NCBI GenBank assembly: GCA_977017575.1
Contig: CDRNVI010000004.1
Coordinates: 656,106 to 720,105 of the forward strand
DNA length: 64,000 nucleotides
DNA from: Paramoeba atlantica
Taxonomy: Eukaryota; Protista; Discosea
Direction: 5' to 3'
Shown here: piece by piece, positions 1 through 64,000 of the stretch
Numbering within the stretch: the stretch's first letter is position 1
Layout: every line of letters begins with the position of its first letter
The notes under the pieces: model-generated
Databases searched by the model: none
What the model saw: the letters and a program-made list of their open reading frames with translations, nothing else
Told to the model about the DNA's origin: nothing
Program-made: the position numbers and the translations under genes

Positions 1-747
1 AACAACCTCATTGGAACCCCGGATTTTACTCGTCTCCCTCAAACAATGAATGTTCTAGGACTTTCGGAGAACTTGTTTCACGGAGTATTGGACTTCAGTA
101 AGATATCTGACTCACTAAGCGCTATTTGGCTGCAGGATAACGTGGAGCTAGGGGGAATTTTGGGGGAACATGTGATGCCAAAGCGAACAACGTACGATAT
201 GAGAGGAACAAATATTGAGGTTTGGAATGGTAAACGTAAGAGAGATACGACTCGATGGGCAGACGGACGAATAACTTACCAATATTACTGATGAAGCCAG
301 CTTACCAATATTATACTGATGTGTGTCCGGGTGTGGCTGAGTAGGGAAGGGATGAATTTTTCATTCTCATTTTCCTCATTCATTATTTCTCAATGCCTAG
401 ATAATGGCAAAGTCAATTCAATCAAAAAAAAGTCTCTTGCTGTACCCCTCTACCTAAGAGTCCGATTTTGGGCATTTGGACTCTAAAGTGGGGGCCAGCA
501 TTCTTTCATAAAATTTCAATATTGCCGGTTTCTTTTTTTCTCCATTTCTTTCTCTAATTTTTTTCTCTAATGAAGGTCGGCGTATGTGCTATCGATAAGA
601 TAGCAGTGCCGGTAGAAATGGAAAACGAAAACTGGATGAGTTGCGCCGCGAAACGGCAAGGTTTTTTTACAGTGAGGAACAATTTTCAGACCCACGAAAA
701 ACAATTCAGGCGCCCCCTCTTACTTCGTTTCTGCTTAAAAGGGGCGA

Positions 748-1274
748 AGGGGGTTGCAGCTGAATCTGGGAGGGGTCTAAAATTTGTAAAACCTGGCCAA
801 TTTTAGAAAATCATAGCGCATTGGACAGCTCTCGCAAATCCCTCTGGTGGAAAATACGTCGTTTCCCGCCGTTTCGAGCCTTACCGTTTTCATAACGAAA
901 ATGCAAAAAGAAAACTAGCAATGTTACATAATTTTTGTATTTTTGGCATGTTGTTTTACGTTCTTTCAGTATCCGTGAATGAAAGGTGAGTCCATTCACC
1001 AGGAGGTGTCTTAAAAGGCTCATTGCCATTCAGTGGGCAACCGATGGTAGAATGCGTTGTCTGGAGAGGTACGCCAAAACAGGGTCTTATTCTGAGGTAA
1101 GCTGTGCAAAAGACCTTGCAATTGACGTTTTCGACCTTATCCACGCTATGCAAGATGTGGAAAACGATGGAAAACGCACTTTCCACCCGAGGGATTCGCG
1201 AGAGCTCTCGAATGCGCTATTATTTTCTAAAGTTTACAAATCTTAGACCCCCCAGATTTAGCTGCACCCCCCTG
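748..1274. mobile_element. Non-autonomous Tc1/mariner-type MITE (CAGGGG-TIR family)
   Basis: Imperfect ~120-bp inverted ends (GGGGTTGCAGCTGAATCTGGGAGGGGTCTAA... vs ...TTAGACCCCCCAGATTTAGCTGCACCCCCCTG-TA) with the GAGAGCTCTCG motif shared with the TIRs of the Tc1 element at 43338-44855. Confidence 0.65.
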
Positions 1275-1435
1275 TATTAAGGGGGGGTCACAGTAACTAA
1301 CACATTATTTACCACATTACCAGATACATGGTATGCGACAATATATCGTAGTCCTACAGCGTTATCTTTGACATTCAAAGTATACCACGAGTAGAATCAA
1401 GCTCCGTATCATCCTATACCCTTATAAAATTAACC

Positions 1436-2938
1436 ATGTTCCACTCCCGAAGTGTTGTACAACCAGGTGACATCCTCTTTCTCTCCTCTGGCTACAACTT
1501 CGTCCACTGCGTTGAGATCCCTGTTCCGACCTCACCGCCCTCCACCTCCCCGGACGCCGTACACATCCGGGGCTGTACCCTCCCCTACTCCCGGCTCATC
1601 GGGCAACGCTACGGCACCACTCTGGAGGTTTTCCCCTCCGTATCCACAACCTCCCAACGTCACCCCTCTCGACGTCGCAAAGTTGTGGTTTCCTCTGTGA
1701 AATCAAAAGACTCAAAGACAACAATGAAACAACAACAACAGCAATCCGCTCCCCCTTCTTCTCAGAACGCGGAGGAGATGGAGGGTGGGACCACAAAAAA
1801 TAAAGAGATCGAGGGTGGGACCATAAAACATAAGCAGATGGAGGGTGAGACCATAAAACATAAGCAGATGGAGGGTGAGACAAAAATAAAGGAGACGGAG
1901 GGTGAGACACTAAAAAATAAAGAGGCAGAGGGTACTACCCCACAACCCAACCCCACAGAGCGTGAGGCTCCGCCTCCGTCTCCCCCCGCCTCCCCCCCTC
2001 CCACGGAGCACGGGGAACACGGGCACGGGACCCCCCCTCCCCCCCCTCCCCCCCCTCCCCTCACCCTCTCCCTCCTGCGCCCCACCCCCCCCCTCTGGCG
2101 CCTCACCCTCCCCCCCCGCACCCAGTTCATCCACGACCGGGACGCCGGCCTCATCCTCTCCGGGCTGCGCCTCCCCCCCGGGGCGGCCGTGCTGGAGGCC
2201 GGCACCGGCAGCGCGGCCCTCACCCACGACCTCGCGCGCGCGGTCTCCCCCCACGGGGTCGTGCACACCGTGGAGTTCCACCGGGGGCGGCATGAGGCCG
2301 CAAAGGGGGAGGTGGAGCGGCACGGGCTCGGGGGGGTGGTGCGGTGCTACTGGGGGGATGTGATGGCGGGGGGAGGGGGGGGAGGGGAGGGGGGAAAAGA
2401 GGGGGTAGCCCCTGAATGGGGAGAAAAGGCATTGGATGGGATTTTTTTAGATCTCCCCAAGCCTTGGGTTTTTGTGGAGAATCACTCACGAATAGGTGAG
2501 TGGGGGTTGAAACCGGGGGGAATGTTTTGTGCCTTCTCCCCGTGTGTGGAACAGGTGCAAAAGGTGGTGGGGGCACTGAGGAGCCACCCCTTGTTTACGG
2601 AGATTCGGGTGTGTGAGTGTCAGCCGCGGTTTTATGACCCCATGGTGCGGAATGTAAAATCGAGGAGTTGTCTTTCGGAGGAGAGAGTGGGCGAAAGTGG
2701 AAAAGACATCTCCATGGACGAAAGAACGACGGGTAGAAGGGGTTCAAAACGTGGTAAGGATTCCGATGAAGAAGAGTGTGACTCGTTTGTAACGGACGAA
2801 AAAAAGGGCTTCTTTTCGGAGAAAGGGTCACATTCTGAATCAAGGTCCACTGGAGTGTTAGTTCCACGGAACGGCACGATTGCGCACACGGCTTTCTTGA
2901 TTTTCGCCAGGCGGACTATCGAATATCAGAGTGCATAA
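1436..2938 (+). CDS. TRM61: tRNA (adenine-58-N1)-methyltransferase catalytic subunit, GCD14/TRM61 family, with a long low-complexity insertion
   Basis: Motifs LPPRTQFI, VLEAGTGSAALTH (SAM binding), VHTVEFHRGR, DGIFLDLPKPW and FCAFSPCVEQVQ match GCD14/Trm61. Confidence 0.92.
   Translation: MFHSRSVVQPGDILFLSSGYNFVHCVEIPVPTSPPSTSPDAVHIRGCTLPYSRLIGQRYGTTLEVFPSVSTTSQRHPSRRRKVVVSSVKSKDSKTTMKQQQQQSAPPSSQNAEEMEGGTTKNKEIEGGTIKHKQMEGETIKHKQMEGETKIKETEGETLKNKEAEGTTPQPNPTEREAPPPSPPASPPPTEHGEHGHGTPPPPPPPPPLTLSLLRPTPPLWRLTLPPRTQFIHDRDAGLILSGLRLPPGAAVLEAGTGSAALTHDLARAVSPHGVVHTVEFHRGRHEAAKGEVERHGLGGVVRCYWGDVMAGGGGGGEGGKEGVAPEWGEKALDGIFLDLPKPWVFVENHSRIGEWGLKPGGMFCAFSPCVEQVQKVVGALRSHPLFTEIRVCECQPRFYDPMVRNVKSRSCLSEERVGESGKDISMDERTTGRRGSKRGKDSDEEECDSFVTDEKKGFFSEKGSHSESRSTGVLVPRNGTIAHTAFLIFARRTIEYQSA
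1766..1935 (+). repeat. 30-bp coding tandem repeat (EMEGGTTKNK-like, about 5-6 units) in TRM61
   Basis: Repeated GAGATGGAGGGTG(G/A)GACCA(C/T)AAAA units. Confidence 0.8.
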
Positions 2939-3077
2939 TTGAGAAACGTGCTGTATGTTGGATTATTGGCGCTCTGCATTGTGTTAGCTCTTGCGCTCTC
3001 GTTTTTGTTATGGTTATTTTCGACGTTTCACTTGTTTTCCCCTCGACGTTTTACTATCATTTAATAGAATGAACATC

Positions 3078-3158
3078 GCATGACTACGGACTATTAGCAT
3101 GACTACATAGCATGACTACGGACTATTAGCATGACTACATAGCATGACTACGGACTAT
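3078..3158. repeat. Short tandem repeat of GCATGACTAC units
   Basis: GCATGACTAC occurs 5 times, alternating with GGACTATTA and ATA spacers. Confidence 0.8.
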
Positions 3159-3401
3159 TGCAGCGAATGTTGAAATACAAAATTCTTTGAACAAATGCCT
3201 AATCAAATTAATAATGTCAAATGCTCAAGATTTTAGAATACGCTTATAAACCCCTCCGCACCAATAAGGCACCCACCCTTAACTTTCAGCCAAATGTCCG
3301 TTTGGGCTGATTTTTGTTGCATTTTGCAGATCTCAACATAAAGAGTTTGCGCGTGAAGAAATGAAACAAAAAGAAACGAATACGTATATTTTAGAGAATG
3401 A

Positions 3402-3720
3402 TTACCATTTTGTCACCTTTTCTCCGTTACTCGCCACACAAGCTTTGAGGCGAGCATCTAAGCTCAAGACCCAATTATAAATATAATCTTGAGACAATTT
3501 ACGCCAAGCTTTACGTACGCTTTTTATGAGATCTTCTTTATTTGCCGGATTGTATTCATCTACAAGACTTTGTACCATGCTCCACACGTTTTCTATTGGT
3601 GAGAGATCGGGGGAGTTGGGTGGCCAATTTTTCAAAAATTTCATTTTGTTGTCATCAAGGTACGTTTTTGTTTCCTTCGCAGTGTGAGGTGTTGCCCCAT
3701 CTTGCTGAAAAATACAGTTT
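3402..3720 (-). mobile_element. Tc1/IS630 transposase C-terminal relic (DD35E spacing)
   Basis: Minus strand reads NCIFQQDGATPHTAKETKTYLDDNKMKFLKNWPPNSPDLSPIENVW; 35 residues between D and E. Confidence 0.85.
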
Positions 3721-4089
3721 GGGGTGAATGGTACTTTTTTTAATGTTTTAATGTACGAAACACATGTAATTGAGTTGGATGGAAGAATAACAAAGTGTCT
3801 TTGGATTCTTTTTTTACTTCAGGGCTCAGAGTGTAAAGAATTTCAGGCGAATTGTTTTTCCAATATGTTTCACATTGACATTAAACCCGCGGGCTAGTTA
3901 CCTTATCGCAACCCCGTGGCCAAGCCTCATGCGCCATAACACTTTTCCACTTTCTGTAAGACCACCCCTGGGGAGTCGATACGTATTTTTTGGCATGAAA
4001 AGTGAATTTTTTTAAAACATACATTCAACTTTTTTATATTTTTCGAAATGACCTAAAGACAACGGGAACGTACAGATCTCAAAATTTTG

Positions 4090-4440
4090 CACGATAAAGT
4101 GGTGCGATAACCCCTCTAGCCCCCCTCGTGCGAAAAATAATGGTGGGTGCCTTTTTGATGCGGAGGGGTTTAATAATACTTTTTCCAATGTAAAGTATAT
4201 AAGTAATGATATCTGCATCTCGGTGACTACTGCCGCCACTATACGGTCAACCACAGCAAAGAGTTTATCACGCTCGCAGGCCATCATACAAATCATGCCG
4301 AGGCTGCTCACAAAACCTTTAAACAATGGGTGAAGCAGCAACATTACAATTATGTGGCATCATCTATGGATATCCAACGAAACGTTGCTCTGCAATGTGT
4401 AAAGTTTGGTTATGGTAAAACTGAACGAAAGCAAGCGTGG
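4090..4440 (+). mobile_element. Merlin/IS1595-family transposase relic
   Basis: Frame at ~4215 reads LHLGDYCRHYTVNHSKEFITLAGHHTNHAE (VNH...HTNxxE motif), then MDIQRNVALQCVKFGYGKT, nearly identical to the end of ORF 61776-62312. Confidence 0.75.
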
Positions 4441-5348
4441 CAGATTAGATTTGCGAACTTGTTGCAGTGTATACTGCAGTACTTCACTTCTACTGCAATT
4501 CACTTTACTTCTACTGCAATTTTCTCGATGACGCCAGCGAGAGTTATTGCTCTTGTTCGGGAGATGATCAAGAACTTTCGTCCTGTGAGGAATAAGATTT
4601 TTTATACATAATATGTGCTATGTGAGACTTGAGAATGAAATTTGGCCCGTCCCATAATAAGAAGCATAGTCTGCACATTCCAGAAAATTACATCTTCAGA
4701 AGGAAATTTCTCCTTGTAAACAAGAAAAAAGTCTATCGCAAAGAATGTCAAGCTTGGTGGAGGGAATCATCGCACCTTTTCGTCGCAGACGTGCCCATTT
4801 ATCTACTTTCGGAGACTGCTCTGATAGTTGGGGGGCAAGAGAAGGCTGTGTTGGTTTGGAGATTCGAGAGCTAGAAATTGATTCCAGAGCTGCACGCGCA
4901 ACGAAAGGTGGTATTCTAAAAGGTTTTGAGCTTGAAAGAATTTTTTCGTCATGATCTTGCTTCTGTTTAATTTTCTCTTCTGAAGATGGGACATTACAAT
5001 CATTCCAACTCCACTGGTGACTAGTCAGTGGATTGAAAATTAACTGAGTTGAAATTTTTAAAATTCTTTCGCGGTACCGCTCCCATGTTTTTTCATGAGC
5101 GTAGTAAATAAGATTCATGAATACCGCTCTGGGCACTTTGCTAATGGACGGATATTCAGCCTTCCACTTCTTCAGTGCGCGATGGTAAATTCTCTTAAAA
5201 TCTCTGGAAGAAAAGCCTATTCATTTCAAAGAAAAACTATTTACAAGAGGTGAATTAGACCACGATGGAGGCAAGAATTATTCAACCCTTCATAACAAAA
5301 AGGTGCGATAGATGTAAATTTAATAAACAAGATTCCTCTTCAGAATCC

Positions 5349-5555
5349 CTACCACACCGTGTCCCCCACCTCCATTGCCGCGGCAGCTCTCAACATCTGA
5401 GCGTTTCCGCGCTGGATGGGGACGCCGATGGACATGATGGCGTGCTCCATGAAGCCCGATGGGTTGGTTGCTTGTCTCCCCAATTTACGTAAAAGGGAGA
5501 GTGTCATGTTACCCGGGATTCCGAAGGCCTTAAAGGCTAGCGGGAAGAGGGTCAT
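5349..5555 (-). mobile_element. Divergent 3' fragment of a CRE-clade RLE retroposon
   Basis: FPLAFKAFGIPGNMTLSLLRKLG...IGVPIQRGNAQMLRAA aligns with FYPLAFTVFGVAGKRTVLLLKEIA...INVAVQKGNAAILSSA at the end of ORF 30163-31365. Confidence 0.75.
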
Positions 5556-5791
5556 CCCTTTTTCACTCGCTGTTTTTTAAAATTGTTGATGAAATATTTA
5601 TATTTTTCCTTGTATATCATGCACTTGACTATAGGGAGTACCAGCACCGGGAACGCGATGCATGTCGCAGTTTATAGGTCTGTGGTACGATGTGCTGTGT
5701 AATCATCCACCAAAATCGCAGTCGGCGGTTTATGACCACTGATGTTGTTAATATTTTTTTTTAAGAGATGAGTGAAAAGATGTACCCTGAA

Positions 5792-6399
5792 TTAGTTACT
5801 TCGACGTATACCGCGTGGTTCATGGTGCCCGCTATACCGGTAACTTCCTGTACAATGTAGGACACGCGATTTTGCTGCTTCCTGTGCTGATGAAGTGAAA
5901 ATGATGGTAGGTGGAAGCCGGTAGACCCTTCTTTCTTTTATGTCGTACAGGCGAGCAAGAAAAACGGTAAGAGTTTCCTTGGCATTATTTCCACTCACTC
6001 TTACATTGTGCACACCTTTTGGAGCAAGGGTTCGTTCGCGGACCTCCCCACCGACGCTCAAACCTGTTTCATCTCCGAAAAACGCGTATGAATAGTTTCT
6101 GACACTATGCTGAGTATACAAGTGATTTGCCTATTGCTGTATTCTGTCGGCGATTTTGCTCTGAGATATGTGATGCTTTTCCTGTGATTCAAAAAAAATC
6201 TTAAACTTTTTGTAGATACGCTCTTTTCCCCTATCGGAAGACCTTCTGAGAAAGCGCCATATTTTTGCATGGCATCATGAACCATTTCCTTAGTAATCAT
6301 ACAATGTCTCTGTAATATAGAGCACAATTTCCCGTGCACTTCCCTGTCGTGATTAAATTTCCGCAGCCGCTTACTTTTGCTACCTGCCTTCGTTATCAT
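5792..6399 (-). mobile_element. pogo/Tigger-like DDE_1 transposase relic (frameshifted)
   Basis: FFGDETGL...RTLAPKG...KETLTVFL...LPPTIIF is the pogo DDE_1 signature; the upstream ORF resembles a CENP-B/Tc5 HTH. Confidence 0.75.
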
Positions 6400-7024
6400 G
6401 GCCTTTTTATTTTACCAGCGAAGACATGAGAATAGAGATGCGTCGCCAGTTTTTTTTCACTATTTTCGTTATTTTTCGGAGGTTTTACTGTACCTGTCGC
6501 GACGTATAGTACCTGTATCTAGTTACTGTACCGGGGGGGTACATTAACCCGGACGGGGGTTTATAAAAGTATTTTGACCCCCACTTAATTGTCATAGCCT
6601 AACCCCCCCTACTTATTTGTCCCTTTTTTTCGAAAAACAGGTGACAAATACAGGAAGTGGGGGGGCATGTAAGTGGGGGGGCACAGTATGTGTCACCACA
6701 AGAAAAGGTAAAAAAGGCGTAACTCTGCGAGAGCTCTCTAACGCACTATTCGTGCTCACCCCTGAATACAGACGTACATGTATTGTACCTGGTAGGTTTA
6801 TAAACCCGGAACATGATTTAGTTTTCTAGTTTCTACTTTCCTAATATTTACTACTCTCATTAATAATTACACATGTATAACTCTCTAAAAATATTAAAAA
6901 CGCTTGCGAAACCTCTCGTAAGCGTGTGGTCTGCGACCAACATTGAAGAACATTTTTGTCTTCCAATTATCTCCAAACCATCTTCTAACGAGGTTTTTGG
7001 AGTTTTTCAGTTTCACATTTCAAT

Positions 7025-7654
7025 ATGCTCTGTATGTGTAGCACATTCTTGCTGACAAAGGACGGCGCATCTCGTCCTCGAAAGGTGCATGGCTCTCTGT
7101 TACCACAGGAGTGTACTCTCGTGCGATTCATAAGTAATGTAACCACTTCAGAAAAATCGTGGAGTGAGTCGACACCCGCATGTGAGTGGGACCATGTTGA
7201 GTGTAACAGCGAAATGCAAGTGACTCATCTTCACTGGAATAGCGGATTTCTGGACTCCGACTATCCTTGTGTAGAAGGTACACCGCAGTGGGAACATATA
7301 CCCCGGACACTTGTTTCCTTCGTAGCATATTGGCAGAATTTGACGGGTACTATAAACTTTTCCTTACTTCCAGAGTCGTTAGCGAAGTTCGACGTCAGTA
7401 TGAATAAATTTTATGGATGCATAGATCTTACCGCTTTGCCCAGGGCGCTGGAAATCCTTTCCTTAGATGACAACGAATTTTATGGCGGAATTGAGTTCAC
7501 ACGCCTTCCGGCGTCTTTAAGAAAGCTTGATCTCAGAGACAACTTGTTGAATGGACCATTGGATTTCACAGGAGTTTCAGCTGATCTCAAGATACTTCTT
7601 AGTAGAAATCGTTTTGAAGTACCGGACTTTATTCCAAACGGCGTAGTCTTCTGA
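7025..7654 (+). CDS. Small LRR-family protein, copy 1
   Basis: KVHGSLLPQECTL N-motif, TPACEWDHVEC cap, LxxLxLxxNxFxGxIxLTxLP repeats. Confidence 0.85.
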   Translation: MLCMCSTFLLTKDGASRPRKVHGSLLPQECTLVRFISNVTTSEKSWSESTPACEWDHVECNSEMQVTHLHWNSGFLDSDYPCVEGTPQWEHIPRTLVSFVAYWQNLTGTINFSLLPESLAKFDVSMNKFYGCIDLTALPRALEILSLDDNEFYGGIEFTRLPASLRKLDLRDNLLNGPLDFTGVSADLKILLSRNRFEVPDFIPNGVVF

Positions 7655-8987
7655 TAAATAAAGAAGCGCAGAAGTGTCCAATCTCAGATGTGCAAGTCAC
7701 ATGTTGGGAGTCGAAAATTCGTTCGGGTAGGGCCCAATGAAAATGTATCAAAAAAATCACCTCCATTTTATTTGTGTGAAGTGTATTTATAAGTATTTAT
7801 AAGTGTGAAGTGGATAAGATTGAAAGGCGAAAAAGTGAAAAAAATGTAATTGTACGTCATAAATAATTGGCGTTCTCTGTTGCCCGTTAATAAGCGCGCA
7901 AAGCTCCTACAAAGCTCCTACTGTATTGTGAGATCTGCAAAATTCCACAAAAATTAGCTCAAGCGGATTTTTGTACGAAACAAAAGTGGGGCGGTCACTT
8001 TTCATGACGCGGGGTTTATAATCAAATCAGACATATTGGTAGCGACCAACGCGCCGCGAAGCGGTGCGAAACTTTTTTGACGTGGTCGTAAGATCACGCA
8101 AGATCATGCCCGCAGTCCCTCAATCTATGTCAAAGAAAGTCGTGCTAACTCTAAAAAGATGGTGTGGAACAAAGTAAGAAAAACAGAATGTTTCTTATTT
8201 TTGGTAAAAATGGACGCATATTCGTTCTTTTTCTCTCTCTCGTTGAAGCGACGGTCAATTGAACGTCAAACAGCCCAGACTCAGTTAAACTGCCAGGCAG
8301 TTTGAAAAGAACAGTTAGATGGCATTTTCTTTGATTTTTCTTCTTCGTCAGACAACCCACTTGTTTTTCCATGTTTTTCAAGAGTTCTTACCTTTCGTTT
8401 AGTTTTGCAGAGTTTGTGACGTAGCCTCTTGATAACTGCATCCTTGACACTGATTTTTTTTCTCCAAGGACTTCAATTGAGGGGCTGCGGATATGATCTC
8501 GCATGATCTCACGTGATCTCGTTTTGAGGTCGTCCAACCACTCTCCAGATCCAAGTCCGCTCCCTTTCACTGTACCCTTTCTCTGTAGCCAAATAAAAAC
8601 AAGTCGTGTAGCTCTTTAAAGGTTAGTCCCATTTTGTAGAGTTTTCGGGGGTACCGTAGACCCCCCAGTAGGAGAATCGATTTTCGGTAAAAATGGCCAA
8701 ATCTCTCTTACTGGGGGAGTATGCTTTTTTGGCCAGTTTTCTCTTGTCTCCCAACTTTTTTGACAAATTTCCTAACTACTCACGATATTTACAATACGAT
8801 TATAATTCACCCAAAGTACGTTGCTCATCCAAAGTACGTAAAGTGTGTATTCATAGTACCAACATCATCAGCAGTTCTCCTTGACTTCAACATGACTCTG
8901 AGTTGAATTTTCAGCGCCACAAACGTCTTATCAGGAAAACAGAGTGTATTCGTTCGAGTCATAAAGAGGTATAATTTCGGGGCGAAA

Positions 8988-11900
8988 ATGAGTGAAAATT
9001 CAAGCATGGAGCAATCAAACGCGAAATTCAACGCATCTTCACAGTCAAACGAAGTTGAAGAACTAAAGAACTCACCATCTCAAGCCAACCCCAACGTTAC
9101 GGCTCGATGGAAACAGTTCGTCTCCCGTCCTCGAGGTAATAAGAACACAAATTCTTTGCACAACTCCACCAGTCCTTCGCTACCCGGTCACGAGCCCATG
9201 ACACGCCTCTCTCCTCTCTGCTCCCCCGTTTTCTCCCGTTCTGTAAACCCTCCCATCGAATCCACATGGAGGGCGAGCGCAACCCTCCCTCTATGTCTCA
9301 GCCCACCTTTCGGAAATACCCAACCATCGAATTCATCCACTACCCCACCTACAGAAACCCATTCCCCTATCCCAACGCCCATCTCTCCTAACTCCACCAC
9401 CCAAGCAAAATCTAATTCGGAAATCAACACCTTTTTAGGTTCTTCTTCATCTTCCTCCCCAATCTTTGATCCTAAAAATCAAGCCTTGGGAGCCACCCAT
9501 TCATCCACCACCCAAACAAAACCTATTTCACAAACCCACACTTTTTTAGGTTCATCTTCCTCCCCAATCTTTGATCCTAAACATCAAGCCTTGGGAACGC
9601 CCTCCCTGGGCGCTCTCCACAAAAACAGAACGCCCTCATTACCCTCATCCAACCCCCACCCCTCTGGCGCTCGTCCCCCCGAGCGTAAAACCCAAAACCA
9701 GTGGGCCGGGTTCCAAGTGCGTCAGTGCAACAACTACAACCCCGAGACCGGGATCTGCCTCCACGAGGAGACCCCGATCTCCGTGAAAGGGGGACTCCGG
9801 GGCCACGCGTTCCCCAACAACGTGTGTAAGTACTTCCACAAAGGCCGGGACGGGTCTCGGCCCCGAGGCTTCCATGAGAATCTCGCGCGCGGGATTACCA
9901 CCATGGAGGCCGTGACCCGGGCGTTGGTGGAGAAAGCCCGGGAGAACCTCAGGCTCGGGAAGGGGTACGGTGGGGCCGTGGTTCGTGAGCTGGTGCGACA
10001 CGGGGGGGAGGGGAATGGAAAAGGGGGGGAGGCCACGAAGGTGGGGAGCGAGGGATGGAGGATGACAGGGAGGGCTTGGACAGAGGGGGGGAATGGGGTA
10101 GAAATGCCTTTCTGGGGAGAGGATAAATATGTAGAGGGGAATGCTCAAGGCGTGGAAAATGGTGTGGGGAGTCAAGTTGCGACGTACCCATGTGAATGGG
10201 GATCGCTTCCCCCACAGCCTACTGTCGCCTATTCAGGGGCTGTGGAAGGAGGTGGGGTTCCGATCTTCAGCTCTTTCTCGGGACATGCTCCCTCGCATGG
10301 GGTGAATCCTGGCGATTTTCCCATTTTTTCCGAGGCCTTTCCTTCTGCTGAATCGACCTACTCCCACCATGCCACCACAAATGAGAGTTTTCCCGTCTCC
10401 GACCCTAATCTTTCGTACCTCTTAGCTCTTCGAACCATCGTGCGCGGGAACTCCTGTGACGATGTCATCTGGCTTCACCCCGCCCGAGTAGGGAAGCCTA
10501 TCCCGTGGTATGGATTCTGCACCTCCGACTGCGACCGCTATGAAATCAGTTCTCAGACCTGCCTATTGGAAAAAAACTCTTCCCGACCTGCGGAGAGCTT
10601 CCCAGACAACGCCTGTCTGCGATTTCATCCCCACCGGGACGGTCTAACCCCTCGCACCGTTACCGAGAACCTGGTCTGGGGTCTCACCACACGTGAGCGC
10701 GTGGCCAAGGAAATGATTCGCCTTGCCCTGGCCCACTATCCCCCAGACGCATCGAACCCCAGCGATACCTCAGTAGACGATGGAGAAACTCAAAACAGTG
10801 ATCCCCAAACCACGAACAACAGGGTTGCAACCAAAGTCCCCCCCTTTGCCTCCTCCGCTCTGCGGTACGTGGGCAGGGCGCGCATCCGCACCCCCTCACC
10901 TTGTTTAAGATCCTCTCGCGGATCTTCTTCTTCTTCCCCTTTTTCCTCCACAACCTCTTCCTTTACCAAAAACTCTTCATCTTTATCTTCAAGAGTTCGA
11001 GGCACCATTTCACCAACATCTTCTTCTTCTTCCTCCGCCTTCAAAGAGGATGTCGAAATCCTCATCGACCACGTCGCCCACCAACCCGCAAGCTTTGTCG
11101 TCGCCCTCCTCCGCGTCCTTGGATTCGCCACCCAGGTCGAGCCCATCTGCGCGGCCCAAAACGGACAATTCGCGGTGCGGAGCTCTGCCCAAAACGCCTC
11201 CCTGCTCTCCGGGCTCGACGGGTTGCTTACGCTCCTCAAAGGCCCCTACCCGGACTACGGGGTGTGGCTCCCCCCGTTCACCCTCACCCCCGCGGACAGT
11301 ACCCAGAGTACCCTATACCAACGTCTGCGGTTGGTTCGCCCCCATGACCCCATAAGTGTGGTCGTGCAACTCCCTCGAACAGAAGAGCGTGAGAGCGGCC
11401 AAGGGCTCACCCTGGCCGACATAAATAAAAAAGTCGAGCCCCGAGGCTACGTGGTGGATCCCCATCCCGGGGCCGGGCTCCGTATCGAGCCCTGGCACCG
11501 CCTCGGGGGTTACGCCTCGTTGAAAACAACAACAACAACAAATCAAAAAGGTTTTTCTCTTTTCTCCCCAACCAATCCGAATGGTTTGGATTCACAAAAC
11601 CGGAATTCTTGTTGGGATTCGCAAAAACCAAATTCGAGTTGGGATTCACAAAACAAGAACTCTTGTTGGGATTCACAAAACAAAAACTCTTGTTGGGATT
11701 CACAAGACAAGAACTCTTGTTGGGATTCACAAAACAAGAACTTTGGTTGGGATTCACAAAACTCGAATTCTTGTTTTGTTCCACAAAACCCAAATTCCTG
11801 TTTGGATTCACAAAACCCAAATTCTTGCTTGGATTCACAAAACCCGAATTCTTGCTTGGATTCACAAAACCCGAATTCTTGTTTGAATTCACAAAACCCG

Positions 11901-13049
11901 AATTCTTCTTGTGTTCCACAAAGGTTTCTCACTCCTTTTGTGGTCCACGCCCCTCCCGGGACCCCGGGGGATATTTTTCTACGGGACTTACATCTTTGTT
12001 TTCCCACGGCGCTCCTGCGGGGGCCAACCGTTCTGGAACGGTTTCGGCCCCACACCCTCGCGGGGTACCTCCGGGTGTTAAGAGCTCAGCTGCTCCCGGA
12101 GTTTGTGAGGACTTGTGATTTCCCTCAAATCATTATCATTGGGGGAAGACAAGTGGGGGGGAGAGAAGGAGAAGGGGAAGAGAACCCCGAGACGGTCGAT
12201 GTGGGGAACATCTACCCCGCGCTGGGGTTGGCCATGACACGCCCCTGCCACCGTTGTGTGTGTCTGGAGCTCCGTAGTGAACCTACGGATTATGCTCGAC
12301 TCCAGGTGACACAGGTTGGTGAAGCCGAGGGGGGAGAGGGAGAGGAAGAAAAACAGAGGGATAGGGATAAAGAGAAAAAGGAAAAGGGAATAAATTTATC
12401 CAATTTGCCACGTTTGGGTTACGCGAACCGAAAGGATCAATTTTCAAGACCTCTCGAGGAGAAAAAGCTAGAGGGGGGTGAGGTGGAGGAAATCCTCCAG
12501 GGAGGGAGATTAGGGAGCTCGGCCCCAAAGCTGCTGTTTCGGGGTCCAGGGCTGCTGGATGCGAGTGTGGTGGATGTCCCCTCGGTTGCGGCGTTAATGG
12601 GTACGCACCCGTATCTTCTGGTGGAGGAACCCTCCCGGCCGGTGCTGTTGATTACCTCTGAGCCGAATTGGGAAAGAGATTTACGAGAGGTTGAGAATCT
12701 TAGAAAAAAGTCGCCGAAAAGTGCCTCGGCAGCGTGTCAGCTGGTGCTGGTCTACTGCGAGAGGCTCCCCTCCGGTTGTGCGCCCTCAAGTTTTGAAAAT
12801 ACGCAAGTTTTGAAACAACAGGCTGGGCCAGAGGTTGCTGTCCCTTCTGCAAAAAGTGAGGAAGTCTCCACAGCCGGGTACCCCTTTCCTGGACAGAATA
12901 TTTTATGGTTTACCCCACGTGGGGTGGAGCAGGCAAAGGCCACGGCATTGGCTTTTGTGCGCACGCTGGTGGGACGCTATGTCATGCGGTTGTTACGCGC
13001 GAGAGTACGGAAGGAGCTGGGTGGGTCGTTGGGTAGTCCGCAGGGTTAA
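8988..13049 (+). CDS. 1353-aa hypothetical protein: S/P/T-rich N-terminus, two atypical CCCH-like modules, 9-aa tandem repeat
   Basis: Long uninterrupted ORF; internal repeat CNNYNPETGIC...FPNNVCKYFH...RDG / CDRYEISSQTC...FPDNACLRFH...RDG. Confidence 0.8.
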   Translation: MSENSSMEQSNAKFNASSQSNEVEELKNSPSQANPNVTARWKQFVSRPRGNKNTNSLHNSTSPSLPGHEPMTRLSPLCSPVFSRSVNPPIESTWRASATLPLCLSPPFGNTQPSNSSTTPPTETHSPIPTPISPNSTTQAKSNSEINTFLGSSSSSSPIFDPKNQALGATHSSTTQTKPISQTHTFLGSSSSPIFDPKHQALGTPSLGALHKNRTPSLPSSNPHPSGARPPERKTQNQWAGFQVRQCNNYNPETGICLHEETPISVKGGLRGHAFPNNVCKYFHKGRDGSRPRGFHENLARGITTMEAVTRALVEKARENLRLGKGYGGAVVRELVRHGGEGNGKGGEATKVGSEGWRMTGRAWTEGGNGVEMPFWGEDKYVEGNAQGVENGVGSQVATYPCEWGSLPPQPTVAYSGAVEGGGVPIFSSFSGHAPSHGVNPGDFPIFSEAFPSAESTYSHHATTNESFPVSDPNLSYLLALRTIVRGNSCDDVIWLHPARVGKPIPWYGFCTSDCDRYEISSQTCLLEKNSSRPAESFPDNACLRFHPHRDGLTPRTVTENLVWGLTTRERVAKEMIRLALAHYPPDASNPSDTSVDDGETQNSDPQTTNNRVATKVPPFASSALRYVGRARIRTPSPCLRSSRGSSSSSPFSSTTSSFTKNSSSLSSRVRGTISPTSSSSSSAFKEDVEILIDHVAHQPASFVVALLRVLGFATQVEPICAAQNGQFAVRSSAQNASLLSGLDGLLTLLKGPYPDYGVWLPPFTLTPADSTQSTLYQRLRLVRPHDPISVVVQLPRTEERESGQGLTLADINKKVEPRGYVVDPHPGAGLRIEPWHRLGGYASLKTTTTTNQKGFSLFSPTNPNGLDSQNRNSCWDSQKPNSSWDSQNKNSCWDSQNKNSCWDSQDKNSCWDSQNKNFGWDSQNSNSCFVPQNPNSCLDSQNPNSCLDSQNPNSCLDSQNPNSCLNSQNPNSSCVPQRFLTPFVVHAPPGTPGDIFLRDLHLCFPTALLRGPTVLERFRPHTLAGYLRVLRAQLLPEFVRTCDFPQIIIIGGRQVGGREGEGEENPETVDVGNIYPALGLAMTRPCHRCVCLELRSEPTDYARLQVTQVGEAEGGEGEEEKQRDRDKEKKEKGINLSNLPRLGYANRKDQFSRPLEEKKLEGGEVEEILQGGRLGSSAPKLLFRGPGLLDASVVDVPSVAALMGTHPYLLVEEPSRPVLLITSEPNWERDLREVENLRKKSPKSASAACQLVLVYCERLPSGCAPSSFENTQVLKQQAGPEVAVPSAKSEEVSTAGYPFPGQNILWFTPRGVEQAKATALAFVRTLVGRYVMRLLRARVRKELGGSLGSPQG
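11589..11912 (+). repeat. 27-bp coding minisatellite, 12 units (DSQNKNSCW / DSQNPNSCL)
   Basis: Units such as GATTCACAAAACAAGAACTCTTGTTGG repeated in frame. Confidence 0.95.
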
Positions 13050-13484
13050 AGAGTCAAAAAAGAAAATAGTAGAACATAGAGTCGTTGAGCCTATGTCAAA
13101 AGAGTATTTCTTTTTCATGGTTAAGGAATGCAATTCTAGGCGTCAAGCTTCATAAACAGCGGGCAAGGCGTAAATGCGTGTTAGTACAATATTCACACAA
13201 TAGTACTGTAGTTTAGTAATGCGGTATAATTTTCTCAACATTTATTGAGATCAGGACACTCTGAGGAGGTTCATTTTGGAAAACAGAGGCAGTGTGTTCA
13301 CTGTTCTCGATTTTCCTGTCGTATAACCGAAAAAATAGAGCATAAAATCTAGAAGATAGTCCAAACTTCGCTCCCATTTAGCACTTTTTCTCTACACATC
13401 GTTATCGATTTCACCCTAGAATCAGTGTATCTCATCTGCACAACTATTCACCGTGACCGTTAAAACCTACACACAACTTTAGAT

Positions 13485-13501
13485 CCATTTCTTTTCTATA
13501 G
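13485..13501 (+). promoter_or_regulatory. Putative trans-splice acceptor (polypyrimidine tract + AG)
   Basis: CCATTTCTTTTCTATAG about 40 nt upstream of ATG 13542. Confidence 0.45.
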
Positions 13502-13541
13502 AGGTATAATTCTTCGCGTACGAATACAATAGGACCAACAC

Positions 13542-14387
13542 ATGGTTTCCCTTCCCTGTAACCACAACGAGTGGCTTCGACGTCTCCCCTCCCCCATCAC
13601 CTACTTCAAACCGGAGGCCGAGACCCCGCTCTCCCGCATCCGTCTCACCTGCCGTGTTTGCTACCAAGATGTCGAGTTCCCGGATCTCTCCTCCCTCCCC
13701 CCGAGCCTCTCCCTTGTCGATACCCTCGTGGAGGCTCCGAAAAAAAATATCCATCTTCGCAATCTCTCCTGTCACACGCATGAATACGAAATGGTGCGAA
13801 TTCTACAATCCTTCGGTCCCGATTATAAAATCGAGTCCATTCAACATAATGAGGAGAGGCGCCAGGCGTTTGTCCAGATGGTCTCGGGAAAAGCAGCCGC
13901 GCAGCTGGTGAGACTTGAAAAAATCACCGACCCGCGGACCGGGTGGAGCTTCTTTGTGGACTACGCCCGTAAACAAACCAGTCTACTCGTGCGAACGCTG
14001 TTTGTGCGTATCACCCGGGTACGCTGCGGGGCTGGGGGTTTGCTCCCGATTACCCCTTTTTTACTTTTTCAACTTTTTTATGGCGTACCGCACATGCGGA
14101 AAGTGATTGTGCTGGCCGCTCCGGGAGCGCCTCCACAGAAAGTCACCAAGGCGCTTGTACAATTTGAAAGCGTCGCGGATGCCACGGCGGCGCTGAGATA
14201 TTGGCACTGTCAAAAAGTGGTGTTGGAGGGTCATGACGAGATTGAGGTCTCGGCCATGCTAAGCTCCAGTGATGAGGTCCGGAATAATGCCAATGGGCCA
14301 ATGAGTTTAATTCTGGACAACGCAATGGAGGAGCAACGATTTATGGCTCATTTTCCTCCATTGCGAAGAGAATGGGTGCGGGGGTGA
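13542..14387 (+). CDS. RNA-binding protein with two RRMs (second one PTB/hnRNP-L-like) and an N-terminal Cys/His motif
   Basis: NIHLRNL...RQAFVQM (RNP2/RNP1); TLFVRI...ITPFLLFQLF...KALVQFESVADATAAL resembles PTB-type RRMs; CNH...CRVC at the N-terminus. Confidence 0.7.
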   Translation: MVSLPCNHNEWLRRLPSPITYFKPEAETPLSRIRLTCRVCYQDVEFPDLSSLPPSLSLVDTLVEAPKKNIHLRNLSCHTHEYEMVRILQSFGPDYKIESIQHNEERRQAFVQMVSGKAAAQLVRLEKITDPRTGWSFFVDYARKQTSLLVRTLFVRITRVRCGAGGLLPITPFLLFQLFYGVPHMRKVIVLAAPGAPPQKVTKALVQFESVADATAALRYWHCQKVVLEGHDEIEVSAMLSSSDEVRNNANGPMSLILDNAMEEQRFMAHFPPLRREWVRG

Positions 14388-14637
14388 GGCAAGGGGGGAA
14401 AGGTCCTGAGTTTCGTACCGTGAGCTTGCTTCTTGATTTAACTTTTATCAAAGAAATCAAACTTCTCTATCAACAAAAAGTTTCAACGTAAAGCACATAC
14501 GTAAGCAATGATATTTCTCTTGCTCAAAACAACCACAGCGTACATCGAAAATGTTTTAGTACAGATCGTTCGGTAAACAGTTAAGCATTAAATATATTTC
14601 AAAACATAAGTACACACAAAAGCACCTACGCTTTCCA

Positions 14638-15513
14638 ATGTTTATTACCCCACAAACACGCGCCGTTCAATTATCCGAGAGTTCATCGCCTTTAGCAAAG
14701 CGACGAAAGCCAAACAGTGACTCCAGTGCGCTAGGAGAAGAAAAGCGGTCCTTACAAACCGTTCGTCTGGGCAAAGTTCGTGGAACAGATCTCCCACAGG
14801 AGTTTGAGCTCACACGACTGATTGCAAATATTCAAAGTCCTCATCCCTCATGGAACGCATCCGTTCCGGCCTGTACTTGGTTTCATGTGAGGTGTAATTT
14901 CGAAGGTCAGGTGTTTGAGATTCAGTGGAGCCATTTGAAACTCTCCGGGTCGCTACAATGGGAGTGGATGCCACGATCCACGAAACATTTTCTTTTAAGC
15001 TCCAATATGTTGGTTGGAGCGCTACAACTGGAGTCGCTTCCCTCCTCGCTGTCTCGTTTCTATGTCTCGGAGAATCGATTGAGCGGAACGCTAGCGTTGC
15101 CGTACGGGTCGAATCGCTTACTGCAGCTATTCTTGGATGACAATTCTTTACATGGGGACGTAGATCTAACCCATATCCCTCTTTGCTTGGTTGATCTTTC
15201 GGTTGCACAGAATCAATTCTCCGGGGCCATTGCGCTAGAACGTTTGCCCCACTTCATGGCATCCCTTGATCTTAGCTTTAACGCTTTTACAGGGACGCCA
15301 GATTTCCTACACTTGCCCTGTTCTCTTCGTTTTCTGGAGCTGGCAGACAACTGTTTTTCGGGAGTGGTACAACTCAGTTCTCTCCCTCAGTGCTTACAAA
15401 CTTTAAACCTCTGTGACAATTCAGAACTATCGGGCGATGTTAAGGGCTCGGCTTTACCTGACTCATTGGTAAACTTTTATTACGAGGGAACAGAGCTACG
15501 AATGACTGAATAG
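14638..15513 (+). CDS. Small LRR-family protein, copy 2
   Basis: KVRGTDLPQEFEL, VPACTWFHVRC, about 7 LRRs. Confidence 0.9.
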   Translation: MFITPQTRAVQLSESSSPLAKRRKPNSDSSALGEEKRSLQTVRLGKVRGTDLPQEFELTRLIANIQSPHPSWNASVPACTWFHVRCNFEGQVFEIQWSHLKLSGSLQWEWMPRSTKHFLLSSNMLVGALQLESLPSSLSRFYVSENRLSGTLALPYGSNRLLQLFLDDNSLHGDVDLTHIPLCLVDLSVAQNQFSGAIALERLPHFMASLDLSFNAFTGTPDFLHLPCSLRFLELADNCFSGVVQLSSLPQCLQTLNLCDNSELSGDVKGSALPDSLVNFYYEGTELRMTE

Positions 15514-15629
15514 AAATACCTCAGTCTGTAAACTTCAGATTTTTGCATGCTATAAGAGAAGGAAACAATCGCCATCAGTCATCAATCAGAAATTGGTTTG
15601 CCGGCAGTGGAACTTGTCTCCCCTCAGAA

Positions 15630-15885
15630 TATACGGCACCCGCTCATGCCCACGCTCGCAAGAGGCGCGGGTCAAAGCAATGAACGAAAAATAAAAAAAC
15701 TATTCTACAAACTTTTTTTTGAAATCGAGACATTTCATGAGACGAACTATTCATCACTGCTCTATCGGATTCGTTTTACTTTTACAAAAACTTTATGTAC
15801 AAAACTTGTATGGTCAAGTATCGTACGATAGAATACATATGACATGTGTAATAGAATATACATACATGTAGAAATAAGAATACAT
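15630..15885. repeat. Dispersed repeat; second copy at ~19755-20700, split there by a MITE
   Basis: Shared ATACGGCxCCCGCTCATxCCCACGCTCGCAAGA...TCATCACTGCTCTATCGGATTCG...GTATGGTCAAGTATCGTAC. Confidence 0.8.
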
Positions 15886-16474
15886 AATGTGGCCCCCACT
15901 TTAATAGAGACCCCCCTCATCTCCCCCTTTATTAGAGACAAAATTTTGGGGGAATTTGTTTGGGGGGTATTTTTTGGCGAAAGTAGAGAAAAAATTGGGA
16001 TGTTGCTTAAAATGGGAGGAAAAATACTTAGAATTCACCGAACGTTCAAGAATCTCTACCAATGCTATCATCCACCTGTGAAATTGAAAGATGGTATTCC
16101 CAACACAGTTCGTTCTTTGTGTGGGTCTCTAAGCTCCTGGATTATTACAGAACCTCCAGCGCCACGAATCGGAATCCGACATTCGAAATAACAAATAATC
16201 CTTTTCCAAGCACTGTCCGTGAAAAGAGAGACCGAGTAGAGTTAAGTATGTATGACAAGCGCGATATATGCCTGTCGAAATCGCCGGTATCCAAGACATA
16301 GAATAAGTACGGACTCTATCGAAGTGCCTTGTACAAAATACGCAACCGAGGAGCGAAACATTATCAAAACTTGATCAATCGTTCCATGGGCGGCAGCTGC
16401 AGAAATCGCGGTTTTAATGGAAGAGGGGGGATTATAATGACGCGGAGCCCATAACATACAGTAAAGCAGTTGCT

Positions 16475-16822
16475 ATGGAACGCGTACATCGCGCATGCGA
16501 GCAAGCTTCTTCCCTCTCGTGCCCTCTTACCAAAACCATCGTTATGGATATGATTCGAGAGCACACAGGTCTGACATCCGTAAACGCACTCGAAGAGACG
16601 TATTTGCGTTTTCGAAAGTATTACGGGTGGGTGTGGCTGCGTTGGGAAAGAACTCAGTGCCTTTCCCCTGCAGACGTTGAGCATCGCATTGACGTTGAGG
16701 CGATCGGACGCATAGACGTTGAGGCATCGCACAGGCAGAAAAATTGTATAGCCAAAATGCAGTTCGCCGCTACAGATTTGCGTTCTTCGGTGATGGGACT
16801 GCTGTTTTCATCAATGGAGTAG
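16475..16822 (+). mobile_element. Possible pogo/Tc5 HTH transposase N-terminal relic
   Basis: CPLTKTIVMDMIREHTG...RFRKYYG resembles CMITKEMVHDAMQKYG of the pogo relic at 6058-6399; weak. Confidence 0.3.
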
Positions 16823-16954
16823 TACAGGGCTATACGCTCGCACCGATCGGATGCGCCCAAATTATGGATACCAAACCAACCCCAAATTATGGATACCAAC
16901 CCTAAGAAAACTGTAACAGCGTTCTTGTGCTTTTATTTTCTCGTTCACTTTGCG

Positions 16955-18000
16955 CTAGTAGCAGTCCTTATTACGCAGAAACATGAGTAGAACAGCTGCT
17001 CCAACGATAAATATACCGTTTCTGTAAAACATGTTTACTACTCTGAGTACTACATGTTTACTACTCTGAGTAGTTGTAAAAGGACCCTCACATGTGCATA
17101 TATTTAAGGCTTGGGAAAAAGGCGCCACGAAGCGGCGCCGATTTTTGTTTTTCTTGTTTCGGATTCTCATTTGAACCCCCCCTTTAATAGAGACAAACAT
17201 CGTTCGTGCACCATACCTGGAAAGCTGATTTGTGGCCTGGTGGCTTGCCAGAACCGAGATTATACATTTGTCTGTGGTCGAGACCTCGCGATTTAGAAGA
17301 TCTTCTATCGCATCTTGTGATACATAGGTTCCTTGAGCGGCAAGCCGTTGAAAGTAAATGGCTGCTCCCAACTTGCAAAGTAACGCCCAATACGAGAGAC
17401 GCACTTGTTGCACTCGTACCATTGGCAGTTGAACCCCCGGGTCTAGCTTTACCATAGTTTCGGCACACATTATTTTATCCGGGTCCGTTCCTATTTGGCT
17501 CCGGACATATTCCACTACTCTGTTCGTGAGCCACGGTTCGGATGAAAAGCCTTTGTTGGAAAGGCAATGATGTATCAGCCGCCCACATCGAGGATCACTC
17601 GGAGATCTTATAAGAGGAACGAAGGCCTCTAGGACGTCTTGTGCCCCACGAATAACGCTGCTGCGGCTGCTATCCTTTACCTTTTATTCATGTTCTTTTG
17701 CGTTCAATGGCTGTAGACTCCCCAATTCATCACGCAGATGCAGAATTACGTTGTCAGGGATTCTTTCCGATGCGAAATTTCCAATCTGAAAGGCATTTAA
17801 GGTTCCTTTTATGCTTGCAACCCTTTCTTCAGTGGCTCCGCTCCCGGCCAGAGCTGCAGCTTTTTCCAATACGTGGTCTACAGAACTCGTGCTTTTAGCA
17901 TGTTGTATCGCACCCGGCAGCACTGCCGTAATCATAGAACGAAGGCTGACATTCATCCTTTTAAGGAAGCGAGTTCCTCAAGCGCATCTTCTGGGTTCTG
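16955..18000 (-). pseudogene. gag-like ORF family copy A (fragmented)
   Basis: NPEDALEELASLK/RMNVSLRSMITAVLPGAI...QIGNFASERIPDNVILHLR...VRLSYWALLCKLGA aligns with ORFs 31976-33121 and 57071-57535. Confidence 0.65.
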
Positions 18001-18844
18001 AGATTCAGGTCATATTTCTGCATCCGCGATGAAATTAACTATGTCTGATACAGAGTCCATTGACTTAATACGGAAGAAAAAGAGAAGAGTTGATGAGATT
18101 AGGGAATGTTTGCATCTGTAAACCGCTAAAATTGTGAACAGTTGCACTCTTGTGAATAAACCACTCTTCTGTGTGGTATTGTAGTTTTTTATGGACAACC
18201 TTCACTTGCATTTTCACTTCTTCACATACATTGCATGTATGTTCCCCGGTAAAAAATCACTTCTTATAATTTTTTTAGACATCCTTGTTTGTCAGTGACA
18301 ACAGAGTTCCTTTGCAAACAAAAAGTTCCTGAGAGCAACCAGATATACGTACATACATTGCACGTACAGTAGTCGTGAGCCAAAACAACTTCCCGGAAGA
18401 ATGGCCATAGAATATCTCTAATAACACGGATCACTTAAATTCTGCAAGGGATCCGGAGACCCCTTGCCCGACAGCTCGACGATGGTGGATCCGGAGATCC
18501 CTCGCCCAACGGTAATTTAGCTCTGTCAGTGTATTCAGAGGTCCCTCGGCTACTAATCACTTTCATGCTGATTCTTTTTAAAAGAAAAAACGCGACCCTC
18601 AAACACGACTAGGGTTGGGCATCCGGCCGGCGACGGATCGGGAAGTGAGCGTCACGTGCGTGACGCCATACTTCCCGCTCACGTCTGTGGCCTCCTTTAA
18701 CCCTGCTACAAAGATGCTTACAAATAATGCTACAAAGATGGGATTGTGGGCCATCACCCGAACACAAAGACTACGAAAGGGTTTATTCTTCGCCTGGGAA
18801 CGTAAAAGCAAGCTGGTGCATGATTCTTGTTGCTGATTACGAAA

Positions 18845-19244
18845 CAACACAATCTTTTTCGCATTAAAAAATCATGTTCCACATTGGGCGACTCCAAAAA
18901 TGTTTGAGCCTCTCGGAATCGTGCAGATTTGATCATTGCGATCGAAGCAGCGTTTCAAGGCCCCTGAAAATGCCATGAAGAGCTTTCGAAAGCGATGCTG
19001 TATTGTGATTGAGATTAATCAACGATAATAGCAATTATAATTTTTTTTTTCGATATTTGCTATTGTTTTAGAAAGTTGCAAATAGTGTTTGGGGGCGCTT
19101 TGTATAGGGGGCAATACCCCCTTGTGCATAGTTCGGCCTTGTTTCCTTCGTGAGCCCTGTTCGGGAGCTCTCGAATGCGCTATTATTTTCCAAAAATGGC
19201 TAAGTTTTACAAATTTTAGACCCCCCCCACAATTTACACCCCTG
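18845..19244 (+). mobile_element. 3' end plus right TIR of a Tc1 element (family of 43338-44855)
   Basis: GATTTGATCATTGCGATCGAAGCAGCGTTTCAAG and ATGAAGAGCTTTCG match the transposase C-terminus; ends ...TTTACACCCCTG-TA. Confidence 0.85.
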
Positions 19245-19823
19245 TATGTATCTAGCTGCGTTGATGTGGAGATAATGAACGAAAAGGCATTTTTCTAAGG
19301 CGCACAACGGACGTACGTCGCGCATCACGAAGGAATTAGTCGAAAAGTTCCCACGAGCCGCTCAATCAATTGTGGGAAGTAAATGTGAACGGGGTTGTAC
19401 AACATAAATTGGCCTTTTCTTCGTTAACCCAAAGGGTATTAAGCCAGAGTGCCACGACAAGGTGAAGACAAGAAGGTCGTATTTTCTGCCGTCCTCTGTG
19501 AGGCGATCACATTTTGAAAGTACACAAGCTACACGAACGTGCAACACGAATGTGCAACACTCAGGAAAAGAAAATTATACTTAATGTCGATAGCATAGTG
19601 TACTTAAATAATTTGAGGATTTCCTAGAGAACTATAAATTGATCGAGCTTTGAATCACTTATCCACCCCCCTTACTTCACCACCCCCCTTACTTCACCAC
19701 AAAGTATGGGTTTTGGAACAAAAAGTGGGGGCTAAGTAAGGGGAGGGTAACGGTATACGGCGCCCGCTCATCCCACGCTCGCAAGAAGAGCGTGTCAAAG
19801 CAATGAATGAAAAATAAAAGAAC

Positions 19824-20510
19824 GGGTAATGCCCACTTACAATAAGTATATTGCACCCACTTTTCTATTTTGGGTCAAACTGTGCCACAGAGTTGAAATG
19901 GACAACATAGCCTAAAAAGCTACTGGATCACACGCCCGGTCACACAACATAGGAAAACAAGTACATAATTCTGCGGAAGGGACAAACGTTGGTTCTTAGT
20001 ACGCGCCCCCGCTCGCTTCTGTGTGCAGGGAAGCTAAAATATAATTCTGTACCAGGGCTACGCCCACAGTTGGGCTTTGCTCACAGACGTGGGCTACGCT
20101 CAAAGTTGGGCCTTACCTCCAGACAGGTAAACTAGGAGTCTTCTCAATATTTCCCACATCCCTAACATGGGGCAGCATGGTCCAACATGGGAGGACACTC
20201 ACCTCCTAGCAGGAGGCGGGACCTCCTAGCGGTCTTCCCCTCCACTGCCATGTGGCACTGACGCCAAGCTTTTTTTTGTGACATTTTATCTGTCCATTGG
20301 CAGTTTATCTGCCCACAAGCATTTTATCTGTGCATGGGCATTTGACGTGTAAAGTGGCCAACTTTAAGCGTACTGCAACATTTTTTTAACGTAAAGTAGG
20401 CGGATGGAGGAAGTGAGATAAAGTGTGTGAAGTTACACTGCGCAAGAAAACATTACAATGCATTCATATCATTATTTTGAAAGTGGGTGCAATATAAGTG
20501 GTCTGTACCC
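19824..20510. mobile_element. Merlin-type MITE, copy 1 (sister of 36395-37083)
   Basis: TIRs GGGTAATGCCCACTTA...TATTGCACCCACTTT and AAAGTGGGTGCAATATAAGTGGTCTGTACCC; internal sequence closely matches the 36.4-kb copy; A-rich imperfect TSD. Confidence 0.85.
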
Positions 20511-20689
20511 AAAAAAAAACTATTCTACAAACGTTTGTTCAAAATCGAGTCAATTCATAAGTCGAACTATTCATCACTGCTCTATCGGATTCGCTTTACT
20601 TTTACAAAAACTTTATGTAGAATACTTGTATGGTCAAGTATCGTACAATAGAATACATACATGTATTCTAATACATGTACATGTAGAAA

Positions 20690-20752
20690 TAAGAATACAC
20701 ACATGTAGAATACACACATGTAGAATACACACATGTAGAATACACACATGTA
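20690..20752. repeat. 15-bp tandem repeat ACATGTAGAATACAC (about 4 units)
   Basis: Direct reading of the sequence. Confidence 0.85.
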
Positions 20753-20789
20753 CGTTCGAACACACTAGCGTACGAACTTAGCTTCGATA

Positions 20790-21199
20790 TACCGTAGAAA
20801 CTTCAATTAAGGGTAAATAAAATTAAGGCAACTTTAATTGAGGCAATAATTAATTTTTTATCATTTTGGGGAAAATTAATTTCATGATTTCGTCTCAGAC
20901 TTCTCCTTTCAATGATCGTTTTAGCTTTTCTCTCACACGTTGAACTGGTTGAAGACCGTAAAGGTAGGCGAAACGGGCGAAGCTTGTCTAGAAAAGTTCA
21001 AAAAACATGACAAATGATCAGAAATTGAGCACTTTTAGCAGAAATGTGATACTTATGCTACAAACAACAATATTAATACGAACTTTTTTGGGCTTTTATC
21101 AGCGCCACTTTAATTAAGGCAACTTTAATTGAGGCAATAATTAATTTTTAAATTCGTTCTGCCTTAATTACTTTTATCCTTAATAATCGTTTCACCGGT
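20790..21199. mobile_element. Putative MITE with TACCG-type ends and an internal 38-bp direct repeat
   Basis: TACCGTAGAAAC...TAAGGGTAAA vs TTTTATCCTTAATAATCGTTTCACCGGTA; AATTAAGGCAACTTTAATTGAGGCAATAATTAATTTTT occurs twice. Confidence 0.45.
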
Positions 21200-21219
21200 A
21201 ACCTTCTTGATTTATAAGT

Positions 21220-21849
21220 ATGTCGGACAGCGTGGCACATCGAGTTCGTGGTGCAGATTTACCGCAAGAGTACATTCTCGCTCTCTTCATCAAAGATATT
21301 CCGAACCCTCGAAAATCGTGGACTACGCATACCCCCGCATGTGAGTGGCAGGGTGTGATGTGTGATGAGAAAAATCGTGTTCAAAGGTTGCAGTGAGATC
21401 GTCTTGGGATTTCCGGTCAACTACATTGGTCTCACTTGTCGAGCTCTTTGTTGCATTTGGATTTGAGTTCAGGATTTAGGTTTGACAGCGGTTGTGTGTA
21501 CATAAATGGCGATATTCCACTCGTTGATTTTGCATCATTACCGCGAGGTCTCTTAGAGCTGATTCTTTGTCGTCTGGGTATCAGCGGGTCCCTTGAAGTA
21601 AGTGATCTTCCTCCTTCGCTTCTCGTATTGGATCTGAGCACAAACAAGATACGGGGCAGTCCGGATTTTACCGCTTTTCCAGAAACCATGATGGAGATCT
21701 TCCTTCATGACAATCCTATTAAAGGAACACCTGATCTTTCGAAACTTCCTCATGGCCTAGAACGGCTTACGCTCTTCAACACGCGACTAACATTTCCTTC
21801 TGGAATCCTCCCCTCTTGTGTCCAAACCTTAGATCCCTCTTTGGTGTGA
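21220..21849 (+). pseudogene. LRR-family copy 3 with a nonsense codon; close paralog of 59769-60386
   Basis: ATG 21220 MSDSVAHRVRGADLPQEY is in frame with ORF 21436; TGA at 21394-21396 replaces the Trp of LEWSG in the paralog. Confidence 0.85.
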
Positions 21850-22537
21850 TTCAAGCTACAATGCGGAAACTGCATGAACCATAATGATACGCAGATAGAG
21901 AGAAACATTATGCCTTTCCTGGGAATGATTTTCTTACTTGTAAAAGATCCCGCATTCTTGGAAACTAAAAATCGAGAACCAAAGCGGGTATTTGTAATAA
22001 GCAAAACACTCTAGATTAGACTAACTAAATACATCTCGGAACTTACATACTTTGTACATACGCTGTTTTTACGGGAAACTTTAATCCAGGGACGCCCCCT
22101 TTTGGGTCAAACGAGTCCCGCAATTACTAGTAATTACGCTGGTTGTATGACTACCGCTCTACCATCGATTATTGAAAAATAAAGTGGGCAAAAGCAGTGA
22201 AAAAGAAGAACACAGTAATACAATAAAAGAAAGATTCACATAAGGGGCTCCGGCGGTCCAAATTTCTAGAAGGGGCATACCGCACGAAACGTTTTTCGAA
22301 AAAAAGTTTTTTCGTCCCTCAAGGGGTAGCCGGGGTCTTGTCGCGTAATTTCTGCCCCCCTACTCGGGGGTGACCCCCCCCGGTATCCGCAGGACGGGTC
22401 CGCCAAGTTCGGATATTTTTAGAAAAAAAATGGTAAAACAAAGATTTGTGTACGTCTCTACTCTCTCTACGTCGAATATTCAACGAACGGGATTAGTTCG
22501 TTGTCGTCCACAGTCAGTAGTTCTGTGAAACGGATCT

Positions 22538-23440
22538 TTGAAACCGGACTGTAAGTACTGCTTTTACGATTTTGTACAAATGAACGTACGAGGCACACTT
22601 ATGAAAGACAGCGGTTCCAACTCACGTCGCGGTAAGGTTACCCCTATGTTACTGCCTCAAGCAGCTTTGATCCAACGATTTATTGACAATTTCACCGAAA
22701 AACATGAGTCATGGCGTACAACTAAGAAGAATTCATTTGGACATGTCCAAAGTGTCTCCCCATGCAATTGGGAAGGAGTTAAATGTGATTCTGCGAACAA
22801 TGTGGTTGAGATGACTTGGGGTTTTAAGCGTCTGACAGGTTATTTTTCATGTGAATATTTACCACGATCGCTTGTTCGTGGTATCTTCGTGGATAATCAG
22901 CTATCTGGGTCCGTGACTCTCGAAGCGTTGCCACCTCATTTGGTTGAGTTGGAACTACGGCACAACAGGTTTACCGGTGGGATATGTCTAACGTGTTTGC
23001 CTGCTACCATACGCCTCATTCATCTGCAGCACAACCGGTTTGAAGGAGGTGTAGATCTTGCCCATTTATCTCTTAGCCTGCAAGAATTAAGACTCTCGTA
23101 CAACAAATTTTCCGGTGGCGTCGATCTTTCGCATTTGCCGCCTAATATGCGACTTCTTGACATATCAGCAAACCGATTTTCAGGTCCCCTTCAATTGCAA
23201 CACTTGCCACCATTACTTGAGTGTATTTGTGCCAGTTTCAATTGCTTTTCGGGCCTCGTTATCTTTGATTCTCTTCCATCAGGAATGCAATACATGTACG
23301 TAAATGACAACCCTGATATCTACGGCGTGGTTGACGAGTCCATTCTTTCTGAAACGTTGTTTCCAACACCACAAGCAAGAGCGCTGGTGTACATACACAA
23401 AACTAAAATAGTTTGTCACGTCCGTGGGCAAAAGAAATAA
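22538..23440 (+). CDS. Small LRR-family protein, copy 4 (true start probably ATG 22580 or 22601)
   Basis: RRGKVTPMLLPQ, SPCNWEGVKCD, about 7 LRRs. Confidence 0.88.
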   Translation: MKPDCKYCFYDFVQMNVRGTLMKDSGSNSRRGKVTPMLLPQAALIQRFIDNFTEKHESWRTTKKNSFGHVQSVSPCNWEGVKCDSANNVVEMTWGFKRLTGYFSCEYLPRSLVRGIFVDNQLSGSVTLEALPPHLVELELRHNRFTGGICLTCLPATIRLIHLQHNRFEGGVDLAHLSLSLQELRLSYNKFSGGVDLSHLPPNMRLLDISANRFSGPLQLQHLPPLLECICASFNCFSGLVIFDSLPSGMQYMYVNDNPDIYGVVDESILSETLFPTPQARALVYIHKTKIVCHVRGQKK

Positions 23441-23598
23441 TACGCATGAAAAATGAAGTGAGCAAAGTTATCATTCGTAATGTTGTACAAGTGGTAGCCT
23501 ACTGTCCTATTTAAAAAGTCCTTTTTGACGGAGTTTCGGGCTGCCTGTGGCGCGAACAACGTGTTTTGGTTCTATTGCGGAAAAAATAGTGATACATA

Positions 23599-24350
23599 CA
23601 GGCGGGTAATCAGATGCTGCGGGGGGTCTAAAAATTGCAAAACCCTTCCAATTTTGGAAATGGATAGCTCATTCGAGAGCTCTCGCAGAGTTCTAAAAGG
23701 GGGGTTCGTCTATTATTAACAACCATCTATTATTAAAAATGGTATTATTTCATCTATTATTAACATTCATATATTATTAACAAGAATTATTTTTCTTCAT
23801 TTATCGCAGCTTCCCTAAAGGAGAATTCGCTAAAACTAACTTTCATGGAGCTTTTTTTCGTAAAAGTGGGGTTATTCTTGGGGACAAGGGTAGGAAACAA
23901 GCCTAAAATAAGCCGAAAAGGTCTATTGTTAATAATAGATGAAAAGTTCATCTTTTATTGAAAAAGGGGGTATTATTTCATCTATTATTAACAAACCGTC
24001 TATTACTAGCAAAAAAGTTTGTTAATGATAGACGAACCCCCCCTTTATGTTTTTGCGCTATTTTCACCTCAAAAGAAAGCAATTTTGTCTATGGCATTTT
24101 TTTAAAGTTTTTTTGCCCCTCTAAAATATGCAGTTTTTCCCAAATTTGCTCATTTTTTCGTTTTCGGATAATGCTCCTTGCCACAATAGAAGTTTTAGAA
24201 CCTTTAAAGAAAACGAAGTCGTTGTCCCCGGGAAGCTGCCTTTTCTAAAACATAGAACTCTGCGAGAGCTCTCGAATGCGCTATCATTTTCCAAAGTTGG
24301 AAAGGTTTCGCAATTTTTAGACCCCCCGCAGCATCTGATTTACCCCCCTG
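23599..24350. mobile_element. Tc1-family MITE, 752 bp, ~95-bp TIRs, TA TSD
   Basis: TA|CAGGCGGGTAATCAGATGCTGCGGGGGGTCTAAAAATTGC ... GCAATTTTTAGACCCCCCGCAGCATCTGATTTACCCCCCTG|TA. Confidence 0.88.
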
Positions 24351-24436
24351 TATATTTTGGATATGTATAGTGTAGTTTATAATATCTATCTAAATAATTA
24401 AAACTATCTAAATAAGTGTTATAAATAGTTCCAAGG

Positions 24437-24459
24437 TCCTCTTCCTTCTACACTTGTAG
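24437..24459 (+). promoter_or_regulatory. Putative trans-splice acceptor
   Basis: TCCTCTTCCTTCTACACTTGTAG 19 nt before ATG 24479. Confidence 0.45.
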
Positions 24460-24478
24460 ATTCATCTCACATTTCTAC

Positions 24479-25108
24479 ATGCGTCTACTGTATCCTTGTT
24501 GTGACACGGAACCGCCGCGTTCATCTTCGCGCCGCGGGAAAGTCTCCCGCGCTAACCTCCCCCCGGAGTTTTCTCTCTCTCGTATGGTTCAGGATTTAGA
24601 AAATGCTCCAGCGCAGTGGACCCGGGATACCCCAGCGAGTCAATGGACCGGGGTCCGGGTCAACCCCTCCGGGGAGGTCGCCACGATAGAATGGAACGGC
24701 ATGGAGCTCAAGGGCCCGATGCGTTGGGAGCACACACCCGCCTCCGTGGAGGTCATAGCGTGTGGGTGGGATCGCACGCGCAGGTTGGGTCTGCGTAACC
24801 AACTCACCGGGAAACTTCAGCTGGCAAGTCTCCCGGGAGGGTTGGAGTCCTTGGATCTTTCCTTCAACGAGCTGGAAGGAAATTTGGAGGCCGCATTGCT
24901 ACCGCGAGCAATGAAAAAACTGGACGTGGAGTGGAATAACTTTTCGGGAGTGTTTGATTTTGAGGCTGTTCCGTCGTCGTTGGTGAAATTGAACCTCGCG
25001 CATAACATGAGACTTACGGGTACCTGTGCATCCTTGAAATATGAGGAGTATTTCTTTTTTGAGGTAAAAGGGACAGGAATTACGATAGAGCCGATTGCCA
25101 TGGAATAG
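24479..25108 (+). CDS. Small LRR-family protein, copy 5
   Basis: RRGKVSRANLPPEFSL, TPASQWTGVRV, LRRs. Confidence 0.88.
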   Translation: MRLLYPCCDTEPPRSSSRRGKVSRANLPPEFSLSRMVQDLENAPAQWTRDTPASQWTGVRVNPSGEVATIEWNGMELKGPMRWEHTPASVEVIACGWDRTRRLGLRNQLTGKLQLASLPGGLESLDLSFNELEGNLEAALLPRAMKKLDVEWNNFSGVFDFEAVPSSLVKLNLAHNMRLTGTCASLKYEEYFFFEVKGTGITIEPIAME

Positions 25109-25530
25109 TCAATCGATAATACTGGTTCATTTAAATAATAAAGTAGGAATATCAAATGCTGTCATCAATTAAGGGGTCTGAATGACTTTAAATCTTTAAT
25201 TTGACGTGTCAAACATTCGTACCCTGGATTAATCTTGTAGTAAATTACTACATGATGATTAATCGATAGTAAATTACTACATTTTGGTTACTGATTACTA
25301 CACCGAATACTGATTACTACCTCGATTACTACATCCGCCTTTTGAGAGTGTGGAGCAGCAGTTTCGGACATGATTGGGGCAGGTACAAGAAGGACTGATA
25401 CGACATAAAGACACTCCTCGTGACACTCCTCGCAATCGGTGTCATATCCTACGTAGGTTGTTGAGATTTAGCAAAAACTTCTAAAGATATGTATGATATT
25501 TTTTTTGGAGGGGGGATGATTTTTCGGATG

Positions 25531-25713
25531 TACTGTCCCCCTCCCCTTAAGCGCACACGGTCGGACCCCCCGTTTAAGCACACATACATAGTTGAGGTGC
25601 AGAGCCGGGGGCCGCAAAGCGGCGCCACTTTTTTTTTGTGTAGTGATTCAGACCCCCTCCCGTTTAAGCGCACTTTTCACGGAAAACGAGGTGCGCTTAA
25701 ACGGGGGGAACAG
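25531..25713. mobile_element. Putative short MITE
   Basis: CTGTCCCCCTCCCCTTAAGCGCAC ... GTGCGCTTAAACGGGGGGAACAG imperfect inverted ends. Confidence 0.45.
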
Positions 25714-26645
25714 CACCTTTTTAAAGGTGTATAATTATCACACCAGAGGACGTTATTATGATTATCACTGTATAAGAAACAAATAAACCACTGTCCGGGT
25801 TAGCATTCCTCGTATTATTCCTACCAGGAATATTAAGTGTCCCAATGGTGCTTAATATTCCTACCTCCCTCCTCCCTAACAGCTACCCTGTCTTTGCTTG
25901 CAATCCACGAATTTTTTGCAGTATTGAAAAGATCTCGTTCCCGTAAAGAAGCGCTTTGCCGCCTTTTTTTCATAGAGACCCCCTGGTGCCCGCTGGTGCA
26001 AAAAGTACGGATTTTTAGGACGTTTTTTGTGCGCACAACTATTTTTTCCGATTTATTTCATGATTTTGTGGGTTTTTTGAATGTGTGTAGACTGAATAGT
26101 CCTCTAATTTCTTAGAGGCTTTCTTAGAGGCTCAAGCAATAATTCTGTACAAACATCAATAGCTATGCAATAGAGCGGATAAATTTGTAAACAAGCTAAT
26201 TAAGCTTCACGATTACGCCACCCTTGCACGAGCCATTAAAAAATATTTTTCTTTCCTAAAACGACCCGTTCAAAAATAAAAAGTGTTAAACTCCATTGAT
26301 CCGGTTTCCAATAGGCTTCGAAAAGTAATGCAAAACAATGGAGGAAATTCTGTATATTGATTCGTTGTGGTTTTCTGAAAAATGTAGTAATCGGTAGTAA
26401 TGTACTACATCGATTACTCCAGGGTGTGACCATTGTAAACATGTTATCGTCTACACTATCAAACATAGCTGTCATTCGACGTCGAATTCGACGTCGTTCG
26501 ACGGTCGAAAGGTCGAAACATTTTGAGTGCTTGTGTGGTTTCTGAAAGAATTTTTTTCAACAGAATATATGTTTATAAAATGTTTAAAAAATGTATTTGC
26601 AACCAGTCTTCTACTTTTTTGTGTTAATTTATTTCTTTTTTCACA

Positions 26646-28256
26646 ATGCACACCTCTGTTCGAGGAAGAGGGCGCATGATTCCTATCCGCATACCTTCTC
26701 CCCCAGCTCTTTCATCAGATGCAATCGTGCCAACTTTAGCTGAAGCAAATTCTTCCGAATCTGTTTCATCTACTACTCCTTCAGTTACTTCGGTTCGTGC
26801 CAAGAGAACCAATTCGGCGAAGAAGAATAGAACTGCCATGCAGCGAGATGCTTCCACGGAAGCAGCAGATGGTCCTACCCAGAGCAGATTTGAAATTTCC
26901 GATAACGTTCCGTCAGGGAGTTATGTTCCTGTCTCAGTACGACGAGAGTGTACCGCGAGGCTTGAAGAGGAAATGTCGTCCTCTCCATCACAACAGGCAA
27001 GCTCTGTAAGGCAAGTAGTTCGAAAACAGCTTGTACAGGACCCAATGCGGTTTCCCCGTATTTCGACAAAATTCTTTCGTGAACGCTGCTTGGGAATGGA
27101 TACCCCGCCTGGTAGAACGAAAGATTTGGAGAAGAAAAACAAAGAGTGTCGCGAATACGCCGAGAAATATCCTCGGCCCCATCTCGTGAATACCATGGGC
27201 CAGCGGACTCACATAAAGTGTCGCGACTGTCCGTGGTGGAGTCATTCGCTCCATAACAACCATTACTATCACCATATCAATCACACTTGTTTAGTGCGCG
27301 AGGGACAGAGAATCGCAAACGAACCGGAACTTTTTTCACTGACCCCGAACGACAATTCAATGAGTGTAAATGTTTTTGTTCGTCGCTGCGTTCCCTGTCT
27401 TGTGGCAAAGACGAACTTGTCATGCAAAGCTGCACACGCTTTACTTCGTAACTATGAAGAATTACGCCCCAAGCGAGCAAATACTGAAGAAATTCTCAAT
27501 GCACTCGGCAACAATCACAGGGTCATGCGTGATTGGGAGAAGGACTTGGCCAACGAAATATGGGAAAAAATGATTTCAAAAATCGATATTCATCCTTTCT
27601 TCGGGGTAGCTGTGGATGCTGGGGTTGATTCCGTGCTCAACGAGCACGTATTAGTAGGGGTGGTGTATGTTTCAGATGAGCAATATCTATTACCACCCAT
27701 GTATCATCCGAAGCGGAAGGCATTCAACGGCAAAGAAACAGCTGAGAGTTTGGTTAATACATTGAATTCTATTCTCGGCATTACGCTGGTACGAAAAATG
27801 AGGTTTTTAATGGTGGACGGCTGTGCCGTTAACCACGTGGCCCGTGATGAGGCAGAAGGAGAATTAAAAAGAATATATGATCGCGTTCAAAGAATTGGGG
27901 AGTCGGACTGGATAAACTTCGGAAACCGGGCCGTGGACATGATGCCACACGTCTCCTTACTATCTTGCTTTGGTCATTTTCTCAATAACCTCGCGATGGA
28001 TGCGATGAAACCCTTTCAGGAAACACCCCTTTTTGAACTTAAAAAGCTCTTCAGACAAACATTTTATGGACATGACAAGATCTGTACGAAGAAGGGGCGG
28101 TATCGTGGTGTGGCCCTAGACGTTCTTCTTCAAAAGTGTCAACCAAAAGTCTCCCCCCTAGCGATTGATCCTTTCTTTTGCGTTTTTGCTATTTTTTATT
28201 GCATTACAGAATCCGTACAGTTGATTTGTCACGTACCGCACCTCGTATACACCTAA
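26646..28256 (+). mobile_element. hAT-superfamily transposase-like ORF, C-terminally truncated
   Basis: Zn-finger-like CRDC...H...H; first catalytic D in FFGVAVDAGVD; second in FLMVDGCAVN; CxxH motif SCFGHFLNNL. Confidence 0.7.
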
Positions 28257-28346
28257 CCGTACCCCTTCTATATTATCTCCGTGTGCAGCATCTCAACTAC
28301 ACCACCTTTTCCACACCTTCTAATCATCTTATTTTAGAACCATATT

Positions 28347-28955
28347 TTGTTGTTGCTTTTTGTTTTTGTGTGCATGAAGCTTGTAAAACCTGCCGATACC
28401 CGACGTACTTCCCCACTGTATCGTGCGAGTAAAGTTCGGGGACATCTTCCCCCAGAATACGAACTTGGTGTTTTTATACAAACTCTTCAAGGAACACACA
28501 TCTCATGGAATGCGAGCCAACCCGTCTCGAATTGGGCCGATGTGGATTGTGACAAAACAGGCATGGTGCGTGCCATTCGTTGGAGTGCTCGTCATCTGGA
28601 AGGTGAACCCCAATGGCGACATCTTCCCTGGGGCCTTGAGAATCTGTTTCTTCAAGACAACAACTTATCCGGGGCCGTGAATTTTGAAGAATTTCCACGA
28701 GGGTTGATAATACTTAACCTAAGCGGCAATAAGTTTACGGGTGCGATTCAACTTCAACAGTTGCCTCCCAGTATGCAAAAGGTTTATCTTATGAGCAACA
28801 AATTTGAAGGTAGAGTTTATTTTCATGACTTGCCTAGCGGGCTTGAGGAGCTCTTTCTAGGGTACAACACAAAGCTTACAGGAAGCGCTTGCCTTGCAGA
28901 CTTTCCTGTGACTTTAAGACTTCATAGCTGGATAGACACGGACATAACCCCATAG
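28347..28955 (+). CDS. Small LRR-family protein, copy 6 (likely ATG 28374)
   Basis: KVRGHLPPEYEL, QPVSNWADVDCD, LRRs. Confidence 0.88.
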   Translation: MLLLFVFVCMKLVKPADTRRTSPLYRASKVRGHLPPEYELGVFIQTLQGTHISWNASQPVSNWADVDCDKTGMVRAIRWSARHLEGEPQWRHLPWGLENLFLQDNNLSGAVNFEEFPRGLIILNLSGNKFTGAIQLQQLPPSMQKVYLMSNKFEGRVYFHDLPSGLEELFLGYNTKLTGSACLADFPVTLRLHSWIDTDITP

Positions 28956-29372
28956 TTTATTTAGCTTCTTCTTTTTGTTGCGTATACAACAGTGCCTTGA
29001 CGGGTGCTCTCACCCAGCAAGACTAAACGATATTTTCGAAAAAGAGCACAACGGGTGGGAAGAGTATTGTGAGACAATTTACTTTTCAAACCCAATTTTC
29101 GGTGGTCTTTAGTGAAGAAATATTTTACGTATACGGGGTGATGAGGTATTACGCGGCTTATCCTGCAGGGTGACTTCTCCTCTTTTTCTACCTGTAAATT
29201 TTCTGCCTTTCTGGCAAGCGAAGTGAGGGGTGTGACGGCATCCGTATTTTTGTCAGGTTCTTATTTTTAGATCGTTTGGATACTCTCCAATACTCAGTAA
29301 GTTTTTCAAATATTCACGCTACTGCTGCGCATTTTGCGTTGAAAACTACCTCGAAATGAAAATCTAGTTGAA

Positions 29373-31365
29373 ACAACGAAACGCCAATATACCGCTCCTA
29401 GAGGACCAGGATATCGTGGCCTGCGTTACTTGGATAGCTACAGCTGTGCTGCGAAACTCCCGAGACGCTCAGCTAAGGGACGTCTTAACCAGCTCCACTC
29501 TGATCTTGCTGCGCAAGGAGGGCCCTTCCGTAGAAGGATCCCCAGCCTGCCGACCTATAGCAATGGGGGAAATCTTTCTTAAATTGGCTAGCCAAATCGC
29601 CATGGACAGGGTAGCAGAAGCAACGGGCAGACTTTTCCAAGATACACAATTTGGTGTTGGAACAAGAAACGGAGGACCTAAAATAATATTAAGGGCAAGA
29701 AACGCGTTTCGTCAAAAAGCGGACTTTGTGCTCTTGACAGTAGGCATCCGTAACGCCTTCAATTCAATTGAAAGAAGCGCGGTGTTTCAGTGTCTAAGGA
29801 GAAATGATGAATTTCACGAGCTATACGGGGTGACCTCATATGTATATCGGGCTCCAACTACGATATTTAACTCGTCGTGTTCGCCGAATAAGGTTCTGAG
29901 GGGAGTCCGACAAGGCGACCCATTAGGACCGTTACTGTTTTCTCTCGGCTTGCACCAAATTCTTGGAAAATTAAAGGATGAGTTCAGTGATCTGACGCTT
30001 TGGGCTTACCTAGACGACCTTTGAATCATCGGCCCGGCAGAACGTGTCGCACAGGCGTTTGGCGCTCTCTGTGATCACGCTTCGGGAATAGGACTGGAGG
30101 TACATCCGGCCAAATGTAAGCTTTCGACGCATTTCAATGACCAGTACGCTCCTTTCAGAGGTATGAACATAGAGCATGCGGAGCAAGGACAAAAGCTCCT
30201 AGGTGCATTCGTCTCCAAGGAAGGCGCGGATGAAACCAGATGGGTAGTCAACCAAATGCCTAAATTGCAGACATTCCTGGATCGGCTGCAACATCTCTCG
30301 TTACAAAGTGCTTACATTTTGCTGAAGAGATGTGGAGTCCCCCGGTGGGACTACCTAATGCGGTGTCATGAGCCGGAGGTAACGGCAAAAGCCAACGTGT
30401 TAGCGGACAAGGCCATACAGGAGTGTGCCTCAGAGCTGCTAGGAGGCTTCGAAGACCTGGAAAAGAACCCGTTTCACAGTACTCTCATGACGGGCGACCC
30501 TTTGGGGGCGAAACCTTTTGCGCAGCAAGCGGCAACTCTGTATTCTCGCACAAAAGCTGAGGTATTAGGGTGTATGGAAAGACGACGTTCTGCCTTGACA
30601 AGATATGAAGAGTCGAAGTCAGCAGTGCGTAAAGAAACCAGCGAACTACATGACGTCCATTCACTTCAGTTGATGGACAAGAGAACGCGCAATTGGACAG
30701 AGGCGCGTAGGAATCGGGGTGAGTACTTCATGCGCGACGCAGAATGGCAAACAGCCATGCGCATGCGATACTTGATAGCACCTACTTCGGACCCTTTCGC
30801 ACAATGTGAGTGCGGAGACATCCTCTCAAACAAAGATTTTGTTGTGCACGCCCTTGACTGCAATAAAGTCAAAGGCGACACTGCGGCCACTCGCCACAAA
30901 CTTGTTAAGAATGCCTTCGTGCACTTGCTACGACAGTACGGATTCACTCCTGACAATCATGAACCCCGATTCTCTGCTGGTCAGGGCCCCGACGTCTGCT
31001 TTATGCTGGGAGGGAAGATATGTCTGGTGGACGTGACCGTCGTTAACCCCCTCGCCCCTTCTTATGTTAAGGCCGAATGGGTAGCGCCTGGCAACACTCT
31101 AGAAAGGGTGGAAAGCTTGAAAGTAAAAGCGCACAGTGACATGGCCACGAAAAGGGGTATGCATTTCTACCCCCTTGCATTTACCGTTTTTGGTGTGGCA
31201 GGGAAGCGCACCGTACTCCTCCTAAAGGAGATCGCAAGGTATACGTATGACAGGAAAAGTTTCCTGCGTCATGCACTACAAGCCATTAATGTGGCTGTTC
31301 AAAAAGGCAACGCCGCGATACTATCCTCCGCGGTAAAAGAGTGGAGGAAGGCGGGTGTCCGCTAA
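29373..31365 (+). mobile_element. 5'-truncated CRE/SLACS-clade non-LTR retroposon (RT + CCHC + restriction-like endonuclease), one internal stop
   Basis: RPIAMGE, QFGVG, RNAFNSI, GVRQGDPLGPLLF, AYLDD, KLLG; CECG...HALDC zinc knuckle, TRHKLV, GPD...LVDVTV...ESLK RLE motifs; ORFs 29368 and 30163 are in frame, separated only by TGA 30022-30024. Confidence 0.9.
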
Positions 31366-31975
31366 TTGAAGCATTTTTTTTAAAGGTTTTTTACCCCCCT
31401 CTTTTTTTTTGTTCTAGTAACAACGTTTACACTGTATTAAATACAACGTAGCTTGTTTTTGTTCTTTGATTGTCTTTGTAGATTCTTCCTTCGTTTAATA
31501 GTTAAATTGACTGACGCCGGCTCGATTTTTGAACCGTAAACTTGCTTTGTTGATCCTCATTCATGGAACGCCACACTTCGCTATCCGTTTTCTTGCAGGA
31601 TATGGATCCATGATCTTTGCTGCAATGACTTGAGTAAGGAAGTAATCGAGACAATCTTTTTCTAAAATTTACGTGCTTACATCACCTCCAACAAATACTA
31701 GAAACAGAGTCACGAATTTTCCCACCCTCGTGATCGTGAGGACATTTCTCTTCGGTCACAAAGCAAAAAATCTTCAAAAGTTTTTGATGTGTCCCCATCA
31801 TGCTTTCACTTTAAAATTCAACTCAGGTCCGCACATGTACATGACAAAGCACGCACAAGAAGAGACCGAGAAAATATCTTATTTTGCAAAAGGCAAGGAA
31901 AAGACGTGTTTTTGAAAAATGAGTACAATTGAATCCGACATTAGCCGCTTTTTCATATCATGGTCATCACTTGTC

Positions 31976-33121
31976 CTACAACATCCGGCGGAAATGGGAA
32001 GTTCTTGGGTCCTCCAAATCTAAAAAAAGGTCTTCGGTCCTCACTAATATCTCTGTTTTGGATGGCACTGGATGGCAGCGCATGGCACTGGATGGCAGTG
32101 GACAACTGCATAGTGTCCAATGACTATAGCCTGCGTTCGGGAAGTACCACGTGCGTTGCGTGACCCCTCCTGATTTTTCCATTTTTAGTTTGTCGAATGA
32201 TCCCATATGCTCCGTCCGAAAACATTTACCGGTATACCCGCGATCGGCCGAATTGACTCGAGTAACGGCGCGAACATTACTGGCAAGAGCATTGACGATA
32301 CTTTTGTCAATGCTCGTCGCCTCGCTATCCAAAAGAATTTCTTCGAATGTGGCAGGGGTAATGCGCGTACCTTGCGCTGCCAACCTGCACGAGACCATTA
32401 CTGAGGCGGGCTTACAGAGTAAGTTCCATACCACAAGACGAATACCTTCGTCTTCGGTACCCGTAATCGTTGTCCCAGCAGGCAGTTGAGCAATCAAATT
32501 CGCGTAGTAACGCATGTATGGGGTTTTTCCTATTGCAGCCCGAACTTCAGCTATTAGTTCTGGAGTCATCCAGCCCTCCGTTTGAAATCCTTGATTTGTC
32601 AGGCATTGATGTATCAATGGCCCGCAAATTGGCTTTGCAGCCTTACAAATTAGAGGATTCATGGATCCCTTGATACCTTTCCCCCCACGCTCGTTCGAGA
32701 CAGTTTGTCCTTCAGCCCCTCTTTTGGTAACATTTTCGTCTTTTGATGATAGTCTACTCATGATCACATAATGCGTTCTGAGTGCAACAAGCACCGTGTC
32801 GGGGACTTCACCCGCATCAAAATTACCGCATCGAAGAGCCTGAAAAGAGTTTTCAATTTTTTGTGCACCGGTTGCAGTTTTACCATTTCCAGCCAGTATA
32901 GGCTCAAGCATCATTTTTCCTTTCACAAAAAAGACGGCCGCAGGAAAAACACTGATAATCCTATTCCTCACTTCTACACCCACGCGTTTCATAGAGCAAA
33001 GCTGCATGTACGCGTCCTCGGGAGAGTAACGTTCGTTAGTTGAAGAAGTTTCACTTAAAGAATCAAAACACGTGGTTGACGTGTGCGTTAAAACAGTAGA
33101 ACGAGAATAGAAAGGCACCAC
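31976..33121 (-). CDS. gag-like ORF family copy B (longest, 381 aa), probably from a tyrosine-recombinase retroelement
   Basis: Aligns by eye with copies at 16955-18000 and 57071-57535; the latter is directly followed by a YR ORF. Confidence 0.6.
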   Translation of the reverse strand: MVPFYSRSTVLTHTSTTCFDSLSETSSTNERYSPEDAYMQLCSMKRVGVEVRNRIISVFPAAVFFVKGKMMLEPILAGNGKTATGAQKIENSFQALRCGNFDAGEVPDTVLVALRTHYVIMSRLSSKDENVTKRGAEGQTVSNERGGKGIKGSMNPLICKAAKPICGPLIHQCLTNQGFQTEGWMTPELIAEVRAAIGKTPYMRYYANLIAQLPAGTTITGTEDEGIRLVVWNLLCKPASVMVSCRLAAQGTRITPATFEEILLDSEATSIDKSIVNALASNVRAVTRVNSADRGYTGKCFRTEHMGSFDKLKMEKSGGVTQRTWYFPNAGYSHWTLCSCPLPSSAMRCHPVPSKTEILVRTEDLFLDLEDPRTSHFRRML

Positions 33122-33268
33122 AAAATTGCGATTACCACCTTTTACTTCATTAAAATGTTACAAATGAGACAAAGGATAGTTCGCCAGCTCTCATACATCG
33201 TATTTTGGGGGATCTAAGGATCCGTATCTAAACGTGAGAGTCACACGAATCTAACTTGAAGTTAAACT

Positions 33269-34406
33269 GGATGAAACCAGATGGGTAGTCAACCAAATGC
33301 CTAAATTGCAGACATTCCTGGATCGGCTGCAACATCTCTCGTTACAAAGTGCTTACATTTTGCTGAAGAGATGTGGAGTCCCCCGGTGGGACTACCTAAT
33401 GCGGTGTCATGAGCCGGAGGTAACGGCAAAAGCCAACGTGTTAGCGGACAAGGCCATACAGGAGTGTGCCTCAGAGCTGCTAGGAGGCTTCGAAGACCTG
33501 GAAAAGAACCCGTTTCACAGTACTCTCATGACGGGCGACCTTTTGGGGGCGAAACCTTTTGCGCAGCAAGCGGCAACTCTGTATTCTCGCACAAAAGCTG
33601 AGGTATTAGGGTGTATGGAAAGACGACGTTCTGCCTTGACAAGATATGAAGAGTCGAAGTCAGCAGTGCGTAAAGAAACCAGCGAACTACATGACGTCCA
33701 TTCACTTCAGTTGATGGACAAGAGAACGCGCAATTGGACAGAGGCGCGTAGGAATCGGGGTGAGTACTTCATGCGCGACGCAGAATGGCAAACAGCCATG
33801 CGCATGCGATACTTGATAGCACCTACTTCGGACCCTTTCGCACAATGTGAGTGCGGAGACATCCTCTCAAACAAAGATTTTGTTGTGCACGCCCTTGACT
33901 GCAATAAAGTCAAAGGCGACACTGCGGCCACTCGCCACAAACTTGTTAGGAATGCCTTCGTGCACTTGCTACGACAGTACGGATTCACTCCTGACAATCA
34001 TGAACCCCGATTCTCTGCTGGTCAGGGCCCCGACGTCTGCTTTATGCTGGGAGGGAAGATATGTCTGGTGGACGTGACCGTCGTTAACCCCCTCGCCCCT
34101 TCTTATGTTAAGGCCGAACGGGTAGCGCCTGGCAACACTCTAGAAAGGGTGGAAAGCTTGAAAGCAAAAGCGCACAGTGACATGGCCACGAAAAGGGGTA
34201 TGCATTTCTACCCCCTTGCATTTACCGTTTTTGGTGTGGCAGGGAAGCGCACCGTACTCCTCCTAAAGGAGATCGCAAGGTATACGTATGACAGGAAAGG
34301 TTTCCTGCGTCATGCACTACAAGCCATTAATGTGGCTGTTCAAAAAGGCAACGCCGCGATACTATCCTCCGCGGTAAAAGAGTGGAGGAAGGCGGGTGTC
34401 CGCTAA
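33269..34406 (+). mobile_element. Second, more truncated copy of the same CRE-clade retroposon
   Basis: Near-identical to 30228-31365 (5 visible amino-acid differences); similarity ends just after the same TAA. Confidence 0.92.
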
Positions 34407-34772
34407 TTAAAAATATTAAATGCGCTTATCTCTGGGGTAGTCACAAGTTACCATAAATTGCATAGGATGAGGCCAGAAAACTATGACCTCTAGCGGGTGA
34501 CTCCAACAATCATGACACATAAATGCGAGTGGAACGCCAATTGTTTCGGGGAAGAAATATATCTAACTAAGGGAAATATATCTAACTAAGGGAAAGATAG
34601 ACCAAGCAACTGAAAATGACGAAATGAATAGCGAGAAATACAAAAAATGCACAAATAAAATATTTCGAGATGTATTTTCTACAATCAGAAAATTTGATTG
34701 AAAAAAATAGAAAAATAAATGAAATTTGCTTCAGTTTCACCCATTCTTTTATTTTATTTTCTAATCCAAAGA

Positions 34773-35483
34773 ATGAACACGAGCGTTCCACTGAAGGCTG
34801 CAAAGGTGCAAGGAAACTTGCCGCCTCCAGAATATCAACTTGCGCATCTCATTGAAAACCTCTTCATGTACCGTCATCGGCCCTCATGGAGTATGGACAA
34901 TCCAGCTTGTAAATGGAGTGGAATCACATGCGATGAGGAAGGACACGTTATTAAAATCGAGTGGGATGAATACCGCCTTTCAGGGATTCTTCAGTGGGAA
35001 TTTCTTCCTCATACTCTGGCTATGTTCAATCTCAATAGCAATAAACTCGAAGGAAAGGTGCCTTTTACGGAGCTGCCACCTAAACTTACTACTCTCTGCA
35101 TGGATGGTAATTTTTTTTATAGCGAAGCTGACTTCACTGCGCTTCCAGATACAGTAGGCTATGTGGTCTTAAGTGACAACAATTTTTCCGAAGAGATCTG
35201 TCTCACCAAGTTGCCTCAAACTCTTTATTTTTTTAACTTGGCAAGAAATCGATTCAGTGGGCCGTTGGATCTAACAAACCTTCCCTCCTCAATGAATTCA
35301 CTTTTTCTAAATAACAATCGTTTTCATGGTCATGTCAGCTTGAGTTCTCTCCCCAAAGGACTGAGTCGTCTGTTTTTGAACGGTAACCCGTCTCTGTACA
35401 TTAAAGACAGTGCATTCAAGGACGAAACCTCTCAAGTTCCGGGAGGAAATGTAATGGATCTTGTGAAGAAGGTAATTCCGTAA
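34773..35483 (+). CDS. LRR-family copy 7 (type A of a tandem pair)
   Basis: MNTSVPLKAAKVQGNLPPPEYQL, NPACKWSGITCD, LRRs; polypyrimidine-AG at 34741-34771. Confidence 0.9.
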   Translation: MNTSVPLKAAKVQGNLPPPEYQLAHLIENLFMYRHRPSWSMDNPACKWSGITCDEEGHVIKIEWDEYRLSGILQWEFLPHTLAMFNLNSNKLEGKVPFTELPPKLTTLCMDGNFFYSEADFTALPDTVGYVVLSDNNFSEEICLTKLPQTLYFFNLARNRFSGPLDLTNLPSSMNSLFLNNNRFHGHVSLSSLPKGLSRLFLNGNPSLYIKDSAFKDETSQVPGGNVMDLVKKVIP

Positions 35484-36394
35484 TTGTGTTCATTAGTGTA
35501 GACTTTAACGATTATACTTGGACCCACAAAAGTCTCGGGAACTAATTTTAAGTCTGTTCAAGGACTCGTTTGGGCTAAATACGACCGGTGGTGGCTGAAT
35601 GGTTGAAGTTGGGCACTTTTTTTAAACCGATGAGAATGCCACCGGAGAAACACTATCACTAAAGAATATTTTGTAATTTGTAACCTGTAATACCAGTAAT
35701 GAATGTAATGAATATTTTGTAACTTTTCATAAAATATTTTTAAATTTGCAACCAAAGAATAGCATATTGGAAGACAGAGCACTTCGTGATACTCTCCTAA
35801 TATACCGCGTTATCAATGTGTAGCCCCCCCTATAGGTCTTTACTTTGGAAATATTTTACGTGTCACCATTTTTGGACCTAATCATTCCGAATCGGCAAGA
35901 CTTTCGTCCAGCTTTTATTCGTCCTAAAATAGATTTCTTTACAACAAGTGGTAATGTGACTTCCGCCATGAAGCGAATCACTGCATTATACCAAACGCGT
36001 TACTTAATATCAAAGTTTCTATTTATTTTCTACAACCACGTATTCAAAAAAAATGAACACGAGTATTCCGTTGAAGGCTGCAAAGGTGCGAGGGAACTTG
36101 CCGCCTCCAGAATATCAACTTGCGCATCTCATTGAAAACCTCATCGTGGAACGTCATCGGCCCTCATGGAGTATAGACAATCCCGGATGTAAATGGAGTG
36201 GAATCACATGCGATGAGGAAAGCCATGTTATTGGAATCAATTGGAATCTATTCCGCCTTTCAGGAAGTCTTCAGTGGGAATTTCTTCCTCATACTGTGGT
36301 TACTTTAAATCTCAATAGCAATAAACTCGAAGGAAAGGTGCCTTTTACGGAGCTGCCACCGAAACTTTTTAATACCTGCATGGGTAATAATTTT

Positions 36395-37083
36395 GGGTAA
36401 TGCCCACTTATATTGCACCCACTTTTCTATTTTTTGGGTCAAACTGTGCCACAGAGTTGAAATGGACAGCATATCCTAAAAAGCTACTGGATCACACGCC
36501 CGGTCACACAACATAGGAAAACAAGTACACAAGCCTGCGGAAGGGACAAACGTTGGTTCTTAGTACGCGCCCCCGCTCGCTTCTGTGTGCAGGGGAGCTA
36601 AAATATAATTCTGTCTCAGGGCTACGCCCACAGTTGGGCTTTGCTCACAGACGTGGGCTACGCTCAAAGTTGGGCCTTACCTCCAGACAGGTAATATAAA
36701 TAGGTAATATAACAGGTAATATAACAGGTAATATAATATAAATAACTAGGAGTCTTCTCAATATTTCCCGCAGCCCTAACATGGTCCAACATGGGACCTC
36801 CTAGCGGTCTTCCCCGCCTGTCGTGTGGCACTGACGCCAAGCTTTTTTTTGTGGCATTTTATCTGTCCATTGGCAGTTTATCTGCCCACAAGCATTTTAT
36901 CTGTGCATGGGCATTTGACGTGTAAAGTGGCCAACTTTAAGCATACTGCAATATTTTTTTGACGTAAAGTAGGCGGAAGGAGGAAGTGAGATAAAGTGTG
37001 TAAAGTTAAGCTGCGCAAGAAAACATTACAATGCATTCATAGCATTATTTTGAAAGTGGGTGCAATATAAGTGGTCTGTACCC
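36395..37083. mobile_element. Merlin-type MITE, 689 bp, ~31-bp TIRs, 8-bp TSD ATAATTTT
   Basis: ATAATTTT at 36387-36394 and 37084-37091; the paralog has a single copy of this site. Confidence 0.92.
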
Positions 37084-37351
37084 ATAATTTTTTTCGAGGT
37101 GAGGCTGACTTTACTGCGCTTCCAGACACTATGACCTATATGGTCTTAAGTAACAACAATTTTTCCTGGGTGATCTGTCTCACCAAGTTGCCTCAAAATC
37201 TTTCTCCACTTTACTTGATAAACAATCAATTCAGTGGACCGCTAGATTTCACAAGCCTGCCCTCCTCATTGAGTTCACTTTTTCTAAGTAATAATCGGTT
37301 TCGTGGTCATGTGAGCTTGAGTTCTCTTCCCAAACGAATGAATCACCTGAG

Positions 37352-37379
37352 ATAAAGATACAGTTTCTGTACCTTGTTG
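37352..37379 (+). ncRNA. Spliced-leader exon-like sequence (3' 28 nt) followed by GT
   Basis: ATAAAGATACAGTTTCTGTACCTTGTTG|GTAC contains the conserved euglenozoan SL core ACAGTTTCTGTAC and the TTG/GT exon end. Confidence 0.75.
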
Positions 37380-37943
37380 GTACTTTTTCCTTAGTTAATC
37401 CTTTCTTTCCCCGGCAACGGGCATACTCTTACTGTATTTTTATGCCCGTTGCCGGCCGGCACTAAGGTCGGAACTGTCCCTCTTGTCGCTGAAGCAGGGG
37501 ACGCGCTTTCACCCCTTCACCCCTCCCCGACTCACTCCCCTGGAGTGAGTGTGCTTCCCCCTCTCGGCTTTTTTCGACTTGTCTTTTTCCTCTCCGAGAG
37601 GGCCATGCGTCACGGTGGCCTCCCTTGAGGACCACTAGACGTGTCCTCCGCCGACGAGACTCGGTTCTCTGCACCTGGCGGTCGCCCAGCTCTCCGCACC
37701 TCGGCTCTGTCGCAGCTCTCTGCACCCGGATTGCCCCCGAAACTGTAATATGGGGATTACGCATCCGGCTCTCTGCACCTGCACATGACAACCGAGCTCT
37801 CTGCACCTGGGACCCCAGCTCTCCGCACCCGCACACCTCCGGCGAGGACGAAACCTCACATGATCCACCCGTCGTATGCGGGATAAGGACATGGTGAGTA
37901 AATCTCTGCACTATAAGTGCATGATAAAACAACAAAACAACAA
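37352..37943 (+). mobile_element. 592-bp SL-headed, A/AAC-tailed non-coding retroposon-like insert
   Basis: Junctions defined by the intact paralog (CACCTGAG|TT|TGGATGG); 2-bp target deletion, no TSD; tail AAAACAACAAAACAACAA; internal hairpins and CTCT(C/G/T)GCACC repeats. Confidence 0.7.
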
Positions 37944-40027
37944 TGGATGGTAACCCGTTTCTGTACATCAATGACAGATCATTCAAAGACAAAGCTTTTC
38001 GAGTTCCGAATAGAAATGTAATGGATCTTGTGAAGAAAGTAGTCTTGTGACTATTGTTGCATTTACAATCAGTTGTATGTGGGGTTTTGCTTCCCGGCAA
38101 CGCATTGTACACCGTAATCTACTAGTATATGGCAGCGTATGACACAAAGTTAAGAAGAATGACGTATAGAAATTAATTCTCTTTTTAAGGGTCTTCGTTA
38201 AACGCGGTAGTTGAGGGGCTGCGGGTACTTCGACCGAGACCGCGGTTTGTATTTTCGGTGGGAAAAGATACAAAACTGGCAAAAGTTTACATTTGTTTAT
38301 TATTTTTATGTGAAATTTCCGATTCGGTGTACGCTTCTAGCTATATTTTTCTTTGTTTCTTTCTCTGAATCAATTTATTCCTTTTTACTAACAACAGTAC
38401 ATTCTTCTTTTCCCGTAAACTTTTCTCCTAAATGTTTATGTCTACCGAGAGCAATGACGCATTGCAAGAGCGATTGACTGCTCTTGGGCCGGCTTACACC
38501 TCTTGGATGAGCCGTGTTGACGTACAATTCGTCAACGCAGCGTGTTGGTAACAGCACGTTGGTGCCACCTTGGACAAGCGGAAACTGGTAGAGGAAGTCG
38601 GCCTCGGAACTTCCAAATCTGTCTGTGAAGGGTCTGACTTGCCAGTGACCATCTGGAGCAATCCGGAATGATTCGGATTTTTTGGCTCTTGGGCCTGAGA
38701 CAAGTGCCGAAGACAAACTCTTCGACGTCATCAAGGCTTCGACAGCCCGGGTCTTTACAAAGGCCCGACGTTTTCTCCGAGCCACGTTTGGAGATAAGCA
38801 ATGCGGAGCTCAGTAGTAAAGTTGAAATCGCAGGGCGCGTTTCATGCACGATGGACAACTTCCTACATGTTGCGCGCTCTGTGTGTGGCATTGAATTGAC
38901 CTCATGCATCGTGACTCGCGTCCTGTTCCATTTGGTTGACCTCCGGGGCCATCTGCTTCTGAGCGTCCGCCCCCGGAGCGCGTGCTTCCTTGGAGAGGCA
39001 GCTGCCGACCTTGAAGCGTACCTTCAAGACATGGACTAAATGTTCGGGTAACCAGATGGTTTGGCCTCAGGAGAAAGGCTCTCAGAGGACGTTTTTGGCT
39101 CGCAGTGGCTGGCAGCATTTGGTACTGGCTGGCAGCGTTTGGCACTGGCTCGCAGTGGCGGTCTGCATGGGTTCCATTGTCATTCTTTATTATTGTCAAA
39201 TCACGTTATTATCGTCATTTTATTATTATTTCATCGGTGATTTTGGGGCAGTTTTTTGATTTACTCCAGCATGTCGTCGATCACCGATTCGGAGGACATT
39301 CATATTCCAGATTGTTCGGAAAACCTTTTTCTTCTTCAACTCGAACGATTTCGCGTAGAAAAGAGTGAGTTTGGTACTGGTGTTGTTGCGCATGACGATG
39401 CTTTGGCCTTTTCTTCGGACGGAGAGTCTCTTACTGATGAAATAGATTCTACTTCCTCCAGCGAGGGTAAAGACTATAAATTTATTTCCCTTACTGAAGG
39501 CCCGCCGGATGCCAACTTGACGAAAGAAAGGAAGGAATTAGCTTGCCAACGAAGCTTGCTGAAAATATTGAAATCATCAAAACCAAAACTTTCTTCTGAA
39601 AAAAAGCAATTTAAAATGACAGACTTTATAAAATTCCGACAGCCTTAGATCTCTATGCCTATGCTTGCTAAAGCCTTATTAATTCATTCTTAATCGAGAA
39701 AAAAAAGATTCTGGGCTTTTCTGAATTCGAAACTGCTTTCCCCATTGATCATTGATCCTGTGCTTTCTAGGTTTTACTTAAAAATACTTTAAAAATGGTG
39801 GGCTTCCTCTACTTTTGACAATAATATGATGCAAAGCTTCCTATTATTTCCAAATCACGTTAATATTGCCAAATCATCATATTATTGTCAAAACTTTTGA
39901 CAATAATAACTGTACCCCGGGTACAGTAATGTGGCTTCCGCCATGAAGCGAATCACTGCATTATACCGAACGCGTTACTTAATATCAAAGTTTCTATTTA
40001 TTTTCTACAACCACGTATTCGAGAAAA

Positions 40028-40738
40028 ATGAACACGAGTATTCCGTTGAAGGCTGCAAAGGTGCGAGGGAACTTGCCGCCTCCAGAATATCAACTTGCGC
40101 ATCTCACTGAAAACCTCATCGTGGAACGTCATCGGCCCTCATGGAGTATAGACAATCCCGGTTGTAAATGGAGTGGAATCACATGCGATGAGGAAGGCCA
40201 TGTCATTGGAATCAAATGGTATCTATTCCGCCTTTCAGGGGATCTTCAGTGGGAATTTCTTCCTCATACTGTGGTTACTTTAAATCTCAATAGCAATAAA
40301 CTCGTAGGTAAGGTGCCTTTTACGGAGCTGCCACCTAAACTTACTACTCTCTGCATGGATGGTAATTTTTTTTATGGCCAAGCTGACTTCACTGCGCTTC
40401 CAGATACAGTAGGCTATGTGGTCTTAAGTGACAACAATTTTTCCGGAGAGATCTGTCTCACCAAGTTGCCTCAAACTCTTTATTTTTTTAACTTGGCAAG
40501 AAATCAATTCAGTGGGCCGTTAGATCTCACAAACCTTCCCTCCTCAATGAATTCACTTTTTCTACATAGCAATCGTTTTCGTGGTCATGTCAGCTTGAGT
40601 TCTGTCCCCAAAGGACTGAGTCGTCTGTTTTTGAACGGTAACCCGTCTCTGTACATTAAAGACAGTGCATTCAAGGACGAAACCTCTCAAGTTCCGGGAG
40701 GAAATGTAATGGATCTTGTGAAGAAGGTAATTCCGTAA
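40028..40738 (+). CDS. LRR-family copy 9, chimeric (B-type 5' half, A-type 3' half)
   Basis: MNTSIP...LIVERHRPSWSIDNPGC...PHTVVTL as in B; KLTTLCMDG...DTVGYVV...LVKKVIP as in A. Confidence 0.9.
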   Translation: MNTSIPLKAAKVRGNLPPPEYQLAHLTENLIVERHRPSWSIDNPGCKWSGITCDEEGHVIGIKWYLFRLSGDLQWEFLPHTVVTLNLNSNKLVGKVPFTELPPKLTTLCMDGNFFYGQADFTALPDTVGYVVLSDNNFSGEICLTKLPQTLYFFNLARNQFSGPLDLTNLPSSMNSLFLHSNRFRGHVSLSSVPKGLSRLFLNGNPSLYIKDSAFKDETSQVPGGNVMDLVKKVIP

Positions 40739-41306
40739 TTGTGTTCATTAGTGTAGACTTTAACGATTATACTTGGACCCACAAAAGTCTCGGGAACTAA
40801 TTTTAAGTCTGTTCAAGGACTCGTTTGGGCTAAATACGACCGGTGGTGGCTGAATGGTTGAAGTTGGGCACTTTTTTTAAACCGATGAGAATACCACCGG
40901 AGAAACACTATCACTAAAGAATATTTTGTAATTTGTAACCTGTAATACCAGTAATGAATGTAATGAATATTTTGTAACTTTTCATAAAATATTTTTAAAT
41001 TTGCAACCAAAGAATAGCATATTGGAAGACAGAGCACTTCGTGATACTCTCCTAATATACCGCGTTATCAATGTGTAGCCCCCCCTATAGGTCTTTACTT
41101 TGGAAATATTTTACGTGTCACCATTTTTGGACCTAATCATTCCGAATCGGCAAGACTTTCGTCCAGCTTTTATTCGTCCTAAAATAGATTTCTTTACAAC
41201 AAGTGGTAATGTGACTTCCGCCATGAAGCGAATCACTGCATTATACCAAACGCGTTACTTAATATCAAAGTTTCTATTTATTTTCTACAACCACGTATTC
41301 AAAAAA

Positions 41307-42017
41307 ATGAACACGAGCATTCCGTTGAAGGCTGCAAAGGTGCGAGGGAACTTGCCGCCTCCAGAATATCAACTTGCGCATCTCATTGAAAACCTCATCG
41401 TGGAACTTCATCGGCCCTCATGGAGTATAGACAATCCCGGATGTAAATGGAGTGGAATCACATGCGATGAGGAAGGCCATGTCATTGGAATCAAATGGTA
41501 TCGATTCCGCCTTTCAGGAAGTCTTCAGTGGGAATTTCTTCCTCATACTGTGGTTACATTAAATCTTAATAGCAATGAAATGAAAAGTAAAGTACCTTTT
41601 ACGGAGCTGCCACCGAAACTTTTTAATACCTGCATGGACAATAATTTTTTTCGAGGTAAGGCTGACTTCACTGCGCTTCCAGACACTATGACCTATATGG
41701 TCTTAAGCAACAACAATTTTTCCGGAGAGATCTGTCTCACCAAGTTGCCTCAAAATCTTTCTTCACTTAACTTGATAAACAATCAATTCAGTGGACCGCT
41801 AGATTTAACAAACCTGCCCTCCTCATTGAGTTCACTTTTTCTAAGTAGTAATCGGTTTCGTGGTCATGTGAGCTTGAGTTCTCTTCCCAAACGAATGAAT
41901 CACCTGAGTTTGGATGGTAACCCGTTTCTATACATCAATGACAGATCATTCAAGGACAAAGCTTTTCGAGTTCCGAGTGGAAATGTAATGGATCTTGTGA
42001 AGAACGTAGTCTTCTGA
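41307..42017 (+). CDS. LRR-family copy 10 (intact type B)
   Basis: In-frame ATG 41307 within ORF 41100-42017; LRRs. Confidence 0.9.
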   Translation: MNTSIPLKAAKVRGNLPPPEYQLAHLIENLIVELHRPSWSIDNPGCKWSGITCDEEGHVIGIKWYRFRLSGSLQWEFLPHTVVTLNLNSNEMKSKVPFTELPPKLFNTCMDNNFFRGKADFTALPDTMTYMVLSNNNFSGEICLTKLPQNLSSLNLINNQFSGPLDLTNLPSSLSSLFLSSNRFRGHVSLSSLPKRMNHLSLDGNPFLYINDRSFKDKAFRVPSGNVMDLVKNVVF

Positions 42018-42633
42018 CTATTGTTGCATTTACAATCAGTTGTATATGGGGTTTTGCTTCCCGGCAACGCATTGTACACCGTAATTCACTCTCCACATTT
42101 TTATATTATGGTCTCTTCGTTAAAGACGGTGCAACTTAGAGGACTGAAACTACCTGGGGTTTGCCTAGGTTAGCCTGGGTTTTCATTTTACTGGTTTCAG
42201 CCCTCTTAAAAGTCACCGCTGCTATATCTACACTGCTTAAAATTACCTCCGCGTTCAGCGAAGAGACTAGGAAACAAAAATCTGAGGAACCCTCGGCATT
42301 TCGGGGCGAAACAATACCAATTTTTTCCTTGAATTCAGGTCATTTTTAAAGAGTGGGGGTAGGAAGAATATCTCTTGGAAAAACGAAATGTCGTAGAATC
42401 GTAGCTATCCCGAACTCTCAGAATACTCCTCCTCTCATTAATAATTGACATCACGTAAGCAAATGAAATGGGATATTGAAAACACACGTCCTTCGTTTCA
42501 GCCAGAGGTCCGCAAAACTACAAAAACTACTTTATAGTACTATTCGCGGTGGTTGTATAACTATCTCTCTACCCTCGATTATTGAAAGAAAGTGAACAAA
42601 AACAGTGAAAATATAAAGAGGAACACTGTAATA

Positions 42634-42957
42634 TACTGTACCCCACCCCTGCTTATAATAGCCTCGACCCCTCCCCCCCCCCCTCTTTATAGGTTTTTTT
42701 GGGCAAACCGAGGAAGATTTTTTTAAATTTTCTTGCGCCGTCTTAAATAGTTTGATATTTATTTTCACATGGTTCTTCGAGGGGTCGTGCTGGTCATTTT
42801 ACTTTGGCAGAGCGTCGGGGCCCACTTAGCGATTGGATAATTACTGGTTCCTCGCTCACAAATGTAGGGCGATTCCTGTGCCAACTTTTAATCGCCCTCC
42901 CCCCTTATAGGTTTGGGCAAAAGCGAGGCTATTATAAACGGGGGGGGGGGTACAGTA
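42634..42957. mobile_element. MITE with TACTGTACCCC-type TIRs
   Basis: TACTGTACCCCACCCCTGCTTATAATAGCCTCG ... CGAGGCTATTATAAACGGGGGGGGGGTACAGTA. Confidence 0.65.
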
Positions 42958-43337
42958 ATAGAATAAAAAAAATTAAAGGGGGCCCCGTTACACCAAAACC
43001 GAAAAATAAAATTGAAGAAAAGGGGGGTCTATGGGGGGGCATGGAGGCATAGGGGGTCCAGGGAGGGGGGCATGGAGGGATTTTTGGGATGACCGAAAAC
43101 AATTTTGAACAAAAAAGTGTGTGTGTAAGTTTGACCCCCATACCCCCCCTATTCTAGTCTTTTGAAGATATTTCTGAAGAAACAAATATTTCTGCTGTCT
43201 CTTTCCCATTAAAGGCGCTGGACTTTGGATGACACATTGGTGGAGTCAGCCGCCGGTGCGATCCCACATAAATACAGCAACCAAGACGTGTTCGTGCAGG
43301 ACGGAGTCCATTCCAGCATCAATCGCAAGCCCAAATA

Positions 43338-44855
43338 CAGGGGTGTAAATTTGGATGTGGGGGGGTCTAAATTTTGTAAAACTTGGTCAATTTTGGAAAA
43401 TAATAGCGCATTCGAGAGCTCTCGAACAGGGCTCATGAACGTAACAAGGCCGAACTAGGCACAAAGGGGTATTGCCCCCTCGACAAAGAGCCCCCAAACG
43501 CTATTTGCAACTTTCTAAAGCACGGGAAAAAATAGAAAAAAAAATTAATAATTGCAGTTTCCGCCGTTCTTTTCAATCACAATACGGCATCGCTTACGAA
43601 AGCTCTTCATAGCGTTTTCAGAGGCTATAGAATGTGTCGTTTGAAGATCTTGAAACGCTGCTTCGATCGCAATGATCAAATCTGTACGATTTTGACCATA
43701 AATTTTCAACGGGCATGAGATCAGGTGATTTTGCTGGCCAAGGAAGAACAGTAATTCCTGTCTCTTGAAAGCTTGTCCTGGCCAGATTGTGCACCGTACA
43801 GTTATACATTGCAATAACGCTAGAACGGTGCCGCTTAAGGTAAGAAATTAACCCTCCACGCTTCTTCATGGCTTCATCAAAAATAGCGCCCGTCACTGTA
43901 CCTCGGTTTCCTTGAGAACGAACAGAAGGAAAAACGTGAAGGTGAAACCCATGCTTAAGGCTCGCTGCCATCCAAACCATAACACCATTCCCCCCATGTC
44001 ATGCATCCAATTCACCTTGCTGCTCCTTGGGAGCGTCAGTTTTGCGGCAGAGGTACGTGATGTGCCCCCCACTCTTCCCACAAGTAAATTTTTTTTCATC
44101 CATCCAAATGATATTGGACAGTTCCGCGTCACTCCACGTTAGCATTTCTTCACAGAAACGTACTCGTTTCTCTTTATGCACTGAGGTAAGTGCAGGGGAT
44201 TTCCGGACTGTGCGCAAGACGATCCCATGTGATTTCATGTGGGTCGTCAAAGTTTGACGAGAGCAAGTGAACCCAAGATTTTCCATTAACCGGTGGAGCT
44301 CACTCCAGCTCCTGATGCCATAGGGTTGATCTCGAACACCCTCGTCTATCGCTTTCAAAGCAGCCTCACGTAGTTCAGGTGTCACAGCGATGTTCGTTGG
44401 GGCGTGTTTCTGGTTCTTGGAGTCTACTTCTCCAGTATCACGATAGCGCTCCACCCAGCGCTTCACAGTAGCTTCATGAACTTGAAAATTGCGTGCGATT
44501 AGGGAAAAAGACTGTGTTGCTTCGTAATCGGCAACAAGAAGCATGCGCCAGCTTGCTTTTATGTGCCCAGGCGAGGAATAAGCCCTTTCGGAGTGCTTAT
44601 GTTTCGGAGATCGTCCACAATCCCGTCGTTGTGGCATGAATAAGGGCAAAAAACAGAAAAATTGTGAAAATTGCAGGATTTCGTCTTCCAAAAAACTAAG
44701 TTTTTTTATGTGCATTCGAAAATCTAATTAACACGGATACGGTATATGCACGTTCATGAGCCCTGTTCGAGATCTCTCGAATGCGCTATTATTTTCCAAA
44801 AATGGCCAAATTTTACAAATTTTAGACCCCCCCCACATCCAAATTTACACCCCTG
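43338..44855 (-). mobile_element. Full-length Tc1/IS630-like DNA transposon (1518 bp, ~105-bp TIRs, TA TSD) with a frameshifted transposase
   Basis: TA|CAGGGGTGTAAATTTGGATGTGGGGGGG ... CCCCCCCACATCCAAATTTACACCCCTG|TA; HTH IARNFQVHEATVKRWVERY, IIWMDEKKF, LPWPAKSPDL across ORFs 43999, 43618 and 43545. Confidence 0.92.
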
Positions 44856-45074
44856 TATCTATGGATCGTCTATGGTCTCGCGAATGTTTAACCACACACA
44901 ATCAGCAAGAATTCTCATGTCATGCTGAATAGTGCGCACGTCCCTGGGGATAACATTTATCATTTCTGCCTTTGAAACCTCGGGACGCGACTCCTCGTAC
45001 TTGCGGAATAAACGAATACAGACAGAGAGAGGGATAGGAGTTGTAGAAGTTAGTTGGGGGGAAACCCCCATAAT

Positions 45075-45243
45075 TTTTTCGAAAAAATTTGCTCGACCAT
45101 GACCCCCCCCCTGGACCCCCCCCTGGTCCACCCCCCTGGACCCCCCCCTGGACCCCCCCTATGGACCCCCCCTATGGACCCCCCATTTTTTTCAATTTTT
45201 TTTTCAGTTTTGGACCATCAGAGCCCCCTTTCATATTTTTTTC
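45075..45243 (+). repeat. Dispersed GGACCCCCC-rich repeat family; this copy is split and resumes at ~47393-47493
   Basis: Uninterrupted copies at ~48150-48367 and ~63345-63538; reverse copies near 42540-42630 and 42990-43100. Confidence 0.8.
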
Positions 45244-46317
45244 CAGGGTTCGCAGAAACTATAAAACTATCAATATAGTACTATATAGTTACTATAAACT
45301 TTTTTCGAAAACTATAAAAAACTATATTTTTTTGTTTCACATTTTAAGCACTCCGAAGCTCACCAACACGCCATAAATACACGGCGAATTCATTTGTGTA
45401 CGATTTTTCTTATTTTTAAACCCGAAAATTGATGCCCGAAACTAAAGTTACGAGGGGTAGTTTCTGCAAAGATTATTTTATTGAACTGCTGCACACGGAG
45501 GGAAGTAAACAAGCGGTTGAATGTAACTTGTGTCAGGAGGGGACGTACCCCAGTCCCATCACGTGGCCTTGACAGATTGCCTTGTGCGAATCTTGCGTCC
45601 CGAACATCTTCTCACTGCATCGCTGTCGCCGCGCGTTGGCTGGAGCCACCGACGTTATGTCTTGGGACTGAATAATTGCTGCTCACAATTCTATGAGTTT
45701 GAATAAATACAATCATATGAGTCTGAATAAACTACGCGGTGTGTTGTCGAGTGGAGAGTTTGTACTTCCTATCGTCACTCCTTTCGCATGCGTTTCATTG
45801 CTATTTCCGAGGAGATGACACACTAGTTGATGATATTTTTCGGCGGTGATGGAATCGCGGGGAAGAGGGAGGATGTTTCGATAGCTATGTAACCCAAGAT
45901 AAAGTGGACGAGGGAGATTCTAAAAGCACATTTAAACCACCACAAAAATAGAATGATATCTCCCGGTTTGGAAAGGATTCCGACGTACCAAGAGAATCTT
46001 TAAGGGACATACCCTTCCATTTTTATGGTGGTTTAAAGGTGCTTTTAGAACCTCCCTCGTCCACTTTAGCTTAGGTCACATTTTTTTCAGAATTTCTTGT
46101 CATATCATATGTATGTAAGCGTGTAAGAACGAATGTAGAGGCGTGTGCATGTCCTTCACAAGCGGAGAAGACTCAAAAAATATCACTTGTAAGGTGAAAA
46201 AACCTTTATAGTTTTCTTATAGTTTTATAGTAAAATATAGTAAATATAGTACTATATAGTAACTATATTCAATGAAAAAAACTATATTTTACTATATTAT
46301 AGTTTCTGCGAACCCTG
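45244..46317. mobile_element. Non-autonomous TIR element with 20-bp perfect TIRs (hAT-like CAGGG end)
   Basis: CAGGGTTCGCAGAAACTATA at 45244-45263 and its reverse complement at 46298-46317; ACTATA subterminal repeats; no TSD found. Confidence 0.7.
45886..46080. mobile_element. Foldback MITE nested in 45244-46317; related element at ~57801-57990
   Basis: TGTAACCCAAGATAAAGTGGACGAGGGAG ... CTCCCTCGTCCACTTTAGCTTAGGTCACA; same TAAAGTGGACGAG TIR core at 57.8 kb. Confidence 0.7.
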
Positions 46318-46371
46318 AATTATGCAATATATAGGTGCACCTTAGTATGCAATATACATGGGTGGGCACCT

Positions 46372-47373
46372 TCAGAGTGGGGGGGTCTAAAATTCGTAAA
46401 ACTTGTTCAATTTTGGAAAGTAATAGCGCATTCGAGAGCTCTCAAATAGTCTGGTGTAATCGTAAAAAGCACTCTGCGAAAGTTTACGGGAATCAAAGAA
46501 AGCTAGAATGGTCCAAAACACGAATTGCAACTTTATTTTTTAAGCGAAAAAGTCCTTTTTTTCCAAAAAAAAATCTCAGTACCCACAATTTCCCCTTTTT
46601 TTCTCAATAACGATTTGAAAGCGCTTGGAGACACTCTTTATGGTCTTCACGCAAGTACTTTTGAGATCGGTTTGAAGTGCCTCGTATGCACTCTCGATAG
46701 AAGAGAGGAGATCTGCGCGATTGCGTGGTCGCATGCGATCCTTGTGCTGATCCATGATATTCCACAAGTTTTCGATGGGGTTGAGATCCGGTGACTTTGC
46801 GGGCCAGGGGAGCGTTCGCACGTTTTGCTGCTGAAAAGTACGCCTTGCCAAGTTGTGCGCAGGGCAATTGTCCATAGCAACAACTGCACGGTGCCTGTGT
46901 AGGTGGTTCAAAAGACCATTACGCTTGGTCATGGCAGCTTCGAAAACAGCCCCGTTCACAGTAACTCTATTTCCCTGCTCATCTCTATTAGGAAAAATGT
47001 GCAGATCAAATCCATGCTTTATGCTTACCCCCATCCACACCATTGTACCATCGCCCCCTACCCACGCTTCCAGCTCACCTAGCTGCTCTTTTACAGGGTC
47101 GGACCGTCGGCAAAGGTAGGTGTTTTTGGTAGACTTCTTGCAGGTAAACTTTTTCTCATCACACCAAATAATATTATCAAGCTGGTGTTCGCTCCAGCCC
47201 GACATGTCCTTACAGAATCGGACTCTAACGTCTTTATGCTGTTGGGTTAGTCGTGGTTTACGCTGAACTACGCGGAGGATAATATCGGGCTTCAAAGCTC
47301 GAGCCAAAGTGCGTCTGGAACACTGAAACCCTCTGGATAGAAGTTCGCGATGTAGAGCGCACCATGATTCCAC
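46372..47373 (-). mobile_element. Truncated Tc1/IS630-like element with intact DD32E catalytic domain
   Basis: IIWCDEKKF...AMDNCPAHN...LPWPAKSPDLNPIENLW; TIR remnant at 46372-46443. Confidence 0.9.
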
Positions 47374-47499
47374 ACCATAAGGAAGAATTTTTTCTTCTAT
47401 TATATTACTGTGTTCCTCTTTATATTTTCACTGTTTTTGTTCACTTTTTTTTCAATAATCGAGTGTAGAGCGGTAGTTTTATAACCACCGCAATTTTTA

Positions 47500-47594
47500 G
47501 GCTCTTCGTTAAACGCGGTGGTTGTTTTCAACTTAGAAGTCACTCATGCTGCGCGCTTCGCGTTGAAAACTACCACCGCGTTTAACGAAGAGCC
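47500..47594. mobile_element. 95-bp hairpin MITE flanked by TA; sister copy at 63117-63211
   Basis: GGCTCTTCGTTAAACGCGGTGGTTGTTTTCAAC ... GTTGAAAACTACCACCGCGTTTAACGAAGAGCC. Confidence 0.85.
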
Positions 47595-48966
47595 TAAAAA
47601 AAATTGGCCTGGAAAACGGAAAGATTATAGCCAAATATAGCCGAATTTCGGGTAAAAATGGGGTGATTTTCGCGTACTTTTGCTCAGAGCACTAAATCCG
47701 ACATTTGCGCGTGGGAAATCACTCGTAGGCATGAATGAAAGCCTACCGAACGTATTGGGTAGAGAATACGACTCCAACCATACCATTCTTTCGACACTAA
47801 AATGCCCTTTTAGGTCCGAAATATTTTTTCACCTTTTTTAGTCAAAAATGGGTCATTTTGAGGGGCGCACCACGGTTCGAAGAAGGCATACCTTGCGAAA
47901 ACAACTGCGTAGAAAGCTAGTGTAGGTCCCAAACGATCAAAATACAATAGGGGAAACGATTTTGGAAAAATATTTTTTTTGTCTTTTTTTTCGCCAAGTT
48001 GAAATTTTTTTCAAAATTTTTTTTCGAAAAAATCCGAACTTGGCGGACCCGTCCTGCGGATACGCGGGGGGGTCACCCCCGGGTAGGGGGGTGGAAAATG
48101 CGCGCCAAGACCCCGGCTACCCTTTCTGCGGTTTTTTTTCGAAAACTAATTTTTTCGAAAAAATTTGCTCGACCATGACCCCCCCCCTGGACCCCCCCAT
48201 GGACCCCCCATTTTTTTCAAATTTTTTTTTCAGTTTTGGACCACCGGAGCCCCCTTTCATATTTTTTTCTTCTATTATATTACTGTGTTCCCCTTTATAT
48301 TTTCACGGTTTTGTTCACTTTTTTTTCAATAATCGAGGGTAGAGCGGTAGTTTTACAACCACCGCAATGTTTTCTATGTGGTGATTCTTTATAGTTTCAC
48401 CTTAGTTTGCTAGGACTCGAGGGTAAACTCGACTAGCCAAAAAAAATAAAAAAAATTGGTACCATTGCGGTGTTAGGGGGTAGGCTTCCGGTAGGCCTAG
48501 GGGGTTCACACCAAAAAATAAAAAAAATAGATGGGCGACACAAGCAAATCAGTAGAGGGAATTCTTCTTATGGAAGGAATTCCTCATCGCTAAAGATACC
48601 GTTTCTGTACATAGAGCATTCCGTGCCAATCCTACGAATCAGCACACTTGAGAGGAAATCATTTTGTATTTAATGGCTAGTGCGCCGATGCGGGTCTGTG
48701 TGGGTCGGTGCGGGTAACTGGGTCACAGACCCGGGTAATTTACCCGCACAGACCCGCTAATGGGTAATTACCCATCGACCCGGCAGGGGTATGTTTTTTG
48801 GTTTTTTCCTATATTTAGCTATTGTGCCTAGAGACAGTTATTGTGCAGGGGGGGCACAATAACCCGGAACACGGTTTAGAATAATTTATCTTTTATATCG
48901 CAACGCATAACACCTCAATGCACAATCCTTTTACACAGCACCACACGCAACCCATCACGTTGTTGT

Positions 48967-50685
48967 ATGTGCAACACGAAACATTGTGACCCCAATACGT
49001 GTTGTAGCGTGTATGCACACATCAAAACGATCTCTTGTGCAGTACAAACAAGTAGTAGATCATTCAATGCATCAGAAAAAGATCATTCTCTTTTACCGAT
49101 TTACAACGAACCTCTTCCCCTCTCCCTTACCACGAGCATCGACTCGATTCTCTCCTCATTCTGTACGCCACTTCCCATTGTTGCCCACTCACAAGAATTA
49201 CGAAATCATCTTGTTGTTTGTCCACACTATACTCGAATGATGGAAGCCGTACGGGCTTTATGGGCTGCATACCAAAGCCACGGGAGGCGAAGAATCACGC
49301 CCGTCGTCTTTTCACGAAACAGTCTTGTTCGCCCTCGCGTGGTTCATTTGCTTCACATTCTACTCGTTCTTCAGCTCCCGAGTTCCGTAAATGCTTTTAG
49401 TGAATGGTTGAACCTTCTTCACGCCATGGATAACTTGGGGAAGATAGTCCTATTGGCTCACACGCACCAAATACATAAAGCACGTGGGTTTTACACAAAA
49501 ACAGAGTGTACTACTCCAATACATGTTTTCGCGCTTACAGAAGCGTACGGGCGATTGAATATTGGATATCCATCTTTTTTGAGCTCATCCATTCTTGATG
49601 GGCTGCGACAACAAGAAACGATATCGCCTAAGCAGCTACCGTATCTGAGACGAAGCGTGATTCACGTTTTACACCACGTCAATTCGGAGTATGGTTTGCG
49701 GTGGCTTGTTGCTGAGATTCAAGCGGTGAAGGCGCAAGAATCGGAAAAGCTTTTTTCCTCAATGGGTAAATGGAACAGAGAAAGTAAAGACCCATCACCA
49801 AGGACCATGGTGTTTGCATTTCGCGAAGTCGTCTTTGCACTCCGATTACTAAAGTATGCGAAACTGAATCGAGAACACGGGAGTTGGATGTCGTCAAATG
49901 TTTTGGCAAGAATGAAGTTAAGAAGTATGGTTCGAGGTGAAAGCCTTCTGCTCAACGGTCTCGCGTTAGAGTGGCATCCCTTTCCGTTTCTCGTAGCAGA
50001 CACCTTACATTCTATTATCCAAGCTCACGACAAAACACGTCCTTCAGAACTTGATCAAGAGGGAGAACGTCCTGTTTGTATGAATTCAGACAGAGTTGAG
50101 TTCGATCCAAGAATCACCAGAGCCTTGCCGTATCTTTTTGAGGTGTGTTCCCGACGTGGTGTTAAGCACAAGGGATTTCTTGAGGCTCTCCTTCAAGCCT
50201 ATGTCCTGGACGTCGACCATCTTCCTGTAGACTATGTCGTCCGCATTTTTTATGCCCTTGCACGACTGGGATACTTTCCCTCATTATGGATTTCACCTCT
50301 TACGGTTTTGTTCTCCACTGCTCTGAGCACAACCAGGGGCTTACCGATACAACAACTTGTTTCCTTGCGTAAGTGTGTGACAAGGGCCCTAAAGTTATTT
50401 ACGTCAAATCCTGAGTTATTTTTAAAGACAGCAGAATCTCAGTCCACCGTTTTACCGATTAGTTCTTCCTATTCCATTACCGCGGCAAAACAAACAACCG
50501 GAAGAGTCCCACCTAGTTGTCATAAAAAACTGAGCACAAGATTTGATCGTCGAGGTGCCACGATGAATATATCAAAGTCTCATCGGTCTGCACTGTTGAA
50601 GCCGAGATCTCTAGCAATGGCGCATTGCCTTCCCGATTGTGAGTGGAAAAGATTCGTATACCTTGCACTTGCCTATTTTGCCTAA
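48967..50685 (+). CDS. Hypothetical 572-aa protein, possibly helical-repeat; true start uncertain
   Basis: Long ORF on the gene strand; VRIFYALARLGY faintly recalls OPR/FAST-type repeats. Confidence 0.55.
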   Translation: MCNTKHCDPNTCCSVYAHIKTISCAVQTSSRSFNASEKDHSLLPIYNEPLPLSLTTSIDSILSSFCTPLPIVAHSQELRNHLVVCPHYTRMMEAVRALWAAYQSHGRRRITPVVFSRNSLVRPRVVHLLHILLVLQLPSSVNAFSEWLNLLHAMDNLGKIVLLAHTHQIHKARGFYTKTECTTPIHVFALTEAYGRLNIGYPSFLSSSILDGLRQQETISPKQLPYLRRSVIHVLHHVNSEYGLRWLVAEIQAVKAQESEKLFSSMGKWNRESKDPSPRTMVFAFREVVFALRLLKYAKLNREHGSWMSSNVLARMKLRSMVRGESLLLNGLALEWHPFPFLVADTLHSIIQAHDKTRPSELDQEGERPVCMNSDRVEFDPRITRALPYLFEVCSRRGVKHKGFLEALLQAYVLDVDHLPVDYVVRIFYALARLGYFPSLWISPLTVLFSTALSTTRGLPIQQLVSLRKCVTRALKLFTSNPELFLKTAESQSTVLPISSSYSITAAKQTTGRVPPSCHKKLSTRFDRRGATMNISKSHRSALLKPRSLAMAHCLPDCEWKRFVYLALAYFA

Positions 50686-50951
50686 TTTTAAAAAGGAAAA
50701 TTATTGAAACTGATGTCTTGCATTATTTCTTTTTCTTTACTGCACCGTTACTCCTCCTTAGATATCTTGGTACTCTGCTCTCTCTCTTTTCTAATGAAAG
50801 AATATTAAAATTGGGATAAAATAGATTATTGTTCATGATTTTTGTTTATCGTACTCATATTTCTTCGATTTTTGTCATTCAATGACATTCAATGATCAGT
50901 AGAAAAGGGTTGTAAAGCACTATTTTAAAAACTCCTATTTTTTATCTATTC

Positions 50952-51752
50952 ATGGATAACGCTGAACCGCCTCTCAAGAGGCGAAAACAAACGCGAGAAA
51001 CGAGCATTCGTGGAAAAGTTCGTGGTGCGTCTCTGCCGACCGAATACGAACTTGTGCGTTTTGTTCAGGACGTGGAAAATACGCAGGAGTCTTGGAATAC
51101 GCACACCCCCGCGTGTGAATGGAAATATGTGAAATGCAATGACGCAGGAGAAGTCACAGCCCTGAGCTGGGATTACATGTACATAAAAGGTAGTCTTCAC
51201 TGGGCGTATCTTCCACAGTCGTTGATGCTTCTCGATCTTTCCGTAAATTTGTTACTAGGTAAAGTCGAAACTCATTTTATGCCCAATAAGCTAGACGACA
51301 TAAACCTCGAAGAGAACTTTTTTGAAGGCGGACTTGATTTGCAACACCTCCCGCAACAGCTAAAAGAACTCTGTGTTCGAAGCAATGAATTAGTGGGTAA
51401 CATTTCTTTTGCTTTTCTCCCAGCAAATATTGAGGTTTTGATATTAAGTCACAATTCTTTTACTGGGAACGTTGACCTGTGTGATTTGCCCTCCACACTT
51501 CTCTTCTTGCATCTACATAGAAATCTTTTCACCGGAACCCCTGAACTTCGCTTTCTACCCCAGAACTTGATAGAACTTAACTTGGAAAGAAATAAGTTTA
51601 CTGGTGTCGTTGATTTTACGACGCTTCCGAAAACTTTAATGCTTTTACGTTTGGATAACGTACTGCAGCTCTCTTGTCCTATAGAAAACGTGGAACTTCC
51701 ACCAGACTTGGGCATTCATTTCTTAAACGGTCCAAATCCCTGCAAAGTCTGA
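50952..51752 (+). CDS. LRR-family copy 11
   Basis: PPLKRRKQ basic N-terminus, GKVRGASLPTEYEL, TPACEWKYVKC, LRRs. Confidence 0.9.
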   Translation: MDNAEPPLKRRKQTRETSIRGKVRGASLPTEYELVRFVQDVENTQESWNTHTPACEWKYVKCNDAGEVTALSWDYMYIKGSLHWAYLPQSLMLLDLSVNLLLGKVETHFMPNKLDDINLEENFFEGGLDLQHLPQQLKELCVRSNELVGNISFAFLPANIEVLILSHNSFTGNVDLCDLPSTLLFLHLHRNLFTGTPELRFLPQNLIELNLERNKFTGVVDFTTLPKTLMLLRLDNVLQLSCPIENVELPPDLGIHFLNGPNPCKV

Positions 51753-52289
51753 TTTTTTTCTTCTCTAAATCTTTTAGTTGCTGCGCAGGAAGAGGTTTTG
51801 TCTGCGTACTTGATTTTGTTTTTCTCCACATCCGAAAGACCAGCAAAATTCAAATGTACCACTTCTTTGTCAGACTAAGGGACAATCATTGTTTCAAAGA
51901 ATTTATAACTCACTCACTTGCGTAGACAGTCGTACACGGGAGAATATGAGCCGGAATACCTGTCTTCAGAGAACACAGTGTCATCAGGAGGTAAATCCAT
52001 CAAAAGATGTATCGCTGATTTGCCTGTGCAGGTCTTTAAATGCTTATAGCACAATGTATCAATTCGACTGTGGGTTACGAATGTGCATTGCGTGCATTTC
52101 ATGTGTCGAGTGTGACCCAGGCTGACGCATTTAATAGAACCCACGGGGTTTTTAGCATTTTTTATGGCCCAAGCTTCACATCCTTTTGGAGCGCATGTGA
52201 CAAACCAAGAGGTTTTGATTTCTTAGAGAACCAAACGACAGGGGGCCATTCGCAGTATTGCTTTTTCCTTTGCGAGGACGAGGAGAAAA

Positions 52290-52347
52290 ATCGACTGATC
52301 CACGTTCGACTGATCACAAATCGACTGATCACAAATCGACTGATCAC
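52290..52347. repeat. 14-bp tandem repeat of TCGACTGATC(C)AC units (4 units)
   Basis: Direct reading of the sequence. Confidence 0.8.
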
Positions 52348-53600
52348 GTTAACGCATTGTCCGCGTTAACTGCGATTTGTGCCGGAGTGTTTCGAGCCTC
52401 TACATCACATCTTTTTCACGATGCATTCGTGCAATGCTCCTGCGTCAGTCAGGGGATTGCGGGGGCCACCGCATGACTTCAAACCCGGTACCCTGGAGGT
52501 GCCATTGCGCACAACGGCTGGTATGCTTGGAGTCGTTATCCTGTTGGAAGATAACTTCGTTTGAAGCGCAGGATCACCATCCAGTGTGACCTGGCAACGG
52601 GATACGGGGCTAATAGATGAGCGTAAACCCTCACCCTGAGCTGTGCATGCCTGGCATTCCTTGTCCTGTGCAGTTTGTGGATGAATTAGGAGTTCCACTT
52701 TGCTTCGTACGCTTATAACTTTATATTTCCCACCTATGCTCTCATATTTTCCTTATTTCCTTGTTGCGTGTTGCGCTTTGTAATTTACCCTATATTATAA
52801 TGTTCTATTTATCGAATCACCCATCTTTATCAAAAAAGCGTTCAGGCAAGTTAAACACCGATTTAGTTTCATCCGAGTTTCCCTTCAATACCTCCTATGT
52901 GGCTTCGTTTCGTTTTTTGCAAAACGGTTTTTCGCGCGATATTGGGTCTTCTATTTTCCACTCTTACATATTTTCCACTCCGGTAGCGTACATGCATGTC
53001 CGTGGCTGTCCGCCGTAAGGGTTGAAAGGGATTTCGGTATCCGAATCGGTGAGTTCTATCGTCTCTGTCATCTTTCTTTTTGGGCCGAAAGTCACTTGTT
53101 TCTGCCCTGGGGTAACGCTTCATTTCGCTTATATTTTGACTTACCATTTCCTGCTTGCGCTTCTTCCTTAGTACCTGAAATGGAACTCAAGGAAACCCCG
53201 CCATCATACAGCTCCGAAATTCGTGTTTTTATGTACCGTGGTGTGGACCTCATATAGAATGCAAAAATTAATCAAGTAAGTAATAGTGCAAAGTAAGTAA
53301 TTATTAACTATTACTAATAGTATATTAACTATTACTAATAGTGTTTCGATGCAAGACCCGGATGCTATGATCCGAAATACGTAGTGTGTACATTCGTTGC
53401 ACGAAAAATACATTGCATGTATGCAAAACTTGGGTGTCAAAATATGCCATATGATTTAGAATTCTTCTACAATTACATACACTGTAGTCATGTGATTACT
53501 ACTTTACTAGTCTAAGCCATACTATACCGCATACTCGGTAGAGTACGTACAATAGATCACGATTTTCCACACTACCTCCCCCGTTTCTTCCTTTTCCCCC

Positions 53601-54248
53601 ATGCATTTTCTTGTGTCTGCCGACACCTCCCCTCCCCGACGTCCCGCCAAAGTCCACCGGACGCTCTTGGCGCCTCACCTCGCGCTGGAGTATTTCCTGG
53701 AACCCCTCCAGCCCCATCACCCCTCGTGGACACACGAAACCCCCGTGTGTCGGTGGAAAGGGGTGGCCTGTGACGCCCACGAGCACGTCGTGCGTATCGA
53801 CTGGGCGGGGGGACACCTTACCGGCGCCCCCGCTCTAAAGTTTCTCCCCCCTACCCTCACCGAGCTGGATTTGGGAGACCGCAACGTGCCGAAACGGTAC
53901 GGCGCCCAGAACCAGCTCACGGGGGAGGTAGCCCTGGGGTCCCTACCCCGGGGGCTGCGAAAGCTGATGCTCTCCCACAACCGGTTCTCCGGCACGATTT
54001 GTTTACAAGACCTGCCGGGGTCAATGGTTGAGGTGTGGTTGGATCACAATAAGTTCAACGGCAGAGTGGAGTTTCATGAACTCCCGCCGGGGTTACGGGG
54101 GTTGTGTCTCGATTATAATGAGGAACTGTACGGAAAGGTACATTCGGTGATGTTACCTCTCTCGTTAAAAAGTTTGGAGATTGGGGGGACGGGGATACGA
54201 AGGGAATTTCGGTCTGTGGAGGAGTATGAGGAGCAGGCTTTTTTGTGA
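53601..54248 (+). CDS. LRR-family copy 12 (GC-rich)
   Basis: PAKVHRTLLAPHLAL, TPVCRWKGVACD, LRRs; shares QNQLTG with copy 5. Confidence 0.88.
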   Translation: MHFLVSADTSPPRRPAKVHRTLLAPHLALEYFLEPLQPHHPSWTHETPVCRWKGVACDAHEHVVRIDWAGGHLTGAPALKFLPPTLTELDLGDRNVPKRYGAQNQLTGEVALGSLPRGLRKLMLSHNRFSGTICLQDLPGSMVEVWLDHNKFNGRVEFHELPPGLRGLCLDYNEELYGKVHSVMLPLSLKSLEIGGTGIRREFRSVEEYEEQAFL

Positions 54249-54779
54249 GTACGGAGATGGGGTAGTAAGTATCTCCGCTACTTTTGAACGATCAAACAAA
54301 TTGTAGCTTTTCTTTTGTGTTGCACTGCTCAGTATGCGAAGGGGCCAACTAAATCTGATTGGTCTAATATACACATAAATCAATCTAAAATCTTCAGCTG
54401 GATCTCCCTAGGCTACTTCTAATATTTTTGATCCATTCTTATTAACGAATCTTCCAAAAGGTGTTTCAGTTTTGTTGGTGGTGGGGGTGGGGGTGGTGAT
54501 GGTAACAAGAGCGCCTACAATCCCCACATGCAAGCGCCGCAAGTACCACTCCGGCTCCCGGGATCGTTCCGGGTACAGGTACACAATGCTCTCCTAGGTC
54601 CTTCACCAGTGACAGAGAACACTCCGTAGTTAGCCTATCATACATCTCAATCCCGCTGGGAGAGTTCCTGATCAAGCACAAGCGCAGCGTTTTAATATTT
54701 AAACGTGTTATCAAGAATGGTCTAATTGCTTAATGCGTAACGTAGTCGTCATAAGACTGTCATCGTGGATCCATGTACG

Positions 54780-55138
54780 TAGTCGTCATAAGACTGCTGC
54801 ATGCAACGTGTTGTCAACTGGAGAAGCTGCTCTACAGTAATCGGTCCTCGCGGGTGTGGATCCGGGCGTACGCTTACCACCCCTTTAAAGCGACGGCGAA
54901 AACGACTAGTTTATGTCCAGCAGTGAGATTCTGGCATATTCTCAAGTTGCCGCTACAAGAGGGCGGCGCGGAACGATTCCAGCGTCAAAGGTCGGTAAAA
55001 ACGGGAGAGATTTTTGCATAACGCTAAAAACGATTCTTCCGAAATATTGACGATTCCGTGGACGTCTAACAATCTTTCAAGGGATGCAAAATATACTCTG
55101 CGTCTTTCCGCAGTTTCGGATGAAGTGACAATGAACAC
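54780..55138 (-). pseudogene. Tyrosine-recombinase N-terminal relic
   Basis: LSRFYRPLTLESFRAAL...CWT...RRRFKG...DPHPRGPITVEQL matches LTRFYRPSTLEAYRATL...CWT...RRRFKG...DPKPRGSVTLEQL at 56681-57007. Confidence 0.7.
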
Positions 55139-55139
55139 T

Positions 55140-55540
55140 GGTGAAAGTGAAGCATTATTTCACATAAAAAATATTTTGTTTCGTTAATTTTTTTATGTGT
55201 TCTAAGTGTTGCCTTATCATATTTTACGGGCACTGAAAGTATTTTTCTGACATTTGTTTACATACAGCTGTACTTTTTTCGCGGTGACCGTACGCTTGAT
55301 AGTGGGAAAGAAGCGCGACATAATCGGCTGAAGTTCGGCGCAGAAATTGTGAAAAGTAAGCTAAAGAGAGGAAAACATGAAGATTATGCCCTCCGTCGCC
55401 CGTTTTAGCACCTCAGATGACATTGCGAGAACGTAGAAAGCGTTCTAGAACAAGGGCAAGAGAGTTAATTTTTTCTTTTTTACTAAAATAGGGCGATAAT
55501 AAATGTTTTAAAAAAAGTGAAATAATGCTTCACTTTGACC
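55140..55540. mobile_element. Merlin-type MITE, 401 bp, 24-bp TIRs, 8-bp TSD TGAACACT
   Basis: GGTGAAAGTGAAGCATTATTTCAC ... GTGAAATAATGCTTCACTTTGACC; TGAACACT at 55132-55139 and 55541-55548. Confidence 0.9.
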
Positions 55541-56064
55541 TGAACACTATGTAGTTAGCCTACCATGTGCCAATCCCACTGGGAGGGTTCCAAGGAAGAG
55601 GATGGCACCGCATTTAGCAATAAGTTATTTGTTGAAGTAAAAGTAAATGAAATGTATCTCATGGTCCAATTATTTTTAGTAATTACTGACGTATCTAAAA
55701 GCGTCCGGTAGTCAACAAACTTTTTCCGAAATGGGATAAGATAAAGGCTAATCGCTTAATTTCAACCCTGGCTAATCGTTTAGCATGGAATCAACACCAA
55801 ACGTGGTCTTTTCATTGCCTTCGGCACGGGTGCGCGGGACATTTGACCCGCGAAGGAACTGATCTGACCACACGGCTTCGACGGGGACGGTGGATGTCAG
55901 AACGTTCTGCATCTCATTACTCAATGCAGTAGTTGTAATTTTTATCTTGTACTGCTAAATGAATGATATAATGTGAACAACCGACACAAATGTATTGTAT
56001 TATTGTAAAGGGTAGGCTACTTTAACAGTGGATGGCATTTACACAAGTGAAGAACACTTAATTT

Positions 56065-56457
56065 GGTCAGATTGAACGAAGTTTGCACACTTTGCAAAAA
56101 AATTCTAAAAGTGACCAAATATCAACGAATTCCAAAGAAAAACAAAATGATGCAGACAAGACGATTTCCGCACGAAACAATGCCACATCCAACAAAACTC
56201 GTATTAGCGGGCTTAACCTCACTTAATCTCACTAAACGGAAGACGTGTGACACAGTTCATTTCAAGACACCCATAACAAAACCCACCATCAAAGTGATTG
56301 ACCATGACTTCAACCGTACCTGAGAATGTAAAAAGGTCAAAGATACAAGCAAAGATTCTAAACTATATCTTTTACAAGCAACAGAAGCAAAAAATAATAA
56401 TAACAAGATCGTTTTAAATTTATTTTTTAAAGTGTGCAAACTTCGTTCAATTCGACC
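56065..56457. mobile_element. Merlin-type MITE, 393 bp, ~29-bp TIRs, 8-bp TSD CTTAATTT
   Basis: GGTCAGATTGAACGAAGTTTGCACACTTT ... AAAGTGTGCAAACTTCGTTCAATTCGACC; CTTAATTT at 56057-56064 and 56458-56465. Confidence 0.9.
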
Positions 56458-57007
56458 CTTAATTTCATATGGAGCCTCTACCGTATCCACAACATAATGT
56501 TGGCGACCTTTCCCTCCCCGATTTTTTTTCAGTGCACTCGAAGTGCTGATTTCAATGTCGTCTTTTTGCAGTGAGACTAGCTCACTATGACGGAGTAGCC
56601 CAAAGTAGGCTACTGTGAAACCTTGTCCAAAGGTTATATTGCCTTCCTTTGTGCACTCTTGATTGAGCATGCGAAGTTGCTCAAGTTAGCTCACTATGAC
56701 GGAGTAGCCCAAAGTAGGCTACTGTGAAACCTTGTCCAAAGGTTATATTGCCTTCATTTGTACACTCTTGACTGAGCATGCGAAGTTGCTCAAGTGTCAC
56801 TGACCCTCGAGGCTTGGGGTCTAAGAACAGCTTCAACACTCCTTTAAAGCGCCGACGGAGTCTTACCGTCTGCGTCCAACACTCATTCGCCCCCGAGATT
56901 CTCAATTTGAGTGTGGCGCGATACGCTTCCAAAGTTGAAGGACGGTAGAAGCGTGTGAGACTTACGCAAAGAGCAAAAGTCTTCTTCAGTAATGTTCGTA
57001 ACTCCAT
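56458..57007 (-). pseudogene. Tyrosine recombinase (VIPER/TATE/DIRS-like), disrupted by a ~109-bp tandem duplication and a MITE
   Basis: VAYFGLLRHSEL is the YR box I (catalytic R); it occurs twice because ~56577-56684 is duplicated at ~56686-56795. Confidence 0.75.
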
Positions 57008-57070
57008 GTATGCCCATAAACTGTTTCATACGTTCAAAATAATATGCTCGTTTCTGTGCAGTGTTATGTG

Positions 57071-57535
57071 TCAGTGTTGTGCACTACGGACTTGGTTAAT
57101 CGCGCGAGAATGAGCCGCTAGGTGTGCAATAATCAGTTTGTTGCTATTCTCCACCACATTGTCTAGCATGACTGTTTCGAGAAACTCCGGGGATAGGGCA
57201 ACTCCCTCGTGCCCAAGCTGGAAACTCAATTCGACTGCTCCGATTTTACATAATACCGACCACTTGCTTAATCGAACACTTTCTGATTCGATGCTTGGTG
57301 CAGTTGTTCCTGGGGGCATTTTCGATAGAACTTCCGCGTAATACGCAAGATCGGAGCTTAGAAAAACTATCGCCCCGGGGAGGACCCGACGTAGTTCTTC
57401 CGGAGCAGTGATGCCAAGTCGTTTCACGGAGCAGATCTCCTTAAAGGCATCCTGGGACGATATGACGGGTGGTGTTTCGGGCATAAGCTCAGTAACAACG
57501 TCAACCATGAGTAAAGTATGAGGGTAACTAATCAC
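57071..57535 (-). CDS. gag-like ORF family copy C (internally deleted), immediately upstream of the YR ORF
   Basis: SQDAFKEICSVKRLGI...VLPGAIVF and YYAEVLSKMPPGT...VRLSKWSVLCK align with copies A and B. Confidence 0.6.
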   Translation of the reverse strand: MISYPHTLLMVDVVTELMPETPPVISSQDAFKEICSVKRLGITAPEELRRVLPGAIVFLSSDLAYYAEVLSKMPPGTTAPSIESESVRLSKWSVLCKIGAVELSFQLGHEGVALSPEFLETVMLDNVVENSNKLIIAHLAAHSRAINQVRSAQH

Positions 57536-58341
57536 AAAACCTATCGCAGAGGCGTATTATAATATCGTAACCATGCGTATTATAAGGCAATGCCGACACA
57601 AGTTTTATCCGATACACCAACTACATTGCGTGTAATTCACGCGCATCGTTGGACTATTATTTTTTAGCTCATTAAATTTTTGTGCGAGCTATCAAATTGC
57701 AAGAAAGAATTCCGGGCTTTGGACCGGAATTGCAGGGTTAAACACGACCGACGGCACCGAAAGGAAGCTGTAAGAAGTCCTAGGGCACGTATTTTTACTA
57801 TGTAACCCAGGGTAAAGTGGACGAGAGAGATAGCAATAGTGTAGGTGCGACAGTTTCCCAAGGAAAAACGGTATCTCCCCTATGGCATAAAGACAGGTGC
57901 CTAAAAAGGTGGAGATGCCGTTTTTCCTGCGGGAAACTGTCGCACCTACACTATTGGTATCTCCCTCGTCCACTTTAGCCTGGGTTTCAGGAAGAGAGGA
58001 AAAACACTTTTGCCCATTTTTCGGCATTGATTAGCCACCGATTGAGATTAGCATTTTTCGATGATTTTTCCGTGCTCACATACTGAACCCCATTCCATAC
58101 ATATTTCCAAGAAATTCTTAAAGAGCCTAGTACGTTTGTTCGCCGTCCCTTCTACAAGCAAACACGACTAGATTTTTGGGGTGGGGAGTAGGTTTTGGGG
58201 CCCTCTAGAAGGCCACTCGTCTTTCGCCGCGGCGGTTCATCTCGCCACCCCCGGGAGAAAACCGGTTGGGGACAGTTTGCCTGTACGTGTCCGAGAGCGC
58301 GGCAATTAAACCCTGTTCCGGGTTAATGTGCCTATAGCTAC

Positions 58342-58755
58342 TTATTGTGCCGGGGGGGCACAATAAGTGGAACCGACCTCTATTATTGTGCCCCCCTCCA
58401 GAATATGGCTCCGCGAAGGCGTCGGTTTCCCATTTAAGTCAGAAAATTTGTTTAGTGCGACATACAAAATCTTACGATCTTTAAGGAATGATGAGCAGGA
58501 ATCACGGATACCATCGACCCCGTAACGAGCAATTAGTTTTGAGCATTTTACGATAGACTGAGAGGTCGATTTTTTTTTGTTCAGTTTGGCTTCTACAAAC
58601 GCATTAATGGTATTAATATTATTGGCTATGAACTCCATTGTTACGAACTTATCCTGGCACCAACGCGTGACACCACCTAACTTGGGAGTTTCGATGTCCT
58701 GCGATTTCGAAGCTCTATCTAACGCAGATAGAACAGCCCCTCCATGCTCCTGCAA
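58342..58755 (-). mobile_element. hAT transposase middle-region relic
   Basis: KLGGVTRWCQDKFVTMEFIANNINTINAF resembles the hAT TRWNS...ML motif. Confidence 0.45.
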
Positions 58756-59718
58756 AAAGCGACATTCGTCATCCCAAGTTAAATCTAAAACGCTTAGTTT
58801 TTCTAGCAGATTCTCAGATTCACTTGGAATAACTGTTTTTTAAAATTATGAGACTGTCCAAAAGACCTCTCCAGAAATTATTTCTGGAGAGGGGTGCAAA
58901 TGCGGGGTAAAGCGGGCAATTACATATCTATTTACCTGGCGGGAGTACGTGTATGTTTAACCAACATTTCCAGACCACGGAAATTTATTTACATTTCCAG
59001 ACCACGGAAAAGACGCCTTTTATAGTTCCTCCTTCAACGAACGCAGCACCTCTTCTCAAGTTTTTCTTTTTTTAAATCAATAATTTTTTTATAAAAAACA
59101 TGTCTGGCGGAGTGGAGTTATCTGGCGCAGTTGGACCCACTCAATTTCACGAAAGAAAAAAATTATTTTGGCACTGCAAATTCAAAAACAAAACCTTTTT
59201 TGAGCAATTTAGGCGTACTTTCTTCAAATAAAAAATTTAGGTGGACTAGCGAGGGTGCATACACTACGAATGTTTTTTAAAAGGGTGACTTTTCGAAATA
59301 CAGTCGAAGTACTCGTTCCTCCAGGCTCCAGAGCACACCGTAAGAGCTGTTGACCTAATTCCTGCATCATTCAACAAATCTCGAAAAACTAGATCGTTTC
59401 TCGCCGTTTGTTTAGCTATCACCCCACCCCACCCCCCACTCGGGGGGTCCAAAATATTTATAAAAAACACAAAAAAAATAGCATAATTTATTGCCCTTCC
59501 GCTCTCTTTGGGACCCTTTTAGCCGTGGAAAGGTTCTCAAAATTGCTAACTTTTTATACAAAAAAATTAATCCGAAAGAGGTCATTTTCTTTGCTCGAAA
59601 AATTAGTGTCCAGTCGCATTCCAAGTCTTCGCTATGCAAAAGCGAACTTTCTCATGTACAATGGTTAGACTTGGTGGTGTGGAGGCAAAAAAGTGTAAAA
59701 GTATTTGAAAAGAAAAAG

Positions 59719-59752
59719 TCTTTTATCTATCTTTTTTGCAATTTATCCCTAG
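59719..59752 (+). promoter_or_regulatory. Putative trans-splice acceptor
   Basis: TCTTTTATCTATCTTTTTTGCAATTTATCCCTAG 16 nt before ATG 59769. Confidence 0.45.
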
Positions 59753-59768
59753 ACTAGTGTTCACAAAT

Positions 59769-60386
59769 ATGTCGGACAGCGTGGCACATCGAGTTCGTCG
59801 TGCAGATTTACCGCAAGAGTACACTCTCGCTCTCTTCATTAAAAGTCTTCCCAATCCTCGAAAATCATGGAGTACGCACACCCCCGCATGTGAGTGGGAA
59901 GGTGTGAAATGTGATGAGAAAAATAGTGTTGAAAGGTTGGAATGGAGTGGCCTTGGTCTTTCTGGTGAGTTCCAATGGTCTTCTCTACCGAGCTCTTTGT
60001 TGCATTTGAATTTAAGTTCAGGATTCAACTATGACAGCACTTGTGTGTACTTAAAGGGCGAGATTCCGCACGTTGACTTTGCATTATTACCCCGAGGTCT
60101 CTTAGAGCTAATTCTTAAGGAATTGGGTATCAGCGGGTCCCTTGAAGTAAGCGATCTTCCCCCTTCGCTTCGCATACTGGATCTCTATGGAAACAACATA
60201 CAGGGTAGTCTGGATTTTACTGCTTTTCCAGAAACCATGATTAAGATATTTCTCCACTGTAATTCGATTTATGGAGTTCCAGGCTTTTCGAAGCTTCCTC
60301 ATGGTCTACAAACGCTTTCAGTCTACAAAACGCAACTAACATTTCCTTCAGGAAAACTTCCTTCTTGTGTGTATTTCAGATCATAA
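59769..60386 (+). CDS. LRR-family copy 13 (intact paralog of 21220-21849)
   Basis: MSDSVAHRVRRADLPQEYTL, TPACEWEGVKCD, LRRs. Confidence 0.9.
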   Translation: MSDSVAHRVRRADLPQEYTLALFIKSLPNPRKSWSTHTPACEWEGVKCDEKNSVERLEWSGLGLSGEFQWSSLPSSLLHLNLSSGFNYDSTCVYLKGEIPHVDFALLPRGLLELILKELGISGSLEVSDLPPSLRILDLYGNNIQGSLDFTAFPETMIKIFLHCNSIYGVPGFSKLPHGLQTLSVYKTQLTFPSGKLPSCVYFRS

Positions 60387-60949
60387 CATCAGATTGTAAA
60401 CTTGTGATAGTAATTCATCAATTGACTTATTTGAATGTGACGACAAGCATTAGTGAATTTATATCTTTTCAATTAGGATTTATTTATTTACCTGCTTTCA
60501 AACTTTTTTTAAAGTTGAAAGGCTTCTCTTTTTGTTTCAGAATTCAAGCGAGCAAGATACAACGTTTAGTCTAGTTCTCAACAACGTTTAAATTCGCTTT
60601 TTTCCTCCATTTTACTGCTTTTTTCCAAGGTTCATATTTTCCAAAAAGCTTGTTTTAGCTCTCTTTCGGGTAATCATATGAACACCAGGGGATCCCTACC
60701 ATAAAAGGTGGCGAAGCGCTTCGCTAGGGGAACGAGATTTCTCGTATGCAACAAAAATAGCAAAAACGGGTAAATCAAATCAAATTTCCTCGGGGGGGGG
60801 GGGGGGGGGGGGCAATAGAAACCACTGTAACTCGCGGAACACTTCTGCTAAAGAGCCGGAGGGGATCGTCTCACGGGTAATATCCAAAGTTACTCTACTT
60901 TACTGTGCGACACATGAGACAAAGTTAGCTAAACGAATTCTCTTTAAGA

Positions 60950-61300
60950 GAATTCGGCCGAATTTGAGTTCGGCCGAGTTTCATACATTGCAGAGCCACG
61001 CGCTTCTGACAGATTTCGGCTCTCACATTTCCGAGAGACCGGCATAACCCTTCCAACAGTAGGTGACCACCACAGTGCCTACTTCCTGTGTGTGTTTCTC
61101 GACGAATGTCGTTAAGGTAGGTCGGTCACGCTTCTGGACGAGCGTCGAAACAGTCCTCCCGGATGTACCGTCACGTAGGATTTCTGTAACGAACCATCAC
61201 GCTTCCTTGCAAACACGCTCAGATTTACGTTTTCCAAAGTAAGTTTTCATCAACAGCCATACCATCGAATCGCGATACTTGGCTCTCTTCGTGCTGTAGA
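60950..61300 (-). mobile_element. Degenerate Merlin transposase relic
   Basis: Minus frames give MAVDENLLWK, LVQKRDRPTLTTFVEKHT and RVALQCMKLG, matching LVKRRDQGTLASFVMPH and NVALQCVKFG of the neighbouring relic. Confidence 0.55.
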
Positions 61301-61739
61301 GCCGTGTCGCATAGATCCTTGAAAATATGGGGGATGGTCTTTATTCCCCCAACATACAGTACAAACATACATACTGTATGTTTTCCCGGTTGAAAAATGA
61401 TCCGCGACCTAGAAAACCGGTTGAAAAATGATCCGCGGCCTAGAATTGCAGAAGATAGCCCCCGCCGCGTAGCGAGCATGGTGAGGAATGACGAAGGAAA
61501 GGAAACTGATCTTTCTGTGGCACCGTTCATGTTGCCCATGGCCGCGGTGCACACAATTCATAACTCCCAGCTCTTCGGATTGCTCGATAAAATGCGACCC
61601 ATGGTCAGGACAAATCGCTGACTTACAAGGAAAATGATTCACATGAAGAAAGCTCGATGTCGTCCTCTGAACAACTACGATGGCTCTCGGATACATCATC
61701 GAGTATATCAGCAGACATGTAGCTGTAATGCTTTTGGAT

Positions 61740-62774
61740 GCACTGCAAGATGTTCATAAAACGAATTTGCCAGGCTTACTTTCTGTCTGTCTTGCCGTAC
61801 CCAAATTTTACGCATTGAAGAGCGACATTACGGCATAGGTCCATGGAGGGTGCGCCATAATTATACATAATTGTAGTGCTGCTGTTTGATCCATTGCTTA
61901 ATAGTCTTGTGGGCAGCTTCTGCATGATTCGTATGGTATCCTTTAAGTTCACCGTGAAATGGCGACAGTACTCACCGAAATGGATGTACCCCCGCCTTTC
62001 ATCAGTGATCACAACAGATCGCACGCTGACAAGGTGAGGCATGACAAATGAGGCAAGAGTTCCCTGATCCCGTCGTTTTACGAGGCGCCAGTGGGCGCGA
62101 CCTACTATTTGTCGATAACCGATTTCGGTGGCAGTTACAAACCACCACCCAATCTTGCGAATGCGTTTGCCCCGATGATACATACGCTTGCCGATAAAAG
62201 TTCGTTTACTTGCAGTTTCGAAAAATTGAATTCTGTAGTGTCTTGCTCGTGCAAAGCTGCGTTGGCGACCATGTGGAGAATTTTGGTCACAGTTCTCTGG
62301 CGAACTCCACAATTCCGGTAAATTTGACCCGTAGTTAAATTATTGGCTATATCGGCCCATATTAATAACAGCTTCGCAAGGGTCAATGATGAATGGCTGT
62401 CCAGGTAAGGCGCAGAAAGAAAAACTATAGCACGACAAGGATTACCTGAACCTTCGTCGTAATGTCGGTATTCACTCATATTTGGTTTATTCTTATACGG
62501 TTGCATAAATTCCGTGCCGTGCCTTTGGCACTCCGGAGGATTGAGTAAATTGGTGCGCTAGCATCCAGTCGTAGGCTTTTTCGCCTTGCGGCACAAAGTT
62601 AAGGTTTCTCCAGGTACGGACGCACGCGAACCCATCACACCCCCCACACATCCAGCAAGGATTCCATGGACTGCGGTGAATTTCCTCCCCCTCGTGAGCC
62701 CCTTCATTTTTCTGTTTATCAATTTTCTGTTTTACGAAGGGATTTACTGGAGATTGAGAGGGAATCTGCCCCAA
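61740..62774 (-). mobile_element. Merlin/IS1595 transposase relic (frameshifted)
   Basis: FIGKRMYHRGKR...WWFV, VKRRDQGTL...SVVITDERRGY...HFTVN; upstream HTH-like and Cys-rich ORF pieces. Confidence 0.8.
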
Positions 62775-62984
62775 ACGTCAAGATTGGGCATACAAGACAG
62801 TCAAACAAACGTAACTTCGTAGATGCACTCAGAGGAGAGTCCCAAATCCCACGTAGTTGTTTTTAAGCAACTACCGTAAACCCCCAGTAATAGAATCGAC
62901 CCACTCCCACCCCCGATTAATTGCTCCTCCACCGTATTCCACTGGTTCTCAAAAAAGTAATCCTATCTCCTTACACACCACACA

Positions 62985-64000
62985 TTTCCTTACCTTTTTT
63001 CTCATCATTTTACGTTGATTTTGCAATTTTACATTTTTCTTCTTCATTCCATTATTTTTTCTTTCTATTTCTCTTCCAATATCTTCTAAATAGCCTCTAA
63101 AATTACGACTATTTTAGGCTCTTCGTTAAACGCGGTGGTTGCTTTCAACTCAGAAGTCACTCATGCTGCGCGCTGCGCGTTGAAAACTACCTCAGCGTTT
63201 AACGAAGAGCCTAAAAAGGAAAAATCGCCAGAAAAATCGCCTCCCCCAGGTGGTGGGGTGGAAAGTCATCGCCGCGGCCTACTCTACCACTTCCCTGCGC
63301 TCGATTTCGAAAATCAAGATTCTGAAATTTTCAAAAAACGACGTATGCCCCCCCCTGGACCCCCCCCCCATGGACCCCCCATTTTTTTCAATTTTTTTTT
63401 CAATTTTGGACCACCGGAGCCTCCTTTTATATTTTTTTCTTCTATTATATTGCTGTGTTTCTCTTATATTTTCACTGTTTTTGTTCACTTTTTTTTCAAT
63501 AATCGAGGGTAGAGCGGTAGTTATACAGCCACCGCAATATCCTCTACCTACGCCCCACACCCCCCCTCCCCACCATGTCTACCCCTCTCCACACCTTTTC
63601 CTTACCTTTTTTCTTTATAACATTTCCTTACCTTTTTTTCTCATCATTTTACGCTGATTTTACAATTTTACATTTTTCTTCTTCATTCCATTATTTTTTC
63701 TTTCTTTTTATCTTCCAATATCTTTTAAATATCCTCTAAATATCCTCTACCTCACACCCCCCTCCCCACCATGTCTACCCCTCTCCACACCTTTTCCTTA
63801 CCTTTTTTCCTTATCACATTTCCTTACCTTTTTTCTCATCTTTTTACGCTGATTTTACAATTTTACAATTTTTTTCTTCAATTCCATTATTTTTTCTTTC
63901 TATTTCTCCTCCAATATCTTCTAAATAGCCTCTACCTACGTCCCGCACCCCCCTCCCCACCATGTCTTCCCCTCTCCCCACCCCCGACCCTACCCTCTCC
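62985..64000. repeat. Pyrimidine-rich tandem repeat of ~190-200-bp units, interrupted by a MITE and the GGACCCCCC repeat
   Basis: CCCCCTCCCCACCATGTCT(A/T)CCCCTCTCC and ACATTTCCTTACCTTTTTTCTCATC...TTTACG(C/T)TGATTTT recur 3-4 times. Confidence 0.85.

What the first reader, a model, noticed from the sequence alone, without database searches (positions are those of the whole stretch)
37352..37966. SL-headed, A-tailed non-coding retroposon inserted next to an SL mimic: candidate non-autonomous partner of SL-targeting retrotransposons
Seen: the intact paralog (41307-42017) fixes the junctions of a 592-bp insert. It begins with ATAAAGATACAGTTTCTGTACCTTGTTG|GT (the last 28 nt of an SL-like exon plus the donor GT) and ends in AAAACAACAAAACAACAA. 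The LRR sequence just downstream carries the SL core GTTTCTGTAC (37957-37966), 13 nt from the junction; in the insert head the same 10-mer lies 11 nt from the start. The intact paralogs read GTTTCTATAC or GTCTCTGTAC here. Established: CRE1/SLACS/CZAR are RLE retroposons that insert about 11 nt into the 39-nt kinetoplastid SL exon and duplicate its 3' part. Inference: this is a short non-autonomous (SINE-like) element that carries the SL target duplication in its RNA and was copied by a CRE-type enzyme into an off-target SL look-alike. I know of no described SL-derived or SL-targeting SINE class. An alternative is a retrocopied SL-capped transcript.
Basis: partly seen in the sequence, partly recalled or inferred. 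Interest (0 to 1): 0.9.

Follow-up and report, generated by a model that had tools for sequence, protein, structure and literature searches.

The report
Spliced-leader-headed retroposon homing to LRR genes
The 592-base insert is a very young copy of a short non-coding jumping element that begins with part of the cell's spliced leader. It is most likely copied by R2-like retrotransposons that land at one fixed spot of leucine-rich-repeat coding sequence, not at spliced-leader look-alikes.

Summary

**What holds**
- The insert (37352-37943) is real. Public read contigs carry the empty allele of this locus, with TT in place of the 592 bp.
- Its first 28 nt equal nt 11-38 of the genome's true spliced-leader (SL) exon, followed by GTAC.
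- It belongs to a young, non-coding family about 580 bp long:
  - at least 40 near-full copies are 94-100% identical, and 64 exact 3' hairpins were found;
  - it has sister subfamilies, a 5'-truncation series, no poly(A) and no target duplication.
- Its 3' two-hairpin module and its target are shared with LINEs in this genome that carry a restriction-like endonuclease (RLE), as R2 elements do.

**What does not hold**
- Targeting of SL mimics fails. The downstream GTTTCTGTAC occurs at 1 of 46 independent sites, and flank scores equal controls.
- No copy sits in an SL exon.
- SINE and LINE copies instead hit one register of LRR coding sequence (LxxL|xLxxNxFxG; P about 7e-12).
- The partner enzyme was not shown to belong to the CRE clade.

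**Still open**
- Where the SL + GTA head came from.
- Why copies of this subfamily start at SL nt 11.

The scan has reported this family several times before, on other DNA of the same genome. I found no description of it in the papers I searched.

The parts
37352..37943 (+). Whole insert: one copy of the ~580-bp non-coding retroposon family (here called SINE-A)
   Evidence: Junctions are fixed by the paralog and by the empty allele in read contigs. At least 40 genomic copies are 94-100% identical.
37352..37379 (+). Head: identical to nt 11-38 of the 38-nt SL exon
   Evidence: SL RNA gene arrays; exact match in the window.
37380..37394 (+). GTAC + pyrimidine tract + AG (15 nt). This segment is absent, exactly, from a 'spliced-type' subfamily in which the SL joins TTMATCC directly.
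   Evidence: Copies L022, L027, L028, L053 and L055. Nearly all of the 100 listed GTAC[AT]TTTT heads (162 matches in all) follow the SL end TTG.
37369..37383 (+). Hairpin GUACC/GGUAC across the exon/GT boundary. The authentic SL RNA can form the same stem with a G-U pair.
   Evidence: Folds; kept in all 7 subfamily representatives.
37360..37367 (+). SL nt 19-26 (ACAGTTTC), predicted to pair with 37470-37477
   Evidence: Consensus fold A1: 8 pairs kept in 7 of 7 representatives. The only changes are G/A opposite U.
37470..37477 (+). Internal anti-SL 8-mer (GGAACTGT)
37411..37455 (+). 15-bp hairpin of the 5' domain
   Evidence: two pairs covary among subfamilies.
37666..37828 (+). G+C-rich body with six TCTCYGCAC repeats, which copy the 5' arm of the terminal hairpin motif
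   Evidence: seven motifs in all, against about 0.005 expected by chance.
37868..37882 (+). First hairpin of the 3' module (CCCGTCGTATGCGGG)
   Evidence: Folds. The LINE family of L045/L042 has CCCGTTGAATGCGGG at the same place.
37903..37924 (+). Terminal motif TCTCTG-[GCAC/GTGC hairpin]-CATGA
   Evidence: 64 exact genomic matches. LINE L041 ends ATCTCTG-[TAGAA/TTCTA hairpin]-CATGATAAC, and LINE L045 ends ACTCTAC-loop-GTATGA.
37925..37943 (+). Tail: the family's TAAAACA(A) plus an (ACAA)-like extension specific to this copy
37350..37945 (.). Target junctions: ...CTGAG | insert | TGGATGG. The empty allele reads CTGAG-TT-TGGATGG, so 2 bp were lost and there is no duplication.
36053..38050 (+). 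Host LRR gene, one of four tandem paralogs. The insert creates an in-frame TAA right at the junction and removes about the last 35 codons.
37957..37966 (+). SL-core 10-mer in the target, encoded by the LRR codons for P-F-L-Y. It was already there before the insertion and is not a general target feature.

Best explanation
The insert is a recent copy of a non-autonomous, non-coding retroposon (SINE-like, about 580 nt). It moves through an RNA copy made by the reverse transcriptase of R2-like LINEs of the same genome, which carry a restriction-like endonuclease (RLE).

The proposed steps are:
- The LINE protein recognises the element's 3' module: two hairpins, the second framed by TCTCTG...CATGA, then a short A-rich tail.
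- It nicks leucine-rich-repeat coding DNA at one fixed register, in the codon between LxxL and xLxxNxFxG.
- It copies the RNA from the nick by target-primed reverse transcription.

This mechanism would account for frequent 5' truncation, no target duplication (here a 2-bp loss) and occasional head-to-tail chimeras.

The SL exon fragment at the 5' end is a hard-wired part of the element. Together with GUAC and an internal anti-SL 8-mer it is predicted to fold into a conserved 5' domain. It is a relic of an SL-bearing ancestral RNA, not a target-site duplication and not a homing device.

**Shown:** the family, its youth, the empty allele, the shared 3' architecture, and the shared LRR register of SINE and LINE copies.
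**Inferred:** the RNA intermediate, mobilisation in trans, which LINE family is the partner, and any function of the 5' domain.
For: **Family and youth**
- At least 40 copies are 94-100% identical; the nearest is 99.7%.
- 5' ends form a truncation series at query positions 1, 2, 3, 5-8, 10-13, 18, 23, 32-35, 45, 105-147, 238 and 398, while the 3' end is constant.
- The empty allele of this locus is present in public read contigs.

**Partner LINEs**
- L045 has an intact 1643-aa frame with three Cys/His motifs, an RT domain, a CCHC knuckle and an RPD...E...K endonuclease motif.
- For the 98.9% identical copy L042, the best solved relatives are R2 proteins: 8gh6 at E 4e-27 and 8ibw at E 7e-26.
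- LINE L041 is 49-52% identical to L045 in protein and keeps the CCHC and RLE motifs.

**Shared 3' module**
- The stems differ between families but stay paired: GCAC/GTGC, TAGAA/TTCTA and AC/GT.
- The terminal hairpin appears in the predicted fold of 5 of 6 ends.

**Shared target**
- The strict LRR motif starts 7-11 nt after CATGA at 12 of 46 independent SINE sites (about 21 by eye). The control rate in the same loci is 1.6%, giving P = 7e-12.
- Three of four independent LINE copies lie at the same register. Two of them lie exactly one LRR unit upstream of a SINE-A copy.

**Other R2-like traits**
- A 2-bp target loss.
- Tandem element-to-element joints at several of the 46 sites and in read contigs.
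Against: - No LINE with exactly SINE-A's terminal hairpin was found, so the partner is assigned by architecture and target only.
- About half of the SINE sites are not in recognisable LRR sequence.
- No RNA data could be obtained, so neither transcription nor the 5' end of the RNA is shown.
- Why full-length SINE-A copies stop at SL nt 11-13, while sister subfamilies reach nt 3-9, is unexplained.
- Only one empty site is known, so 'no target duplication' rests on one locus plus reading-frame reconstruction at the others.
Confidence: 0.78

Rival explanations
1. This is a non-autonomous partner of CRE/SLACS/CZAR-type elements: it carries the SL target duplication in its RNA and was inserted at an off-target SL look-alike.
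For: - The head starts at SL nt 11, near the classical CRE/SLACS insertion point (established knowledge; PMC12278014).
- This copy has an exact SL core 13 nt downstream, while its three uninterrupted paralogs each differ by one base.
- The partner LINEs do carry an RLE.
Against: - The SL core is found downstream at 1 of 46 independent sites. Best-match scores equal controls, and no register shows likeness to SL nt 11-38.
- No SINE or LINE copy sits at nt 10/11 of an SL exon.
- Sister subfamilies have heads reaching SL nt 3-9.
- There is no poly(A) and no duplication.
- No trypanosomatid CRE or SLACS protein is among the 120 listed relatives of the LINE.
Confidence: 0.04
2. This is a plain processed retrocopy of an ordinary trans-spliced cellular transcript, copied by any LINE.
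For: - SL-relic heads are common in this genome. There are 567 sites where the SL end is followed by a non-G base, most reaching SL nt 3, as expected if copying stops at the modified cap.
- Some SINE copies have the SL joined directly at the AG acceptor.
- Tandem SL relics occur in L021 and L045.
Against: - The SL + GTAC junction is hard-wired in nearly all of the 100 listed heads (162 matches), across subfamilies 76-99% alike. No AG|GTAC precursor was found.
- The 3' end is a LINE-type two-hairpin module rather than a polyadenylated mRNA end.
- The element has no ORF, and its targets are specific.
Confidence: 0.05
3. This is an SL-RNA-gene-derived SINE, comparable to tRNA-, 7SL-, 5S- or snRNA-derived SINEs. 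An ancestral element became fused to an SL RNA gene just after intron nt 3. Master copies are transcribed from an SL RNA promoter as capped SL-GUAC-body RNAs, and the dispersed copies are their 5'-ragged retrocopies. Mobilisation by the RLE LINE would be the same as in the best explanation.
For: - The head keeps the first three intron bases (GTA) and the exon/intron hairpin of the SL RNA.
- Sister subfamilies reach SL nt 3, as if the RNA began at nt 1.
- No resident copy has an acceptor that could restore the SL at the same junction.
Against: - Beyond GTA there is no similarity to the SL intron. Local alignment scores lie within shuffles for three subfamilies.
- None of the nine ACG...GGTAC sites has the SL promoter flank.
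- GTA alone would match by chance 1 time in 64.
Confidence: 0.13

Closest known systems
CRE1/CRE2/SLACS/CZAR (CRE clade, trypanosomatid RLE retroposons)
   Same: Both occur in kinetoplastids, the enzyme combines RT with a restriction-like endonuclease, both are site-specific, and SL sequence stands at an element boundary.
   Different: - CRE-clade elements insert in the SL RNA gene exon, end in poly(A) and make duplications (PMC12278014).
- Here the targets are LRR codons, the tail is TAAAACA, 2 bp were lost, and SL exons are untouched.
- No non-autonomous CRE partner is described in the papers I searched.
R2 elements and their non-autonomous derivatives (SIDE-type)
   Same: - A single-ORF RLE LINE with N-terminal Cys/His motifs and a CCHC knuckle.
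- A structured 3' UTR, a sequence-specific target and small target deletions.
- Template-jump-like tandem joints (from memory of the R2 literature).
- Best solved relatives are R2 proteins.
   Different: - The target is a protein-coding repeat family rather than 28S rDNA.
- No HDV-like ribozyme was detected.
- The 5' end is an SL relic.
Stringent LINE/SINE pairs sharing a 3' stem-loop (e.g. eel UnaL2/UnaSINE1; from memory)
   Same: A short non-coding element whose 3' end mimics the partner LINE's terminal stem-loop and short tail repeat.
   Different: - Those SINEs have tRNA-derived heads with pol III promoters, and their partners are APE-type LINEs.
- Here the head is an SL exon fragment and the partner has an RLE.
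RIME/NARTc/SIDER (ingi/L1Tc-dependent elements of trypanosomatids)
   Same: Non-autonomous retroposons of kinetoplastids.
   Different: Those share the Pr77 5' signature, have poly(A) tails and target duplications, and depend on APE-type LINEs (PMC12278014, PMC8190864). None of these features is present here.
Relic-SL retrogenes of dinoflagellates
   Same: DNA copies begin with SL relics. Tandem relics show re-splicing and recycling (PMC6050394, PMC5585692), as seen here in L021 and L045.
   Different: Those are protein-coding retrogenes. They are not a transposon family with its own 3' recognition module and target specificity.

Membership tests
CRE clade system (SL-gene-specific RLE retroposons and a dependent element) | Partner encodes RT plus a restriction-like endonuclease | tested here: met
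   - RT domain found (Pfam).
- CCHC knuckle and RPD...E...K motifs at the C-terminus.
- R2 proteins are the best solved relatives.
CRE clade system (SL-gene-specific RLE retroposons and a dependent element) | Insertion at a fixed position inside the SL RNA gene exon | tested here: not met
   - 39 SL genes read uninterrupted through the exon into GTAT.
- The LINE examined in an SL array lies in the spacer.
- The nine SL+GTAC sites with a longer SL lack the SL promoter flank.
CRE clade system (SL-gene-specific RLE retroposons and a dependent element) | Poly(A) tail and target-site duplication | tested here: not met
   The tail is TAAAACA(A), with a rare ACAA-type extension. The empty allele shows a 2-bp loss and no duplication.
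CRE clade system (SL-gene-specific RLE retroposons and a dependent element) | RT phylogeny places the partner within CRE | tested here: inconclusive
   - The named relatives are fish, amphioxus and sea-urchin proteins, some labelled R2.
- No trypanosomatid CRE or SLACS is among the 120 listed.
- No tree with reference clades was built.
SINE in the strict sense | Short, non-coding, dispersed and dependent on a LINE whose 3' end it shares | tested here: met
   The exact partner family was not pinned down.
SINE in the strict sense | Head derived from a pol III small RNA (tRNA, 7SL, 5S) with an internal promoter | tested here: not met
   There is no Rfam match at gathering or permissive thresholds. 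The head is an SL exon fragment.
R2-like site-specific RLE LINE system | Sequence-specific target shared by the autonomous and dependent elements | tested here: met
   LRR register at 12-21 of 46 SINE sites (P = 7e-12) and at 3 of 4 LINE copies.
R2-like site-specific RLE LINE system | 5' end of the RNA defined by an HDV-like ribozyme | tested here: not met
   No ribozyme family matched, even at E up to 10. A novel ribozyme is not excluded.
R2-like site-specific RLE LINE system | Protein binds the 3' UTR RNA and performs target-primed reverse transcription at the nick | not testable with these tools
   Needs biochemistry.
Relic-SL retrocopies | Genomic SL exon sequence joined to downstream sequence at the exon end, with tandem relics | tested here: met
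   567 sites where the SL end is followed by a non-G base. Tandem relics occur in L021 (SL 27-38 + 23-38) and L045 (SL 21-38 + 29-38).

The most novel reading that the evidence does not exclude
The SL-containing 5' domain is functional rather than a passive relic. The domain comprises the SL exon fragment, a GU donor, an SL-RNA-like hairpin and an anti-SL segment; in the LINEs there is a 14-nt perfect complement of SL nt 6-19. It might define or protect the 5' end of the element's RNA, or engage the SL RNP or trans-splicing machinery. On this reading the system would be an RLE LINE/SINE lineage that has retargeted from a non-coding multicopy gene to a fixed codon register of a protein-coding repeat family, so that it continually inactivates or reshuffles LRR genes.
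Probability: 0.15. Interest if true: 0.85.

Novelty: new variant of a known kind. Interest (0 to 1): 0.62.

Why it matters
Site-specific RLE retrotransposons are known for safe-haven targets such as rDNA, SL genes and microsatellites.

- **An unusual target.** A LINE/SINE system that homes to one nucleotide register of leucine-rich-repeat coding sequence, and is still active (this locus has filled and empty alleles), would be an unusual choice of target. It would be a steady source of gene breakage in a large gene family.
- **An unreported head.** The SL-exon head is a kind of SINE head I did not find described.
- **Wider retrocopying.** With hundreds of other SL-relic retrocopies, it shows that trans-spliced RNAs are routinely copied back into this kinetoplastid-type genome, as in dinoflagellates.
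- **Testable.** The target rule and the 3' RNA module are concrete enough for biochemical tests.

Tried and rejected
- **Known RNA families.** The Rfam scan of the window (gathering thresholds) and of the insert (E up to 10) found no known RNA and no ribozyme.
- **SL intron similarity.** Nothing beyond GTA; scores lie within shuffles.
- **Pre-spliced source.** A search for a source with AG before GTAC found none among the 100 listed of 162 heads.
- **Master in an SL gene.** A search for a full SL + GTAC with the promoter flank found none.
- **SL-mimic test.** Negative at the target sites.
- **LINE with SINE-A's exact hairpin.** The six loci fetched around hairpin variants hold only short elements and no LINE protein.
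- **My own error, corrected.**
  - The GCGCC...GCGTATGA end that I first took for the end of LINE L042, and used as the query, belongs to a second short element lying between the LINE and SINE-A.
  - The true LINE ends are those, so the copies found are SINE-B-type ends.
- **The window's own RT fragment** (29368-31365) is only 19.8% identical to the LRR-homing LINE, so it is not the partner.
- **RNA evidence.** No run on record as RNA holds the stretch, and the one guessed RNA run laid nothing.
Full report
**Observation**

Compared with the intact paralog (41307-42017), the LRR gene is interrupted after ...CACCTGAG by 592 bp (37352-37943). The insert starts ATAAAGATACAGTTTCTGTACCTTGTTG-GTAC and ends ...CATGATAAAACAACAAAACAACAA. 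The gene then resumes at TGGATGGTAACCCGTTTCTGTAC.

Contigs of two public runs of the same organism (X1, X2) join 37351 to 37944 with only TT between them, and have no mismatch over 355 flanking bases. This shows four things:
- The empty allele of this locus, and not merely a paralog, exists.
- The insertion replaced TT.
- There is no target duplication.
- The downstream 10-mer was already in the target before the insertion.

The insert creates an in-frame TAA at the junction and removes about the last 35 codons of the gene.

**The true spliced leader**

SL RNA genes stand in arrays with a unit of about 2.56 kb on contigs C97 and C107, and also on C74, C11 and C3. All read AACTTTAACGATAAAGATACAGTTTCTGTACCTTGTTG followed by GTATGAGAAGC. 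The head of the insert is therefore SL nt 11-38 plus GTA, after which it diverges.

**A family, not a single retrocopy**

- The insert has at least 40 near-full copies at 94-100% identity; the nearest is 99.7%.
- There are 64 exact matches to its terminal hairpin.
- Sister subfamilies are 76-90% identical.
- Across 60 copies (46 independent sites) the 3' end is constant: CATGA plus a tail of 7-10 nt, such as TAAAACA(A) or ACGAACAA.
- The 5' ends form a truncation series, from SL nt 11-13 down to position 398.
- There is no ORF of note and no Rfam match.

This is the anatomy of a LINE-dependent, non-autonomous retroposon.

**The partner**

The genome is full of reverse transcriptase genes, with 1851 first-look candidates. 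Two LINE families stand next to SINE copies.

*L045/L042 type*
- L045 has an intact 1643-aa frame with three CxHxCxNKxxCxHxCCK-like motifs, an RT domain, a CCHC knuckle and an RPD...E...K motif.
- For the 98.9% identical copy L042, the best solved relatives are R2 proteins: 8gh6 at E 4e-27 and 8ibw at E 7e-26.
- No APE domain was detected.

*L041 type*
- It is 49-52% identical to L045 in protein and keeps the CCHC and endonuclease motifs.

*Database relatives*
- The named relatives are fish, amphioxus and sea-urchin proteins, some labelled R2.
- No trypanosomatid CRE or SLACS protein is among the 120 listed.
- I built no tree, so the clade is not named.

**Shared 3' module**

| Element | 3' end |
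|---|---|
| SINE-A | CCCGTCGTATGCGGG, about 20 nt, then ATCTCTG-GCAC-TATAA-GTGC-ATGA-TAAAACA |
| LINE L041 | ATCTCTG-TAGAA-TATT-TTCTA-CATGA-TAAC |
| LINE L045/L042 | CCCGTTGAATGCGGG, about 20 nt, then ACTCT-AC-TGGAAA-GT-ATGA-AAAAATAAAA |

These ends are shown. The stems differ but stay paired, and the terminal hairpin is in the predicted fold of 5 of 6 ends. The body of SINE-A also repeats the motif TCTCYGCAC six more times.

I first mistook the end of a second short element for the end of LINE L042, and used it as the query. Searches corrected this.

**Shared target**

- Of 46 independent SINE-A sites, 12 have the strict motif [LIVMF]xx[NC]x[FLI]x[GS] starting 7-11 nt after CATGA; about 21 qualify by eye.
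- The control rate in the flanks of the same loci is 1.6%, giving a binomial P of 7e-12.
- The junction falls in the codon between LxxL and xLxxN, with losses or gains of only a few bases.
- Sister subfamilies show the same register.
- Three of four independent LINE copies do as well:
  - L041: LPPSIEVV | ISFNNFEG
  - L046: LPPQSNNI |
  - L042/L005/L006: | NNLFTGELDF
- In two genes a LINE lies exactly one LRR unit upstream of a SINE-A copy.

The same target for the autonomous and the dependent elements is the strongest argument that one enzyme moves both.

**The SL-mimic idea fails**

- The SL core occurs downstream at 1 of 46 sites, which is this one. The next best match is 8 of 10 at one site.
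- The mean best match is 5.83 against 5.75 in controls.
- No register shows likeness to SL nt 11-38.
- Here the 10-mer is simply the codons for P-F-L-Y. The three uninterrupted paralogs each differ from it by one base. That is an anecdote of one, not a rule.
- No copy sits in an SL exon.
- The one LINE I examined in an SL array is of another family. It lies about 337 bp after the exon and has a duplication of roughly 12-22 bp.

**What the SL head is**

SL relics are common in this genome. There are 567 sites where the SL exon end is followed by a non-G base. Most heads extend to SL nt 3, as expected if reverse transcription stops at the modified cap. The LINEs carry spliced-type SL relics too. 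Tandem relics in L021 and L045 show that resident copies can be spliced again and copied again.

The SINE head is different:
- SL + GTAC is hard-wired. Nearly all of the 100 listed heads (162 matches in all) follow the SL end TTG, across subfamilies, and no AG|GTAC precursor was found.
- Sister subfamilies reach SL nt 3-9.
- The GUACC/GGUAC hairpin copies a stem that the real SL RNA can form.
- An internal GRRACUGU is predicted to pair with SL nt 19-26 in all seven subfamily representatives.
- Beyond GTA there is no similarity to the SL intron.
- A minor subfamily lacks exactly the 15 nt from GT to AG, as if a resident copy had been trans-spliced at that acceptor.

The head is therefore an inherited SL relic, possibly taken from an unspliced SL RNA or gene. 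It is not a carried target duplication. How the 5' end of the RNA is set is not explained, nor why SINE-A copies stop at nt 11-13.

**Comparison and novelty**

The system works like an R2-type LINE with a dependent short element that mimics its 3' end. It fails the defining tests of the CRE clade (SL-exon target, poly(A), duplication) and of classical SINEs (a pol III head).

In the papers I searched, the transposons reported for trypanosomatids and for Bodo saltans are ingi, CRE/SLACS, VIPER and TATE. I found no SL-headed dependent element and no LRR-homing LINE. Relic-SL retrogenes are described for dinoflagellates.

Earlier follow-ups of this scan reached much the same reading on other copies in this genome. 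I re-tested the main points here. The reading is a new variant of a known kind.

Noticed in passing
window 36395-37083 (a second copy at about window 19825-20499): A second, unrelated insertion splits the same LRR gene. It is a 689-bp element with terminal inverted repeats of about 31 bp (GGGTA...CCACTTATATTGCACCCACTTT) and an 8-bp target duplication (ATAATTTT). This is the look of a non-autonomous DNA transposon. About 10 full-length copies are 83-96% identical in the genome. The mobilome paper I read lists only retrotransposon clades for trypanosomatids.
   Followed up: partly
genome-wide; example L032 (G000:C1:9000-18999): At 567 sites the SL exon end is joined to non-intron sequence, mostly SL|ACTTTTCTTATTTG.... 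These heads reach SL nt 3. Some stand in tandem 5.09-kb units in which the sequence after the SL is also repeated before it.
   Followed up: partly
L042 and L045, LINE 5' UTR just after the SL relic: The LINE 5' UTR holds TATCTTTATCGTTA, a perfect complement of SL nt 6-19, about 12 nt after the SL end. Its function is unknown.
   Followed up: partly
L043 (G000:C74:106500-114500): A 4.7-kb LINE of another family lies in the spacer of an SL RNA gene unit, about 337 bp after the exon. It has a 7-nt SL relic head and a target duplication of roughly 12-22 bp.
   Followed up: partly
L011/L042 (G000:C98), L017/L020, L019, L071, L074; also read contigs joining 37924 to 37354: Head-to-tail chimeras occur in which the 3' tail of one element abuts the (often truncated) SL head of the next, with a few extra bases between. 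This is what end-to-end template jumping by the reverse transcriptase would give.
   Followed up: partly
window 29368-31365: An RT-bearing fragment, noted by another first-stage finding as CRE-clade, is only 19.8% identical to the LRR-homing LINE over the RT. It lacks the SL head and the 3' hairpin motif.
   Followed up: partly
window 37569-37666: Read contigs of three runs skip 96 bp here, so a deletion variant or subfamily of the element exists.
   Followed up: no
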